Assembly (NCBI GenBank): GCA_965213675.1 | Contig: OZ243916.1 | Coordinates: 768,001-832,000, forward strand | Direction: 5' to 3' | Length of the DNA: 64,000 nucleotides | From: an uncultured Candidatus Binatia bacterium | GTDB taxonomy: Bacteria; Desulfobacterota; Binatia; UBA9968; JAJDTQ01 | In this document: positions 1 to 64,000 of the stretch, piece by piece | Layout: each line of letters starts with the position of its first letter | How positions within the stretch are numbered: position 1 is the first letter of the stretch | The notes under the pieces: generated by a model | What the model was told of the DNA's origin: nothing | The model's database searches: none | What the model saw: the letters and a program-made list of their open reading frames with translations, nothing else | Program-made: the position numbers and the translations under genes

Positions 1-114
1 CTGAAGACGCTGCTGCGCCAGCCCGTGCTGTTCGACGGGCGCAACCTCTACGACCCGGCCGTGATGCGGCGCCACGGTTTCACCTACTACTCCATGGGAC
101 GGGGCCGTGGATAG
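1..114 (+). CDS. ugd: UDP-glucose/GDP-mannose dehydrogenase, C-terminal end (partial)
   Basis: Frame 1 reads [44 protein letters not shown]...GF-Y--GR is the typical Ugd C-terminus. Confidence 0.8.
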
Positions 115-1900
115 CAGCCGCATCCGCAACTTCTGCATCATCGCTCACATCGACCACGGCAAATCCACGCTTGCCGATCGGTTGCTGGAGCACACCGGCG
201 CCTTGAGCGAACGCGAGAAGACCGACCAGTTCCTCGACAAGATGGAGCTGGAGCGCGAGCGCGGCATCACCATCAAGGCCAGCCCGGTGCGCCTCGAATA
301 CCGTTCCCGGAACGGCGAGGACTACATCCTCAACCTCATCGACACTCCCGGCCACGTGGACTTCACCTATGAGGTGTCGCGCAGCCTGGCGGCCTGCGAG
401 GGAGCCATCCTGGTGGTGGACGCGGCCCAGGGAGTCGAGGCCCAGACCGTGGCCAACGTCTACCTGGCCCTGGACCACGACCTCCAGGTGTTTCCAGTCA
501 TCAACAAGATCGACCTTCCGAGCGCGGATCCGGAGCGGGTCAAGGGTGAAATCGAGGATATCATCGGGCTGGACAGCTCCCACGCCATCCTTGCCAGCGC
601 CAAACAGGGCGTGGGCACGGAAGAGGTGCTGGAAGGCATCGTCGCCAACTTCCCGCCGCCCCTGGGCGAGGAGCAGGCGCCGCTGCGCGGGTTGATCTTT
701 GATAGTTGGTTCGACCCGTACCACGGCGCGGTGATCCTGCTGCGCGTGTTCGAGGGAACGGTGCGGACCGGCGACGCCATCCGCCTCATGTCCACCGGCG
801 GGGTGTTCGAGGTGAACCGCTTGGGCGTCTTCGCGCCCGGCCCGGTGGTGGTGGAGAGCCTCGGTCCGGGCGAGGTGGGTTTCCTCATGGCCTCCATCAA
901 GAACATCCGCGAGGCGCGCATGGGCGACACCGTCACCAGCTACAAACGCCCCACCCTCGAACCCATGGAGGGGTTCCGTCCGCTCAAGCCAATGGTGTTC
1001 AGCGGCCTCTACCCCACCGACTCCGGGCAGTACCAGGCCTTGCGGACCGCGCTGGAGAAGCTGAGCCTCAACGATTCCTCTTTCACCTACGAACCGGAGT
1101 CATCCCAGGCGCTGGGTTTCGGTTTTCGCTGCGGCTTCCTCGGTCTGTTGCATCTCGACATCGTGCACGAGCGGGTGGAGCGGGAGTTCGACCTTTCCCT
1201 CATCACCACCGCGCCCACCGTGGTCTACCAGGTGACCACGCGCAGCGGCGACGTGTTGGCCATCGACAACCCCGTGGCCTTTCCCAACGAGGCCGACATC
1301 GAGATGATCGAGGAACCCTTCATCCGCGCCACCATCCACCTGCCGCAGGACTACCTCGGAGCCGTCCTCAAGCTCTGTGAGGAAAAGCGCGGCGCGCAGC
1401 AGGAATTGCGCTACGCGGGCCTCAACCGCGCCATGGTCACCTACGAACTGCCGCTCAACGAAATCGTTTACGACTTCTACGACCGCCTCAAATCCCTGAG
1501 CCGGGGCTACGCCTCCATGGACTACGAGATGGCGGGCATGCGCGCGTCCAAGCTGGTGAAGCTGGACGTGCGCATCAACGGCGACCTGGTGGACGCCATG
1601 TCGTTGATCGTGCACCGGGACAAGGCTTACGCGCGCGGCCGCGACATGGTCCAGCGCATGCGCGAACTGATCCCGCGGCAGCTCTTCGAGGTCGTCATCC
1701 AGGCGGCCATCGGCAGCCGCGTCATCGCCCGGGAGTCGGTGAAGGCGCTGCGCAAGAACGTCACCGCCAAGTGCTACGGCGGCGACATCACGCGCAAGCG
1801 CAAGCTCCTGGAACGGCAGAAGGAAGGCAAGAAGCGCATGAAATCCGTGGGGCGGGTGGAGATTCCCCAGGAAGCCTTCCTCGCCGCCCTCAAGAGCTAG
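107..1900 (+). CDS. lepA: Translation elongation factor 4 (LepA)
   Basis: [38 protein letters not shown] and C-terminal [15 protein letters not shown]. Confidence 0.99.
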
Positions 1901-1985
1901 GAGCTGCTAGGAGCTTGCGCCACCTCCGGGCAACGGCGCCGCTTGCGGCGTCAACGACGGATGGGCTACATTATCCAGGTCTGCA

Positions 1986-2200
1986 ATGAAGACCGCAGCA
2001 GATGGGGCTCGACCCTGCCCGCGCATTCCCTACGGCGAAGCCGACATCAGGCGCATCCGTCTGAGAGGTTGGCTGTACGTGGTCAAGACCCGCTTTATAC
2101 GCGAGTTGGAACAGGAGAGGCATGCTTTCCTGATCCGTCCCCGCCGCTTCGCAAGAGTCTGTGGGCGCCGGTGCTGGAAAACGACCATGATCGGGGCTGT
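1986..2200 (+). pseudogene. N-terminal fragment of an AAA-ATPase-like (PF09820-type) protein, frameshifted and truncated
   Basis: RIPYGEADIRRIR..WLYVVKTRFIRELE...FLIRPRRF, then KSLWAPVLEN in another frame. The RPRRFGKSL Walker A motif is broken by a 1-nt loss. Confidence 0.75.
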
Positions 2201-2413
2201 GAGCTTGCGCCGTTCGTGCGCTTCGCTTGGCCATCGTGTTCCATGGCTGGGCAACCGCCGCCTGCGAGACGGTGGGGCACGGCATGGAGTGAGTGGGCCG
2301 GTCCCCAGGTCGATGGCGCCGGGAAGCATCAATGGGCTGGTGTCCGGATGAAGGACGTGACGGGCGGAGCCACGTAAACGAAGTATCGGGTTTGGGGAAA
2401 CAGGACTCCGCAC

Positions 2414-3091
2414 GTGGCCATATTCTCAAAGGCTCGGAAGTCCGTGTTCCGGGAATACACGGAAGCCATCGTCATCGCCTTGTTGGCGGCGCTGTTCCTG
2501 CGCACGTTCGTGGTGCAGGCGTTCAAGATCCCTTCCGGCTCCATGATCCCCACGTTGGTCATCGGCGATCATATCCTGGTCAACAAGCTGTCCTACGGAG
2601 TCCGGCTGCCGGACCTGAACTGGGTGCCCTTCGCCGGATGCGTCGATCTGGCGCGAGGTTCCCATGTCGTGAACTGGGACGCCCCGGAACGCGGCGACGT
2701 GATCGTCTTCATCTATCCGCAGGACCGATGCAAGGACTTCATCAAACGGGTGGTGGCGGTGCCCGGCGACGAGGTGCGGATCCGGGACAAGAAGGTGTTC
2801 ATCAACGGGGAGCCCGTGGAGGACGCGCACGCCGACTTCGAGGACAAGGGCATGATTCTGGGCGAAGGCCATCCGCGCGACAACCTCGCTCCCATTCAGG
2901 TGCCGGAAGGCCACTTGTTCGTCATGGGCGACAACCGGGACCGAAGCTTCGACAGCCGCTTCTGGGGCTTCGTGCCCATCGATGACGTGCGCGGCCGGGC
3001 CTTCGTCAAGTACTGGTCCTGGGACTCCGAAAGGGAGCAGGGCTCGTGGGAACGGCTGCGCTGGTGGCGCATCGGCGGACTCATTCACTGA
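2414..3091 (+). CDS. lepB: Signal peptidase I
   Basis: [39 protein letters not shown]; lies downstream of lepA. Confidence 0.98.
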
Positions 3092-3116
3092 CCTTTCAAC
3101 CGATGACGTACACGAC

Positions 3117-4235
3117 ATGAAAGCCACGCTCACCCTGGCCGACGGGACCTCGTTTGCCGGCCGCTCTTTCGGCAGTGAAGGAGAGACCGCGGGCGAGGTC
3201 GTCTTCAACACCAGCATGACGGGATATCAGGAGATCCTCACCGATCCATCCTACGAGGGTCAGCTCGTCGCCATGACCTATCCCCAGATCGGCAATGTCG
3301 GCGTCAATCCGGAGGACGACGAATCTTCCCGGGCGTTCGTCAGGGGGTTCATCGTCAAGGAATACTGCCCGGCGCCCAGCAACTGGCGCAGCACCCAGGC
3401 GTTGCACGACTACATGCGGGAGCGCGGCATCATCGGCATCGAGGGGGTGGATACGCGCGCGCTGGTGACCCGCATCCGTGAGCGCGGGGCGCAGGAGGGC
3501 ATCATCTCCACGACGGGCCACGACGCGGAGGAACTGTCGGCAAAAGCGCAACGGCTCGGCGGACTTGAGGGCAGGGATCTGGTGAAGCACGTGAGCTGCC
3601 GTGAACCCTACACGTGGGATCAGGGAGGCTGGCGCATGGGCAGCGGCTTTGTCCGCGCCGGCGAGCCGGAATTTCGCGTGGTGGCCTACGATTACGGCAT
3701 CAAGTTCAACATCCTCAGAGGTTTGGTGGGAGCGCGTTGCGCGGTAACGGTGGTGCCGGCCTGGACCCCGGCGGATGAGGTGCTGGCGCTGGATCCCGAC
3801 GGCATCTTCCTCTCCAACGGTCCGGGAGACCCGGCGGCGGTGGCGTACGCCGCGGACAACGTGCGCCAACTGGTGGGCCAGCGCCCGGTCTTCGGAATCT
3901 GCCTCGGCCACCAGATCCTGGGGTTGGCCCTGGGCGGGCGCACCTTCAAGCTCAAGTTCGGCCACCACGGCGGCAACCAGCCGGTCATGGACCTCACCAC
4001 AGGGAAAGTGGAGATCACAACCCAGAATCATGGTTTTGCGGTGGACCCCGATTCCCTCAAGGGCGCGGTGGAAGTGACCCACGTGAATCTCAACGACCGC
4101 ACCGTGGAAGGGCTGCGGCACCGCGAATACCCGATCTTCTCCGTCCAGTACCATCCCGAGGCGTCCCCAGGACCGCACGACGCGGACTATCTGTTCGAAC
4201 GCTTCCGCCGCCTCATGGCCGGCGCCGGAACCTGA
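3117..4235 (+). CDS. carA: Carbamoyl-phosphate synthase small subunit
   Basis: [47 protein letters not shown]; start ATG at 3117. Confidence 0.98.
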
Positions 4236-4236
4236 G

Positions 4237-7554
<3,318 letters not shown>

Positions 7555-7711
7555 CGCCCCGGGAAAGGCGGCTGTGTGACCGCCTGAATTACGGAGCCGA
7601 TTCCTTTTCAACTCCTGTCATTGACGATCCGAGGCGCTGGCGCCGTTTACAGGATGCTTGACCCGCTTTCTCATTCGTTGCGGCGAGTCCCGAATCCCAT
7701 AGCCTGTTGTC

Positions 7712-10054
7712 GTGGCCCACTCCTATCGCGCCAACGCCGTCGATCCCGCCGCCTGCCGTGAGGCGTTGCAGCTTCCTCTGAGCGTGCTGAAGGGCATCGG
7801 TCCGGTACGCGCCGCGCAACTGGCCGCGCGCGGTCTCGCCACCATCGAGGACCTGCTCTACCATCTGCCTTTCCGCTATCAGGACCGCCGCGCCGCCGCG
7901 CCCATCGCCGACGCCGCGGCCGGGGGAACCGCGACCTTCGCGGGCCAACTGACAAGTCTCGGAAGCGGCCGGACGCGTGGTCGGCGCCGCATCCTCACGG
8001 GCACGTTGACCGACGACAGCGCCAGTCTGGAGTTGCTGTGGTTCAATCCAGCCCGTTATCTCACGGACACCCTTCGCGTGGGGCAGCGCCTGGTAGTGTA
8101 CGGGCGGGTTGCGCGCCAACGCGGCGCGCGCCTCGGCCTCGCTCACCCGGAGTTCGAGGTGCTCGAAAGCGACACCGGACGCGCGCCGGAAATCCGCCCG
8201 ATCTACGCGAAGCCCGGCAACGTGCCGCAGTCGACGCTACGCGGCTGGATCGTTCAGGCGCTGGAGGGTTACGGTGCTTTCCTCCCCAGCTTTTTGCCGC
8301 CTGACGTCGCGTTGCGGCAGGGGCTCATGGACCTGGAACAGGCTCTGGAGACCCTCCACCGGCCATCCTTGCAGAACCCCGATATCCCGCGCGATGCGGT
8401 CCGACGACTTCCGCGCGGCAGCGGCGCTCCAGAACCCGCGCCGCTGAAGAGCGCGGCGGTTGCGGCCGTCACGGAGGACGCCCGCGGCTGCGCTGTCTCC
8501 GGGTCCTTTCCGGCGCCGGAGGCGTCCCGGGAACCGGACTTGGCCAGCGAAGCCTGCGTTGCGGCCCGACGCTCCCTGGCGTTCGACGAGTTCTTCTATT
8601 TCCAACTGGCCCTGGCCCTGCGGCAACGGCAGCGCCTGGACACTCCGGGCCTCGCTCTGCCCGCTCTTCCCGCGCGAGTTTCCTCTCTCACCGGCCGGAT
8701 GCGGCAGCTTCTGCCCTACCGTCTGACGGGCGGACAGGAGCGGGTGCTGCGAGAGATCCACTTGGACATGGCGTCGCCCAACCCCATGCGCCGGCTGCTG
8801 CGAGGCGACGTGGGCTCGGGCAAGACCGTCATCGCCTGGCTCGCGGCCTTGCGCGCCATCGAGAACGGCCGTCAGGCGCTGCTGCTGGCGCCCACGGAGT
8901 TGCTCGCGGAACAGCACTACGAGCGCCTCGCTCCCCATGCCGAGAGGCTCGGCGTACGCGCCGCGCTGCTTTCCGCGTCGCTCTCGGCGGCTTCCCGGAA
9001 GGACGTCGTCGGGCGCATCCGCGACGGCGCGGTGGATTTTGTGGCCGGCACCCATGCGCTGTTCCAGGAAGGAATCTCGGCGCCGCGCATGGGATTGGGC
9101 ATCGTCGACGAGCAGCACCGGTTCGGGGTGGGCCAGCGCGCCGCCTTTGCGCGGCTCGCCGCGCGGACCGCGGCGGAGGAAGGAGCGCCCGAAGGCGCGC
9201 CCGAGCCGGATCTGCTTCTGATGAGCGCCACGCCCATTCCCCGCAGCCTCGCCATGGTCCTGTCCGGCGACCTGGACGTGTCGGTCCTGGACGAAGCGCC
9301 GCCGGGCCGGACGCCGGTGCGCACGGTGGTGGTGCAGGAGGACCGAAGGCAGCGGGTGTACGAGCGCGTCCGCGCCGCGGTGGCGGATGGACGGCAAGCC
9401 TATCTCGTCTGTCCGCTGGTGGACGACTCCGACAAGATGCCGCTGGCCGCCGCCAAACACATGGCGCGGGAGCTGTCTCGCACCGTGATGCAGGGTCTGC
9501 GCCTGGACCTGGTTCACGGTCAAATGCCCGCCGCCGATCGGGACCGGGTGATGCGGCGGTTCCGGCGGGGGGATATCCAGGTGCTGGTGGCCACCACCGT
9601 CATCGAGGTCGGCATCGACGTTCCCCGCGCCACCCTCATGGTGGTGGAGCACGCCGAGCGGTTCGGGCTCGCGCAGTTGCACCAGCTCCGGGGCAGGGTG
9701 GGGCGTGGCCGGGACGAGTCCCATTGCGTCCTCATCCACCACGGCTCACGGGACGAGGACTCGCGCCGCCGGCTCGAAGTGCTGGCGCGGACCTCCGACG
9801 GCTTCGAGGTGGCCGAGGCCGATCTGAGGTTCCGCGGCGCCGGAGAGATCCTCGGGACCCGACAGGCCGGTGACCAGGGCTTCCGGGTCGCGCACCTGGT
9901 GCGGGACAACGAGGTGTTGCAGGCGGCGCGGCAAGAGGCGCGTGACTGGCTCGCTGGGAACGCCCGCCGGGCGAACGATGTCTCGCGGCGTATGCGAATG
10001 GAGCTTCGACGCCGTTGGGGGGATGACTCGGCACTGGCGGCCTGGATCGACTGA
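7712..10054 (+). CDS. recG: ATP-dependent DNA helicase RecG
   Basis: GDVGSGKT, DEQHRFGV, SATPIPRSL, QLHQLRGRVGRG; exact start uncertain. Confidence 0.96.
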   Translation: MAHSYRANAVDPAACREALQLPLSVLKGIGPVRAAQLAARGLATIEDLLYHLPFRYQDRRAAAPIADAAAGGTATFAGQLTSLGSGRTRGRRRILTGTLTDDSASLELLWFNPARYLTDTLRVGQRLVVYGRVARQRGARLGLAHPEFEVLESDTGRAPEIRPIYAKPGNVPQSTLRGWIVQALEGYGAFLPSFLPPDVALRQGLMDLEQALETLHRPSLQNPDIPRDAVRRLPRGSGAPEPAPLKSAAVAAVTEDARGCAVSGSFPAPEASREPDLASEACVAARRSLAFDEFFYFQLALALRQRQRLDTPGLALPALPARVSSLTGRMRQLLPYRLTGGQERVLREIHLDMASPNPMRRLLRGDVGSGKTVIAWLAALRAIENGRQALLLAPTELLAEQHYERLAPHAERLGVRAALLSASLSAASRKDVVGRIRDGAVDFVAGTHALFQEGISAPRMGLGIVDEQHRFGVGQRAAFARLAARTAAEEGAPEGAPEPDLLLMSATPIPRSLAMVLSGDLDVSVLDEAPPGRTPVRTVVVQEDRRQRVYERVRAAVADGRQAYLVCPLVDDSDKMPLAAAKHMARELSRTVMQGLRLDLVHGQMPAADRDRVMRRFRRGDIQVLVATTVIEVGIDVPRATLMVVEHAERFGLAQLHQLRGRVGRGRDESHCVLIHHGSRDEDSRRRLEVLARTSDGFEVAEADLRFRGAGEILGTRQAGDQGFRVAHLVRDNEVLQAARQEARDWLAGNARRANDVSRRMRMELRRRWGDDSALAAWID

Positions 10055-10090
10055 GGAAAGGCGGAACCGTGCGCTTCACGCTGGCTGCCT

Positions 10091-10251
10091 AGTGTGGTGT
10101 CTGGTTAATTCGCGTCATAATCTGCGGGTCTTTTTCGCCGTCGGCTGCGTTGCTCTTCCTCGCGTGGTACACGCCACTGCTCGTCATCGCGCCTTGCCGA
10201 CAACTAAAAATCCTCCGCACATTATGACGCGAATTAACCAGACACCACACT
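10091..10251. mobile_element. 161-bp MITE-like element (copy 1)
   Basis: Terminal inverted repeats agtgtggtgtctggttaattcgcgtcataat...attatgacgcgaattaaccagacaccacact; near-identical copy at 62006-62166. Confidence 0.85.
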
Positions 10252-10695
10252 TGCGGCCCACGACAGCGGGCGATGCCGGCCCTTCGCCTGGGAGCTTGCG
10301 CCGCAGCGATTCACGAATGCGGATTCGCAGCCGTGAATTCCAGCGACACGAGCCTCTCCCGGGTGGACCGTGAGGGCGCTTGGAAGGGTTCCGGGCATTC
10401 CCGGCGCGTTGCGCCCGCATGGCGATTGCCTTATATAACAAGGTTATCCTGCCTTTTTGTTCGCCGACATGGGCTTGGGGCACGCGCTGTTCGAGGAGAT
10501 GATCTATGAGGGCAGCCAACTGAAGAGCCGTGCAGCCAGCCTGCGACAGGACACGGGTACCGCGTTTCGCAAAGAGGTTGACCATGGAGCGCGGAGTCTG
10601 GTCGGCGGCAAGGCGTCCTTCAGCTTCCACAAGCGCGGTGGAATGACGCCTTGCAGCATGTTGCCGCGCGGGAAGAGTCGAGAGGGATCGCGATA

Positions 10696-11874
10696 GTGGA
10701 GTTCAACCGCATCAAGAGGCTGCCGCCCTACGTCTTCAACACCATCAACGACCTCAAGCAGGAGGCCCGGAGGAGGGGAGAGGACATCGTCGACTTCAGC
10801 ATGGGCAATCCGGACATGGCGACGCCGGCGCCCATTGTCGACAAGCTGGTGGAAGCGGTGCAGAAGCCTCAGAACCACCGTTATTCCGTGTCCCGCGGCA
10901 TCTACAAGCTGCGGCTCGCCATTGCCGACTGGTACCGGCGGCGCTACGGGGTCGCCATCGATGCGGACGACGAGGCCATCGTCACCATCGGCTCCAAGGA
11001 AGGGCTGGCGCACATGGTGCTGGCCATGATCGATCCGGGGGACGTGGTGCTGTGTCCGAGTCCCACGTATCCCATTCACCAGTACTCGGTGGTCATCGCC
11101 GGCGGCGACCTGCGCAGCATCCCGCTGGTTTCCAGCGAGGGGTTCATGGACCAACTCGAGGAGGCCCTCAAGCAGACGTGGCCACGGCCCAAGCTGCTGA
11201 TCCTGAACTTCCCGCACAATCCCACCACCGAGGTCGTGGATCTGGAATTCTTTGAGCGCATCGTGAGCTTCGCCAGGGAGAACGAAATCCTCGTGATCCA
11301 CGACCTCGCCTACGCGGACCTCACCTTCGACGGGTACGAACCTCCCAGTTTCCTCCAGGCCGCGGGCGCCAAGGACGTGGGCGTCGAGTTCTTCACCATG
11401 TCCAAGAGTTACAACATGCCGGGTTGGCGCGTGGGGTTCGCGGTGGGCAACGCCACCATGATTCATGCCTTGGCGCGGATCAAGAGTTACCTGGATTACG
11501 GCATATTCCAGCCGGTTCAGATCGCTTCCATCCATGCGTTGAACCATCAGGACGAAGACGTGGGGGAGATCTCCGAAAAGTACCGGAGCCGGCGCGACGT
11601 GCTGGTGGACGGCCTGGCGCGGCTCAACTGGATGATCCGCAAGCCCAAGGCCACCATGTTCGTGTGGGCCGAGATCCCGGCGCCCTACCGCTCCATGGGT
11701 TCGGTGGAGTTCTCAAAGTTCCTGCTCAACGAAGCCAAGGTGGCGGTCTCTCCCGGCATCGGCTTCGGCCAGTACGGCGATCAGCACGTGCGCTTCGCGC
11801 TGATCGAGAACGAGCACCGCACCCGGCAGGCCATCCGCACCATCCGCAACGCCATGGGCATCCTGCCCGAATAG
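10696..11874 (+). CDS. alaC: PLP-dependent class I aminotransferase (AlaC/YfdZ-like)
   Basis: [41 protein letters not shown]; directly upstream of hom. Confidence 0.85.
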
Positions 11875-11877
11875 CGC

Positions 11878-13254
11878 ATGGGATCACGGGTTCGCATCGG
11901 CATTCTCGGCGCCGGCACCGTGGGCGGCGCGGTCCACAATCTGGTGGTCCAGGGGCATCTGGCTCGTTTCGGGGTGGACGCCAGCGTGGTCAAGGTGTTC
12001 ACGCGCCGGCCCGAGGGAAAGCCACGTTACGCGGCGTCGCCGGAACTCTTCACCACCGATCCGGCTGAGGTCACCGGCCACCCGGATGTCGATGTCGTGG
12101 TGGAGGTGCTCGGCGCCGGGAGTCCCGAGGATCTACGCGCCCAGAAGGAATGGCTGGTGGACGCGCTGCGTCACGGCAAGCCGGTGGCCACGGCCAACAA
12201 GGCGTTGCTCGTGGCCCATGGCAGGGAAATCTGGAGTGCGGCCCGGGAAAACGGCAGGGCGGTGCGTTTCGAGGCCTGCGTGGGCGGCGGCATCCCCATC
12301 ATCGCACCCCTCACCCAGAGCCTCGCTGCCGAGCAGCCCGCGGCGGTCTACGGCCTGTTGAACGGCACCAGCAACTACATGCTGACGGAAATGGCCCAAC
12401 GGGGCCGGTCGTACGAGGAGGCCCTGGCTTCCGCCCAGGCTCTGGGCTACGCCGAGGCTGATCCGGACGCCGACGTGAGCGGCCGCGACGCCGAGGCCAA
12501 GCTGCTGCTGCTCGCCTCCATCACCTTCGGCGCGCGCCTGGAGGCCGGCGCCATCCACCGGAAGGGCGTCGAGCGCATCCACGCCATCGACTTTCTCTAT
12601 GCGGCGCGCAAGGGCCGCGCCACCATCAAGTCCGTGGCCCTGGCGCGCAACGCCGGCGGCGCGCTGGAGGCCATGGTGAGCCCCATGGTGGTGCCGGAAC
12701 GCCATCCCATCGCAAGCATCGACGGCGTCACCAACGCGTTGTTCTTCAAGGGCAGCGTCAGCGACGGCGGGGCGCCGGACGCGGGTGACTGGGACTACGT
12801 TTTCGCGGGGCCCGGGGCCGGCGGCGGCGCCACGGCGGTGGCGATTCTCGGCGATGTCCAGGAATTGGTGTTGGGTCCACGCGATGCGCCGTTTCTGCCG
12901 GTGGAGAGCCTCGTTTCGAAGGTGACATCGGTGCGCCCGCAAAAGGACCTCAGGGCATCCTTCTACGTCCGCTTCGTGGTGCGGGACCAGAGCGGCATCG
13001 TCGGCGAGCTTTGTCAGATATTCGGCGCTCAAGGGATCCATGTTTCCGAGATCTGGCAGCTCCAGCACACGGAAGACGAGCTGGAGTCCCTCGTGGGAAC
13101 AGGGCAGGGCGGAGTTGCGGCCCACGACATCCTACCGTTCGTCATCACGCTGGAAGAGACCAGCGTGGGCCAGTTGCGCCAGGCCCTGGAACGCATCGCG
13201 CACAAGGACTACGTACTGGTGGAGCCGTTGTGGCTGCCCATCTGGAAGGCTTGA
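11878..13254 (+). CDS. hom: Homoserine dehydrogenase
   Basis: GAGTVG, VATANKA, FEACVGGGIPII, NGTSNY, LGYAEADP, GPGAGG; C-terminal ACT-like region. Confidence 0.93.
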   Translation: MGSRVRIGILGAGTVGGAVHNLVVQGHLARFGVDASVVKVFTRRPEGKPRYAASPELFTTDPAEVTGHPDVDVVVEVLGAGSPEDLRAQKEWLVDALRHGKPVATANKALLVAHGREIWSAARENGRAVRFEACVGGGIPIIAPLTQSLAAEQPAAVYGLLNGTSNYMLTEMAQRGRSYEEALASAQALGYAEADPDADVSGRDAEAKLLLLASITFGARLEAGAIHRKGVERIHAIDFLYAARKGRATIKSVALARNAGGALEAMVSPMVVPERHPIASIDGVTNALFFKGSVSDGGAPDAGDWDYVFAGPGAGGGATAVAILGDVQELVLGPRDAPFLPVESLVSKVTSVRPQKDLRASFYVRFVVRDQSGIVGELCQIFGAQGIHVSEIWQLQHTEDELESLVGTGQGGVAAHDILPFVITLEETSVGQLRQALERIAHKDYVLVEPLWLPIWKA

Positions 13255-13304
13255 ACGGGCGCCGCGCGCGCGAACACCGGAGCGGACAGGCCCCGCGGCC
13301 GGAC

Positions 13305-13973
13305 ATGGATGACGGGAGCGGCCGGGTGGGACTGGTGGCCGTGCGGGACAGCCGCCGCTCCGGTCTTCAGGTGCTGTGGCCGAAAGCTTCTGCGGCGGCC
13401 GCACACGGCGGCAGCGGGAGCCTGTCGTTTCCCGCGGGTGAGTGCGACAGGGGCGATCGCGCACCGGCGACTTTGCTGCGGTGCCACGGGGTGACCGCGG
13501 CCAAGGCGCGCCGGTTGCTGGGCGCGGAGATGAGTCCGGACTACGCCATGGGCTGGTGGGTCGCCGCCGCGAGGGTTCTCCTCAGTGCTACAGGGCTTGT
13601 ATTCGCGGTGGAAGGCGAACACCGTACTCCGGTGCAACGAAGGGTCCCGCCCCGTGAACGGCATGCCTTGAGCGACAGGGGAGTGGACTTCAGCGATTTC
13701 CTGGTCCGTGAGCAACTGCATTGCGATCTGGGCCGCCTGTGCTTCTTCAGCCGGTGGGTGGCGCCGGATTCGGGTAACGCCACAAGATTTTTCCTGGTCA
13801 AGGTCCCCGACGACCTGCGCATCGCGGGCTGCGTGTGGCATGCCCCGGACAAGGCTTTGTTGCTGTGGCGCGCCGGTGCGTGGACCCTGGACTTCCCCAC
13901 TTTCGCGTGTCTGCGCATCCTGACGGACTTCGCCTCGTGTGATAGTCTTCTGTCCGAGTACCGGGACCCTTGA
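13305..13973 (+). CDS. Divergent Nudix-fold (NUDT19-like) protein
   Basis: FPAG, FFSRWVAP..TRFFL, W..P..AL..W..G...LDFPT; the Nudix box is degenerate. Confidence 0.55.
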   Translation: MDDGSGRVGLVAVRDSRRSGLQVLWPKASAAAAHGGSGSLSFPAGECDRGDRAPATLLRCHGVTAAKARRLLGAEMSPDYAMGWWVAAARVLLSATGLVFAVEGEHRTPVQRRVPPRERHALSDRGVDFSDFLVREQLHCDLGRLCFFSRWVAPDSGNATRFFLVKVPDDLRIAGCVWHAPDKALLLWRAGAWTLDFPTFACLRILTDFASCDSLLSEYRDP

Positions 13974-14050
13974 GTGTGCGGCCGGCGTGATTCATGGCCC
14001 GATGCGATGCGAGGGCCCGCATCGCGGTCCAACAAGCAGGAGAACCCGAT

Positions 14051-15031
14051 ATGGCAACGGCATTGACCCTGGCGCTGGAGCGATACGACCGCCACGTACC
14101 GTTTTTCATGGGCATGGTCCCGCCGCCGGACGGCATCGATCTGAAGGTGCTTGAGGTCGGCATGGCGCCGCCGCGGCGCGACGGCATCGACCGCCACCGG
14201 CGCTTCATGCTGGGCAACGAATTCGATATCTGCGAAATGTCGGTGTCGTCCTATCTGACGGCCAAGAGCCGCGGCCTCGACTACACCGCGACACCGGTGT
14301 TCCCGCGGCGCCTTTTCAGTCAGAACCACATGTTCGTCAGCACCGCCGCCGGCATCGACAAGCCCACCGACCTGATCGGCCGGAAGGTGTGCTGCCGAAG
14401 CTTCCAGACCACCATGTCGGTTCTGGCCAAGGGCGATCTCGCGTTCGAGTACGGCGTTCCCTGGCAGGAGCTCGACTGGCACACCATGACCACGGAACTC
14501 GTGGACTGGCCGGGCCGCGAGGCTGCCAGGTTGACCACCATCGACGAGCCCAGCGCGCCCGACGCGCTGATCGCGGGCGAGTTGGCCATGATGATCCACC
14601 CGCATCCGCCGGAGCGCCTGCTGGAGGGCTTGCGTGCAGGTTCGGTGCGGCGGCTTTTCCCTGATACCAAGCAGGAGTGCGCCCGTTATTTCAGGAAGTA
14701 TGGCGATTACCCCATCATGCATGTGCTGGTCTACAAGCAGGAAATCGCCGAGCGGCATCCCGGCCTCCCGCGCGCGCTGATGGACATGTGGGAAGACTCC
14801 AAGACCCAGGCGGCGGGATTCTATGACGACCCCGGCTATTCCGAACTGGCGTTTGCGCGCAATGAATTCGAGGAGGAACGGACCCTGTTCGGCACGGACA
14901 TCTGGCCGTCGGGCCTGGCCGCCAATCGCGCCAGCATCGAACGTTTCATGAAGTACCTGACCGACCAGACGCTCATCCAGGCGCCGTACCCGGTGGAGGA
15001 GCTTTTTCATCCGAGCGTCCTGGATACTTGA
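14051..15031 (+). CDS. 4,5-dihydroxyphthalate decarboxylase-like / PBP2-fold substrate-binding protein
   Basis: YDRH, EFDICEMSVSSY, PVFPRRLF, QTT, YPIMHV, WPSGLAANR. Confidence 0.8.
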   Translation: MATALTLALERYDRHVPFFMGMVPPPDGIDLKVLEVGMAPPRRDGIDRHRRFMLGNEFDICEMSVSSYLTAKSRGLDYTATPVFPRRLFSQNHMFVSTAAGIDKPTDLIGRKVCCRSFQTTMSVLAKGDLAFEYGVPWQELDWHTMTTELVDWPGREAARLTTIDEPSAPDALIAGELAMMIHPHPPERLLEGLRAGSVRRLFPDTKQECARYFRKYGDYPIMHVLVYKQEIAERHPGLPRALMDMWEDSKTQAAGFYDDPGYSELAFARNEFEEERTLFGTDIWPSGLAANRASIERFMKYLTDQTLIQAPYPVEELFHPSVLDT

Positions 15032-15235
15032 ACCCGCCTGGACCGGCTTGAACCGGCATTCCGCGGACCGCCCAGGCCATTCCCATTCGTGGGCGATGTC
15101 CATCCGTCCTTTCGCACCACGCCGGTGCCGCCCCTCGGTGATGGCGAAATCCCCCCATATGTGGAATACTGCTTGCGGGTCGCCGGGATGCTGAAACACG
15201 CCGCAGAAGCACCGTTCCACGGACTCGCCAAAGCC

Positions 15236-16582
15236 ATGAAGCTCTACGTCCAAACCTGGGGCTGCCAGATGAATCAGCTCGACTCGGCGAGGATCGTCCA
15301 GCTCATGAAGTCCGCGGACTATGAGCCCACGGATCGTGTCGAGGAGGCGGATCTCATCATCCTGAACACCTGTAGCGTGCGCGACAAGGCGGAGCAGAAG
15401 GTATACAGCGCACTGGGACGGTGGCGGAAGCTGAAGGAAGAGAACGGCGCGGTGCTGGGTGTGGGTGGGTGCGTCGCGCAGCAGGAGGGTGAAACGCTGC
15501 TGCGCCGGGTGCCACACCTGGACCTGGTGTTCGGCACTCACAACATGCACAAGTTGCCGCAGATGGTGGAGGAGGCCCGGGAGGCGGCGCGACGTTCCGT
15601 GGAGACGGCCTTCTACCGCGACCCGTTCTATCTGGAGGATCCCTCGGGGCCGCCGGAGGTTGACGGCGCCAAGGCGTACCTCACCATCATGCAGGGATGC
15701 AACAAGGTGTGCAGCTTCTGCATTGTTCCGCGCACCCGTGGACGCGAGGTGAGCCGCGCCAGCGAAAACATCGTCCGGGACGTGGAGGAATTGGTACGGC
15801 GCGGCGTCAAGGAGGTCATGCTGTTGGGCCAGAACGTCAACTCCTACGGCCGTACGGCGGCAGGGGAGAGGTCGTTCGCGGAGTTGCTGGAGCGGGTCAA
15901 CGACATTCCCGGCATCCGGAGGATCCGCTTTACCACCTCCCATCCCCACGACCTCTCGCCTGAGCTGGTGGATGCCTTCGCCCGGCTGGAGAACCTCTGC
16001 GAGCACCTTCATCTGCCCCTTCAGTCCGGTTCCGATTCGGTGTTGGAGCGCATGCGTCGCGGCTACCGGCTCGACGAATACATGGAGCGCGTCCACTCGC
16101 TGCGCAAGCGGCGGCCGGACGTTGCCATAAGCACGGATATGATCGTAGGCTTTCCCGGCGAGACGGAGGCGGAGTTTGAGGAGACGCTGGCCGTGGTCCG
16201 CGACATCGAGTACGACGACATGTTCATCTTCACCTATTCGCCGCGTCCGCGCACGGTGGCGGCCAAGGTCTACCGCGACGACGTTCCCGAGGAGGTGAAG
16301 GGGAATCGCTGCCAGAGGCTGCAGGAGCTGCAGAAGAGCATCTCGCTCAGGAAGAACCGCAGCCTCATCGGCACGGATCAGGAGATTCTGGTGGAAGGGC
16401 CGTCCAGGCTGGGCAGAGATCAACTCATGGGCCGTACCAGGACCAACCGGATCGTCAACTTCACGTCCGGCGACGCCATGCCGGCCGAGATGGCGCGGGT
16501 CCGCGTGGTTGGCGCAACGCCCAATTCACTGGTCGGCGAGGAGCAAGGGAGGTCAAGCAATGAGTGGTCCTCAAGCAATTGA
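15236..16582 (+). CDS. miaB: tRNA ms2i6A37 methylthiotransferase MiaB
   Basis: TWGCQMN, LNTCSVR, GCVAQ, radical SAM motif GCNKVCSFCIVP, C-terminal TRAM domain. Confidence 0.97.
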   Translation: MKLYVQTWGCQMNQLDSARIVQLMKSADYEPTDRVEEADLIILNTCSVRDKAEQKVYSALGRWRKLKEENGAVLGVGGCVAQQEGETLLRRVPHLDLVFGTHNMHKLPQMVEEAREAARRSVETAFYRDPFYLEDPSGPPEVDGAKAYLTIMQGCNKVCSFCIVPRTRGREVSRASENIVRDVEELVRRGVKEVMLLGQNVNSYGRTAAGERSFAELLERVNDIPGIRRIRFTTSHPHDLSPELVDAFARLENLCEHLHLPLQSGSDSVLERMRRGYRLDEYMERVHSLRKRRPDVAISTDMIVGFPGETEAEFEETLAVVRDIEYDDMFIFTYSPRPRTVAAKVYRDDVPEEVKGNRCQRLQELQKSISLRKNRSLIGTDQEILVEGPSRLGRDQLMGRTRTNRIVNFTSGDAMPAEMARVRVVGATPNSLVGEEQGRSSNEWSSSN

Positions 16583-17075
16583 AATGACCGTGGCGGGCTT
16601 GACGCTCGATCAGGTGACCCGGACGCCCATCGTGGTCCTCAAGGACTCCGAGAACAAGCTGCAGTTGCCCATCTGGATCGGGCTGCTGGAGGCCACGGCC
16701 ATGGCGACGGAGATCGAAGGCATCAAGATGGCCCGCCCCATGACCCATGACCTTTTCAAGAACGTGCTCTCCGAGCTCGGCGGTACGGTCAAGAGGGTGG
16801 CCATCACCGAGCTCAAGGAGAATACCTACTACGCGGTCATCACGCTGCTGGTGGGAGACCGTGAGGTGGCCATGGACTCGCGGCCGAGCGACGCCATTGC
16901 CATGGCGCTCCGGAGCAAGACCCCCATCTACGTCGCCAAGGAAGTGCTGGAGCAGTCGAGCGTCCTGCAGCAGACCGAAGAGGGGGGAGACCCGGATTTC
17001 GCCAACGTCTCGAAGGAGAAGTGGGGCGAGATCCTGGACAAGATGTCCCCCGACGACTTCAAGTACAAGATGTAA
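16560..17075 (+). CDS. Bifunctional nuclease family protein (DUF151)
   Basis: LPIWIG..EA, RPMTHDL, DSRPSDAIAMALR; follows miaB. Confidence 0.93.
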   Translation: MSGPQAIEMTVAGLTLDQVTRTPIVVLKDSENKLQLPIWIGLLEATAMATEIEGIKMARPMTHDLFKNVLSELGGTVKRVAITELKENTYYAVITLLVGDREVAMDSRPSDAIAMALRSKTPIYVAKEVLEQSSVLQQTEEGGDPDFANVSKEKWGEILDKMSPDDFKYKM

Positions 17076-17099
17076 GCCAGACCTGGAGAAACAGCCGGA

Positions 17100-17801
17100 A
17101 TGGTCGCGCCGAGAAAACGCATTCTGAGAAAGGAAATACGCCAGCCGGACCGGTTCATGGTATGGACGGGTCTGGTCCTGGACTGGATCAAGGCGTACAC
17201 GCGCCCGTTGATCGGTGCGGGAGCGGCCATCGTGTTGGTGGTGGCCGCGGTGCTCGGATGGCAGTACTACCGCGGCTACCGGCAGGATCTGGCGGCGCAG
17301 GATTACAACAAGGCTCTCATCGAGTATCAGGAAGGCCGTTACGAGGCCGCTCTGGAAGCCTTTCGGAACCTCCGGGCGCAAGGGGAGGCGCCATACGATC
17401 AGCTCGCGGACCTTTATGTGGCCAATAGCCATGTGGCGCTGAAACAACCGGCCAAGGCCGTGGAAGTGCTGGAGAGCGTTGCCGGCGCGGAACCCGATGG
17501 TATCGTGGGCCAGGTTATGCTGGTGACTCTGGGTCTTGCCCAGGAAATGAACGGCGCCTGCGATGAAGCCATCGTCACGCTGAGCCGCGCTCTGGATCGA
17601 CAGGGCCCGTCACGCCAGGAAGCCATGCTGGGAAAAGCGCGTTGCAGCGCCCACCTCGGCAAGACCCAGGACGCGGCGGAGACTTACAAAGCCTATCTCA
17701 AGGAATTCCCCGAAGGAGAAACCGTGGAGATCGCTCTACGGCTACAGCAGTTGGAAGGCAGTTCCACCAAACCCGCCAGCGCCACCAAACCCACCCAATA
17801 G
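17100..17801 (+). CDS. Membrane-anchored TPR protein (YfgM-like)
   Basis: RKEIRQPD-F, a single TM helix, then TPR-like helices. Confidence 0.8.
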   Translation: MVAPRKRILRKEIRQPDRFMVWTGLVLDWIKAYTRPLIGAGAAIVLVVAAVLGWQYYRGYRQDLAAQDYNKALIEYQEGRYEAALEAFRNLRAQGEAPYDQLADLYVANSHVALKQPAKAVEVLESVAGAEPDGIVGQVMLVTLGLAQEMNGACDEAIVTLSRALDRQGPSRQEAMLGKARCSAHLGKTQDAAETYKAYLKEFPEGETVEIALRLQQLEGSSTKPASATKPTQ

Positions 17802-18080
17802 CCACGCATCACCGGAATTCCGCAGTGAACCCAGAGAACTTGCTGCCGTCAGGACTATCCCAAGCTGCCGATATGCTCGGAAGTGGGAGGTTCGGACGGG
17901 TTCCTTCCGACGAAACGACGCCTCGCAGGGACTGGAACGAACCCCATCTAGCCGTCCACGCGGATGCACGGTCAGCGTAGGATCATCCTGGCGCGCCGTG
18001 TTCCGGTCAATCGCGGACCGACGATGCCCCGCGACGGTAGTCCTTCGCCAACCGAAGCCCACTTCATACAAACAAACAAA

Positions 18081-18108
18081 ACGTCTGATAATGTATATTA
18101 TGTCAACT
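18081..18108 (+). other. Chromosomal dif site (XerC/XerD)
   Basis: ACGTCTGATAA-TGTATA-TTATGTCAACT versus E. coli dif GGTGCGCATAA-TGTATA-TTATGTTAAAT; intergenic, located at the gene-strand switch. Confidence 0.85.
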
Positions 18109-18199
18109 TTCATATCGGCGCGGGCGCGCCGATATGAAAGCCGACATAATATGCCCAAGGTTGTAGAAGGCCGACATAGTGTGGCCAAGGTTGTAAACA
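18095..18199. repeat. 28-bp inverted repeat overlapping dif, plus two 30-bp tandem repeats
   Basis: 18095-18122 pairs with 18125-18152 (2 mismatches). gccgacataatatgcccaaggttgta at 18140 recurs as gccgacatagtgtggccaaggttgta at 18170. Confidence 0.85.
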
Positions 18200-18288
18200 G
18201 TTTGTGAGTGCGATTCGAGACAGGGCCTACGAAGCGTCAGGCCCGCGAGAATAGTTTGTGGGGATAGATTCGAGACACGGCCTCAAGA

Positions 18289-18341
18289 TGTCATTCCCGC
18301 GAAAGCTTGCCCTCGACCCCGATCGGGGGCGGGAATCCAGG
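18289..18341. repeat. GTCATTCCCGC...GCGGGAATCCA palindromic REP-like element
   Basis: Related copy at 57596-57624. Confidence 0.7.
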
Positions 18342-18392
18342 CGGGGCGTGGGTGGGGAGACCGCCGTAGTTCCCTCTTCCCGGATTGCCGCT

Positions 18393-18418
18393 GTAGGGGT
18401 GACCGCCGGTCGCCCTAC
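18393..18418. repeat. GTAG-type REP-like palindrome
   Basis: gtaggggtgaccgccggtcgccctac; related hairpins at about 46889-46918 and 62180-62209. Confidence 0.65.
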
Positions 18419-18463
18419 GGTCATCGCGGGTTGTGCGCCAGCTTCGGTCCAACGGACGAAGGG

Positions 18464-18805
18464 TCAGGTCATCCGCTTCTTGGCGGGAGGTTGTTTCTCG
18501 ATTTCGTCAGGGGTTGGCTTGGCTCGTCCCCCCTGGAGGAGGAACAGGCGTGTTCTGACGTGCTGGCGCCGGTGGTGGTAACTCCAGACGCCGTAGGCGT
18601 TGTCGCTGAGGGTGTGGATTCCCTCGGCTAGGGGTTGGGCGCTCATGTCGCTGCACGTGGTGAACCGGGAGCGTGGGATCCATTGCCGATGGTACGCGCA
18701 GTTGCCGGAGCCTGCGCTCCCGGGCGTGGGCTGCAGGTAGAGACAGTAGTCGCAGGTATTTTCCCAGTCGGGATAACGGCGGCGGCGCTTGGACTGTTTT
18801 GGCAT
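18464..18805 (-). CDS. Small Cys-rich hypothetical protein (possible metal binding)
   Basis: 113 aa with CDYC...CAYH...C; GAGGAG upstream; follows the PDO-rhodanese gene. Confidence 0.6.
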   Translation of the reverse strand: MPKQSKRRRRYPDWENTCDYCLYLQPTPGSAGSGNCAYHRQWIPRSRFTTCSDMSAQPLAEGIHTLSDNAYGVWSYHHRRQHVRTRLFLLQGGRAKPTPDEIEKQPPAKKRMT

Positions 18806-18864
18806 GATCGGCAGGCTTGGCTGAGGAGTTGGAGGGTGGAGTTTCGATCATGCGGGACGGCCGG

Positions 18865-19902
18865 CTAACGTTCCACGGGCAGGCCCGCCTCATTCCAGGC
18901 GACAAGGCCGCCGGCCAGGTTGGAGACGTCCGCAAAGCCCGACCTGCCGAGGATGGCCGCGGCCGTGGCGCTTCGCATTCCGGCCCGACAGACGGTGACC
19001 ACCGGGACTTGCTTGTGTCGCTGAATCTCTTCCAGGCGGTTCATGAGTTCACGCAGCGGCACCAGGACGCTGCCGGGCAAGTGGCCCAAGTCCCCGGAAT
19101 ACTCCGTGGGTTCGCGGACATCCACCAATACTGGCGGCTTGCCAGAGGCCAGCATCGCCTGGAGGCCTTCGACGTCCACCACCTGGACCTTCTTGAGCTC
19201 GCCCCAGTCGGGGAAGCTGATCTCGTCGCATCCGAGGGCGGACTGGTTGGGTTGCAGCACATCCTGGATGTTCTGGGGCGGTGAGAGATTGAGGTTGTTC
19301 ATCAGGTCGATAAAGTCCGGACGCGCGCGGTTGGCGAGACGTGGATTGGTGCGCTTCTCCGCTTCGATGGTGGAGGTGGTGTGGCCGCGGTAATCGTGGC
19401 CTGGATGGATCACGGTTTCCCCGGGTAGTGTGAAGAGCTTCTGCGTGACGGAATCGTATTGAGCGCCCGCATCGCCGCCGGCGAAGTCGGTTCGCCCACA
19501 GCCGCCGATGAACAGCGTGTCGCCGGTGAGGACGTGCCCTTCCACCAACAGGCTCATACCGTCAGGGGTGTGTCCGGGTGTGTGCAGGACTCGCACGGCG
19601 AGATCACCCACCGAGAACATCTCGCCGTCTTCCAGGTGGACGTCGACGGCCGGACTGGGCGCCCATTTGTGCATGGCTATGGGTGAACCCACCAGGAAAC
19701 GCAACTGCGGACAACCGCTCAGATGGTCGGCGTGGGTGTGCGTGTCGATGACCAGATCGAGTTCCAGGCGGTGGTAGGCGAGCACGGCCAGGTAACGTTC
19801 GACGTGGGGGTAAAGAGGGTCCACCAGAACGGCTCGTCCCCTGCCCTCGTCGGCTATAAGGTAGGTCTTGCTGCTCTCTCCGTTCAGTTCCCGCAGGATC
19901 AT
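18865..19902 (-). CDS. Persulfide dioxygenase (ETHE1-like MBL fold)-rhodanese fusion
   Basis: THTHADHLSG, HTPGHT, TGDTLFIGGCGRTDF, PGHDY, EKRTNPRL; C-terminal DVREP..GHLPG..VCRAGMRS..GGLVAW. Confidence 0.93.
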   Translation of the reverse strand: MILRELNGESSKTYLIADEGRGRAVLVDPLYPHVERYLAVLAYHRLELDLVIDTHTHADHLSGCPQLRFLVGSPIAMHKWAPSPAVDVHLEDGEMFSVGDLAVRVLHTPGHTPDGMSLLVEGHVLTGDTLFIGGCGRTDFAGGDAGAQYDSVTQKLFTLPGETVIHPGHDYRGHTTSTIEAEKRTNPRLANRARPDFIDLMNNLNLSPPQNIQDVLQPNQSALGCDEISFPDWGELKKVQVVDVEGLQAMLASGKPPVLVDVREPTEYSGDLGHLPGSVLVPLRELMNRLEEIQRHKQVPVVTVCRAGMRSATAAAILGRSGFADVSNLAGGLVAWNEAGLPVER

Positions 19903-19980
19903 GGCTGCCTTCTCCGCTTTGCCATAACTTCTCCGAGCCCGCCGAAGTGCCTTGCCGCTGGGCTCAGGCCGAAGGGCGGC

Positions 19981-21138
19981 TTAGAAGTAGCGCCATAGCC
20001 ACCATTTTTCGAACAGGACCTTGCTCCAGTAGATCATCCGGGAGGGTCCCCAGGACCGTGAATCGGTGGCGCCGAAGGGCGGCCATCCCTGAGGGTACGT
20101 GGTGCGGTTGGCGGCGGCGCGTCCCGCGCCGCAGGAAAGCAGTCATATGGTGTGCAAATGAAGGGTGGACAACTCCCCTTCCCCGGTGATCTCCGCCACC
20201 AGGTTGTCCGCCACCACGTCCGCTTCCTGATGCGCCACTCCGCCCGCCTTGGACGCGGGCATGTTGGCGCAGTCGCCGATGGCGTAAACGTTCTCCCACT
20301 TGGTTTCCAGGGTGTCGTAATCCACCTGGATGCCGGCTTCGTTGTCCACCAGTCCACAGTCGTAAAGCACCCTGGAGGGCCGGTGCGGCGGCACCATGAA
20401 GAGCAGGTCGTAGGACAGCTCATAGCCGTACAGGCCGTGGACGCGCTTCTTCTCCGGGTCGATGGACTGGATGACGAAGTCGTAGTGGATGGTGACGTTG
20501 CGTTTCTTGCTCTGGGCGTCCATCCACACCGACGGCATGTGTTCCTCGCCCGCGGGCTCAGGCTCGCGGGTAAAATACTGGATGTCCACCAAGTCGCGGA
20601 TGTTGCGTTCCTTGAAGTAGCTGTCCAGCATCCACTGGGCCTCGTACGGCGCCGGCGGACAGCGGTAGGGGCCCAGCGGCACGCCCACCATCACGCGCCC
20701 TTCGCGGAAGCTCTCGAGGCTGGTCTTGAGCCGCAACGCGGCGTCCATTTCCCAGGGATGATGCGCCCCTTCGGCGAAGCCGGGAAGCAGGTCGGGTCTC
20801 ACTTCCAGGCCCAGCGAAACCACAAGGTAGTCGTAGGGGATGGCCGTGCCATCCAGAATCACCTGCTGGCGGCCGGGGTCGATTCCCAGGATCTCCGCCT
20901 GAAGGACCCGGATGTTGCGCTTCTCCAGGCGCTTGAGTTTGCGGGATATGTCCTCGGGCCGGCGCTGCCCGACCATGAGGAACAGGAAGGCGGGCATGAA
21001 GACGTGATCCGTCCGGCGGTCGATGAGGGTGATGTCGTGGTCCGCGCCGAGAGCGCGGCCCAGCTTGGTGGCCGCGACCACCCCGCCGCTCCCGCCTCCG
21101 AGGACGACGATCTGTTTCCTTCCGTTATGGTAATGCAT
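19981..21138 (-). CDS. sqr: Sulfide:quinone oxidoreductase family flavoprotein, 385 aa, with an in-frame TGA (20143-20145) read as probable selenocysteine
   Basis: GGGSGG FAD motif, CPPAPYE, AIGD, KAGGVA. After HTI-TGA the frame continues LLSCGAGRA...GPSRMIYWSKVLFEKWWLWRYF-TAA, the typical SQR C-terminus. Confidence 0.85.
20114..20132 (-). promoter_or_regulatory. Putative bacterial SECIS element
   Basis: GCGGCGCG-GGA-CGCGCCGC starts 10 nt after the UGA; perfect 8-bp stem with a G-starting loop 18 nt downstream of the UGA. Confidence 0.7.
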
Positions 21139-21159
21139 CCCTGTGTGGTCCCGTCGCCG

Positions 21160-21369
21160 TCAGGAAGCGTCTCGCTGCCGCCGCCTGGCGCGCAGAGCGA
21201 GCCCCTTGAGATTACGCATCCGCCGGTCGCGCCACAAGCGCTGTTCCTGCCGGCCCTCGTCGGTCAGCTCGGATTCAAATCGTGAAGTGCCGCGGATCAG
21301 GAGCAGCACCAAAAGGTCGGAACACGCCTTGAGGCGCTCCGCAAACCATGTGAGGAGTCCGCCGGACAT
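21160..21369 (-). CDS. Short hypothetical protein
   Basis: MSGGLLTWFAERLKAC... fills the gap between the DapA-like gene and sqr; no recognisable motif. Confidence 0.35.
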   Translation of the reverse strand: MSGGLLTWFAERLKACSDLLVLLLIRGTSRFESELTDEGRQEQRLWRDRRMRNLKGLALRARRRQRDAS

Positions 21370-21376
21370 GGCCGCG

Positions 21377-22342
21377 TCAACGGAGGAACGTGTCTTCCTG
21401 GGCAAGCTGGACCGCGGCCTGATCAAAGGCGACCTCGTCCGGTTCGCCATCCCCCAGGATGCCGATCTGGCTCAGGAACTGGCCGATCTGCGCGTGATCC
21501 CGCGGGCTCACCGGCGAGTACGGCCGCGCCGGATCCCCGATGTCCACGCCGAAATGCTTGAGGGCCGACTTCATGATCGGGGGCAACCCGTAGGCGCCCC
21601 ACTTGCCTGGGAAGAGCGTGAAGCAACGTTGCCAGTAGCGCGCCTTGTCCACATCGCCATCCCGGAAAGCCCGCACCACCCGCGCGCCGATGCGTGTTCC
21701 CGGCGGCGGCATGGTGGCGCCGGCGCCTCCCATCATGAGCGTGGTCAACAGCGGCTGCATGGTGGTGAAGTAGTTGGCTTTGCCGGCAAGCTGAATCTGC
21801 TCGATGAGTCGGGTGATTTTGGTAATGTCCCTCGAGCTTTCCTTGAAGTAGTCCACCTTGTTCAGCTCGCTCAGCCGCACGAATGCGTCGAGGGGCGGGT
21901 CGGCGCCCGGACCGGGGTTGTGATAGGCGACGATGGGCAACGGACTCGCCGATGCCACCTCGGTGAAGAACTGCACCAGATCCGAGATGGTCGGTTGTCC
22001 GCCCCAGGGACGAATGGGCATCAGCACCTGAATCAGGTCGCCGCCCACGGCTGCGGCGTGCTCGGCCAGATCCAGGATGGTGTCGATGGAGTGACTGGAG
22101 GCCCCGAGGATGACGGGCACGCGCTTGTTGACGATTTCCGTGGCGCGCCGCATCACTTCCTTGCGATCAGCAAGCGAGAGGACCGTGTATTCCGACGCTT
22201 CCACCGCGGCGATGGAGACCGCGTCGCAATCGGCCACGAGAAACTCGATCTCGCGCGCCAGGCCGTCGTAGTCCACCTGCCCGTCGTCCGTGAACGGGGT
22301 CAGGGCCGCGCCGATGATTCCTCTGATGGGGCTAGCCAGCAT
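21377..22342 (-). CDS. Dihydrodipicolinate synthase/N-acetylneuraminate lyase family protein
   Basis: ALTPF.DDGQVD, PVILGA, YHNP, Schiff-base Lys in YFKESS. Confidence 0.88.
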   Translation of the reverse strand: MLASPIRGIIGAALTPFTDDGQVDYDGLAREIEFLVADCDAVSIAAVEASEYTVLSLADRKEVMRRATEIVNKRVPVILGASSHSIDTILDLAEHAAAVGGDLIQVLMPIRPWGGQPTISDLVQFFTEVASASPLPIVAYHNPGPGADPPLDAFVRLSELNKVDYFKESSRDITKITRLIEQIQLAGKANYFTTMQPLLTTLMMGGAGATMPPPGTRIGARVVRAFRDGDVDKARYWQRCFTLFPGKWGAYGLPPIMKSALKHFGVDIGDPARPYSPVSPRDHAQIGQFLSQIGILGDGEPDEVAFDQAAVQLAQEDTFLR

Positions 22343-22359
22343 CCGTCACTCCAGATTTC

Positions 22360-23013
22360 TCACTGCAACTCGGCGACGATCCTCGCGTGCGCCGCGTCGC
22401 TGCCCTGAACCTTGAGGGGCAGCGCCATGATGCGGCAGTTCCGACCTGCGATGGCGCCGAGATTGGTGACGTTCTCGGCGATCAGCACGTCGTTCCCCAG
22501 CAAGGTTCGATGCACCGGAAAGTCGAAGCCTTTGGGCCGAAGCGGGGTGGGCAAGTCCACTGTAATGCAGTCGATGCCGAAGAGTTTCACCCCGCGCTGG
22601 ACGATCCATTCTGCCGCATCTACGGACAGATAGGGGTGCATATTGTATTCATCACTTTCAAATTTCTCGTCCCAACCGGTGTGCAGCATGAGGATGTCGC
22701 CGCGGTTGACGGGCACCCCGGATCCTTCCAGATCCCTGGCCGTGACCTCCTTGCCGCCGTCCGTCTGCACGGAGATGACCGCGCCCGGGCCCATGAACGC
22801 CTCGAGGGGCAGTTCCTCGATGGATTTGCCGTCGGGCACGATGTGCACGGGAGCGTCCACGTGGGTGCCTGCGTGAACAGGCAGGTTGATCTCGGTGACG
22901 TTGAGCGGATGGCCTTTGCCGAGGTCGAAAAACCGCTGCACATGCACGTCCGGCAGCGCCGGGATCTTGGGCATGCCGTCGTAGATGAGGCGCGAGAGAT
23001 CGATGATGGACAT
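22360..23013 (-). CDS. Cyclase / kynurenine formamidase family metallohydrolase
   Basis: IDLS, HAGTHVDAP.H, GID, H..LL..IAENVTNL, PLK...D....R. Confidence 0.92.
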   Translation of the reverse strand: MSIIDLSRLIYDGMPKIPALPDVHVQRFFDLGKGHPLNVTEINLPVHAGTHVDAPVHIVPDGKSIEELPLEAFMGPGAVISVQTDGGKEVTARDLEGSGVPVNRGDILMLHTGWDEKFESDEYNMHPYLSVDAAEWIVQRGVKLFGIDCITVDLPTPLRPKGFDFPVHRTLLGNDVLIAENVTNLGAIAGRNCRIMALPLKVQGSDAAHARIVAELQ

Positions 23014-23031
23014 GGTGGTGTTCCTGACGGA

Positions 23032-23781
23032 TCAGGCCGAAGCGCCGTTGCGCCACGCGGCGTAGATGGGATCCTTGTCGACGAAGGCGCGTTTGATGCC
23101 GTCAAACGCCAGCCAGAACTGGTCCAGGGTCTTTCGCACGGACTGGCGCACCACATCCTGCTGTGGGTCCGTGACGGCGTAACGGCTCACCGCCAACGGT
23201 CCTACCTTCATGTGTTCCTCGTCCACGCCCATGTGCAGGGTCCAGTAACGGATGTCGTCGCTTTCCCGGTCGAAGCCGTAGTGGGTGGTCAGTCCGGTGA
23301 CGATGCGGCTCATGCGCTCGCTGGCCGTGCCTTCCAGGCAGAAACCCTGGCAGGCGTAAAGCTCGAGCCACGAGCGCTGGTACATGAGCAGGTCGCGCCA
23401 GTCGAGAAACGCCGAGGTTTCGGGCAACGGCTGCACCGCATCGAGCTCTGCCTTGGACGCGTAGCCGCAATTCATCGCGAAACGGATGAAAAGGCCGCGG
23501 TGGCTGTCCGTGCCGGAGATCTCGCCTGTGCCCTCTTCCACCACGTTCTCGATCCACATCCGTTCCAGCTCGGGGTCCTCGGGGCAGCGCCCGAGCATGG
23601 CCGCGATGGGCTTGGGGAAGGGCTTGGGGAAAAAAAGGTAGAACTGGCCCACGAACCCCTTGAGCGCTTCGCGGTCCAGTTCTCCCCGTTCGATCATCCC
23701 GATCAGCGGGTTGTCCTTGGAATGTTTGGCGCGCACCGCTTCGTGTATCTCGTTGACGAACTCTTCGCCGGAAAGTGCCAT
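23032..23781 (-). CDS. Heme-oxygenase-like diiron enzyme (CADD/PqqC/TenA superfamily)
   Basis: NVVEE...SH, LE, YWTLH..VDEEH ligand pattern. Confidence 0.8.
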   Translation of the reverse strand: MALSGEEFVNEIHEAVRAKHSKDNPLIGMIERGELDREALKGFVGQFYLFFPKPFPKPIAAMLGRCPEDPELERMWIENVVEEGTGEISGTDSHRGLFIRFAMNCGYASKAELDAVQPLPETSAFLDWRDLLMYQRSWLELYACQGFCLEGTASERMSRIVTGLTTHYGFDRESDDIRYWTLHMGVDEEHMKVGPLAVSRYAVTDPQQDVVRQSVRKTLDQFWLAFDGIKRAFVDKDPIYAAWRNGASA

Positions 23782-23824
23782 CGACTCTGCTCTCCCTCGT
23801 TGGATTGACTTGTTGTGGGATGCG

Positions 23825-23863
23825 GCCGGTCCCGATGTCGCGTCCGTCGACATCGGGACCGGC
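23825..23863. terminator. 16-bp perfect intergenic hairpin
   Basis: gccggtcccgatgtcg-N7-cgacatcgggaccggc; no U-tract, so it may be an mRNA stabiliser instead. Confidence 0.45.
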
Positions 23864-23938
23864 GGGGCATTACAACGAAACCGGAGTGTTACTGGAAAGC
23901 CTCCGCCATCGCAACCGTTGTGGCCGCCAAGCCGTGCC

Positions 23939-24964
23939 TCACCGGTCGAGGCTGTAGAAGCGCCGGGCGTTGTTGCCCAAAATGTTCTCCTTGGCTTCCC
24001 GCGTCAGGTCGGCCCGCCCCCAGATCAGCGAGCCGGACTCCGGCCAACTCATGTCCCAATGGGGATAGTCCGACGCGTACATGATGGTTTCGGAGCCGAT
24101 CTCCCCCACCACGTAGCCGATGGTCTTTTCGTCGGGTTCGCACCCGTAGAAAACGTTCTTGCTGGTGATGTAATGACTGGGCTCGCGCTTGCACTCCGGG
24201 GCCTCCACCGAGCCGCGCTTCTCCCACTCCTCGTCCATCCGGTCCGACCAGTAAGGGATCCAGCCGCAACCGATCTCCAGAAACCCGAGCTTCAGGTTCG
24301 AAAACTGCTCGGGAACGCCCGCGAAGATCATGGCCGTGAGCTGCCGCAGCACCGGGAACGGATGGCCGGTGGTGTGGATGGAGATGAACTGGTCGAAGAT
24401 TTCGCTGCCCGGCTCGTCGCCGCCAAAGGCATGAATGGCCAGCGGCGTGTCGAGCCTCTGCGCTTCCTCGTAAAGCGGGAAGAACTCGGTCGAGCCGAAG
24501 TTCTTGCTGTGGCCTTGGGCCGCCATCATGCCGCCCACCAGCCCGAGATCCTGAACCGCATGACGCAGCTCCTCAACCGCCGCCGCCGGAGCGTTGACCG
24601 GCAGGTTCGCCACCGCCTTCAAACGCGGCGAGGCCTTGCAGTAGTCGGAGATGAACTCGTTGTAGGCACGGCACAACTGCGTCTGGTAGTTGGGCTCGCG
24701 GATGTGACCGATGCCCAGACCACTGGTGGGGTACATGACCGCGGTGTCGATCTCCTGGGTGTCCATGGCCGCCAGCCGTTCCTCGTGCTTGATGCCCGAG
24801 TGCCCGAGCGTCCCGCCGAGGTTCCGGTCGTAGGGTTCCCGCGGGATGAACGGCGGACGCCGGTTCTGGAAGGCATCTCCCAGAAACGGCTTGACGAGAT
24901 CGTCGTTGTCGCGCGCATGTGCGTCGGCGTCGATCACCTTGAAGGACGGATCGATCTTACCCAT
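23939..24964 (-). CDS. Amidohydrolase family 2 protein
   Basis: IDADAH, RAYNEF, AIH, FLE.GCGWIP, ASDYPHWD. Confidence 0.92.
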   Translation of the reverse strand: MGKIDPSFKVIDADAHARDNDDLVKPFLGDAFQNRRPPFIPREPYDRNLGGTLGHSGIKHEERLAAMDTQEIDTAVMYPTSGLGIGHIREPNYQTQLCRAYNEFISDYCKASPRLKAVANLPVNAPAAAVEELRHAVQDLGLVGGMMAAQGHSKNFGSTEFFPLYEEAQRLDTPLAIHAFGGDEPGSEIFDQFISIHTTGHPFPVLRQLTAMIFAGVPEQFSNLKLGFLEIGCGWIPYWSDRMDEEWEKRGSVEAPECKREPSHYITSKNVFYGCEPDEKTIGYVVGEIGSETIMYASDYPHWDMSWPESGSLIWGRADLTREAKENILGNNARRFYSLDR

Positions 24965-25092
24965 GTTCTTCTCCCTCCCTGAGCGTCCACGATCATATGA
25001 AGCAGACCGCCGGACCTACAGGCGCGCCTTGGCGCCAAGTCATGCAACAGGGCCAAGCTACCACCTTCGGCCCGGAATGCCAATTCTTCCAT

Positions 25093-25285
25093 ATGAAACG
25101 GCAACACGCCGCAAAACTCGTCACCAAAGTCAAGCTCACGCTGACCAAGAAAACCGTAGACGCCCTTGAGCCCGAGGACAAGCCCTGGATCGCCGGGATG
25201 ACAAGCTCACCGGATTCGGTGTGCGCGTCCACCCCTCCGGAGCCAAGTTCGTCGTCGTCAACTACCGTGCCGGCAACGGCGTCTC
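25093..25285 (+). pseudogene. Tyrosine integrase arm-DNA-binding domain relic (P4-like)
   Basis: KLTLTKKTVDALEP.DKPWIA, then after a frameshift DDKLTGFGVRVHPSGAK.VVVNYR; truncated. Confidence 0.8.
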
Positions 25286-25303
25286 GCCAAGCCTTTTTGG
25301 AGG

Positions 25304-28300
25304 TCACCAGTTGAGGGCGACCTTGAAGCGGAGGATGTGTTCGGGTTTTGAGTGAGCGGCGTCCCTTCGGGTGGCGTTTAGGCCGAGTTGGAGATCGTGG
25401 GCGTTGTTGCGGGCCAGGGGGTTGAAGCGCCAGCCCAGGCTGTAGTCGCGGGCGCCGGCGGCGAAGCCGAAGCCTAGATGGGGGCTGGCGGCGAAGCGGC
25501 GGTCGAGGACCGGGAAGCCGTAGGCGGCTTCGGCCAGCCAGCGGCTCTCGGCGGTACCGCCCGCGCCGCCGCGGGTGTCCAGGGGGTCGGGGGCGAACAG
25601 GGCGTCGATGCCGCCTTTGGCCTGTCCGCCCCAGTCCTGACGAAGAGTCAGGGAGGGGCCGAGAGTGGTTGCCGGGTCGGGGTTGTAGGCGAGGGAGGCG
25701 GCAAAGCCCCGGTCCTCCAGATCATCGGACCCGTGGGCCAGCAGGGTGCGGCCCTCGACATCGAGGCGGAGGCCCAGGGCGGGGTCGCTCCAGGCAATGC
25801 CGCCGCCGAGTTCGATGCCCGTGCCGGTCTCGGCATCGCCGCCGTCATGGCGCGCGCCCACTTCGAGCCTGGGCGTCAGATGGCCGTTTTGGTCCAGGGC
25901 GATCTTCCAGCTTCCCTCCAGACCGAGCCTGAGCCGGGTCACATCGGAGTCCGAGGCCGCGAGGTCCCGGGTCTTCTCCGAAGAGGTCCGCGCCCAGAGC
26001 GCGTCCGACTCAAGCGCCAGCGCCGGCCCGGAGCGTTGCTTCTGCGGGGACCACAGGTTCCCACGGAAGCCCAACGCCGCCATGGTCCAGGAAACGTCCG
26101 ACTTGAACACGCCGCCGACCTCCGGCTTGAGGGTCACCGCGCCGGCGCCGTAGCCTGCCGCGCCCCAGAGCTTCAGCCGCTCGGTGGCCTGGAAAGAGGC
26201 GTAGGGTATGGCCGCGGTCAGCGATGCGTCGAGGCTGCCGTCGCCCTCGCGCACGGCGCCTTCGCACAGAACCTTCCTGGCATCGTCGCTCATGTGGTCC
26301 GCGCCGGCTTCGGCGCAGGGTTCAGGGGCCGTGTCCGTGTCCGCATAGGCGCCCTCCCCCTCGCTGTGGGTGAGGGCGAGGCCGGCCATCCAGCGGTTCC
26401 GGGCGTAGTCCGCCCCGAGCATGCCGGTGGTGGTGTCGCCGTCAAGGGAGAAGGTCCCTTCCCTGCCGTCGAAGTGCGCCTGCGCGGCCTGGCCCCAGAA
26501 GGTCAGGCTGCCGCCTTTGGCGTCCTTGCCGCCGGTGGCGGTGAAGCGGCTCTGGAGCATGAGTTCCCGCAAGCTCAGGGCTCTCCATGCCGAAGCGGTC
26601 CCTGGCTCGGCGCCGTCCTGGACGCCACCCGTAAGGCCCTTGGCCCGGGCTCCGGGCGCGGCGTGGTCATGGGCCGCGGTCTGCCATCCCGGGCCGGACC
26701 CGGTTTCCTGGGAAGCGGTGCTGCCGTCCGGCAGCGCCTGTCCCGCCAGGGTGCCCTGCACGCCCGCCTCCCGCGGCGCCCTCATCCGGCTCGCGATGCC
26801 GTCCAGCGCCTGCTGGGCCACCGTGCGGCCGAACCGGCTCAGCCACGCCTTGGGCATCGGGTCGTTGTTGACGATGGTGCCCACCGCAACCCCGTCGCCG
26901 ATGGCCGTGCCCCCCGTCGGGTTCGACAGCGCCACCTCGAAGGTCTCCGGGTCCTCGTCGTGATTGTCGTTGTAGACGTAGACCCACATCCGCTTCTCGG
27001 TCTGGCCCGGATGGAAGGTGAGCGCGATGCCGTTCGGCCACCACCAGAACCAGTCCTCGCCCTGCCGGGCCGAGACCGGGCTCGCCTCGCGCGCCGTGAA
27101 GGTCACCTTCACCGTCTGCTGCACGGCCCGGTCGAGCCGCACCGTGAAATACATCAGCCCGACATCCTCGTTGGCGGTCTCGTCGCCCACCGAGAAGGTC
27201 GGAGCCGTCGCCGCCGCATCGTCGTCGGTCACCTTCACCGAGGCCGCATTGTCCGGCGCCGCCGCCACCGTGTAGCGCAGCCCCTTCTCGCCGTCCCCGG
27301 CAAGGGTCGCGGTCACCGTCCCGCCGGGCTCGTCCGCCGTGTCGTTCACCGTCGGCACCGTAAAGGTGGCCTCTGTCTCGCCCTTCGGCATGGTCGCCGT
27401 GGCGGTCCCCTCATGCTCGGCCGCCACGAAGTCGCTGCCGTCGGCCTCCGAGACCGTGAGCCTGACCGTCAGGTCCGCGCCGGGCGCCCGGCTCGCCGTC
27501 AGGGTGAAGCTGGCGTCCGCGCCCTCCGCCACGGTCCCGGTCTTCGCCGCGATGGCGATCTCCGGCGGCGGCTCCAGGATGGCGAAGCCGGCCGCGCCCG
27601 AGGCCGCCGCCCCGCCGCCGAGGCCGGTGGCGACCGGCGTGCCCGGCTTTACCGTCACCGTCTCCCGCTCGCCCTCGGCCACGCTGTCCGCCACCGTCGC
27701 CAGCACCAGCGTCGCCGCTGTCGCCGACTTGCGCCCCGCGGCGCCGGCGAAGGTCACCGCCGGCGGGTTCTTCGGATCGGTACCGCCAAGGTGGGTATAG
27801 GTCACGCCCGCGGGCGCCGTCTCCGGCGCGGCCAGCGTGTAGTCGGTGCCGAGCGTGGCCGTGCCGGCAAACGCCAGCGGCACCGACAGGCTCTCGCCCT
27901 CCACCAGCGCCCGCCCGAGCGTCAGCGTCAGCGTCTTGGAGCCCGACGCCTCGGGCAGGTCGCCATCCGGCGCCGTCAGCACTACCGCGGTGGCATCGTC
28001 GTCCTCCACCGCCACGCTTGCGCTCTTGCCCTGGTCGTCCACCGTATAGCCGGGGCCGTCGCTCACCGTCGCCGTGACGGCGCCTGCCGGCTCGTCGGTC
28101 TCGTCGGCCAGCGTCGCCACCGTGAAGGCCGTCTCGGCCTGCCCGGCCGGGATCGTCACAATGCGTTCGCCCAGCGCCGAAGCGTCGGCAATGGCGCCGG
28201 TCTGCGCCACCGCCACCGTCACCGCGAGCTCTTCCGCCGGCGCCGGATCGGCCTTGAGCGTGAAGCCCGCCGCCGTGCCTTCCGTCACCCCCGCTCCCGC

Positions 28301-31297
28301 GGTTACGGTGATCGCGGGAACCGCCTGTTGCGCCTCTGCCTGTACCTCCGCCTGCGCCGGCTCCTTCTCCAGGCATTCCAGCGCCGGCGCCACCGGCGCC
28401 CAGCGCTGAAGGCCGCGGTCCGCCTGCGCCTGCGCCTCGGCGATGGTCATCGGGTTGTTGCTCCAGGCGTTGCTCTCCCCGAAGGCGGCCAGCACCCGGC
28501 TCCAGCGCTCGACATGGCCCGGCGAAGTCCGCCAGGTCTCGCCCGCAGCCTTCCGGGCGTCGGCCAGCAGGGCGTCGGAGACGCAGGCCGGCGCCTGGCT
28601 GTCGGTGCTCTGCGCGCTGGCGCTCAGCGCGTCGCTGCCCGGCCCTACCGCCAGGGTTGCCGTGCCGGCGAGGCTGTCCAATTGCTGCGTGTCGCCGTTC
28701 TTGTCGACATATTCCGGCGTGACCGTGACCGTCAGCGTCATCGGCACCGAGGCGCCGTGGTCGATGGTGGTCGTGGTGCCTGTCACGCCGGGCAAGTCAC
28801 CGGCGGAAGCATTCAGCGAGTCGCCGCTCTCGGCACTCCACGACACGTCATAGGAGGTGGCATGCTCCACCGCGTCCCAGGTGACGCTGGCGCTGGCGTC
28901 GTCCACCGCCGTCACCTGCAGGTTGGCCACCGCCTCGGTGGGCGCCGGGGCGGCCGTCGCGGGTGCCGCTTGCGTGTTGCCGGTCAGGTTGCGGCATTGG
29001 GTGTTGTAACCGCTTGACCCCCGTCTGTTGCGCGACGGGTTCCTTACATGGGCGCGGATCGTATCGACCGTGACCTTGCGCACGCCGCCGCCTGTGGCGG
29101 TGTGGGTGATGTCGGCGCAGGTGTCGTCGATGTTCCGCGAGGCGTCCTTGCGGACCACATAAATCATGCGCCAGCACTCCCAGGGCGTGTCCGCCGTGCC
29201 GTCGTAGCTCTCGCTCGGCTGCCGGCCCGACACTGTCCGCGTGTTGCCGTGGCTGTCGAAGTATTGATGCGCTTGATGGCCGAACCAGTTGCTGCAGCCC
29301 GTGCCTGCGCCGGGACTGCGGTCCTTGAACTCCACCGTCACCGTGTCTTGCGCCGTGCCGCCCTCGGTCAGCGACAGGCCGACGAGGTTCCGCTTGTCCG
29401 AAGGCACCGTCGCCATCACGGTCACCGTGCCGCCCGGCTCCGGGCGGTTCGACAGGCGCACGGCATAATTAATTCTGTCGCCGGGCGCCGCGTTCTGCCA
29501 CGGCGTCAGCCCGGGCGTTGACGTTATCGTATGCGGTCGCCGGATCCGCGCGCCGCCCGCGCCGCCCTTGATGTACCAAAACGCCTCGACCTCGGGCGCG
29601 TCGTCCACCGCTACCCGGACATTGCCCAGGTTCTGGCTGGAATAGCCGCCGCCGTTGGCCGTGTGCGTCAGCCTCATATCTGGCCGGTTGCGATGCGTAT
29701 TGAGCTCGTCCACGCCGGTCACCGTCACCGGCTGGGGCGTCTGATAGTTCGATGACGTGAATGTGAGCGTTCCCGGGCTGAAGTTCGCCGCCCATCTGTT
29801 CCCGCCGTCCCTGCCGATGGTGACGGTGGTGTTGCCGCCGGAGGGGGCGGTCGTCAGTCGTACGCAATAGGTCGTTTCGCCGGTCTCGAGGATGCGAAGG
29901 CTGGTTTCGCTGAAGACGGTGTTCTGGGCAGGGCATGCCGGCGTCGCGGCCTCGTCGTCCGCCAGCGTCAGGGTCGCCATGTAATCTGACGCATGCCGCT
30001 GCGCGCCGCCGCTCACCGTCGTGCCGATGCCGGTGGCGCCGAGCACGCTGTTGGTCGCCAGTGTCGCGGTGATGGTCTCGTGGGCCATGTTCCCGTCGTC
30101 GCGGCTCGCTACCGGGGTCAGTGTCACCGTCGCCGTCTGCACGGTGCGTTCGTCGTCGCCGGTGAAGGTCAGCCGCGGGTTGGCCGTCTCTTCGTTCGCG
30201 CTTGTCACGCCGCTTTGCCCGGACGCAGCCGCGGCCGCGACCGTGAAGTCGTGGTTGGCGGTGCCGCTGTTCGTGCTCCCCGGCAGCCGCGCCCCGGTGC
30301 TCGACGCCAGCGTCAACGGCACGACGATGACCTCGCCGGCATACAACTGGCGAGACAGCGAAACCGTCAGCACCGCCGTGTCCGAGGCGTCGCCCTCGGT
30401 CATGGTCATGTCAGAACTCGTGAGCGAGACCGTGGTCGCCTCGTCATCCTGTATGAGCAGCTTGTCGGAGGCGTCGCTGGACGAGACCGTGTAGCTGTCA
30501 CTGGCCTCAGAGCAGCCCACGGTGTTCGGCGCCACCGCCTCGACGGTGACGCTGCTGTCCAGATCGTCGGTGGCGGTGTTGGTCCAGGTGAGGGTATGGA
30601 TGCCCGAGCCGTTGGTGACGCTGCTCGGCATGGTCACCGTATGGATGCCCTCGTTGCCCGAGGCCACCCGGTCGCCGCCGCTCTCGGTCACCCGCACGCA
30701 CACCGTCAGGTCGCTCGTCAGCGGCCGGTCGGCGGCAAGGCTGAACCCGATGCCGACCCCGCCATCGCTCTCCGCGACCTTCTTCTCGCCCGCATCCGAG
30801 CGGTTCTCGCCCTCGCTGATCGGCAGCGACACCGAGATCACCGGGGCGTTGGCATTTGCCGGTGTTGCCGACATCTCGTCCGAGAACGCGCCTCCCAGAC
30901 TGCCTTGGGCGTTGATCGCCAGCGTATGCACCTGGAAGGTGTAGGTGGTGCCGTTGGTGAGGCCGGTGACCGTGTGGCTGGTGGTGCTGCGGTCGGCGCC
31001 GCTGATTGTCATGAAGGAGCCGTAGCTGCCCGACCCCGCCTTCTGCCGATACTGCAACCGGGTGAAAGATGAGCTGAAAGCGTTCCATGACAGGATGACC
31101 TCACCGTCACCCGCCGTGGCTGTGAAACCCGTGGTCGCCGACGGGGCGGGGGGAGGATTGGTGGCGTCGTCATCCTGGATCGTATAGGTCACCACAGAGG
31201 TGCCGAGGGTCACGCCGGCGGGCGGGGTGCCATTGAAGGACAGCGTTACGACCACTGTCTCATGGAATTCGATGGTGGTGTCGCCCCGTATGCGCAT
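25304..31297 (-). CDS. Giant autotransporter/adhesin, C-terminal part (FN3, Calx-beta repeats, beta-barrel)
   Basis: FN3 (GLTNGTTYTFQV), Calx-beta repeats, PKAWLSRFGRTVA linker, RHDGGDAETG, terminal W; continues the upstream ORF across a frameshift. Confidence 0.88.
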   Translation of the reverse strand: MRIRGDTTIEFHETVVVTLSFNGTPPAGVTLGTSVVTYTIQDDDATNPPPAPSATTGFTATAGDGEVILSWNAFSSSFTRLQYRQKAGSGSYGSFMTISGADRSTTSHTVTGLTNGTTYTFQVHTLAINAQGSLGGAFSDEMSATPANANAPVISVSLPISEGENRSDAGEKKVAESDGGVGIGFSLAADRPLTSDLTVCVRVTESGGDRVASGNEGIHTVTMPSSVTNGSGIHTLTWTNTATDDLDSSVTVEAVAPNTVGCSEASDSYTVSSSDASDKLLIQDDEATTVSLTSSDMTMTEGDASDTAVLTVSLSRQLYAGEVIVVPLTLASSTGARLPGSTNSGTANHDFTVAAAAASGQSGVTSANEETANPRLTFTGDDERTVQTATVTLTPVASRDDGNMAHETITATLATNSVLGATGIGTTVSGGAQRHASDYMATLTLADDEAATPACPAQNTVFSETSLRILETGETTYCVRLTTAPSGGNTTVTIGRDGGNRWAANFSPGTLTFTSSNYQTPQPVTVTGVDELNTHRNRPDMRLTHTANGGGYSSQNLGNVRVAVDDAPEVEAFWYIKGGAGGARIRRPHTITSTPGLTPWQNAAPGDRINYAVRLSNRPEPGGTVTVMATVPSDKRNLVGLSLTEGGTAQDTVTVEFKDRSPGAGTGCSNWFGHQAHQYFDSHGNTRTVSGRQPSESYDGTADTPWECWRMIYVVRKDASRNIDDTCADITHTATGGGVRKVTVDTIRAHVRNPSRNRRGSSGYNTQCRNLTGNTQAAPATAAPAPTEAVANLQVTAVDDASASVTWDAVEHATSYDVSWSAESGDSLNASAGDLPGVTGTTTTIDHGASVPMTLTVTVTPEYVDKNGDTQQLDSLAGTATLAVGPGSDALSASAQSTDSQAPACVSDALLADARKAAGETWRTSPGHVERWSRVLAAFGESNAWSNNPMTIAEAQAQADRGLQRWAPVAPALECLEKEPAQAEVQAEAQQAVPAITVTAGAGVTEGTAAGFTLKADPAPAEELAVTVAVAQTGAIADASALGERIVTIPAGQAETAFTVATLADETDEPAGAVTATVSDGPGYTVDDQGKSASVAVEDDDATAVVLTAPDGDLPEASGSKTLTLTLGRALVEGESLSVPLAFAGTATLGTDYTLAAPETAPAGVTYTHLGGTDPKNPPAVTFAGAAGRKSATAATLVLATVADSVAEGERETVTVKPGTPVATGLGGGAAASGAAGFAILEPPPEIAIAAKTGTVAEGADASFTLTASRAPGADLTVRLTVSEADGSDFVAAEHEGTATATMPKGETEATFTVPTVNDTADEPGGTVTATLAGDGEKGLRYTVAAAPDNAASVKVTDDDAAATAPTFSVGDETANEDVGLMYFTVRLDRAVQQTVKVTFTAREASPVSARQGEDWFWWWPNGIALTFHPGQTEKRMWVYVYNDNHDEDPETFEVALSNPTGGTAIGDGVAVGTIVNNDPMPKAWLSRFGRTVAQQALDGIASRMRAPREAGVQGTLAGQALPDGSTASQETGSGPGWQTAAHDHAAPGARAKGLTGGVQDGAEPGTASAWRALSLRELMLQSRFTATGGKDAKGGSLTFWGQAAQAHFDGREGTFSLDGDTTTGMLGADYARNRWMAGLALTHSEGEGAYADTDTAPEPCAEAGADHMSDDARKVLCEGAVREGDGSLDASLTAAIPYASFQATERLKLWGAAGYGAGAVTLKPEVGGVFKSDVSWTMAALGFRGNLWSPQKQRSGPALALESDALWARTSSEKTRDLAASDSDVTRLRLGLEGSWKIALDQNGHLTPRLEVGARHDGGDAETGTGIELGGGIAWSDPALGLRLDVEGRTLLAHGSDDLEDRGFAASLAYNPDPATTLGPSLTLRQDWGGQAKGGIDALFAPDPLDTRGGAGGTAESRWLAEAAYGFPVLDRRFAASPHLGFGFAAGARDYSLGWRFNPLARNNAHDLQLGLNATRRDAAHSKPEHILRFKVALNW

Positions 31298-31304
31298 GCC
31301 GATG

Positions 31305-32843
31305 TTACTGTTTGTAGTGATCTCCGGCTGTCACGCCGATGTTTTGGCAAGCGTTGGTGGAGGTTAAGGCGCCATTAAGCCTCACGTAGTCGTCGGATGT
31401 GCCCAGGGTCGCGGTTCCTGAATAGCAGACCCGCAACGGGACAGCCGCCGAAGCGGCCGACGACAGGGTTATCGTGAAGTACTTGTCGGTCGTGGAGGCA
31501 TTGCCCTCGTTGGCATCGGCGGGGGCGCTGATGGATACCAGCACCGACACCACCTCGATGTCGAAGGTATCGCTGACCGTGCCGCTTCTGCCGTCATCCG
31601 CCTGCACCTTCACCGAGAGTGTGCCGATATTGCCCGAGGCGGGCGTGCCCGAGAAGGTGCGGGTGTTCGCATCAAAGGCCAGCCAGCCCGGCAGGGCGGT
31701 GTCGTCGGATTTGGTCGCGGTGTAGGTCAGGCTGTCGCCATCGGGATCGCTGAACGTGCCCGCCGGGAAGGTGTAGCTGAAGGCGGCGCCCGCCCCCGCC
31801 GCCTGGTCGGGGATGGCGTTGTCCAGCATGGGGGCGTTGTTTTCCAGGCAACTAAGCGCGGTGTAGACCGGGTTCCAGCCGGTCCAGGTGTCGCCCCGAC
31901 CGCTGAGAAAGGAGCGCAGTTCAGCCTCTGTAATCGGAGTCGTTGGCGCGTTGCCCGAGAGGTTGTTGCCGCTCCACGCCGGAAGGGTGCCGCCTAGCGC
32001 GATCAGTACCCGGTAGGCCGCCGTCGCAGTCGGCTCATTCCCGCCGCCGTTGTCCCGGTGAAAGTTGTAGGCGGCCGTCGCTTGCGTTGTAGCGTCCGCG
32101 ACGTTGCAACTCGTTTGCGCGTACGCCTCGTTCGGGGCGGCAAGGCCAAGGAGCAGCGGCAGGCAGAGCAGGGCCGAGAACAGGCCGCGCCGCAGATTGC
32201 GGGCGGCAGGATGGGAACCGGCAACGGCGCGGGCGGGAGAAGGATCGAAGCTGTCGGAAGAAGAAGCAGGCCGGCGGGTATCGGTGTGCCCGCCATCGGA
32301 GAGGGAAGGCTCAGGACGGGAGGAAGAGCGCCTTAGGCGGCGCCACCACGAAGACGCGCGATCCGGCGATCCGGCGATCCGGCGATCCGGCGATCCGGCG
32401 ATCCGGCGATCCGGCGATCCGGCGATCCGGCGATCCGGCGATCCGGCGATCCGGCGATCCGGCGATCCGGCGATCCGGCGATCCGGCGATCCGGCGATCC
32501 GGCGATCCGGCGATCCGGCGATCCGGCGATCCGGCGATCCGGCGATCCGGCGATCCGGCGATCCGGCGATCCGGCGATCCGGCGATCCGGCGATCCGGCG
32601 ATCCGGCGATCCGGCGATCCGGCGATCCGGCGATCCGGCGATCCGGCGATCCGGCGATCCGGCGATCCGGCGATCCGGCGATCCGGCGATCCGGCGATCC
32701 GGCGATCCGGCGATCCGGCGATTATGGGTTGACTCAGGCCTTGTCAAGTCCTGAGCCAAACTATTTTCCGCGCGCCCCGCTATCTCCCCATGCCTCCTGC
32801 CCAACGCCCGGATCCCATCTCGTCCTTCGTTCACCATGACCAT
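31305..32843 (-). CDS. Giant autotransporter, N-terminal part (repeat tract, signal peptide, cadherin-like domain)
   Basis: (RRIAGSPD)15, LLCLPLLLGLAAPNEAYA-Q signal peptide, DPDGDSLTY...LPGWL.FD...TFSGTP; start uncertain. Confidence 0.75.
   Translation of the reverse strand: MVMVNEGRDGIRALGRRHGEIAGRAENSLAQDLTRPESTHNRRIAGSPDRRIAGSPDRRIAGSPDRRIAGSPDRRIAGSPDRRIAGSPDRRIAGSPDRRIAGSPDRRIAGSPDRRIAGSPDRRIAGSPDRRIAGSPDRRIAGSPDRRIAGSPDRRIAGSPDRASSWWRRLRRSSSRPEPSLSDGGHTDTRRPASSSDSFDPSPARAVAGSHPAARNLRRGLFSALLCLPLLLGLAAPNEAYAQTSCNVADATTQATAAYNFHRDNGGGNEPTATAAYRVLIALGGTLPAWSGNNLSGNAPTTPITEAELRSFLSGRGDTWTGWNPVYTALSCLENNAPMLDNAIPDQAAGAGAAFSYTFPAGTFSDPDGDSLTYTATKSDDTALPGWLAFDANTRTFSGTPASGNIGTLSVKVQADDGRSGTVSDTFDIEVVSVLVSISAPADANEGNASTTDKYFTITLSSAASAAVPLRVCYSGTATLGTSDDYVRLNGALTSTNACQNIGVTAGDHYKQ
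32360..32719. repeat. Simple sequence repeat (GATCCGGC)45
   Basis: 45 perfect 8-bp units (360 bp). Confidence 0.98.
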
Positions 32844-33087
32844 CGCATCGCCTCCGAAGCTGTTGCCCGACCCGCTGGCCCGCGCTGCCCATACCTCTGC
32901 CGGTCATTGCCTGTCGCGTTTGGCGTACATTACGCCGAGTCCGGTGGAAATTCAATACGCGCGTGTTTGCATCCTCGCGACGACGGCAAGCCGGTATCGA
33001 CCGCTACGGAACCGCCGGCCGCAGCGCCGCCAGCCGTGGCTACAGGGTGTTGCGGCCCACCGCGTCGCCGGCGGCCGCGGCGTCCCG

Positions 33088-33324
33088 TTACACCCGCCTC
33101 ACTGCCCATACAACCTTGCCGAGGATGTGCGCGTCCTGGACGAGACACGAATACGGAGCATAGTCCGGGTTGGCGAAGATGAGCCTGAGGCGGGGCGGCT
33201 CGTTCCCGTCGTCGTCGGCGCCATGCAGGACCTCGACGTGTTTGGCGATGAGGCAGGCCGGACGGGCGGTCGAAGAAGGGCTGTGTGGGGCGATTCTCGA
33301 CAAGTCGGTTCCGGCAAGGTTCAT
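33088..33324 (-). pseudogene. C-terminal fragment of an S24 peptidase / CI-like repressor
   Basis: LIAKHVE...LRLIFANPDYAPY.C...AHILGKVVWAVRRV; no HTH or catalytic Ser region. Confidence 0.7.
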
Positions 33325-33701
33325 TCGGGCGGCCTGTTTTTGAGCGTATTCTGAAGCTTGCGGGCTTCGTCGACCAGGCGTTTGAGTCGCCCGCGGTCTC
33401 CATTGTCGATCATGTCGCCGCGTATTTTGGTTGCCATGATGTAAGTGTAACGAAAGGTGCGCATGATCAGTGGCACGAGATGGGCGGGCAGAGAGACGGG
33501 GGCGGCGTTTTCGCGGTTCCGGACGAGCGCGAGAATCTTCTTCCGTACGAACTCGGCGGGGGTGATGCCGTGGGATTGCGCGGCTTCCCGCACCTTCTTC
33601 CATTCGGAGTCGGAGAAGCGGACGCCGCGGTTCTTGCGTGCGGCATCGTGTTGCTGATCCCGGGCGTCGCCGGTTTCGGGGTCGGGGTGGTTGGCGGTCA
33701 T
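33321..33701 (-). CDS. Ribbon-helix-helix (MobC/CopG-like) protein
   Basis: RGVRFSDSEWKKVREAAQSHGITPAEFVR. Confidence 0.75.
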   Translation of the reverse strand: MTANHPDPETGDARDQQHDAARKNRGVRFSDSEWKKVREAAQSHGITPAEFVRKKILALVRNRENAAPVSLPAHLVPLIMRTFRYTYIMATKIRGDMIDNGDRGRLKRLVDEARKLQNTLKNRPPE

Positions 33702-34079
33702 GCTCTGGGGGCCTGGTGGCGGATCGACTCTGGGCTCGTACGGGCACCCTCGCCGATGGTGATGGTGGACCTGCCGGCGATGGTGCAGTTCTCGCTGTCC
33801 GCGACCCCGACGGGTATCGCCGCCGGTGACGGGCTACTGCTCGTGGTGAGGACGAACTGCCGGCGGCACTGCGGGGGCGGTGGGTGCCAGCGATGTCGCA
33901 CGGGTGCGAACGCACGATGCGCCCTTGCCTTCCTGTTGTGCTGCCCTTAGAATGCGTAGCATTGGGGCTCGGCGTCGCTGATGCTGACCCGGGACTGGGG
34001 CGGTGCCGTGCGGGACTACACGCTTGGCTGGCGCCTCGCCCCCGCGGCCGGGCCCCCGAGCCCGAGAAGGAGGAAGGCC

Positions 34080-34598
34080 ATGAGACAGGAATCGAACAGG
34101 AAATCTTCATGGACCGCATGGTGCGTCGCCCTTGCCGGCGTCGTGCTGGCGGGGGGCGCCGCGCTCGCCACGCCGCAGGTGGCGCACGCCGCGGATGCCG
34201 GCGCAACCGAGGGCGACACGATGGAGTTCACGGTCACGCTCGGTGCGGCGCCGAACGGCTGGGCGGTGCGCTACAAGTACAAGACGGAAGACGGCGCAGC
34301 CGTCAAGGACGAGGATTACGAAGAGACCACCGGCACCGTGACCTTCAACTCGGGGGTCAAGGAGCAGAAGATCTCTGTGGACACGATTGACGACAGCGAT
34401 GAAGAAGACCCGGAAGTCTTCAAGCTCAAGCTCTACGACCAGGAGGTCAACGGGCTCTACCGCGGCGTCACCGGGTGGGTTACACCGACGTCCAACATCC
34501 GGTCCATGCCGAGCACGATGACGTTGAAGGGCCAGATCCAGGACAACGATCAAGCGGTCAAGGCGGGATGCGGGAACGCGGGTCAATACTGCGATTGA
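34080..34598 (+). CDS. Secreted single Calx-beta domain protein
   Basis: Signal peptide; EGDTMEFTVTL, Y.TEDG.A...DY...GTVTF.....I.V.TIDD..EE..E.F.L.L. Confidence 0.85.
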   Translation: MRQESNRKSSWTAWCVALAGVVLAGGAALATPQVAHAADAGATEGDTMEFTVTLGAAPNGWAVRYKYKTEDGAAVKDEDYEETTGTVTFNSGVKEQKISVDTIDDSDEEDPEVFKLKLYDQEVNGLYRGVTGWVTPTSNIRSMPSTMTLKGQIQDNDQAVKAGCGNAGQYCD

Positions 34599-34668
34599 TA
34601 CTGCTGCAAACCCGCGCCCGCCGCCGTCCATGGCGGAGAACAGCGGAGAACAAAGGGGGGCGAATGCC

Positions 34669-35026
34669 ATGAGAACCTCACACGGAACCTGTCTCCCATG
34701 TGTCCGGTTGCTCCCCCACCGGATCCTGCGCACGCTGGCGCTCGTCCTGTTGGCGCTTGCGGGCGGGCTCTTCGCCGCGCCGGAGGTCTACGCGCAGAAT
34801 ACGAGCGTGGATGCGAGCGCGAAGGAAGGCCGCAAGGTGACATTCGTGATCACCGTGACGGGATTCACCACGCGCGACAATGACGTTCGCTACTCATACC
34901 GAACGAAGGACGGCACGGCGGAGGCCGGCAAGGATTACAATTCGGCGGACAGCCATGTCACATTTCTTCGGCCACCTATCCCAAAGCGCAAAAACTCACC
35001 ATGACCGGTCGGATCGTCGATCAGTG
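34669..35026 (+). pseudogene. Secreted Calx-beta protein, internally deleted/frameshifted
   Basis: Signal peptide, EG..VTFVITV, YRTKDGTAEAGKDY..VTF, then a frame break; a shifted frame gives the tail LTMTGRIVDQ*. Confidence 0.6.
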
Positions 35027-35049
35027 ACCGGGCAGAAAGGAAGGAAGCG

Positions 35050-35898
35050 ATGAAGACCGATGGAACCACGACCGGGCTGCGGGCCTCTCCCAGATCGACC
35101 GGGCCCTTGGCGATTGCCCTTGCGGCGGTCGTGCTGGCCGCCGCCCTTGCCACCGCGCCCGCCCGTGCCCAGGACGCTCCGACATATGGCGACTGTGCTA
35201 CGGCGTGGTACGAGAGCGACGCCTCCAATCATTGCCCGGCTCGCGGCACCCAATTCTGGTTTGACACCCCGAACGGAGAGTGCAGCGTCACGGCCAGGTG
35301 CCGGAAATTGAATGGCGTGCCATCGACCCAGCAAACCGTCACGGGCGATCTGGATGACATGCGCGATCTGGTGAGCTGCGACGGCAAGCTCAAAATCGGC
35401 TCTTGCCTCTCCGCTGATCAACAAACCGCCCTGGAGACAGCATGCAACGACGCGTGGGATGCCAGCGATGCCAGCCAGAGATGCGGTTCGTCCTACGGAT
35501 CCCACAGCGTGTCGACATATCAAGGCGTGCAATGTCATGTCTCGACCTCCTGCGGGACCCTGGCGGTGGCGGCGTCCTTCTACGGATCTCCCGACACTGT
35601 GAAACAGCTCGATTTCTGCAACAACGAGTTGTCCACCTCTTGCCCGACGGTCGAGAAATGCACGAACGCATGGAATGCGAGCTCGGCCAAAGCTACCTGT
35701 AACTATACCGGCCCCTACAGCACCCAGATCGGAGTGGATTCGGGGCAGTGCTCCGTAAAGACCCATTGCGAAAGACTGGTTGACGATCCATTAAATAAGG
35801 TCGGGGGAAGCATCGCAGTTGAGACCTCGTACAAGGGGGACCTGGGACAGGTGCAAAACCTCAAGAACTGCCATGGAACACTCAAGACCTCCTGCTGA
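35050..35898 (+). CDS. Secreted Cys-rich protein with three 6-Cys repeats (paralog A)
   Basis: RBS, signal peptide ending ARA-Q, C..AW..S.A...C...C.V...C...L..C...L...C three times. Confidence 0.88.
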   Translation: MKTDGTTTGLRASPRSTGPLAIALAAVVLAAALATAPARAQDAPTYGDCATAWYESDASNHCPARGTQFWFDTPNGECSVTARCRKLNGVPSTQQTVTGDLDDMRDLVSCDGKLKIGSCLSADQQTALETACNDAWDASDASQRCGSSYGSHSVSTYQGVQCHVSTSCGTLAVAASFYGSPDTVKQLDFCNNELSTSCPTVEKCTNAWNASSAKATCNYTGPYSTQIGVDSGQCSVKTHCERLVDDPLNKVGGSIAVETSYKGDLGQVQNLKNCHGTLKTSC

Positions 35899-35965
35899 GT
35901 TCCCGGTTTCGCGGATCGCATGACCATCGATCGGTGACCGTGACCGGGCAGAAAGGAAGGAAGCG

Positions 35966-36823
35966 ATGAAGACCGATGGAACCTCCACCGGGCTGCGGGC
36001 CTCTCCCGGATCGAACGGGCGCCTGGCGATTGCCCTTGTAGCGGTCGTGCTGGCCGCCGCCCTTGCCGCAGCCGGGCCCGCCCGCGCCCAGAACGGCCCG
36101 ACGCGGACCGAGTGCCTTGACGCGTGGGGCGAAAGCGACGCCTCCGAGCATTGTCCATTTTCCAGCAACCAGTTCTGGATGACGGCTTCGAACGGAGAGT
36201 GCAGTGTCACGACCAGGTGCCGGAAATCGGATGGCTGGGCATCGCAGATGCAAACCGTCACCGGCGATCTGGATGACATGCGCGATCTGGTGAGCTGCGA
36301 CGGCAAGCTCAAAGTCAGCTCCTGCCTCTCCGCTGCCGAACAAACCGCTTTGGCGACAGCCTGCGAGGAGGCGTGGGACGACAGCGATGCCAGCCAGAAA
36401 TGCGGTTCGTCCTATGGATCCCACAGCGTGTCGATATCAGGCCGGCAGTGTCATGTCTCGACCTCCTGCGGGACCCTGGCGGCGGCAGCGTCCTTCTACG
36501 GATCTTCCGACGATGTGAAACGGCTCGATTACTGCAACAGCGAGTTGTCCCCCTCTTGCCCCATCCCCGTAACGGTGGAGAACTGCAAGAGCGCCTGGAA
36601 TGCGAGCGATGCCAACGATACCTGTAGTGTTACAGGATATGCCGATACCAGGCCGGTCAGGGTGGATTCGGGACAATGCACCATGAGGGCCAGGTGCAGA
36701 AGATGGAGTACGTTATTCCCCGGCAACCCGGAGATCTCCCCGCGGTACGGCGATTTCAGGGGGAGTGTGGAACAGGTGGAAGCCCTCAAGAATTGCAACG
36801 GGTACCTCAAGACCTCCTGCTGA
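35966..36823 (+). CDS. Secreted Cys-rich protein with three 6-Cys repeats (paralog B)
   Basis: Tandem duplicate of 35050-35898 with shared leader and trailer DNA. Confidence 0.88.
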   Translation: MKTDGTSTGLRASPGSNGRLAIALVAVVLAAALAAAGPARAQNGPTRTECLDAWGESDASEHCPFSSNQFWMTASNGECSVTTRCRKSDGWASQMQTVTGDLDDMRDLVSCDGKLKVSSCLSAAEQTALATACEEAWDDSDASQKCGSSYGSHSVSISGRQCHVSTSCGTLAAAASFYGSSDDVKRLDYCNSELSPSCPIPVTVENCKSAWNASDANDTCSVTGYADTRPVRVDSGQCTMRARCRRWSTLFPGNPEISPRYGDFRGSVEQVEALKNCNGYLKTSC

Positions 36824-36896
36824 GTTCCCGGTTTCGCGGGTCGCATGACATCGATCAGGGCGCGGGGCCTCTTCGGCCCGGCGCCCCGGCGGCTTC

Positions 36897-38096
36897 CTAC
36901 TTGCCCTGGAGTCCGGCGATGGGATCGAGCCTGGAGGCTTGGTGGGCGGGCTGGAACCCGAAGAACAGGCCGACCGCCGCCGCCGTGCCGAGGCCGCTGG
37001 CCACGGAGAGCCCCGAGATCAGGAAGTCCCAGTCGGTGAAGCGGCAGATCGTCCAGGTCGCCGCCAGCCCGAGCGCGATGCCGAGTATGCCGCCTGTAAT
37101 TGTCAGGATGACGGATTCAATTAGGAACTGGCTCTTGATGTCCCGTTGCCGCGCGCCCAAGGCCCGGCGAATGGCGATTTCCGCGCGCCGCTCGGCCACG
37201 GACACGAGCATGATGTTCATGATCCCGATCCCGCCGACGATCAGCGAAATGCTGCCGACCGCGCCCAGCAACAGGGTAAAAATGCCCATCTGCGCCTCCA
37301 TCCGGGCGATCAGCTCCTTTGCGGTGACGATATCGAGGCTGAGACCGGGCGCGCGCTTGCGAAAAAACGACCGAATATCCTCCACCGCCGCCTCGTAATG
37401 GACGCCGGCGCCGGATCGGGCGACGATGACCTCGATTCCGGGGTCGGGAGTGATCCTCCGCACCGTGGTTATCGGGACGAAGACCGATTTGTCCGCTGCC
37501 ACCTGGAATGGCAGCGCATAACTCTCCGCCTTGCGGTTCAGCACGCCCACGACGGTGAAGAGAACCTCATCGACCTCGATGAGCGTCCCCAGGAGACGAT
37601 CCGCCCCCGCCGCACGCATTTTCTTCGCGACCTCGGCGCCGATGACGCACCAGTATCTGTCGGCATCCAGGTTCGAAACGAACCGGCCCTCCTGCAGCGT
37701 CAGCTTGTTCACGCTCGCGAAGGATCGGGTGACGCCCTGGACCGTGCCCCGCCCGACTTCCCGGCCGGCGAAGCGGAACGTCCCGCGCCCCGATATCCTG
37801 GGCGCCGCCTCGACGATGGACGGGACCTCCGGCGCCAGTTGCAGGGCGTCCCGGAGGCCGATCTCGACCCTTCCGGCAGTAGAGGACTTGCGTACGACAA
37901 CGATGTCGGTGCCGAGCGCCTCAAACTGCTTGCGGGCCTGCTCCTTGGCGATCTCGCCGAGCGAGACCATCGCAATGACCGAGGAGATGCCGATCATGAC
38001 GCCGACAAGACCCAGCACCGTGCGCAGCCTCGCCCGGCGCAGGCTTTCGGCCGCCTCGCGGGCATTGGCCGCAATGACCTGGAAGGTTCTCGACAT
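36897..38096 (-). CDS. MacB/FtsX-type ABC permease
   Basis: LRTVLGLVGVMIGISSV, VGGIGIMNIMLVSV.ER..EIAIRRALGA, PA..ASRLDPI. Confidence 0.93.
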   Translation of the reverse strand: MSRTFQVIAANAREAAESLRRARLRTVLGLVGVMIGISSVIAMVSLGEIAKEQARKQFEALGTDIVVVRKSSTAGRVEIGLRDALQLAPEVPSIVEAAPRISGRGTFRFAGREVGRGTVQGVTRSFASVNKLTLQEGRFVSNLDADRYWCVIGAEVAKKMRAAGADRLLGTLIEVDEVLFTVVGVLNRKAESYALPFQVAADKSVFVPITTVRRITPDPGIEVIVARSGAGVHYEAAVEDIRSFFRKRAPGLSLDIVTAKELIARMEAQMGIFTLLLGAVGSISLIVGGIGIMNIMLVSVAERRAEIAIRRALGARQRDIKSQFLIESVILTITGGILGIALGLAATWTICRFTDWDFLISGLSVASGLGTAAAVGLFFGFQPAHQASRLDPIAGLQGK

Positions 38097-38110
38097 GCCG
38101 GACGCCCGCG

Positions 38111-38815
38111 TCACGCCCTGGACGCTGTCACGGCGCCGGGCCCGGCCCCCGGCTCGAAGATCCTGCCGTTGCGAATGCGCGTCCGGCGCGCGCACTGGTC
38201 TGCGACCGACGGGTCGTGCGTGATAATCAGGATCGTGATGCCGCGCTCCTCGTTCAGCCGCCGTAGCAGCGCCATCACCTCGCTGGCCGTGTCGATATCC
38301 AGCGCACCGGTCGGCTCGTCGGCGAGCAGCAGTGCCGGCTCACCCACCAGCGCCCGGGCGATGGCGACCCTCTGTTTCTGTCCGCCGGAAAGCTGGTCCG
38401 GCCGGTGGCCGGTCCGGTCCGCCATACCGACGCGCTCCAGTATCTCCTGCGCGCAGCGGCGCATTTCCGGCCGCCCGGCGCCCCGATAGACCAGCGGCAG
38501 GCAGACATTCTCCAATGCGGTCAGTTGCGGCAGCAGGTGGAAGGACTGGAACACGAAGCCGATATGCCGGTTCCGGAGCGCGGACAACTCGTCGTCACGA
38601 AGCCCGGAGACATCGCGCCCGTTGAGGACGCAAGCGCCCGATGTCGGGCGGTCCAGCAGGCCGAGAATGTTCATGAGTGTCGTCTTGCCGCTGCCCGAAG
38701 GCCCCATGATCGACATCAGGTCGCCCGCATCGACCTCCAGATCGACCCCGCGCAGGACCTCCGTCGTGACCGGCCCGACCTGATAGGATCTGCGGATGTC
38801 GGTCAGCCTCAGCAT
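38111..38815 (-). CDS. ABC ATPase (MacB/LolD type)
   Basis: GPSGSGKT, LSGGQKQRVAIARAL, ADEPTGALD. Confidence 0.95.
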   Translation of the reverse strand: MLRLTDIRRSYQVGPVTTEVLRGVDLEVDAGDLMSIMGPSGSGKTTLMNILGLLDRPTSGACVLNGRDVSGLRDDELSALRNRHIGFVFQSFHLLPQLTALENVCLPLVYRGAGRPEMRRCAQEILERVGMADRTGHRPDQLSGGQKQRVAIARALVGEPALLLADEPTGALDIDTASEVMALLRRLNEERGITILIITHDPSVADQCARRTRIRNGRIFEPGAGPGAVTASRA

Positions 38816-38858
38816 CCCGCCCAGCGCCTCCCTTCGGCGCCCCCGTCCCTGCTCCGGA

Positions 38859-40622
38859 TCATCGGACGAGGACAATCTTGTCGCCGGGCGAAAGGCCCTT
38901 CACCACTTCGACCGAATCGAGAGTGGTGAGGCCAAGCTCGACCGCGCGCCGCGCCGCGCCGCCGCCGTCGGCGAGGACACGCAGCCAGGCCTTGCCGTTC
39001 CTCTGTTCCACTGCGCCGATGGGCACCATCAGGGCCGCCGGGCGGTGGTGGACGACGATCGTGACATAGGCCGACATGCCGACCCGCAGCCGGTCGCGCG
39101 CCTCCGCTTCCAGCCTGTTCAGCGTGACGACGACCTCGAATTGCGGCGCGCCGCGCCGCCGCGTCCTCCGATCCGCCCGCGGCGAGACGCGGGTCACGGC
39201 GCCCTCGACCTTCAGGCCGGGAAACCCGGGGCCGGTGATCCAGGCCCGCTGGCCGGCCTCCACCTTCCTCACATCCACTTCGTCCACGCTGGTGACGACG
39301 GAGAGGCGCTCCAGGTCCGCGATGCTCAGCATCAACTCTCCCTGTCCCACCGGCCTGCCCTTCGTCAGGGGCCTGGCCCTCGGGCCTTCCGCCGCCATGA
39401 CGACCCCGGCGATCGGCGCCCGGACCCGCGCCAGGTCCAGTTTCTCCTCATGCGCGCGCAGGCGGTCCTCGGCCGTCCGGGCCTCCAGACGCGCCACCCG
39501 CCGCGCCTCTTCGCCGCCTTTCGCCTTCACCGCCTCCAGCTCCCGCCGGGCCTCCTCGATATCCAGAGCCCGGTTCTGCCGCTGCCGTTGCGCATCCTCG
39601 TGCTGCGAGGCGGGAACAAGGCCCTGCTCCAGCAGGAAGGCGGTCTCGGCGAGGTGCCGCTCCGCATCGTCGAACGCGATCTTCGCCCGCCGCAAGGCCC
39701 GTCGGGCGCGCGCCATGCCGGCGCTGTTCTCCCACTCCTCGATCTCGACAAGCCGGTCATGCGCCTTGATATGCTCGACCTGGGCGCGCCTGTGGTCCGA
39801 GGCGAGTTGGCCGGTATCGAGAGCAACCAGCGGGTCGCCGGCCGCCACCCGGTCCCCGGGGACGGCATGCAATACGCTCACATGACTTTCAATGGGGCTG
39901 ACGATCTCGGCGACGCGGCCCGGCGCCAGATGGCCCCTGAGCGCGATGGTGGAGCGGAATTCGCGCGGCTGTATCGTCACGGCCGGCAGCGCGCCCGGAT
40001 TGCGGGCGTCCGCTTCCGGACCGGCAACCAGCGCCGCGGTGTCGCTGAAGAGATCCAGCGGCCGGACATACCAGGCGCCGATGGCAAGGAAGAGCACCAT
40101 CACGAAAAGCATCGCCGAGCCGCGCACCATACGCACGCGCTTCGTCATCGCCGAAAGCGCCTCGTTTCGGGCCTCGAGGTCGCGATAGGCGCCCCGGAGT
40201 TCGCCGAGCTGCGTCTCGATGACCGCCGCCTGGCGCAGCTCGGTCTCGCGCAGCTCGCGGACTTCGGTGATGTCGGAGACAACGACGATCACCGCCACCC
40301 GCTCCTCTCCCGACATCAGGCAGGACGTTGTCACGGACAGCGACCGAAGCGCCTTGCCGACCCGGACCCGCGTGACGCGCCGCGCGATGTCCCCGCGTTC
40401 GACAACCGCGTCGAAGACGATCTGGGTGAACTCGTCGAAACCCTCGAAGGCGATGAATATCTGCCCGAAGGAACGCCCGGCCGCCTCATCGGAATCGAGT
40501 CCGAACATCCGGCAGAAGGCGGCATTGGCCATCCTGACCGCGCCGTCGAAACCGACGACGATCACCCCGTCGGACAGGTTATCCAGAAGCGTGCGGTAAA
40601 TGTCGGGGTCGCGGTCCGTCAT
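38859..40622 (-). CDS. PAS domain-fused periplasmic adaptor (MacA/HlyD family)
   Basis: N-terminal LLDNLSDGVIVVG.DG....N.AF..MFG...DITE, coiled coil, TM helix, VRAPIAGVV, VDEVD, GL.PGD. Confidence 0.88.
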   Translation of the reverse strand: MTDRDPDIYRTLLDNLSDGVIVVGFDGAVRMANAAFCRMFGLDSDEAAGRSFGQIFIAFEGFDEFTQIVFDAVVERGDIARRVTRVRVGKALRSLSVTTSCLMSGEERVAVIVVVSDITEVRELRETELRQAAVIETQLGELRGAYRDLEARNEALSAMTKRVRMVRGSAMLFVMVLFLAIGAWYVRPLDLFSDTAALVAGPEADARNPGALPAVTIQPREFRSTIALRGHLAPGRVAEIVSPIESHVSVLHAVPGDRVAAGDPLVALDTGQLASDHRRAQVEHIKAHDRLVEIEEWENSAGMARARRALRRAKIAFDDAERHLAETAFLLEQGLVPASQHEDAQRQRQNRALDIEEARRELEAVKAKGGEEARRVARLEARTAEDRLRAHEEKLDLARVRAPIAGVVMAAEGPRARPLTKGRPVGQGELMLSIADLERLSVVTSVDEVDVRKVEAGQRAWITGPGFPGLKVEGAVTRVSPRADRRTRRRGAPQFEVVVTLNRLEAEARDRLRVGMSAYVTIVVHHRPAALMVPIGAVEQRNGKAWLRVLADGGGAARRAVELGLTTLDSVEVVKGLSPGDKIVLVR

Positions 40623-42154
40623 TGCGGCGCCGCCTCAAGCCGGACGCCCCAGCGGTCCAGGGTTCGTCCGGCGGTCCGGTCGAGCCGTGTCAGCGCATCG
40701 AGCCAGGAGAGGATGGCGTCCGCTTCGGCCTGCTCCGCCTGCACCAGTTCCTCCTCGGAGGACGCCACCTCGAAGGTGGACGACAGGCCTTGGCTGAATT
40801 TTGCCTCCTCAACCGCCAGGTTCCGCTCCGCCAGCGCACGTGCGTCGCCCGCCAGGTCGGACAATCGGAGCCCCACCTCGACATCGTTCAGCGCCTGGCG
40901 CAGCGCCGTGCCGATGGACTCGCGCAATTCGACGACGCTTCTCTCCGCCTTCTTCAGCCCGTTGCGGGCCCTCAGGCGTTGGAGTTCAGGCGCCCGGTCG
41001 TTCAGCGGAACCGTGGCGTCCATCCGCACCTCACTGTCCGTCCGGCCAGGATCGTTATGCGTCCACCGGAAGCTGAGAGCCACATCCGGCAAGAGATTGT
41101 TGCGGGCCTCCGCCAGCGCGATCTTGGCGATCTCGACCCTGAGCCCGGCCTGAAGATAATCGACGCGGTCCTGCAGCGCGTCTTCGAGCGTCGGCGCGCG
41201 GGCTGCGTCCCGCTGCCCGGCCTTCAACTTCTCCAGCGTGCGGATTCGGACCCGGCTGTCCAACTCCAGAATGTCGATCAAGCGGAATTGCGCCGCCTCC
41301 AGGCGGTTGCGCGCCCGGACCAGCGCCAGCTCCCGGTTGGCGATCGCCGCTTCGGACCGCCCCGCTTCGCGCTCGGCCACGCGCCCCGCGCCGATCAGCG
41401 CGCGCGTCGCTTCAAGCTGTTCGCGGGCGCGCTGCAATGAAGCCTCGCCGATTTCCACTTGGCGCACCTCCCTGATCAGCGCCCGATAAGCCCCGATCAC
41501 CGCAACCACCAGATCCGCCGCCGTCCGGCGGAAGGCGAGAATGTCGATCCGGTCTTCCAACCGCGCCCGCCGCACCGTTGCGCCGTCGATATCGGCCCAG
41601 GCACCCTTCAGCAAGGGCTGGGAAAAGCCGAAGCTCTGCGAACCGGAGCCGTCGGACCTCCTCGACAGCGTTTCGTCCCAGCCGAGCGCGAACGCGCCGC
41701 CGGTGGGAACGCGCAGGCTCATCCGGGCGCCGACGCCCGCCTTTTCGTCGCGCCGGTCCCGGCTGGCGAAAGGGCCGACGGTAACCCGGGGGCTCCAGCG
41801 GTCCTCGGCCACATCCAGCGAAAATCTCTGTGCTTCCCGGTCGAGCCGGCTGTTCAGAAGCGGCCGGTTGCGCGCCAGCGCCAGCGCGATGGCGTCCCGC
41901 AGCGTCAGGTCGCAAACACTCGCGGCGCAGCCAGGGGGATCGTCCGCGGTCGCGGGCGTCTGGGCGGCCGCGGCGACCGGTGCCAAAAGGCACAGAACCG
42001 ATACGATCGCGCGGAAACGTCCCGCCAGTCCCGGCGATGAGGCGAACGCAGCCGAAGCCCGGCCGCGGCCCGCCGCCCCCGGTTGCCCGGACGAACCAAC
42101 CGGCCTTCTCCACGCTGTCCTGCGACGAACCTCTACTCCGTCGATCACGTCCAC
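40619..42154 (-). CDS. TolC family outer membrane protein
   Basis: LTLRDAIALALARN, SQPLLKG, EAKFSQGLSSTFEV; start uncertain. Confidence 0.9.
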   Translation of the reverse strand: MDVIDGVEVRRRTAWRRPVGSSGQPGAAGRGRASAAFASSPGLAGRFRAIVSVLCLLAPVAAAAQTPATADDPPGCAASVCDLTLRDAIALALARNRPLLNSRLDREAQRFSLDVAEDRWSPRVTVGPFASRDRRDEKAGVGARMSLRVPTGGAFALGWDETLSRRSDGSGSQSFGFSQPLLKGAWADIDGATVRRARLEDRIDILAFRRTAADLVVAVIGAYRALIREVRQVEIGEASLQRAREQLEATRALIGAGRVAEREAGRSEAAIANRELALVRARNRLEAAQFRLIDILELDSRVRIRTLEKLKAGQRDAARAPTLEDALQDRVDYLQAGLRVEIAKIALAEARNNLLPDVALSFRWTHNDPGRTDSEVRMDATVPLNDRAPELQRLRARNGLKKAERSVVELRESIGTALRQALNDVEVGLRLSDLAGDARALAERNLAVEEAKFSQGLSSTFEVASSEEELVQAEQAEADAILSWLDALTRLDRTAGRTLDRWGVRLEAAPQ

Positions 42155-42381
42155 CCTCGGCGGGCCTCCAATGACAGGCGAGAGCCGTTCACCGGCATCC
42201 CGCCTCCAGAAAATCTACCCGATTTCAGCGGGGCAGCCAAGGGCCGATTGGCGGAAGCCCGAGGCCGACAACGCGAGGCCGGTCCGGCATCGTGCAGGGG
42301 ATAAGGAAGACAGCGACGTTGCCGCAAGTCTTGTCGAGGGCATGATAATTCGGTTTTGGACGATTATGGGACAAAGCGGCT

Positions 42382-42672
42382 TGAACCGTCCCGGGTTTTC
42401 CGGAGACGGAATAGTTTGAGTCAGGCCACCATGGCCGATTCACGGCATTGCTGATGGAACCGCTCTTCAAGTTCCGCGGGCGGCACATGGCCGATCCCTT
42501 CCAGGAGTCGGCGGTGGTTGAACGAGGCGACCCATTACTGGCCGGTTTCAAGGGGGCGTCGCGGTCGCTGTGGTGCACCCGAGCGACATCATGGCCCACC
42601 GCGCGGTCATGGAGCGCCTGATCGAGGGCGTCCAGGGCAAGATCTGTGTGCAACGAGTCGGAAACCCGCCCG
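42382..42672 (-). mobile_element. IS3-family (IS629/IS6110-like) remnant: right inverted repeat plus deleted transposase C-terminus
   Basis: TGAACCGTCCCGGGTTTTCCGGAGAC; fragments RVSDSLHTDLALDALDQAL..VHHSDR and WVASFNHRRLLEGIGHVPPAELE. Confidence 0.88.
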
Positions 42673-42694
42673 TGGAACTCCGGGTGACGCTGCG

Positions 42695-44833
42695 TCAAGC
42701 CTGCGTCGGCGCGGTCGCCTCCGCATCCCGATCCGGAATGGTAATCACCGGCTCCACATCGCGCAGTTCCTCCAACGGGATATGGCAGGCGATGGAGTGG
42801 CCTTCGCCGTCGAGTTGCACCGGAGGGGGCTCGTTGTCGCAAATGCTGCCGACCTTGCGCTGACAACGGGTGGAGAACGGGCAACCCTTCGGTGGGTTCA
42901 GCGGGCTGGGGAGGTTGCCTTCCAGCACGATGCGGCGTTTCTCCACCTCGGGGTCGGCGATGGGAACGGCGGACAGCAACGCCTCGGTGTAGGGGTGGTA
43001 CGGCGGCGCGAAGACTTCGTCCGTGGTGCCCCGTTCCATGATCTGGCCCAGGTACATGACCACGATGCGGTCCGCGAGGTAGCGCACCGCGGAGAGGTCG
43101 TGGCTGATGAACAGGAGCGTGGTGCGGTGCTCGCGCTGGATGTCCATCAGCAGTTCGGTGACGGCCGCGGCCACGGATACGTCGAGGGCGGAGATGGGCT
43201 CGTCGGCGATGACGGTCTTGGGGTTGCCGGCGAAGGCGCGGGCGATGCCCACCCGTTGCTTCTGGCCGCCGGAGAGTTGGCGTGGCTTGCGCGCGGCAAA
43301 GGCGCGCGGCAGCTTCACGGTGTCCAGCAGCTTGTAGACCCGTTCCTGGACCCTGGCCGGATCGGACTCGATGCCGAAGCGCTTGATGACCCGGCCGATC
43401 TGGTAGCCGACGCTGTGGGACGGATTGAGGGTGTCGTTGGGGTTCTGGAAGACCATCTGCAGGGACGCGAGCTGTTCGGGAGTGCGCTTCTTGACCTCGA
43501 TGCTGCCGAGGTCCGTGCCATCCAGGCGCACTTCGCCTTCCGTGGCGGTCTCCAGCCCCATGAGCACCTTGGCGAAAGTGGACTTGCCGCAGCCCGACTC
43601 GCCGACGATGGCTACGGTCTCCCCTTCCCCGGCGTCGAAACTGATGCTCTCGTTGGCCTTGACCTGCCGCGGCGAGCCGCTGGACACGAGCGCCCCCAAG
43701 GTGCTCTCCCTGACCTCGTAATACTTGCGCATGTTGTCGACTTCGAGCACGGTGTCGCCCACCTCGATGGGCTCGCGGGTGCTCTCGACCTGACGGGCTT
43801 CGTCGTGGTCGATCTCGTTCCAGCGCAGGCAGCGCACCCGGTGGGCGGGATCGTCGTCGGTGAAGACCGCGTCCATGGGGATGTGGTCGCTGTCGCAGCG
43901 TCCGTCCTGGAAGAACTCGCAGCGCGGCCCGAAATAGCAGCCACTGGGGCGCTGGTGCGGTAGCGGGAGCTGGCCCTTGATGGCGTTCAGCGGCCGCGCG
44001 TTCTTGTCCGCGTGGGGCAGCGGGATGCAACCGAACAGGCCGTGGGTATAGGGATGCTTGGGCCAGGAGAAAATCGAGCTGATGTGCCCCTCTTCCACCA
44101 CCTCGCCGGAATACATGACGCAGATGCGGTCGCACACCTCGAGCATCAGACCGAGGTTATGGGAGATGTAGAGCAGCGACGTGCCCGACTCCTTGCTCAA
44201 CTCGGCGATGAGCTCCACGATGCCCGCCTCCACGGTCACGTCCAGCGCCGTGGTGGGCTCGTCCAGGAGCAGCAGCGCCGGCCGGGACAGAAGCGCCATG
44301 GCGATGACCACGCGCTGCTGCTGGCCCCCGGACACTTGGTGCGGATACGAGTCCATCAGGCGCTTCGGATCCGGGATATGCACGGCGGACAGCATGTCGA
44401 AGGAGCGCTGGAACGCCTCTTCCTCGCTCACGTCCTCGTGGATCATGGGCACTTCCATGAGCTGGGCGGCGATGGTCAGGCTGGGATTGAGCGCGGCCAT
44501 GGGCTCCTGGTAGATCATGGCGATGTCCTTGCCGCGCACCCGCCGGATCTCATCCTCGGTCAGGTCCGCCATGTCCTGGCCCTGGAACTTGATGGTGCCG
44601 CCGACGATGCCGCCGTTCTTGCCCATGTAGCGCATGATGCCGTTGGCCACCGTGGACTTGCCGCACCCGGACTCGCCCACCAGCCCCACCGATTCGCCCT
44701 TGGCGATGGTAAGGTCGAAGTCCATCACCGCCGGAATCTCCCCGGCCCGCGTGTAGTAGCTCAGCCGCAGGCCCGAAATCTCCAGGACCGGCGTCTCGCC
44801 GCTGCCGTTGCCCTTGCCGTTGTGATCAGCCAT
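42695..44833 (-). CDS. Fused Dpp/Opp-type ABC ATPase (two NBDs)
   Basis: GESGCGKST twice, SGGQ.QR twice, HPYT, GCPF..RC. Confidence 0.95.
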   Translation of the reverse strand: MADHNGKGNGSGETPVLEISGLRLSYYTRAGEIPAVMDFDLTIAKGESVGLVGESGCGKSTVANGIMRYMGKNGGIVGGTIKFQGQDMADLTEDEIRRVRGKDIAMIYQEPMAALNPSLTIAAQLMEVPMIHEDVSEEEAFQRSFDMLSAVHIPDPKRLMDSYPHQVSGGQQQRVVIAMALLSRPALLLLDEPTTALDVTVEAGIVELIAELSKESGTSLLYISHNLGLMLEVCDRICVMYSGEVVEEGHISSIFSWPKHPYTHGLFGCIPLPHADKNARPLNAIKGQLPLPHQRPSGCYFGPRCEFFQDGRCDSDHIPMDAVFTDDDPAHRVRCLRWNEIDHDEARQVESTREPIEVGDTVLEVDNMRKYYEVRESTLGALVSSGSPRQVKANESISFDAGEGETVAIVGESGCGKSTFAKVLMGLETATEGEVRLDGTDLGSIEVKKRTPEQLASLQMVFQNPNDTLNPSHSVGYQIGRVIKRFGIESDPARVQERVYKLLDTVKLPRAFAARKPRQLSGGQKQRVGIARAFAGNPKTVIADEPISALDVSVAAAVTELLMDIQREHRTTLLFISHDLSAVRYLADRIVVMYLGQIMERGTTDEVFAPPYHPYTEALLSAVPIADPEVEKRRIVLEGNLPSPLNPPKGCPFSTRCQRKVGSICDNEPPPVQLDGEGHSIACHIPLEELRDVEPVITIPDRDAEATAPTQA

Positions 44834-44916
44834 TGCGTGTCTCCCAAATCGTGCCGAGTTGGCGTCCTTCGCTGCACCTGAGTCCGTCGACGAGGCGCCA
44901 GCTCGAGCCCTCCGGA

Positions 44917-45810
44917 TCAGTCTCTCAGCGATACTTCCCGCAGCCCGTCGGCCAGGAGGTTGAAGCCCAGCACCAGCAGCGACACCGCGCACGCCGGCAT
45001 GATCGCCATGTGCGGGAAGCCGCCGGTGACGAAGGCGCGGGTCTCGGTGATCATGCCGCCCCAGTCGGGATCCGGCGGCGGCAGTCCCAGGCCCAGGAAG
45101 CCGAGGGCGCCGATGGTGATGGTCGTGTAGCCCATGCGCAGGCAGAAATCGACGATGAGCGGACTGCGCGCGTTGGGCAGAATCTCCACCAGCATGATGT
45201 ACCAGGGGCCCTCGCCGCGGGTCTGCGAAGCGGCAATGTAGTCGCGGGTGGCGATGTCCATGGTGACCCCGCGCACGATGCGCATGATGCCCGGCGACGA
45301 CGCGAACACCACCGCGAAGATGATGTTGAGTCCGGACGCGCCCAGCTTGGCGATGATCAGCACGTACAGCACCATGATGGGAAACGACAGGATCACGTTG
45401 GCGAAGAACGAGATGATCTCGTCCAGGTAGCCGCGGAAATAGCCGGCCGCCAGACCCATGATGATGCCGACGATGTAGGCCGACACGGTTGCCGCGGTGG
45501 CGTAGAACAGAACCCGCTGCCCGCCCCAGATGATGCGGGAAAGGATGTCCCGGCCGAGATGGTCGGTCCCCAAGAGGAATACGCCGCCGTCCGGAGCGGC
45601 GGTTCCCGGGAAGGCAAAGGGCAGTATGGTGGCGTTGGGATCGAAGGGCGACACCAGCGGCGCGAAGATCGCGAGCAGGATGAACAGCAGGACGATGAGC
45701 GCGCCGATGAGGCCCACTGGGCTCTCGCGCAGAAGAGCCACCGCCTTGAAGATGTTCACGATGCTCGAATCCGGTCTTACGAGAGGTGTATTTTCGGTAT
45801 TCGTGGCCAT
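44917..45810 (-). CDS. Dpp/Opp ABC permease (DppC-like)
   Basis: LLGTDHLGRDILSRII, LGFLGLGLPPP.PDWG. Confidence 0.95.
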   Translation of the reverse strand: MATNTENTPLVRPDSSIVNIFKAVALLRESPVGLIGALIVLLFILLAIFAPLVSPFDPNATILPFAFPGTAAPDGGVFLLGTDHLGRDILSRIIWGGQRVLFYATAATVSAYIVGIIMGLAAGYFRGYLDEIISFFANVILSFPIMVLYVLIIAKLGASGLNIIFAVVFASSPGIMRIVRGVTMDIATRDYIAASQTRGEGPWYIMLVEILPNARSPLIVDFCLRMGYTTITIGALGFLGLGLPPPDPDWGGMITETRAFVTGGFPHMAIMPACAVSLLVLGFNLLADGLREVSLRD

Positions 45811-45820
45811 GTTCCCCTCC

Positions 45821-46753
45821 TCACTTGAACCGGATTCGCGGGTTCAGGTAGGTGTACCCGACATCGCCGATGGTCTGGGTAAAGACCGCCACGAACACCG
45901 CCGCCAGGCCACAGGCCTCGATGACGAAGATGTCGCGCCGCAGCGCCGCCTCCAGCAGCAGCGCGCCGAAGCCCTTGTAGCCGAAGGCGAACTCCGTCAC
46001 CACCACGCCGGACAAGAGCCAGTTGATCTGCAGCATGATGACCGTGAACGGCGCGATCAGGGCGTTGCGCAGGGCGTGCTTCATGATGATATGCCGGTAG
46101 GGCAGCCCCTTGAGCATGGCCGTGCGGATGTAGGGGTTGGTCATCACCTCCGCCATGGACGCGCGCGTCATGCGCGCCACGTAGCCGAAACCGTACAGTG
46201 TCAGCACCATCACGGGCAGGATCAACTCGACGAAATTGAACCCTCCGGTCATGGACGAGGTCCCCGGCAGCCAGCCCAGCCAGAAAACGAAGATCCAGGC
46301 CAACAGCACCGCGCTGGCGTATTCCGGGATCGAGGTCGTGGTGATGGAGAAGACCGAGATGGCCCGATCCTGAGCCGAGCCTTCCTTCATGCCCGCCAGC
46401 ACCCCGAGGGTCAGGGCCACCACCACCATGACGACGAACGTGATGCCGGCGAGGATCCCGGTATTGCCAAGCCGGTCCCAGAAGATCTCGTTCACCGGCC
46501 GTTTGTAGATGATGGAGTCACCCAGGTCGCCGGACAGCACCCGCCCGATCCAATCGACATAGCGCACCAGGATCGGCCGGTCGTAGCCATGCTCCGCGAT
46601 CCAGGCGTCGAGTTGCTGGGCCTGAGCGTAGGGCCCGAGAACGCTGCGGGCGATCAACCGCGGGTCGCCCTCGTTCATGAGAAACAGAAGCAGCGAGACC
46701 GTGAGCATGATGAGGAGCATCATGCTCACGCGCCGCAGAATCAGTTGTGACAT
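45821..46753 (-). CDS. Dpp/Opp ABC permease (DppB-like)
   Basis: GDLGDS, YIRTAMLKGL..KHALRNAL. Confidence 0.95.
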   Translation of the reverse strand: MSQLILRRVSMMLLIMLTVSLLLFLMNEGDPRLIARSVLGPYAQAQQLDAWIAEHGYDRPILVRYVDWIGRVLSGDLGDSIIYKRPVNEIFWDRLGNTGILAGITFVVMVVVALTLGVLAGMKEGSAQDRAISVFSITTTSIPEYASAVLLAWIFVFWLGWLPGTSSMTGGFNFVELILPVMVLTLYGFGYVARMTRASMAEVMTNPYIRTAMLKGLPYRHIIMKHALRNALIAPFTVIMLQINWLLSGVVVTEFAFGYKGFGALLLEAALRRDIFVIEACGLAAVFVAVFTQTIGDVGYTYLNPRIRFK

Positions 46754-46939
46754 TTCAAGTCTCCGATGCTCGCGGTTCGCGCGCGCAATCCCGGTCAGCC
46801 GCGAGGGGCGCACGGGCAGGGGCGGCCCGCCGGCCGCCCCCGCAGCCATTCCCCTGCTTCCGGCGATCCCCCGTATCCGAGGGCGCGGGCAGGGGCGACC
46901 GGCCGGTCACCCCTGCAGGATCCGTCGCAGCGTAGACTC

Positions 46940-48673
46940 TCAACCTTCCAGCCAGATGTTCTGAAACTGGTGGTACAGCGTTGGATGCGTCTGATGCCCC
47001 TTGACCCGCTTGTTGGCCGCCTTGAAGACCGAGCGCCAGAAGGGCTGCGGGATGATGGCGTCGTCCTGGAGGATCTTCTCGCACACGGCCATCTTCTTCT
47101 TGCGTTCGTTGACATCGAGGGTGGCCTCGGCGGCGTCGAGGGCGGCGTCGAACTCGGGGTTGTTGTAGGCGGCCTCGTTCCATGGCACGCCGGAGCGGTA
47201 GCCCAGACCGAGAACCATGGTGCCGAGGGGGCGGTGCGTCCACGCGGTGTAACCCCAGGGCGCCTTGTCCCATACGTCCCAGTACTGGTTGGCGGGCATC
47301 TTGTTGATCTTGAGGTTGATGCCCGCGGGCGCGAGCTGATTCTTGAAGATGGCGCAAACGTCGGTCATCCACGGCCCTTCGGTATCGCCGTTGGCGATTT
47401 CGACGGTGATGCCGTCCTTGTAGCCGGCTTCGGCCAGGAGCTTCTTGGCCTTTTCGATATCCCGCTTGAGCGGCGGCAGCGCCGCGTAGTCGGGATGGAT
47501 GGGGCAGACGTGGTGATTCTCCGCCACCTGACCGAGGCCCTTGAACGCCTTGTCCAGGAGTTCCTTGTGGTCCATGCACGCGGCGATGGCCTGACGCAGC
47601 TTGATGTTGTCGAAGGGTTTTTCCGTGACGCGGAACCGCATGACCGCGGTCTGCGCCGTGGTCGCCTCGTGAAGTTCCACGAAGGGCAGGCGCTTGACCG
47701 TCTCGATGGCGTTGTTGGGCAGCCGGAAGACCATGTCCACCTGCTGTGACGCCAGCGCCGCGATCCAGGCATTGGTATCCTCGCCATGGTCGAAATACTG
47801 GATCTCATCCAGGTAGAACGGCCCGGCCCACCAATCCCGCGCCTTCTTGAGAATGGCCCTCTCGCCGACGGCGAACGACTCCAGCTTCATCGGACCGGTG
47901 CCGATGGGATTCCTGGACAGGTCGGCGGGGTAGTCCTTGCCGAATCCGCGATGGACGATGGCGGCCGGGTAGTTGTAGAAATTTTCCGGCATGGCCAGGG
48001 CGGGCTGCCTCAGATTGAACTTGATGGTGTGGTCGTCGATGACCTCCACGGCGCCCGCAATGCCCCGCTTGATCTCCTTTCCATCGGCTCCCTTGACGGT
48101 CTCCACCATGGCGGCGAACAGCCCCAGGTTGGAGGAGCCGGTCTTGGGGTCCAGCCACCGGTTCACGGTGTGCGCCACGTCCGTGGAGGTGAACTTGTCG
48201 CCGTTGGACCAGGTCACGTCGTCCCGGAGGTGAAACACCCAGGACTTGAGGTCGTCCGACGCCTCCCAGCTCTTGGCGAGGTAGGGAACCGTCACGTTGT
48301 CCGCCCGGGTCCGGGTCAGGTGCTCCACGATGAAGCGCGCGACGTTGGATTTCTCGGTCCAGTCGAAGGTCGCCGGATCGGTCACTTCCTGAATGCGCAT
48401 GGACACCCGCAAGGCGCCGCCGGGTTTCGGGGTTGCTGCCGCCACGGTGGGCGTGAACGACCCGCCGACGAGCTTGTCGACCATGGCGTAGGCGCCGCCC
48501 ACGGTCACGCCGAGCAGCGCCGCCTGGCGCAGAAAATCGCGCCGGCCGATCTTCCGCGTGCGGAGTTGGTCGCACAACTCCGGCATGTAGCTGTGGGTTT
48601 CGGCTCCGAGGGCGCGCTCCGACGGCAGCGTGTAGCGCCGTGCGTCCCGGTTCAGGACTTTCTTGTCGCTCAT
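46940..48673 (-). CDS. Family 5 ABC substrate-binding protein, Tat-exported
   Basis: IGRRDFLR Tat motif, PYLAKSWE, PIGTGPM, KPFDN.KLRQA. Confidence 0.93.
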   Translation of the reverse strand: MSDKKVLNRDARRYTLPSERALGAETHSYMPELCDQLRTRKIGRRDFLRQAALLGVTVGGAYAMVDKLVGGSFTPTVAAATPKPGGALRVSMRIQEVTDPATFDWTEKSNVARFIVEHLTRTRADNVTVPYLAKSWEASDDLKSWVFHLRDDVTWSNGDKFTSTDVAHTVNRWLDPKTGSSNLGLFAAMVETVKGADGKEIKRGIAGAVEVIDDHTIKFNLRQPALAMPENFYNYPAAIVHRGFGKDYPADLSRNPIGTGPMKLESFAVGERAILKKARDWWAGPFYLDEIQYFDHGEDTNAWIAALASQQVDMVFRLPNNAIETVKRLPFVELHEATTAQTAVMRFRVTEKPFDNIKLRQAIAACMDHKELLDKAFKGLGQVAENHHVCPIHPDYAALPPLKRDIEKAKKLLAEAGYKDGITVEIANGDTEGPWMTDVCAIFKNQLAPAGINLKINKMPANQYWDVWDKAPWGYTAWTHRPLGTMVLGLGYRSGVPWNEAAYNNPEFDAALDAAEATLDVNERKKKMAVCEKILQDDAIIPQPFWRSVFKAANKRVKGHQTHPTLYHQFQNIWLEG

Positions 48674-48911
48674 GAATGTAACCTCCGTTTAACTCGACTG
48701 CCGGGCGGGTCCCCGGGCGGGATGCCGCGGGACGATGGCAAGGATGGGCGCCGGACCCTATCCCCACAGCCCGTCAGACCACTGCAACAAAAGCCGTAAC
48801 CCTATTTCACCTTCGGTGTGGAATGCAACCCTGTTACTTGAAATGCTCCCGGCCATTTTCTGCGGCTCCCGTGTCCTGTCCGGCGGACAGGTGTGATAAG
48901 ATGCGCGCGTC

Positions 48912-51173
48912 ATGCGAACGTCGGACGGTCACCGCGGGCTACATACCATCGGACAGGCAACGCCCTTGGTGGAGGGGGCGGCCAAGGTCACCGCCGAGGC
49001 CCGCTACCTCGAGGACCTGCACGCCACGGGAATGCTCTACGGCAAGATCTGCCGGAGTCCCCTGCCCCACGCCCGGATCCTCGACATCGACACTGCGGCG
49101 GCGGAACGGCTGCCCGGGGTCGTCTCGGTCATTACCGCGCGGGACATGCCCGACATCAGGTTCAGCTTCGTCCCGGAGTTCGCGGACAAGACGCCGCTGT
49201 GTGCGCCCGGCCGCACAGTGCGCTACGCGGGCGACGAAGTGGCCGCGGTGGCGGCGCTGGACGAAGCCACCGCCGAGGAGGCCGCGCGCCTCATCGAGGT
49301 GTCGTACGAGCCCCTGGAGCCGGTGCTGGACGTGGCTGCGGCCCTGTCTCCGGACTCCCCCGCGGTCCACGACGGCGGCAACCTCGCCTACGAGGTGCAC
49401 AAGGCGGAGGGCGATGTCGAGGCGGCGTTCGCCGGCTGCGACCTGGTGCTGGAAGAAGAGTTCGAGACCACGCGCCAGTCCCACGCGGTCATGGAGACCC
49501 GCGGTTGCATCGCCCAGTACGGCGCCACCGGGCAGCTCACCGTGTGGCACCAGACCCAGGCGCCGCACACCTTGCGCGCCGAGATCGCCCGCTCCCTGGG
49601 GATTTCCCAGCGGAACGTGCGTGTCATCCAACCCGAGACCGGCGGCGGCTTTGGCGCCCGGCTGGTGATGAACGTGATGGCGCCCATTGCCGCGATCCTG
49701 TCGCGCAAGTCCGGCGGCCGGCCCGTGCGCATCGTCAACACCCGGGACGAGGAGTTCCGCTGCGCCGGCGCGCGCTACGCCTACCGCTTCAAGCTCAGGC
49801 TGGGCTGCACGAAGGACGGCGTCATCCGCGCCAAGCATCTGGAGGTGCTGGGCGACAACGGCGCCTACAACGACAAGGGCATCTCCACCATCAACTTCAT
49901 CACCATGACCTTCTTCTCGAGCTACGACCGCCACCACCCGGCCACCTCGGTGGACGCCCGGCTCGTCTACACCAACAAGCCGCCCGGCGGCGCCTTCCGG
50001 GGCTTCGGGCACGCCGAGGAGACCTTCGCCTTCGAGTCCATTCTGGAAACCATGGCCCGGCGGCTGGACCTGGACCCGGTGACGATGCGCGCCGAGAACC
50101 TGAGGCGCCCGTGCGAACGCGCCTGCCTGGAGCGCGCCACCGAAGTGATGCGGCCGGGCAAGGGAAGCGCCGAAGGCACGACGCGCACCGGCATCGGCAT
50201 GGCGGTCCTTTCCGAAACCGGCGCGGGCTTGCGCTACTACCGGCAGAACTCCACCGAGGCCATCGTCAAGGTGGACCGGGACGGCAGCGTGGCCCTCATC
50301 GCCACCATCGCCGACACCGGCACCGGCACCCGCACGGTGATGGCGCAGATCGCCGCCGAGGAGCTGGGCGTGTCCGTGGACCGCATCCGCATCTTCCACA
50401 ACGACACCGACGTGATCCCCTTCGACCTGGGCACCTGGGCCAGCCGCACCACCTACGTATGCGGCAACGCCGTGGCCGCGGCCGCCGCCGACGCGCGCCG
50501 GCGCCTGGCGGAGGTGGCCGGCGGCATGCTGCGCGCGGCGCCCGAGACGCTGGAATTCGGCAACGACCGCGTGGCCGCCACGGTGGAGCCCGGCGGCGAG
50601 GTGGGTTTCGATGACGTGGTGCGGGAGGCCTACGACCGGCAAGGCCTCCTCATCATCGGCAAGGGCGCCTTCGTGGACGAGGAGGCCACCCGGTTCGTGA
50701 CCAATGACTACGAGGCAGCGGCCCCGGTCATCGCCGCGTGCTGCCATGTCGTCGAGGTGCGGGTGGACATGGAGACCGGCGCGGTGGAGTTGCTGCGCTA
50801 CCTGGCGGTGCACGACGTCGGCAAGGCCATCAACCCCTTGGGTCTTCAGGGCCAGATCGAGGGCGGCCTCACACAGGGGCTCGGCTATGCTCTGTACGAA
50901 GACCTGACAGTGGACGGCGGCCAGGTGCTGAACCCGAACTTCGTGGACTACCGCGTCCCCACTTTCGGCACCATGCCCAAGCGTCTGGAGACCGCTTTCG
51001 TAGAAGGCGATCCCTCCGAAGGCCCCTACGGCGCCAAGGGCGTCGGCGAGCTGCCTTTCGGCCCTGCAGCCCCCGCCATCGCCAACGCCGTCTACAACGC
51101 CGTGGGGGTGCGTCTGAAGACCCTGCCCATGACACCGGAGCGGATCTTGCGCGCCTTGAAGGAACTCCCATGA
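48912..51173 (+). CDS. Xanthine dehydrogenase-family molybdopterin-binding subunit (HcrA/CoxL-like)
   Basis: AKVT.EARY, RSPLPHARI, GGGFGAR, FRGFG, ASRTT, GQIEGG, AKGVGE. Confidence 0.93.
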   Translation: MRTSDGHRGLHTIGQATPLVEGAAKVTAEARYLEDLHATGMLYGKICRSPLPHARILDIDTAAAERLPGVVSVITARDMPDIRFSFVPEFADKTPLCAPGRTVRYAGDEVAAVAALDEATAEEAARLIEVSYEPLEPVLDVAAALSPDSPAVHDGGNLAYEVHKAEGDVEAAFAGCDLVLEEEFETTRQSHAVMETRGCIAQYGATGQLTVWHQTQAPHTLRAEIARSLGISQRNVRVIQPETGGGFGARLVMNVMAPIAAILSRKSGGRPVRIVNTRDEEFRCAGARYAYRFKLRLGCTKDGVIRAKHLEVLGDNGAYNDKGISTINFITMTFFSSYDRHHPATSVDARLVYTNKPPGGAFRGFGHAEETFAFESILETMARRLDLDPVTMRAENLRRPCERACLERATEVMRPGKGSAEGTTRTGIGMAVLSETGAGLRYYRQNSTEAIVKVDRDGSVALIATIADTGTGTRTVMAQIAAEELGVSVDRIRIFHNDTDVIPFDLGTWASRTTYVCGNAVAAAAADARRRLAEVAGGMLRAAPETLEFGNDRVAATVEPGGEVGFDDVVREAYDRQGLLIIGKGAFVDEEATRFVTNDYEAAAPVIAACCHVVEVRVDMETGAVELLRYLAVHDVGKAINPLGLQGQIEGGLTQGLGYALYEDLTVDGGQVLNPNFVDYRVPTFGTMPKRLETAFVEGDPSEGPYGAKGVGELPFGPAAPAIANAVYNAVGVRLKTLPMTPERILRALKELP

Positions 51174-51293
51174 ACCGCGGGAATGACGGTTCGTGGGGTG
51201 GTTGCCTCTCCCGGATGGAGTTTCGACGCGACCTGTGCCGCGGGGCGGGATGCAGCCTTTCGCGGCATGGAGACTCGCGCACGGTGATGGACG

Positions 51294-52268
51294 ATGCGTG
51301 ATCTACCCACGAGATGGGGACTCAGCCTCCCCAACCGCGGCGTGCTGTTCGGCCTCACGACGGCCGAGGACCTTTTCGCCTCCGCCGCCCTCGCCGAGAA
51401 GTCCGGCGTCTTTGAGTCGGTCTGGGTGGGCGACAGCTTCATCCACAAGCCCAGGCTCGATTCCATCGTGATGCTGTCGAACCTCGCCGCGCGCACGGAG
51501 CGGGTGCGGCTCGGCACCATTTGCATGGCCACCTTCCCCTTGCGCCATCCGGTGGAGCTGGCGATCCAATGGGCGAGCCTGGACCATGTTTCAGGGGGCC
51601 GTACGGTGCTCGGCGCCTGCATCGGCGGCGGCCACGAGCCCGAGCTGCGCGCCTTCGGGCAGACCTCCAGGGAGCGGGCGGCCCGGCTGGAAGAAGGGAT
51701 CGCGCTGCTGCGCGCCATGTGGAGCGACGGCAAGACGCATCACCGGGGGCGCTTCTACACCCTGGAGGACTACGAAATCCTGCCCAAGCCGGTGCAGCGC
51801 CCGTGCCCCATCTGGATCGCGGTGAACCCGCGCCGGCCTCTGCAAGGCAGTCCGCTGGTGGCGCGCGCGCTGGAGCGCGTGATCCGGCTGGGCGACGGCT
51901 ACATGACCGACGCGGTGGCGCCCGACGAGTTTCGCCGCCGCTGGGCGTTCATGCAGGAGGCGGCAGAGCGCCAGGGCCGCGACCTCAGCGCCTTCGAGAC
52001 CTGCATCCACGGCATGATCCACATCAACGAGGACAAGCGGGCGGCCTACGAGCAATCGAAGCACTACTTCCAGGAGTACTATCCGCTGGCGCCGCCCAGC
52101 GACGAGGTCATCCGCACCTGGCTCGCCTACGGCGCGCCGGAGGAGTGCGCGGCGCGGCTGCGGGAGTGGCTGGACATGGGCATCAGCACGCCCGTGCTGC
52201 GCTTTACCGGACACGACCAGTTGGCGCAGATCCGCCGCTTCACGGAAGAGGTCCTGCCTTTGGTGTGA
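51294..52268 (+). CDS. LLM-class flavin-dependent oxidoreductase
   Basis: SVWVGDS, TERVRLGT, LDHVSGGR..LG, PKPVQRP.PIW. Confidence 0.92.
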   Translation: MRDLPTRWGLSLPNRGVLFGLTTAEDLFASAALAEKSGVFESVWVGDSFIHKPRLDSIVMLSNLAARTERVRLGTICMATFPLRHPVELAIQWASLDHVSGGRTVLGACIGGGHEPELRAFGQTSRERAARLEEGIALLRAMWSDGKTHHRGRFYTLEDYEILPKPVQRPCPIWIAVNPRRPLQGSPLVARALERVIRLGDGYMTDAVAPDEFRRRWAFMQEAAERQGRDLSAFETCIHGMIHINEDKRAAYEQSKHYFQEYYPLAPPSDEVIRTWLAYGAPEECAARLREWLDMGISTPVLRFTGHDQLAQIRRFTEEVLPLV

Positions 52269-52369
52269 CCGGCGGAACCGCGCGGGTCGGTGGAAACCCA
52301 CGCTGCCGCGGCAGGGACGCCGCGCAGGCCGGCCGGCGGCTGCACGATGCGGGACGAAAGAGGCTACCC

Positions 52370-53755
52370 ATGAATCCTGACTTGAGAACGTTCCTTCAGG
52401 CGGTGCGGGAAACCGGACCGGACAACTACGTCGAGGTGACCCAACCGCTGGACCCCCACCTGGAGATCGGCGTCATTCAGCACAAGCTCGCGGCCGAGGG
52501 GCGCAACCCGGTGATCTACTGCCCCGAGATCAAGGGCAGCACGCTGCCGCTGGTCACCAACATGTTCGGCTCCTTCGAGCTCCTGGCCTGGGGGCTGGGC
52601 TGTGACCCCCGGCGCATGACCCGGGTGGAGATCTACGATGTGCTGCGCGAGAAGCTGGCCCAGCGCAAGGAGCCGGTATGGGTGGACGCGGCGACGGCCC
52701 CGGTCAAGGAAAGGAAGTTCGTCGGCGACGACGTGGACCTGGGCATGCTGCCCGTCATCCACAACTCGAAGCTGGATGCGGGAAAGTACATCAGCGCGGG
52801 CTTCATGATCGCCCGCTGGCCGGACACGGGGGTCCCCAACGCGGGCATCTACCGCCACCTGGTCATGGGACGCAACCGCCTCGGCTGCATGATCAATCCG
52901 GGCAACGACGGCGCCTACATCGCCCGGCGCTGCGCGGAACTGGGGCGGCCCATGGAGATCGCCCTGGTCATCGGCCACCACTCCGCGGTGTTGCAGGCGT
53001 CCCAGGCCAAGGGAGTGGTGGAGTTCGATCTCATGGGCGGCTATCTGGGCGAGCCGCTGGAAGTGGTCCAGGGCGAGACCGTGGACGTGCCGGTCCCCGC
53101 CCAGGCGGAAATCGTCATCGAAGGGACCATCGACGCCGGCGCCATGGCCACCGACGGCCCCTACGCCGAGTACCTGGGCTACTACGGCGTGGGCGACAAG
53201 CCTTGCTACGTCATTGACGTGAGCGCCATCACCCTGCGCGGGGACGCCGTCTATCATCATCTGGACTCGGCCCACATCGAGCACAACCTGGCGCCCAACG
53301 TGAGCGCCGAGATGAGCATGTACGACCGCCTGCGATCCCAGTTCCCCACCCTCAAGGCGGTGAACATCATGGGATGGCTGGGCACCTACGTTTCGCTGCA
53401 ACAGCGCGTCCCCGGCGAGGGCCGGCAGGCCGGGCTGGTGGCCGTGGCCACGGACAACTATGGCAAGACCGCGGTGGTGGTGGACGACGACGTGGACGTC
53501 TACAACGAGCGCGAGGTGGCCTGGGCCATCAGCACGCGCATGGTGGCCGACCAGGATCTGCTGATCCTGCCGGGGGTCAAGGGCGCGCACCTCGATCCGG
53601 TGTCCTACAACGAGGCGCGCACCGGCCGCGGCCCCATGACCACGCACCTGGTCATCGACGCCACCCGCCCGGTGGAAAAGGAATTCGAGACCCGCATCGA
53701 GCCCGATCCGGAGCTGTGGCGCACCATGGATCTGAAGGACTATCTGAAACCGTGA
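52370..53755 (+). CDS. UbiD family (prFMN-dependent) decarboxylase
   Basis: DLRTFL, DAGKYI, NAGIYR, AEIVIEG, DGPYAEYLGYY, VVVDDDVD, IDAT; start ATG at 52370. Confidence 0.93.
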   Translation: MNPDLRTFLQAVRETGPDNYVEVTQPLDPHLEIGVIQHKLAAEGRNPVIYCPEIKGSTLPLVTNMFGSFELLAWGLGCDPRRMTRVEIYDVLREKLAQRKEPVWVDAATAPVKERKFVGDDVDLGMLPVIHNSKLDAGKYISAGFMIARWPDTGVPNAGIYRHLVMGRNRLGCMINPGNDGAYIARRCAELGRPMEIALVIGHHSAVLQASQAKGVVEFDLMGGYLGEPLEVVQGETVDVPVPAQAEIVIEGTIDAGAMATDGPYAEYLGYYGVGDKPCYVIDVSAITLRGDAVYHHLDSAHIEHNLAPNVSAEMSMYDRLRSQFPTLKAVNIMGWLGTYVSLQQRVPGEGRQAGLVAVATDNYGKTAVVVDDDVDVYNEREVAWAISTRMVADQDLLILPGVKGAHLDPVSYNEARTGRGPMTTHLVIDATRPVEKEFETRIEPDPELWRTMDLKDYLKP

Positions 53756-53810
53756 TGGCGCGGCGCACGGGAGATTCGCATCGCAGGTGGCGCGAAATCC
53801 CCATCCGGCA

Positions 53811-53839
53811 TTGACAAGGAATAACGCACGCACTAGTAT
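53811..53839 (+). promoter_or_regulatory. Sigma70-type promoter of the ABC operon
   Basis: TTGACA-N17-TAGTAT, about 75 nt before an AGGAGG-ATG. Confidence 0.7.
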
Positions 53840-53912
53840 TCGTCGTTCCGCAAGGGCGGGAACGGCATTTGTTGGCTGCCCGTGAAGCGGCAACCCGTCA
53901 AAGGAGGAAAGA

Positions 53913-54905
53913 ATGCGACGTTACACGTGGACAACACTACTGGCGCTGGCGCTGGTGAGTTTCCTGGCTTTCGAGGCCGCCGCCAAGGATCTGCACAAGA
54001 TCAAGGTCACCGCCGGCCGGAACAGCATCATCTCCATGCTCTATCTCGCGGGCGATATGGCCGGCATCTTCGAGAAGCACGGCATCGACGCGGAAGTGGA
54101 CGTGCGTCCCTTCGCGGGGCACATGGCTGCGCTGCCCGCCAAGGAAGTCCCCTGCTCCTCGTACGCGGGTACCGCCGCCATTGCCAGGATCACCCAGGGG
54201 CTTGACTTCGTGATCATTGGCGGGGGCCTGACGGTGATGCAGGAGGTGTTCGTCAAGAAGGACAGCCCGGTGAAGTCCATCGGCGATCTGCGGGGCAAGA
54301 AGTTCGGCACTTGGTCCACCGGCGCCGGCGCGTTCAAGGCCACCCGAGCGGCCATCATTGACGGCCACGGCATGGACGTGATCGACAAGAAGGACATGGA
54401 TCTGAAGCAGGCCGCGGCCCCCGCGCTGCTGGCCCTGCTGGACCGCGGCGACGTGGACTCCATGTTCAACATCAGCTCGCTGACCGTCCGCGCGGCGTCG
54501 CAGCCCGACAAGTACCGCTCGGTGTTCGTTCCCAACGATTATTGGAAGTCGAAAACCGGCCAGCCCATCGTGTGGTCGGCCCCGTTGGTGTGCTGGCGCG
54601 AGTGGGTGGACGAGGACAAGGAGCGCGCGGCCAACTTTGCCTCCGCGGTCATGGGGTCCATGCAGTGGCTCCGGAACCCCAAGAATTTCGATCAGGCCGA
54701 GGCGAAATTCGCCAAGGTGACCGGCATCAAGAACAAGGCCGAAGCCGGCATCTACCGGGACTGGCTGCAGAAGGGCAAGGTCTTCCTGGCCAAGTGGGAC
54801 AAGGAAACCGTGGATCACCAGTGGGACTTTCTCGAAATGGCCAAACGGCGCGGGGTCCTGGACTTCGTTCCGGACAAGCAGAAGCACGGCCTGATTCTCA
54901 ACTAG
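53913..54905 (+). CDS. ABC substrate-binding protein (SsuA/THI5/NMT1-like)
   Basis: Signal peptide, GIFEKHGID.E, DSPVKSI.DLRGKK. Confidence 0.9.
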   Translation: MRRYTWTTLLALALVSFLAFEAAAKDLHKIKVTAGRNSIISMLYLAGDMAGIFEKHGIDAEVDVRPFAGHMAALPAKEVPCSSYAGTAAIARITQGLDFVIIGGGLTVMQEVFVKKDSPVKSIGDLRGKKFGTWSTGAGAFKATRAAIIDGHGMDVIDKKDMDLKQAAAPALLALLDRGDVDSMFNISSLTVRAASQPDKYRSVFVPNDYWKSKTGQPIVWSAPLVCWREWVDEDKERAANFASAVMGSMQWLRNPKNFDQAEAKFAKVTGIKNKAEAGIYRDWLQKGKVFLAKWDKETVDHQWDFLEMAKRRGVLDFVPDKQKHGLILN

Positions 54906-54996
54906 CTGGCGTTGCGGCGTCCGGGTTCCCGTGTGGCGGCTTCGGCCGCGCCCGGGACCCGGACCGCTCTACACTCATCCCTGACAGGCTCTCCTC

Positions 54997-55761
54997 ATGA
55001 TAAAGGGCAAGCCCGGTCTACTGCCCGGGGTTCTCACCCTGCTGGCCTTCGTGTTGCTGTGGCAGTTGGTGTCGTTGCTGTTCCTGGCCGCGTTTCTGCC
55101 CGGGCCGCAGGAACTTCTCCAGCGGCTGGTCACGGTCTATTCGGATCCCGACAGCTACACCGTGGTCTGGGATACGCTGCGTCGCATCATTCTGGGTCTC
55201 GGCTTCTCCATGGTCATCGGCGGCATCGCCGGACTGGCCATGGGGCTCCACCGGCACGTGGAGGCGTTCCTGGACGGCTGGATCATGGTGCTGCTCACCT
55301 TCCCGGCCATCTGCTGGGCCTTTTTGGGAGTCCTTTGGTTCGGGCTTTCGGACGTGGGGCCGGTATTCACCACGGTGCTCATCGTCTTTCCATTCGTCGC
55401 GCTCAACGTATGGGAAGGAACCAAGGCCATCGACAAGGAAGTCATCGACATGGCCAAGGTCTACAAGGCCAACCGGCATCTGATCGTCCGCAAGGTGGTG
55501 ATTCCACAACTCATGCCCTATCTCTTCTCCTCCATGCGGATCGCCCTCTCGCTTTCCTGGAAGATCGTGCTGGTGGGTGAGGCGTTCGCCGTGGGCAGTG
55601 GGGTCGGGCAGATGCTGGTTTTTCATTTCCAGGATACCCGGGTGGACATGATGCTGGCTTGGGGCGTCAGCTTCATGGTGTTCATGGTTCTCGTGGACGT
55701 GCTCATATTCCGATCCTGGGAGCGGCGCGCCTTCCGCTGGCGCCATCAGGTGGCCACTTGA
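54997..55761 (+). CDS. ABC permease (SsuC/TauC-like)
   Basis: LP.P, TL.R, EAA-like loop, IPQLMPY. Confidence 0.92.
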   Translation: MIKGKPGLLPGVLTLLAFVLLWQLVSLLFLAAFLPGPQELLQRLVTVYSDPDSYTVVWDTLRRIILGLGFSMVIGGIAGLAMGLHRHVEAFLDGWIMVLLTFPAICWAFLGVLWFGLSDVGPVFTTVLIVFPFVALNVWEGTKAIDKEVIDMAKVYKANRHLIVRKVVIPQLMPYLFSSMRIALSLSWKIVLVGEAFAVGSGVGQMLVFHFQDTRVDMMLAWGVSFMVFMVLVDVLIFRSWERRAFRWRHQVAT

Positions 55762-55823
55762 TGGCGTGGTGACCCGGCCTTCAAACATTCAACCCGGATT
55801 CAACCCCGATACAGGTGTCGTTC

Positions 55824-56603
55824 ATGGCTTCGACGGTCGTTCACGTAGACAAGTTGACGAAGAAGTTTCCCGCTCCCGGCGGCGGCAAAGATTTCGTGGT
55901 GCTCGACGCGGTGAGCCTGGACGTCAAGGAGGGTGAGTTCGCAAGCCTCGTCGGTCCGTCCGGCTGCGGGAAGTCCACGCTGCTGAACGTCATCGCGGGC
56001 ATTGAGGTGGACAACGGCGGCAGCGTCACGGTGCATCCCGCGGCCGAATCCACCGACGGCGTCATCCACGTGGGCTATGTTTTTCAGAGCGCCCGCCTGC
56101 TCAACTGGCTGACGGTTGAGGACAACATCCGCTTCGCGCTGGAGGCTCAGAATGTGCCGCGAGCACAGTGGCGCGAACGCGTCGGCAAGTATCTCGAAAT
56201 GGTCGGCCTGGGAGGGCAGGAGCCCAACTTTCCCCTGAATCTGTCCGGCGGCATGCAACAGCGTGTGGCCATCGCCCGCGCCCTCGCCATCGAGCCGGAT
56301 ATCCTGCTCATGGACGAACCCTTCAGCCATCTGGACGAGATCACCGCGCGGAAGATGCGCATCGACCTGATGGAGATCCTCGAACGCGCAAAGACCACGA
56401 TCCTCTTCGTTACCCACGACCTGCGCGAAGCCGTCTATCTTTCAGACAACGTCTACATGATGAGCACCAAGCCCGCGCGCATCTTCAAGCATGTTCATGT
56501 GGACCTGCCGCGGCCGAGGCAGCCCGAGGATCCGCGGCTCTTCGACATGGAGAAGGAACTGGTGCGGGAGTTCTTCGCCGTGCTGGAGGACCAGGGCGAA
56601 TGA
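55824..56603 (+). CDS. ABC ATPase (SsuB/TauB-like)
   Basis: GPSGCGKST, LSGGMQQR, MDEPF, VTHD. Confidence 0.95.
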   Translation: MASTVVHVDKLTKKFPAPGGGKDFVVLDAVSLDVKEGEFASLVGPSGCGKSTLLNVIAGIEVDNGGSVTVHPAAESTDGVIHVGYVFQSARLLNWLTVEDNIRFALEAQNVPRAQWRERVGKYLEMVGLGGQEPNFPLNLSGGMQQRVAIARALAIEPDILLMDEPFSHLDEITARKMRIDLMEILERAKTTILFVTHDLREAVYLSDNVYMMSTKPARIFKHVHVDLPRPRQPEDPRLFDMEKELVREFFAVLEDQGE

Positions 56604-57379
56604 GCATGCGATTCTACATGCGGGCAGCCTCGATGGTGGCGCTGGTGCTGGTGTGGTGGATCTGCTCGCTGTTCACGCTCCCGGAGGTATTGCCGAACCC
56701 GTGGCGCATCCTCCTGACCATGGGACGCATTCTGGTGGAGCCGGGTCCCGAGGGCAACTCGGCGTTCTTCCACATCGGCATCACGCTTTTCCGCATCATC
56801 ATCGCCTTCGTGGTAGCCATGCTGGCGGGCATCGGCATCGGACTGGCCATGGGACTGCGCAGGACCGTGGAATACGCGCTCATGAGCCTGATCCCGCTGT
56901 TCCTGACCATACCCACGATACTCATGGTCTTCCTTGCGGTGCTGTGGTTCGGATTCAGCGAAACCGGAAGTCTGGTGGCGGTGATGGCCGTGGTTACGCC
57001 TTTCGTGACCGTGAACATGGCCGAGGGCACCAAGGCCATGGACAAGAGCCTGATGGACATGGGCAAGTCCTTCAAGGCCAGCAAGCAGATGATGATGCGG
57101 AAGGTCTACATTCCGCAACTCATGCCCTACCTCATGTCCGCGTTCCGCTACTCCTTCGGCATGACCTGGAAGATCGTCGCCCTGGCCGAAACCTTCGGCA
57201 TCAAGTTCGGCATCGGCTACATGTTTTTCTTCTGGTTCGAAAGTTTCGACATGGAGCAGGTGCTGGCGTGGGTGCTGCTCTTCGTGATTCTGATGCTGAT
57301 CATCGAGTACGGCGTCATCGCGCGCTTCGAACGACGCGCCTTCGCCTGGCGCCGCACGTTCTCGGCCGCCGCGCTCTAG
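56600..57379 (+). CDS. Second ABC permease (SsuC/TauC-like)
   Basis: ATGA overlap with the ATPase; paralogous to 54997-55761. Confidence 0.92.
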   Translation: MSMRFYMRAASMVALVLVWWICSLFTLPEVLPNPWRILLTMGRILVEPGPEGNSAFFHIGITLFRIIIAFVVAMLAGIGIGLAMGLRRTVEYALMSLIPLFLTIPTILMVFLAVLWFGFSETGSLVAVMAVVTPFVTVNMAEGTKAMDKSLMDMGKSFKASKQMMMRKVYIPQLMPYLMSAFRYSFGMTWKIVALAETFGIKFGIGYMFFFWFESFDMEQVLAWVLLFVILMLIIEYGVIARFERRAFAWRRTFSAAAL

Positions 57380-57539
57380 GAGCCTGTCGGGTTAATCAAG
57401 AATCTACTGCGAGGCAGGGAAATGGGTCCATTTCCGGTTGGATTTTCGTCCAATATTACCAATATTCTCCTCAAATCCGCCCGAAACTGGCCTCCATTTC
57501 TCTGCCTCTCGCTACGATTCGATAAACCCGACAGGCTCC
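57379..57539. mobile_element. 161-bp MITE-like element (second family)
   Basis: Terminal inverted repeats ggagcctgtcgggtt(a/t)atc...gataaacccgacaggctcc; AT-rich core; starts at the CTAG containing the permease stop codon. Confidence 0.75.
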
Positions 57540-57645
57540 CAGGAGCTTGCGCCGCAAGCGCCTGGCATGATCGAACAGTCAAACCTGCCCGATATCGTCA
57601 TCCCCGCGCAAGCGGGAATCCAGGAGGGGTGGGCGCGGAGAAACG

Positions 57646-57957
57646 CTACCGCCCCTGCGCCTTGATCTCCGCCAGGGAAAACGGCCCGGCGCCCATGACC
57701 TGGTGGAGTTCCCATTCGATCAGCTCGAAGGTGCAAAAGCCCGCCGCGGTGTAGGGATCGCTGCCCGCGATCTCCTCCGCTTCCTCCCGCGAGTCCGCGC
57801 GGATGAGATAGACGCCGAGCTTTCGATCCGGCGTCGGCCCGGACATCAGGATCTTTCCCGCCGCGTGCTGGCGTTTCATCCAGGACAGATGCTCGTCCAG
57901 CGTGACGGTCCACTCTTCCCTGGGTATGGCGGCGCTCCTCAGTCCAATGAACCACAT
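57646..57957 (-). CDS. YciI family protein
   Basis: EHLSWM..GKILMSGP, A.S.EEA...A..DPY. Confidence 0.9.
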   Translation of the reverse strand: MWFIGLRSAAIPREEWTVTLDEHLSWMKRQHAAGKILMSGPTPDRKLGVYLIRADSREEAEEIAGSDPYTAAGFCTFELIEWELHQVMGAGPFSLAEIKAQGR

Positions 57958-57992
57958 GCTCGTCTTCTCCCTTGTCGTCCGAAGCGAAACCC

Positions 57993-58847
57993 CTACCGGG
58001 CGGCGCAGATATCCCACCAGTTCTGGTCGAGGTCACTGAACACGAACGAAACCTCGCCGTTGACTTCCTCCAGGCCGTGCACCTCGCCGATGCCCATGTC
58101 CTCGTCCGCGGTGCTGAACGCCCGGTGCGCGTCCACCACCTCCTGCTCGGTTTCCACCTCCAGGGTGAATCGGTTCAACGCCGATACATAGTGGCGCTTC
58201 CGGCCCGGCAACACCACCACGTACCACGGCGTGTCGAAGTGCTTGATGTACACCGACATGCGGCCGCCGCCGAGAATCTCCAGCCCCAGCACATCGCTGT
58301 AGAACTTCGCGCTCACCGTCTTGTCGTCGCACTCCCGGGTGCCGTGGCTCAGGGCTTGCGGCAGGTAACCGCGGCCGGGAAAGCGCTCCTCCGGCATCCG
58401 GTTCTCGCCCCAGGGATTGATGGCGTTCCGCTGGCCGCGCACCACCGCTTCGTGATCGTAGTACTCGATCTCCCAGTCGTTGCCGCCGGGCTCGCGGAAG
58501 TAGACGGAATGGGCGAAGTGGTTCTCGTGGGGGCGGCTGACGCGCATGAGCTTGTAGCGTTCCTTCTGCGACAGGAGGTAGTCGTAGGCCGCGTTGACCT
58601 CGTCGAGGGTCTCCACCCGCACGCCATAGTGGTGCAGGTGCGGTTTGTCCACCGCCTCGGGGGCGCCTTCGTGGACCACCAGCTCCCAGTCCGTGTTGGG
58701 ATGCTTCACCGTGGCCTGCCCGTCCCCCTGCCGCACGATGTCGAACGCCAGCAGATCGGTTAGCACCGGCAAGGTGTCGTCCAGAGACTTGCATTCGTAG
58801 TGGCCGCGCTTGAGCGCCGTGGGTTGAACGGTGGGCTTGATCATCAA
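57993..58847 (-). CDS. Two-domain VOC (glyoxalase/extradiol dioxygenase-like) protein
   Basis: HHYGVRV, SVYFREPGGN.WEI, SHGT, FSDLDQNWWDI. Confidence 0.85.
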   Translation of the reverse strand: MMIKPTVQPTALKRGHYECKSLDDTLPVLTDLLAFDIVRQGDGQATVKHPNTDWELVVHEGAPEAVDKPHLHHYGVRVETLDEVNAAYDYLLSQKERYKLMRVSRPHENHFAHSVYFREPGGNDWEIEYYDHEAVVRGQRNAINPWGENRMPEERFPGRGYLPQALSHGTRECDDKTVSAKFYSDVLGLEILGGGRMSVYIKHFDTPWYVVVLPGRKRHYVSALNRFTLEVETEQEVVDAHRAFSTADEDMGIGEVHGLEEVNGEVSFVFSDLDQNWWDICAAR

Positions 58848-59058
58848 GACTTCCTCCCTGAGTGTTTCTCATGCGGCCGTGCCCCGTGCGTATCCGAGCA
58901 CGGTTACCAACCAACGGTCACCGGCCAACGTAACGCATTTCCAGCGCCGGATGAAGGCCACCCTGTCCTGGCGGCGCTCACGTTTGCGTTTCCCCCGGCT
59001 CCCTGTTTCCATTTACCTGTGCCGCCGTGACCGCCTGGAAACAGTTGGGAAACCCGAT

Positions 59059-59631
59059 ATGAAGAATGAAGCAGGCCACGCCCTTTACACTTACGACGAC
59101 TATCTCAAGACCTCCGATGACATCCGCCATGAACTCATCGAGGGCGAACTGCTGCTCATGGAGCCGGCGCCCACCACGTCGCACCAGACGGTCCTGGTCA
59201 ACCTCACCGTGCTGCTGGCGCCGTTCGCAAGGGACCATGACCTGGGCAAGGTGCTCATCGCCCCTACCGATGTCTATCTTTCCGACATCAACGTGCTGCA
59301 GCCGGACATCCTCTTCGTGTCCGCGGCGCGGGCGTCGATCATCACCGAACGCGATGTCCATGGCCCTCCGGACCTGATCGTGGAGATTTCTTCGCCGTCC
59401 ACCCGGCGCCGCGACCGCGGCATCAAGACGGAACTGTACGCCCGTTACGGCGTCGCCGAGTACTGGCTGCTGGACCCCGCCACGGCCCTGGTCGAAACGT
59501 TCCGGCTGGAGGATGGGCGGATGGTCGCCGTTGGCCACCACGGACGGGCGGACACCTTCACCACGCCCTTGCTTCCCGGCCTGTCCGTGGATCCGACAAA
59601 GGTTTTTGAAGGACGACTTCGTTCATGTTGA
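59059..59631 (+). CDS. Uma2 family (DUF820) endonuclease
   Basis: HELIEGEL, P...HQ, QPD, PDLIVEISSPST..RD...K..LY...GV.EYWLLDP. Confidence 0.93.
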   Translation: MKNEAGHALYTYDDYLKTSDDIRHELIEGELLLMEPAPTTSHQTVLVNLTVLLAPFARDHDLGKVLIAPTDVYLSDINVLQPDILFVSAARASIITERDVHGPPDLIVEISSPSTRRRDRGIKTELYARYGVAEYWLLDPATALVETFRLEDGRMVAVGHHGRADTFTTPLLPGLSVDPTKVFEGRLRSC

Positions 59632-61649
59632 CCCTCTTCCGCACACGTCGCCGGCAAACGTTCGCCGAGGGTCACGGGTTCGGGCGCACGGGCGCCTACG
59701 AGATCGTGGCAGGAGAGGCCCACGGCGATGTGCTCCCGGACGATGCCCGCAATGCCGGGATCGTCAACCTCGCCAACGCGCCCCGGAACGAGCGCGGCGC
59801 CGTGGAATACCGTGGCGACGTCCACATCCTGCGGCCCAGGGACATGAAGAAATGGAACCGGCGGGTGCTGTACGAAGCACCCAACCGGGGCAGCAAGCGC
59901 GGGTTGATGTTCCTCAACGACGCTCCCGAGTGCAACGACCCGGTGTCCCTGGAACACGCTGGCAATGGCTTCCTCATGCGGCACGGCTACACCTGGGTCA
60001 CCTCCGGCTGGCAGGGAGACCTTGTGCCGTGGAAGGACGGCATGACCCTGGACGTCCCCGTGGCCGCCGGCCATGGACAGCCGATTCAACGGCGCGTGCG
60101 CACCGAGATCTGCGTCAACCGTCCGGGCGTGTACAGCCAACCCCTGAGCGGCGATGCGCGCGTGCACGGCTACGCGGCCACGACGCTGGACACCGCCGGC
60201 GCCGAACTGACCGTGAGGATGCACTCCTACGGTGAACGTCGGATCATACCCTCCAGCGATTGGGCCTTTGCCACTTCGAGCGGGGCCGGCGGTGATGGCG
60301 CGGATGGCGCGTCTGCGATCACGCCGAGCGCTTCCCATCTCTACCTGCCGGGAGGATTCGTTCCAGGCGCCATCTACGAGCTCGTGTACATGGCCCGGGA
60401 TCCGCTGGTGCTGGGCCTGGGGTTCGCCGCGGTGCGCGATCTGGTGTCGTTTCTGCGCTACCGGACCGCGGACGGCGCGGGCAACTCCAACCCGCTGGCA
60501 AGCGATACCGGCGCCGGCCCCACCGTCGTCGAGAAGGTCTATGCCTGGGGCCGTTCCCAGAGCGGCCGCTTTCTGCGGGACCTGGTCTATCAGGGTTTCA
60601 ACGAAGACGAGCAAGGCCGGCGGGTGTTCGACGCCATCGCGCCCCACGCCGCGGGCGGCGGGCGCATTTTCCTCAACTACGAGTTCGCCCGGCCCGTCAC
60701 CTCGTGCCAGCAACACACCAACCAACTTGAGCCCGAGCTGTTCCCGTTTGCCTACAATGTCATGGAAGACCCGCACACGGGCCGCGGGGACGGCATTCTC
60801 AAACGTCCCGCCACCGATCCTCTGGTGATCCATACCCAGACATCCACCGAGTACTGGCAGAAGCGGGGAGCGCTGGCCCACACCGACGGCCGGGGAAACG
60901 ATGTGGCCCCGCCGGAGGGCGTGCGCGTGTACCTGTTCGCAAGCACGCAGCACAACGCGCCCTACGGTGCGCCCGCAGCCAAGGGCAAGACGCGGCACCC
61001 GGGCAACCCCGTGCCCATCGGCCCGGCCTTGCGCGCGCTCATCGTCGCCATGGACCGCTGGGCCAGCGACCGTACGCCCCCGCCTCCAAGCCGCATCCCG
61101 CGACACGCGGACGGTACGCTGGTCGCTCCCGACAGTTTGCGCGACCGCTCTCCGGCCATTCCCGGAGTGGTCTGCACCGGGCTCCACAACCGCCAGCTTT
61201 TTCTGGATTACGGTGAAGGCGTCGCCCGCGGCGTCATCGACGCCCACCCCAAGCCCCCACCCGACGGCGCGGGCTACACGATCCTCGTGCCCGCGGTGGA
61301 CGCCGACGGCAACGAGATTCCTGGAATCCGCCTGCCCTGGATCAGCGTTCCCCTCGCCACCTGCATCGGCTGGAACCTGCAATCCCCGGAGGCGGCGGAC
61401 GGCGAACTGGCCGGTCTCCTGGGCTCATCCATCCCCTTCCCCCGAACCCGGGCAGAGGGCGAAGCCAGCGGCGACCCGCGGCCGTCCCTGGAGGAGCGCT
61501 ACGCCAGCGCGGCCGACTACCTGGGCCGCGTGCGCGAAGAGATAGCCGCCCTGGTCGAGGCGGGCTACATGCTTGCCGAGGATGCGGAGACGCTGCAGGC
61601 CGACTGCGGGAAGGCGTTCCGGGACGCGCTGGGCGGACATCGCGAATGA
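59625..61649 (+). CDS. Alpha/beta hydrolase domain protein
   Basis: NRG, GWQGD, GLGFAAVRD, G.SQSGRFLR, TSTEYW, VDADGNE..GIRLP, R.SLEERY. Confidence 0.85.
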   Translation: MLTLFRTRRRQTFAEGHGFGRTGAYEIVAGEAHGDVLPDDARNAGIVNLANAPRNERGAVEYRGDVHILRPRDMKKWNRRVLYEAPNRGSKRGLMFLNDAPECNDPVSLEHAGNGFLMRHGYTWVTSGWQGDLVPWKDGMTLDVPVAAGHGQPIQRRVRTEICVNRPGVYSQPLSGDARVHGYAATTLDTAGAELTVRMHSYGERRIIPSSDWAFATSSGAGGDGADGASAITPSASHLYLPGGFVPGAIYELVYMARDPLVLGLGFAAVRDLVSFLRYRTADGAGNSNPLASDTGAGPTVVEKVYAWGRSQSGRFLRDLVYQGFNEDEQGRRVFDAIAPHAAGGGRIFLNYEFARPVTSCQQHTNQLEPELFPFAYNVMEDPHTGRGDGILKRPATDPLVIHTQTSTEYWQKRGALAHTDGRGNDVAPPEGVRVYLFASTQHNAPYGAPAAKGKTRHPGNPVPIGPALRALIVAMDRWASDRTPPPPSRIPRHADGTLVAPDSLRDRSPAIPGVVCTGLHNRQLFLDYGEGVARGVIDAHPKPPPDGAGYTILVPAVDADGNEIPGIRLPWISVPLATCIGWNLQSPEAADGELAGLLGSSIPFPRTRAEGEASGDPRPSLEERYASAADYLGRVREEIAALVEAGYMLAEDAETLQADCGKAFRDALGGHRE

Positions 61650-61708
61650 GCGTCCAGCGGGACAACGGACACCGGGCGGTTTGTGGGTGTGCGACACTGA
61701 AAAAGGAG

Positions 61709-61782
61709 TGCCCCCGGCGAGACTCGAACTCACGACACCAGGATTAGGAATCCTGTGCTCTATCCTGCTGAGCTACGGGGGC
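61709..61782 (-). tRNA. tRNA-Arg(CCT)
   Basis: GCCCCCGTAGCTCAGCAGGATAGAGC-ACAGGA-TTCCTAA-TCCTG...GTTCGAGTC...CGGGGGCA; CCA end not encoded. Confidence 0.95.
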
Positions 61783-62005
61783 GTTTGGGGCAGTCCGGCA
61801 CGGCGTTGGCGCCGCGAGGCCCTTGGCGACTCGCGCCTCAGTCGCGCGCTGCGTTTCTGACACGCCCGCGCACGGCTTGTCAAACGATGCGCCTTTGCAG
61901 AGCGCTGCCCGCTCGCCAGGGTCGAGTCCCGCCATTTCCTGCGATCATCGGCTGATGGGTCGTGGACGGCGCTACGCCACGCCGGGCTTGACCCGTGGTG
62001 TTCCT

Positions 62006-62166
62006 AGTGTGGTGTCTGGTTAATTCGGGTCATAATCTGCGGGTCTTTTTCGCCGTCGGCTGCGTTGCTCTTCCTCGCGTGGTACACGCCACTGCTCGTC
62101 ATCGCGCCTTGCCGACAACAAAAAATCCTCCGCAGATTATGACGCGAATCAACCAGACACCACACT
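62006..62166. mobile_element. 161-bp MITE-like element (copy 2)
   Basis: Near-identical to 10091-10251, same orientation. Confidence 0.85.
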
Positions 62167-62275
62167 TGCGGCGACCGCCCAGGGGGCGACCCCCGGTCGC
62201 CCCCGCAGGTCATCGCCTTGCCGGTGATTCCCGCGCGACTTGTCGCAGGAACGGAGGAGTGGAGGGGATGCGACG

Positions 62276-62899
62276 CTACGCGTCCGGCGGCGCCTGCATG
62301 CCGCGCTGCACCGCGGGGCGGGCGCCGATGGCGTCGAACCAGCGCTTGACCTGCGGGAAGTCGGTCAGATCCACCTGGTGCCTCTCGTGCCGGCCCACCC
62401 AAGGGTAGGTGGCGATGTCGGCCACCGAATATTCGCCGGCCAGGTACTCGTGGTCGGACAGGCGCTTCTCCATGACTCCGTAGAGGCGGCGGGTTTCGTT
62501 CTTGTACCGGTTGATGCCGTAGGGGACCTGCTCCTTGGCGCCGAGGAAGTGGTGCGCCTGGCCGAACATGGGCCCGACTCCGCCCATCTGGAACATGAGC
62601 CACTGCATCACGTCGTAGCGCGCCCGGGATTCCTCGGGCAGGAACCGGCCGCCGGCCTTCTCCGAGAGGTACAGGAGGATGGCGCCGGACTCGAAGAGGC
62701 TGTAGGGAGCTCCCCCGGGGCCGTCCTGGTCGACGATGGCCGGGATCTTGTTGTTGGGGCTGATGGCCAGGAAGTCGGGGGCGAACTGCTCGTCCTTGCC
62801 GATGTTGATGGGTTGGAGCTCGTAGGACATCTCCAACTCTTCCAGCATGACGGAGACCTTGCGGCCGTTGGGAGTTCTCCACGTATACAAATCAATCAT
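62276..62899 (-). CDS. Glutathione S-transferase (YfcG/nu class)
   Basis: MIDLYTWRTPNG, ISPNNKIPAIVD, FESGAILLYL, ADIATYPW. Confidence 0.93.
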   Translation of the reverse strand: MIDLYTWRTPNGRKVSVMLEELEMSYELQPINIGKDEQFAPDFLAISPNNKIPAIVDQDGPGGAPYSLFESGAILLYLSEKAGGRFLPEESRARYDVMQWLMFQMGGVGPMFGQAHHFLGAKEQVPYGINRYKNETRRLYGVMEKRLSDHEYLAGEYSVADIATYPWVGRHERHQVDLTDFPQVKRWFDAIGARPAVQRGMQAPPDA

Positions 62900-63297
62900 G
62901 ATGCCTCCTTTCGGTTGATCTTGACGCGTCTGGCCGTCCAACGCAACGGCAGGCAGGTGCCTGGCGGAGTTCAGCGTCATGGCCCCCAAGGGTACCGCCC
63001 ACGTGGTACGGCTCGTGTCGGCCGTTGCGGCTCCGGACTCGGGGCTGCCCGGGTCTGTTCGCGACCCGGGCAGGCTTTTGCTCGGGCAGACCGCAGACCT
63101 GAACAGAAAAGTCGGGGAACTATAATAATATAAGCGTGAAGCATCCTTTACTCGATTGTGGAAATTGTACTATGTTTTCTTGCCCTGTAATTTGCGGAAA
63201 CAGGACGCACCCCCACATCCAAGGATGCCGAAATGGAGCGAGTCGCTACACCACTCGACGATTGCTTCGGGCCGCATCCAACAAGAGGTGAGTCATC

Positions 63298-64000
63298 ATG
63301 AAGACCCGAAATCTGCTGTTGCTTTCTTCGTTCGCGCTGTCCCTGGCCGGTGTATCGGCCATCGCGCCCGCCTTCGCGCAGGAATGTCCGCGCCCGGCCG
63401 GTTTGCCCGAGAACGTTCTCGAAACGCCGGGCGTTACGGCGGCTGAGGCGGCGGCGGATGGCGAGAGTCTCCGCGCATTCGCGCTGGCGGGTAGAGATTA
63501 TTTCAACTCCCTCACGACGCCTCAGGGCTTTGCTTATTCCGGGTGCCTCATCAGGAATGAAGGACCCTGGAAGTCCGGCTCCACCTACATCGCCGCCCTG
63601 ACGGCCAACGGCCGGGTGATTTTGAACGGGAAGGACATGTCGACGGGGGGCAGGCCGCTCAGGCAGGACATTCATGGGGGTATCCTCAGCGCGCTGGGAA
63701 TCGACATCAGGGGTGACATACCTGCCCAACTGGGCCAAGTGTCCGCAAATGGCGCTTACCCGAACCCGGACGGCGGACCCGTGTCGGGAGTCGGTGGCTA
63801 CGCCGTCGGGTATGGCGGCTCCTTCGCCTACATCCTGCTCGCAGGCGTGGGTCTTCAGGAAGCCCACTTCGCGCCGGAGACCGCCGACCCCGGCGACCCG
63901 GAGGTGAGCGCCGACGAAGTGGTGGACCGCGCAACGCTCAAGCGATTCGTGAACGGAGCGATAGACTACCTCCGGGAGCTCAGCGAAATGAACCCCACCG
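63298..64000 (+). CDS. Secreted Cache-like domain protein (partial; absent from the ORF track)
   Basis: GAGG RBS, signal peptide MKTRNLLLL...AFA-Q, GPWKSGSTYI, A.EVVDRATLKRFV..A; open to the window end. Confidence 0.75.
   Translation, partial: MKTRNLLLLSSFALSLAGVSAIAPAFAQECPRPAGLPENVLETPGVTAAEAAADGESLRAFALAGRDYFNSLTTPQGFAYSGCLIRNEGPWKSGSTYIAALTANGRVILNGKDMSTGGRPLRQDIHGGILSALGIDIRGDIPAQLGQVSANGAYPNPDGGPVSGVGGYAVGYGGSFAYILLAGVGLQEAHFAPETADPGDPEVSADEVVDRATLKRFVNGAIDYLRELSEMNPT

Follow-up and report, generated by a model that had tools for sequence, protein, structure and literature searches.

A probable selenocysteine-containing sulfide:quinone oxidoreductase-family protein conserved across an order of Candidatus Binatia

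An in-frame TGA in a flavoprotein gene

Does a TGA codon that interrupts a conserved reading frame end the protein, or is it translated? The question is raised by a locus in the 64,000-nucleotide stretch of DNA analyzed here (referred to as the window), in which a reverse-strand open reading frame (ORF) running from position 21138 to 20143 encodes a sulfide:quinone oxidoreductase (SQR)-family protein of 331 amino acids, ending in HLHTI at a TGA (20143-20145). The same frame then stays open for 53 codons (LLSCGAGRAAANRTTYPQGWPPFGATDSRSWGPSRMIYWSKVLFEKWWLWRYF) before a TAA at 19981-19983. A sequence-only reading of the locus had proposed that the TGA encodes selenocysteine (Sec) in place of the second catalytic cysteine, and the ORF end, its 53-codon continuation, and the first redox cysteine, C160 in a CPPAPYE motif, are all borne out by the sequence. 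With TGA translated as Sec (U), the gene spans 19981..21138 on the reverse strand and encodes 385 residues, including U332. The length of the continuation is no signal by itself, since 53 open codons are unremarkable at 65.7% GC; homology and conservation are what go beyond chance, rather than the open frame or the stability of the hairpin that follows it. An alternative genetic code (code 4 or 25) was rejected, because TGA is the usual stop in the window, ending 20 of the 31 other long ORFs.

The protein matches the Pfam families PF07992 Pyr_redox_2 (83.8 bits) and PF21706 FCSD_central (36.3 bits). The dinucleotide (FAD) binding motif GGGSGG (residues 14-19; 21082..21099, reverse strand), which is supported by the Pyr_redox_2 match, has G14 and G19 invariant and G16 and G18 present in at least 90% of sequences in a 68-sequence alignment. 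The C160 codon (20659..20661, reverse strand) is invariant in the same alignment, and the surrounding region aligns with ...VKCAGAPQ... of human SQOR, making C160 the equivalent of human Cys201 and the partner redox cysteine. U332 in turn aligns with the C-terminal catalytic cysteine of human SQOR (...YTSC..., the Cys379 equivalent). At least 90% of the 68 aligned sequences have Cys at position 332, where this gene has the codon read as Sec. A MAFFT alignment of 139 sequences, consisting of the query with C entered for U and 138 others, gives Cys in the U332 column for 116 of the 138 other homologs, and five sequences terminate immediately ahead of the column. Both the alignment to human SQOR and the composition of this column agree with the proposal that Sec332 replaces the second catalytic cysteine. 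Among protein sequences, the truncated homologs P0155, P0180, and P0264 (the last labelled Planctomycetales) stop at the U332 column.

Conservation of the codon and of the C-terminal tail

One in-frame TGA followed by a 53-codon tail is present in all 36 orthologous loci that were read base by base. Across the order, an in-frame TGA occurs at the site in 101 of 123 genomes belonging to three families, a count that includes four unpublished genomes (G397, G358, G361, and G378). The rest of the 123 genomes gave either partial matches ending before residue 332 (5 genomes) or no match at E<=1e-60 (17 genomes), and no site-covering match carries a sense codon at the U332 site; relatives therefore share the TGA, in keeping with what the sequence-only reading would predict. 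Among database proteins, Sec is not indispensable everywhere in the clade, since P0006, a full-length relative with 68% identity, has Cys at the site (HTIC) and P0019 has Asn. The codon directly 5' of the UGA, ATA for Ile (20146..20148, reverse strand), is invariant in the 36 orthologs, compared with ATC in 32 of 33 cases at another Ile column. The U-x-x-x-C context described for the Sec residue did not hold up: of the 36 orthologs, 28 have Cys at codon +4, with Leu, Tyr, or Phe taking its place in the others, and a UxxxC redox motif was set aside because C336 is not conserved beyond the genus and part of families f2 and f3.

The tail is under purifying selection similar to that on the gene body, with dN/dS values of 0.02-0.16 and 0.04-0.19, respectively. 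In alignments it matches the C-terminal ends of SQR homologs that contain Cys, and no start codon within it is conserved in the orthologous loci. In an AF2 model of the protein (pLDDT 94.5, pTM 0.93), for which the best PDB matches are SQRs (TM 0.85-0.86), a strand at residues 329-337 crosses U332, and residues 340-384 form two further strands and a terminal helix, such that the tail is predicted to complete both a beta-sheet and the terminal helix in an SQR fold modeled with high confidence. The aromatic-rich helix at residues 367-384 (19987..20040, reverse strand; pLDDT ~97), which is encoded past the UGA, is presumed to be a membrane anchor.

A conserved hairpin and the selenocysteine machinery

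A perfect 8-bp hairpin, GCGGCGCG-GGA-CGCGCCGC, lies ten nucleotides past the TGA (20114..20132, reverse strand), exactly as had been described from the sequence. Its conserved core (20115-20131) consists of a 6-bp stem, C-GGCGC/GCGCC-G, and a loop, N-G-G-N-C, and is kept in all 36 loci with a minimum free energy (MFE) of -9.9 to -17.0 kcal/mol and a UGA-to-loop spacing of 17-18 nt. PMC13188914 (section 5) gives a bacterial SECIS (bSECIS) model with a loop of 3-9 nt, a stem of 4-16 bp, a G in the first two loop positions, a distance of 16-37 nt from the UGA, and an MFE of <= -7.5. Compared with this model, the hairpin conforms on all four criteria, with loops of 3-5 nt, (N)GG(N)(N), and stems of 6-8 bp. 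Stability was discarded as evidence and conservation used in its place, because the MFE of the 66-nt hairpin stretch is no lower than that of shuffled sequences (z -0.02; 94 of 200 shuffles fold equally well). RNAalifold on 35 distinct sequences recovered 6 pairs with 0 broken, 5 one-sided wobble changes, and 0 compensatory changes in the stem. Conservation of the encoded peptide GAGRAA accounts for part of that seen in the hairpin nucleotides, and one-sided wobble changes cannot prove structure. Third positions in the stem that are free to vary are fixed (GGC in 36/36 and CGC in 36/36; GCC in 33 and GCT in 3).

The proposal also implied that the genome can make and insert Sec, and selA (593 bits), selB (379 bits), selD (377 bits), and tRNA-Sec (75 bits) were all found on the same contig as the window, each exceeding its curated cut-off. 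The tRNA-Sec has the anticodon UCA, 8/5 stems, and G73, and selD contains its own TGA (Sec-containing). Within the order, selA scores above its cut-off in 110 of the 123 genomes. Taken with the alignment and the conservation of the TGA, the reading of the UGA at 20143..20145 as Sec, with residue 332 standing in for the C-terminal catalytic cysteine, is well supported at the sequence level.

Relation to known Sec-containing and Cys-containing SQRs

The sequence-only reading had placed SQR outside the classical bacterial selenoprotein families and called for a check of novelty; SQR is in fact already among the predicted ones. A Sec-SQR was predicted in 2025 (deep-Sep), where it is named only as an NAD(P)/FAD-dependent oxidoreductase; NCBIfam has a curated entry for it, NF049943 (type III SQR, selenoprotein subtype); and a 2026 review on prokaryotic selenoproteins has a table entry for SQR with the motif HxxU. 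Sec-SQR is an already catalogued kind of selenoprotein, and the novel part is only this clade. Among the listed literature matches on Sec-SQRs or Binatota selenoproteins, the 2026 review alone deals with prokaryotic selenoproteins and none is on the clade; deep-Sep Table S2 may contain further Sec-SQR genes.

The clade and NF049943 share a superfamily and fold class, the existence of Cys-containing relatives, Sec at the homologous H-x-x-U position (HTIU in the clade, HATU in 39 NF049943 loci), and a SECIS directly 3' of the UGA. However, identity between them is ~35%, the hairpin sequences differ, and the tail is 53 amino acids in the clade and ~92 in NF049943. The NF049943 loci that were parsed mix 39 TGA with 33 TGC/TGT codons, whereas TGA is fixed in this order. 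Against the NF049943 profile, the clade gene scores 259.9 bits, below the cut-off of 525, compared with 667 and 662 bits for the true members L061 and L105. With regard to SQR types I-VI, this sub-threshold match to a model named type III is the sole pointer for the clade. Another member, P0170, stops at profile position 330, just ahead of the column aligned with U332. Membership of the clade in NF049943 is ruled out by score, tail length, and tree, in which many Cys lineages and starred branches separate the two groups. An AU test, for which the groups were named after the tree had been seen, rejects a joint clade with NF049943 (delta lnL 116.5, p 5.6e-7), and the Cys-to-Sec change was therefore probably convergent, having arisen independently of the NF049943 lineage. 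Beyond the clade, identity to the closest homologs does not exceed 41% (39% for database proteins, 39-41% in genomes).

The C-terminal helices of SQRs serve membrane roles, type I SQRs carry a third Cys near the FAD, and FCSD is periplasmic and has a cytochrome c subunit. Of the solved structures, human SQOR (PDB 6oi5 and 8dhk) is the best PDB sequence match (115.6 bits, TM 0.85), and C160 and U332 align with both of its catalytic cysteines, which are joined as a Cys201-S-S-S-Cys379 trisulfide. Unlike the clade protein, with which it shares 21-22% identity, the human form has Cys, is mitochondrial, and has a longer C-terminus. The SQRs of Acidithiobacillus ferrooxidans (3t2z and others) and Aquifex aeolicus (3hyv) resemble the clade protein in fold (TM 0.85-0.86) and in the two-Cys layout, and their C-terminal membrane helices have a presumed counterpart in its terminal helix, but they are 22-27% identical and ~40 residues longer. 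The FCSD flavoproteins (1fcd, 3vrd, and 5n1t) match the fold almost equally (TM 0.82-0.83) and have the FCSD_central match in common with the clade protein, but differ from the clade gene in that no signal peptide on the SQR-family protein and no adjacent cytochrome gene were seen in the window. Assignment to the SQRs draws on fold, motifs, and context, and the use of sulfide and quinone is putative.

Neighboring genes

Directly downstream on the same strand (18865..19902, reverse strand) lies a gene for a 345-amino-acid fusion of an MBL-fold, persulfide-dioxygenase-like (PDO) domain with a rhodanese domain (Pfam Lactamase_B and Rhodanese). The fusion gene has this arrangement in 21 of 22 loci from other genomes of the genus, and same-strand adjacency is confined to the genus: in family f2, 3 of 5 loci have the gene in convergent orientation, and in family f3 none was found within ~2 kb at 8 loci. 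Two small ORFs are conserved more widely. The one directly upstream has its conserved stretch at 21160..21372 (reverse strand; core residues 28-78 of a 96-amino-acid ORF at 21160..21450, with M27 the likely start) and gave a tblastn match on the same side and strand in 34 of 35 related loci. The other, downstream of the SQR and PDO genes (18464..18805, reverse strand), encodes 113 amino acids with four conserved cysteines and gave tblastn matches in 23 of the 35 loci, representing all three families, with the CxxC...C...C pattern kept. Neither small protein matched a Pfam family. The conserved neighbors, which comprise a DHDPS-family gene, a cyclase gene, and the two small ORFs, include no classic sulfur genes.

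Weighing other explanations

If the TGA were a true stop, with a functional or pseudogenized product of 331 amino acids and an incidental frame and hairpin, the public gene calls of 329-331 amino acids for nearly all of the best 120 database matches would be correct, and open frames and GC-rich hairpins are indeed frequent in the DNA of the window. Such a reading is highly improbable considering that a tail without a conserved start of its own is kept under purifying selection, completes the modeled fold, and shares homology with the C-terminal ends of Cys forms, and that the TGA is retained at the catalytic Cys position in three families. A sequencing or assembly error at the codon is practically negligible as an explanation, as 101 independently assembled genomes have the same TGA. 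The codon as sequenced also stood up to a comparison with contigs of two DNA runs, X1 and X2, which may be the source sample and show 0 differences over 20104-20643. It is also very unlikely that the UGA is read as Cys through a tRNA-ReC-type system, or that near-cognate read-through inserts some other residue, even though the residue homologous to 332 is Cys in relatives. ReC tRNAs differ in the discriminator, and the sole UCA-anticodon tRNA found has G73 and the tRNA-Sec architecture; the genome carries selA and a Sec-containing selD, both conserved across the order, and the hairpin agrees with the SelB-dependent bSECIS model.

A different kind of alternative accepts the selenoprotein and its SQR/FCSD fold but assigns it another reaction, such as polysulfide or persulfide reduction, selenide oxidation, or the use of another electron acceptor. 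The wide shortfall from the NF049943 cut-off, the identity of no more than 41% to the nearest homologs outside the clade, the short tail with its single terminal helix, the nearly equal fit of FCSD, and conserved neighbors that are not classic sulfur genes all lean this way. On the other side, the protein agrees with solved SQRs in its two redox residues, its FAD motif, and its entire fold, the signal peptide and cytochrome partner of FCSD are absent, and a persulfide-dioxygenase-like/rhodanese gene follows in the genus. We regard a reaction other than sulfide:quinone oxidoreduction as unlikely, although it deserves some weight. Overall, it is very probable that this is a Sec-decoded, SECIS-directed SQR-family gene that works by the mechanism proposed below and represents an independent Cys-to-Sec change fixed across the order.

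Proposed mechanism

For the Sec-containing SQR, we infer selenium insertion, substrates, and chemistry, the chemistry on the model of human SQOR. The gene at 19981..21138 would yield a 385-residue membrane-associated SQR-family flavoprotein, with SelB and tRNA-Sec decoding the UGA under the direction of the SECIS hairpin ~10-11 nt downstream. Sec332 would take the place of the C-terminal redox cysteine, with C160 in CPPAPYE as its partner, and, following the human model, the enzyme at rest may hold a Se-S(-S) bridge that links U332 with C160. Opening of this bridge by HS- would leave U332 holding the sulfane sulfur as a selenopersulfide, which would then be passed to an acceptor, while electrons would move from a C160 persulfide to FAD and on to quinone; attack by the U332 selenolate would restore the bridge with C160. 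Candidate acceptors are a small thiol, sulfite, and the rhodanese domain carried by the neighboring dioxygenase-rhodanese protein. In human SQOR, according to PMC11039317, the C-terminal cysteine serves as leaving group, sulfane-sulfur carrier, and resolving nucleophile, and selenium would be expected to quicken the leaving-group, sulfur-transfer, and nucleophilic steps. A fuller picture, combining order-wide Sec fixation and a selenotrisulfide/selenopersulfide cycle with a distinct sulfide-handling module that includes the two small proteins (one with four Cys, one of ~60 amino acids) and recurrent convergence, is possible, and we offer it tentatively, leaning against it as a whole.

Implications for annotation and for sulfide metabolism

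Annotation cuts the selenoprotein of this clade at the UGA, at ~331 amino acids. Nearly all of the best 120 database matches are proteins of 329-331 amino acids that lack the catalytic residue and the membrane helix. In a 128-member cluster, the 15 members listed are all 331 amino acids long, and one has no more specific name than "FAD/NAD(P)-binding oxidoreductase." Because the public proteins are short and the NF049943 model does not reach the clade, metabolic reconstructions of the order carry a broken sqr. Relatives in the order are labelled Candidatus Binatia. A ~91%-identical relative is present in RNA libraries labelled sponge metagenome, a presence that is not evidence of transcription.

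Two separate SQR lineages with Sec at one position offer a natural Cys/Sec pair for asking which step limits turnover, and P0006 supplies a Cys form within the clade as a counterpart for the comparison. If the Sec-containing SQR functions as proposed, this group would need a supply of selenium to detoxify sulfide. The convergence, which possibly extends to the Planctomycetales-labelled and other truncated homologs, might mark the rate- or damage-limiting step of SQR catalysis.

A conserved UGA at a catalytic cysteine position

The SQR-family flavoprotein gene at 19981 to 21138 (minus strand) is, with high confidence from sequence comparison, a genuine selenoprotein gene. As the sequence-only reading described, its open reading frame (ORF) runs from an ATG at 21138 to a TGA at 20143 to 20145, giving 331 amino acids that end in HLHTI, and the same frame stays open for 53 further codons to a TAA at 19981 to 19983. 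This open frame is present but a weak cue on its own, because long open frames follow from the window's GC content of 65.7%; TGA is also the regular stop codon here, closing 20 of the window's 31 other long nonoverlapping ORFs. The 385-amino-acid read-through product (P0001, with selenocysteine [Sec] as residue U332) matches the Pfam families Pyr_redox_2 (83.8 bits) and FCSD_central (36.3 bits).

The proposal that the UGA replaces the second catalytic cysteine is borne out by alignment. The top match of P0001 among PDB sequences (phmmer) is human SQOR (115.6 bits), with LHTIC(U)LLSCGAGRA aligned to YTSCPLVTGYNRV and CPPAPYE aligned to KCAGAPQ. By chain arithmetic, the human residues opposite U332 and the CPPAPYE cysteine are both cysteines of the trisulfide, numbered Cys201-S-S-S-Cys379 in passages of PMC11039317, with U332 opposite Cys379. 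We aligned 139 sequences with MAFFT (P0001 with C for U, the relatives P0006 and P0019, and representative-library matches of at least 300 amino acids); of the 138 others, 116 have Cys in the residue-332 column and 16 have a different residue or a gap, with five sequences ending just before the column and one far earlier. P0006 and P0019 come from NCBI records labeled Candidatus Binatia; P0006 is full length, with 68% identity and HTIC at the site, and P0019 has 64% identity and Asn. The Asn form (P0019/P0276), a member of the window's clade, has HDLN instead of Sec or Cys and keeps the CPPA cysteine, and it may be catalytically altered.

Relatives carry TGA at the same site. Each full-length match in 41 related genomes contains exactly one TGA, and all 36 loci read base by base (L022 to L057, the window's own included) have ATA-TGA at the identical place followed by the 53-codon tail. 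Across the whole order (123 genomes, including the flagged unpublished G397, G358, G361, and G378), 106 genomes have a match at E<=1e-60, of which 101 cover residue 332, each with one in-frame TGA; G389, G373, G363, G408, and G409 have partial matches only, ending before that residue, and no sense codon was found at the site among the order's matches. In G389 (C18:81002-81958) and G373 (C105:3672-4625), the matches contain no internal stop and break off at residues 322 to 323, immediately ahead of the Sec site; a frameshift, a divergent end, or a contig break may account for this. At the same threshold, only 6 of 301 genomes in a phylum sample have a match: the window's genome, four Cys forms (39 to 41% identity), and one TGA form (34% identity) of the clade of NF049943, the NCBIfam Sec-SQR family.

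The codon before the UGA (20146 to 20148, minus strand) is ATA in all 36 orthologs, and another Ile column is ATC in 32 of 33; the ATA may mark a context requirement for Sec insertion. Contigs from runs X1 and X2, which share 95 to 98% of sampled words and possibly represent the source sample, have 0 differences from window positions 20104 to 20643. RNA libraries labeled sponge metagenome (X20, X21) yielded contigs with a relative ~91% identical across the gene, a presence that is no measure of expression. The 398-amino-acid database protein P0007 (92% identity over 75% of the query) crosses the TGA through a frame switch shortly before the Sec site, as if the underlying metagenome contig had an indel.

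The tail is constrained much like the sequence that precedes it: pairwise Nei-Gojobori dN/dS against ten orthologs is 0.02 to 0.16 for the tail and 0.04 to 0.19 over the 120 codons that lead up to the TGA, with two comparisons saturated. An AlphaFold2 model built on a 68-sequence alignment (mean pLDDT 94.5, pTM 0.93) places U332 within a strand at 329 to 337, followed by strands at 340 to 347 and 359 to 366 and a helix at 367 to 384. Because post-UGA residues form them in this model, part of the sheet and the terminal aromatic helix would be absent from a 331-amino-acid product. Foldseek searches of the PDB ranked SQRs highest (human, A. ferrooxidans, and A. aeolicus; TM 0.85 to 0.86), with FCSD flavoproteins (TM 0.82 to 0.83) and NDH-2 (~0.75) below.

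Selenocysteine machinery and a probable SECIS hairpin

The genes for Sec insertion are all present on C1, the window's contig. The tRNA-Sec (Rfam 75.2 bits; ARAGORN anticodon tca) has an 8-bp acceptor stem, a 5-bp T stem, a long extra arm, and G73, and selA (592.7 bits), selB (378.6 bits), and selD (377.3 bits) lie side by side. The selD gene (L018, G000:C1:2717463-2718389), beyond the window and adjoining selA and selB, has one in-frame TGA of its own and encodes a Sec-containing SelD. In the order, selA exceeds the cutoff in 110 of 123 genomes. A second, identical tRNA-Sec (L002, G000:C4:3174-3264) shares a 98.6% identical upstream flank with that on C1 (L001, C1:323217-323307); C4 probably represents a strain variant or a duplicate contig, and the genome's contamination estimate is 8%.

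The perfect hairpin GCGGCGCG-GGA-CGCGCCGC lies at 20114 to 20132, ten nucleotides past the TGA, as first claimed. It too is a weak cue alone, since the 66-nucleotide stretch shows no extra folding stability relative to shuffles (z = -0.02; 94 of 200 shuffles equal it). RNAalifold on 35 distinct sequences recovered a 6-bp stem (C-GGCGC / GCGCC-G) with an N-G-G-N-C loop, no broken pairs, five one-sided changes that keep a wobble pair, and no compensatory changes; two additional pairs in the window's genus give an 8-bp stem and a GGA loop. The bacterial SECIS model, as set out in passages of a 2026 review (PMC13188914), comprises a loop of 3 to 9 nucleotides, a stem of 4 to 16 bp, a G within the first two nucleotides of the loop (typically N1-G-[G/U]-N-N2), and a UGA-to-loop distance of 16 to 37 nucleotides with an MFE of <=-7.5. 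The spacing here is 17 to 18 nucleotides, and the core MFE ranges from -9.9 to -17.0 kcal/mol across all 36 sequences; the hairpin agrees with all four requirements of this model. Free third-codon positions inside the stem are fixed (GGC, 36 of 36; CGC, 36 of 36; GCC, 33, and GCT, 3), and Gly, Arg, and Ala codons just beyond it vary freely. This constancy supports an RNA structure but falls short of proof, because the peptide GAGRAA is also conserved.

Relationship to the catalogued Sec-SQR family

Sec in an SQR, whose novelty the sequence-only reading left to be checked, is already known as a kind, as a computational prediction, through NF049943 and through the 2026 review (PMC13188914), which lists the family with the motif HxxU and cites deep-Sep. 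P0001 scores 259.9 bits against the NF049943 cutoff of 525. P0170, a 330-amino-acid truncated member (525.3 bits over profile positions 1 to 330), led to 80 loci in MAGs labeled Desulfobaccales, Syntrophobacterales, and Desulfobacula. Seventy of the 80 were parsable; once the spurious rows L076 (minus strand) and L139 were removed, there were 39 DGHAT-TGA forms and 33 TGC or TGT forms, with tails of ~80 to 98 amino acids. Scores against the NF049943 model are 667 bits for read-through L061 and 662 bits for the Cys form L105. Unlike the window's clade, the TGA forms carry the hairpin CGAGAAGG-GGUC-CCUUCUCG, with a mean MFE of -16.9 versus -7.9 in the Cys forms. The TGC form L105, in a record labeled Desulforhabdus sp. 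TSK, has kept the same SECIS-like hairpin (MFE -13.0) as its TGA relatives, which fits a recent Sec-to-Cys change.

In a FastTree phylogeny of 155 rows, the window's clade unites the Sec forms and P0122 with P0006 (Cys form) and P0019 (Asn form). Its stem is long and has full support, and many Cys lineages separate it from the distant NF049943 clade. Joining the two clades in a 65-row IQ-TREE analysis costs 116.5 log-likelihood units (p-AU 5.6e-7, for groups named once the first tree had been seen). Two separate Cys-to-Sec changes at one residue are the most economical reading. The nesting of P0006 and P0019 inside the window's clade, where branch support is weak, suggests later Sec-to-Cys and Sec-to-Asn changes. 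The window's clade is new and unannotated as judged from sequence, within a kind already catalogued, and apparently convergent with the catalogued Sec-SQR.

Gene neighborhood and predicted function

Every gene from 24964 down to 18464 is on the minus strand, in the order amidohydrolase, heme-oxygenase-like, cyclase, DHDPS family, small ORF, SQR, MBL-fold and rhodanese fusion, and a 113-amino-acid four-Cys protein. We compared synteny in 35 other loci. Of these, 34 have DHDPS and 33 the cyclase. The small ORF directly upstream of the SQR (21160 to 21372, minus strand), present in 34 of 35, has a conserved core of ~50 amino acids (...SD...TSxFxxELTxxGxxEQxxWRxxRxRxLxGL...) and no Pfam family. 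The persulfide dioxygenase (PDO)-like MBL-rhodanese gene (18865 to 19902, minus strand) immediately follows the SQR at 21 of the 22 loci from the genus and starts ~1.4 kb further on in L028; it is convergent in three of five loci of family f2 and was not found in the flanks of eight family f3 loci. The four-Cys protein (18464 to 18805, minus strand) matches no Pfam family. Its gene neighbors the SQR (or SQR-PDO) at 23 of the 35 loci, across all three families, and its four conserved cysteines lie in ENTCxYC...GNC...TTCS; the protein may be a partner that binds metal or sulfur.

In the cycle proposed for human SQOR in passages of PMC11039317, HS- opens the trisulfide, the Cys201 persulfide engages FAD, the sulfane sulfur of the solvent-exposed Cys379 persulfide passes to an acceptor, and the Cys379 thiolate attacks the flavin adduct to re-form the bridge. 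An SQR-type function is likely for the product of the window's gene. By analogy with human SQOR, Sec at the Cys379-equivalent position would outperform Cys as a leaving group, carrier, and nucleophile, as follows from the established chemistry of the two residues.
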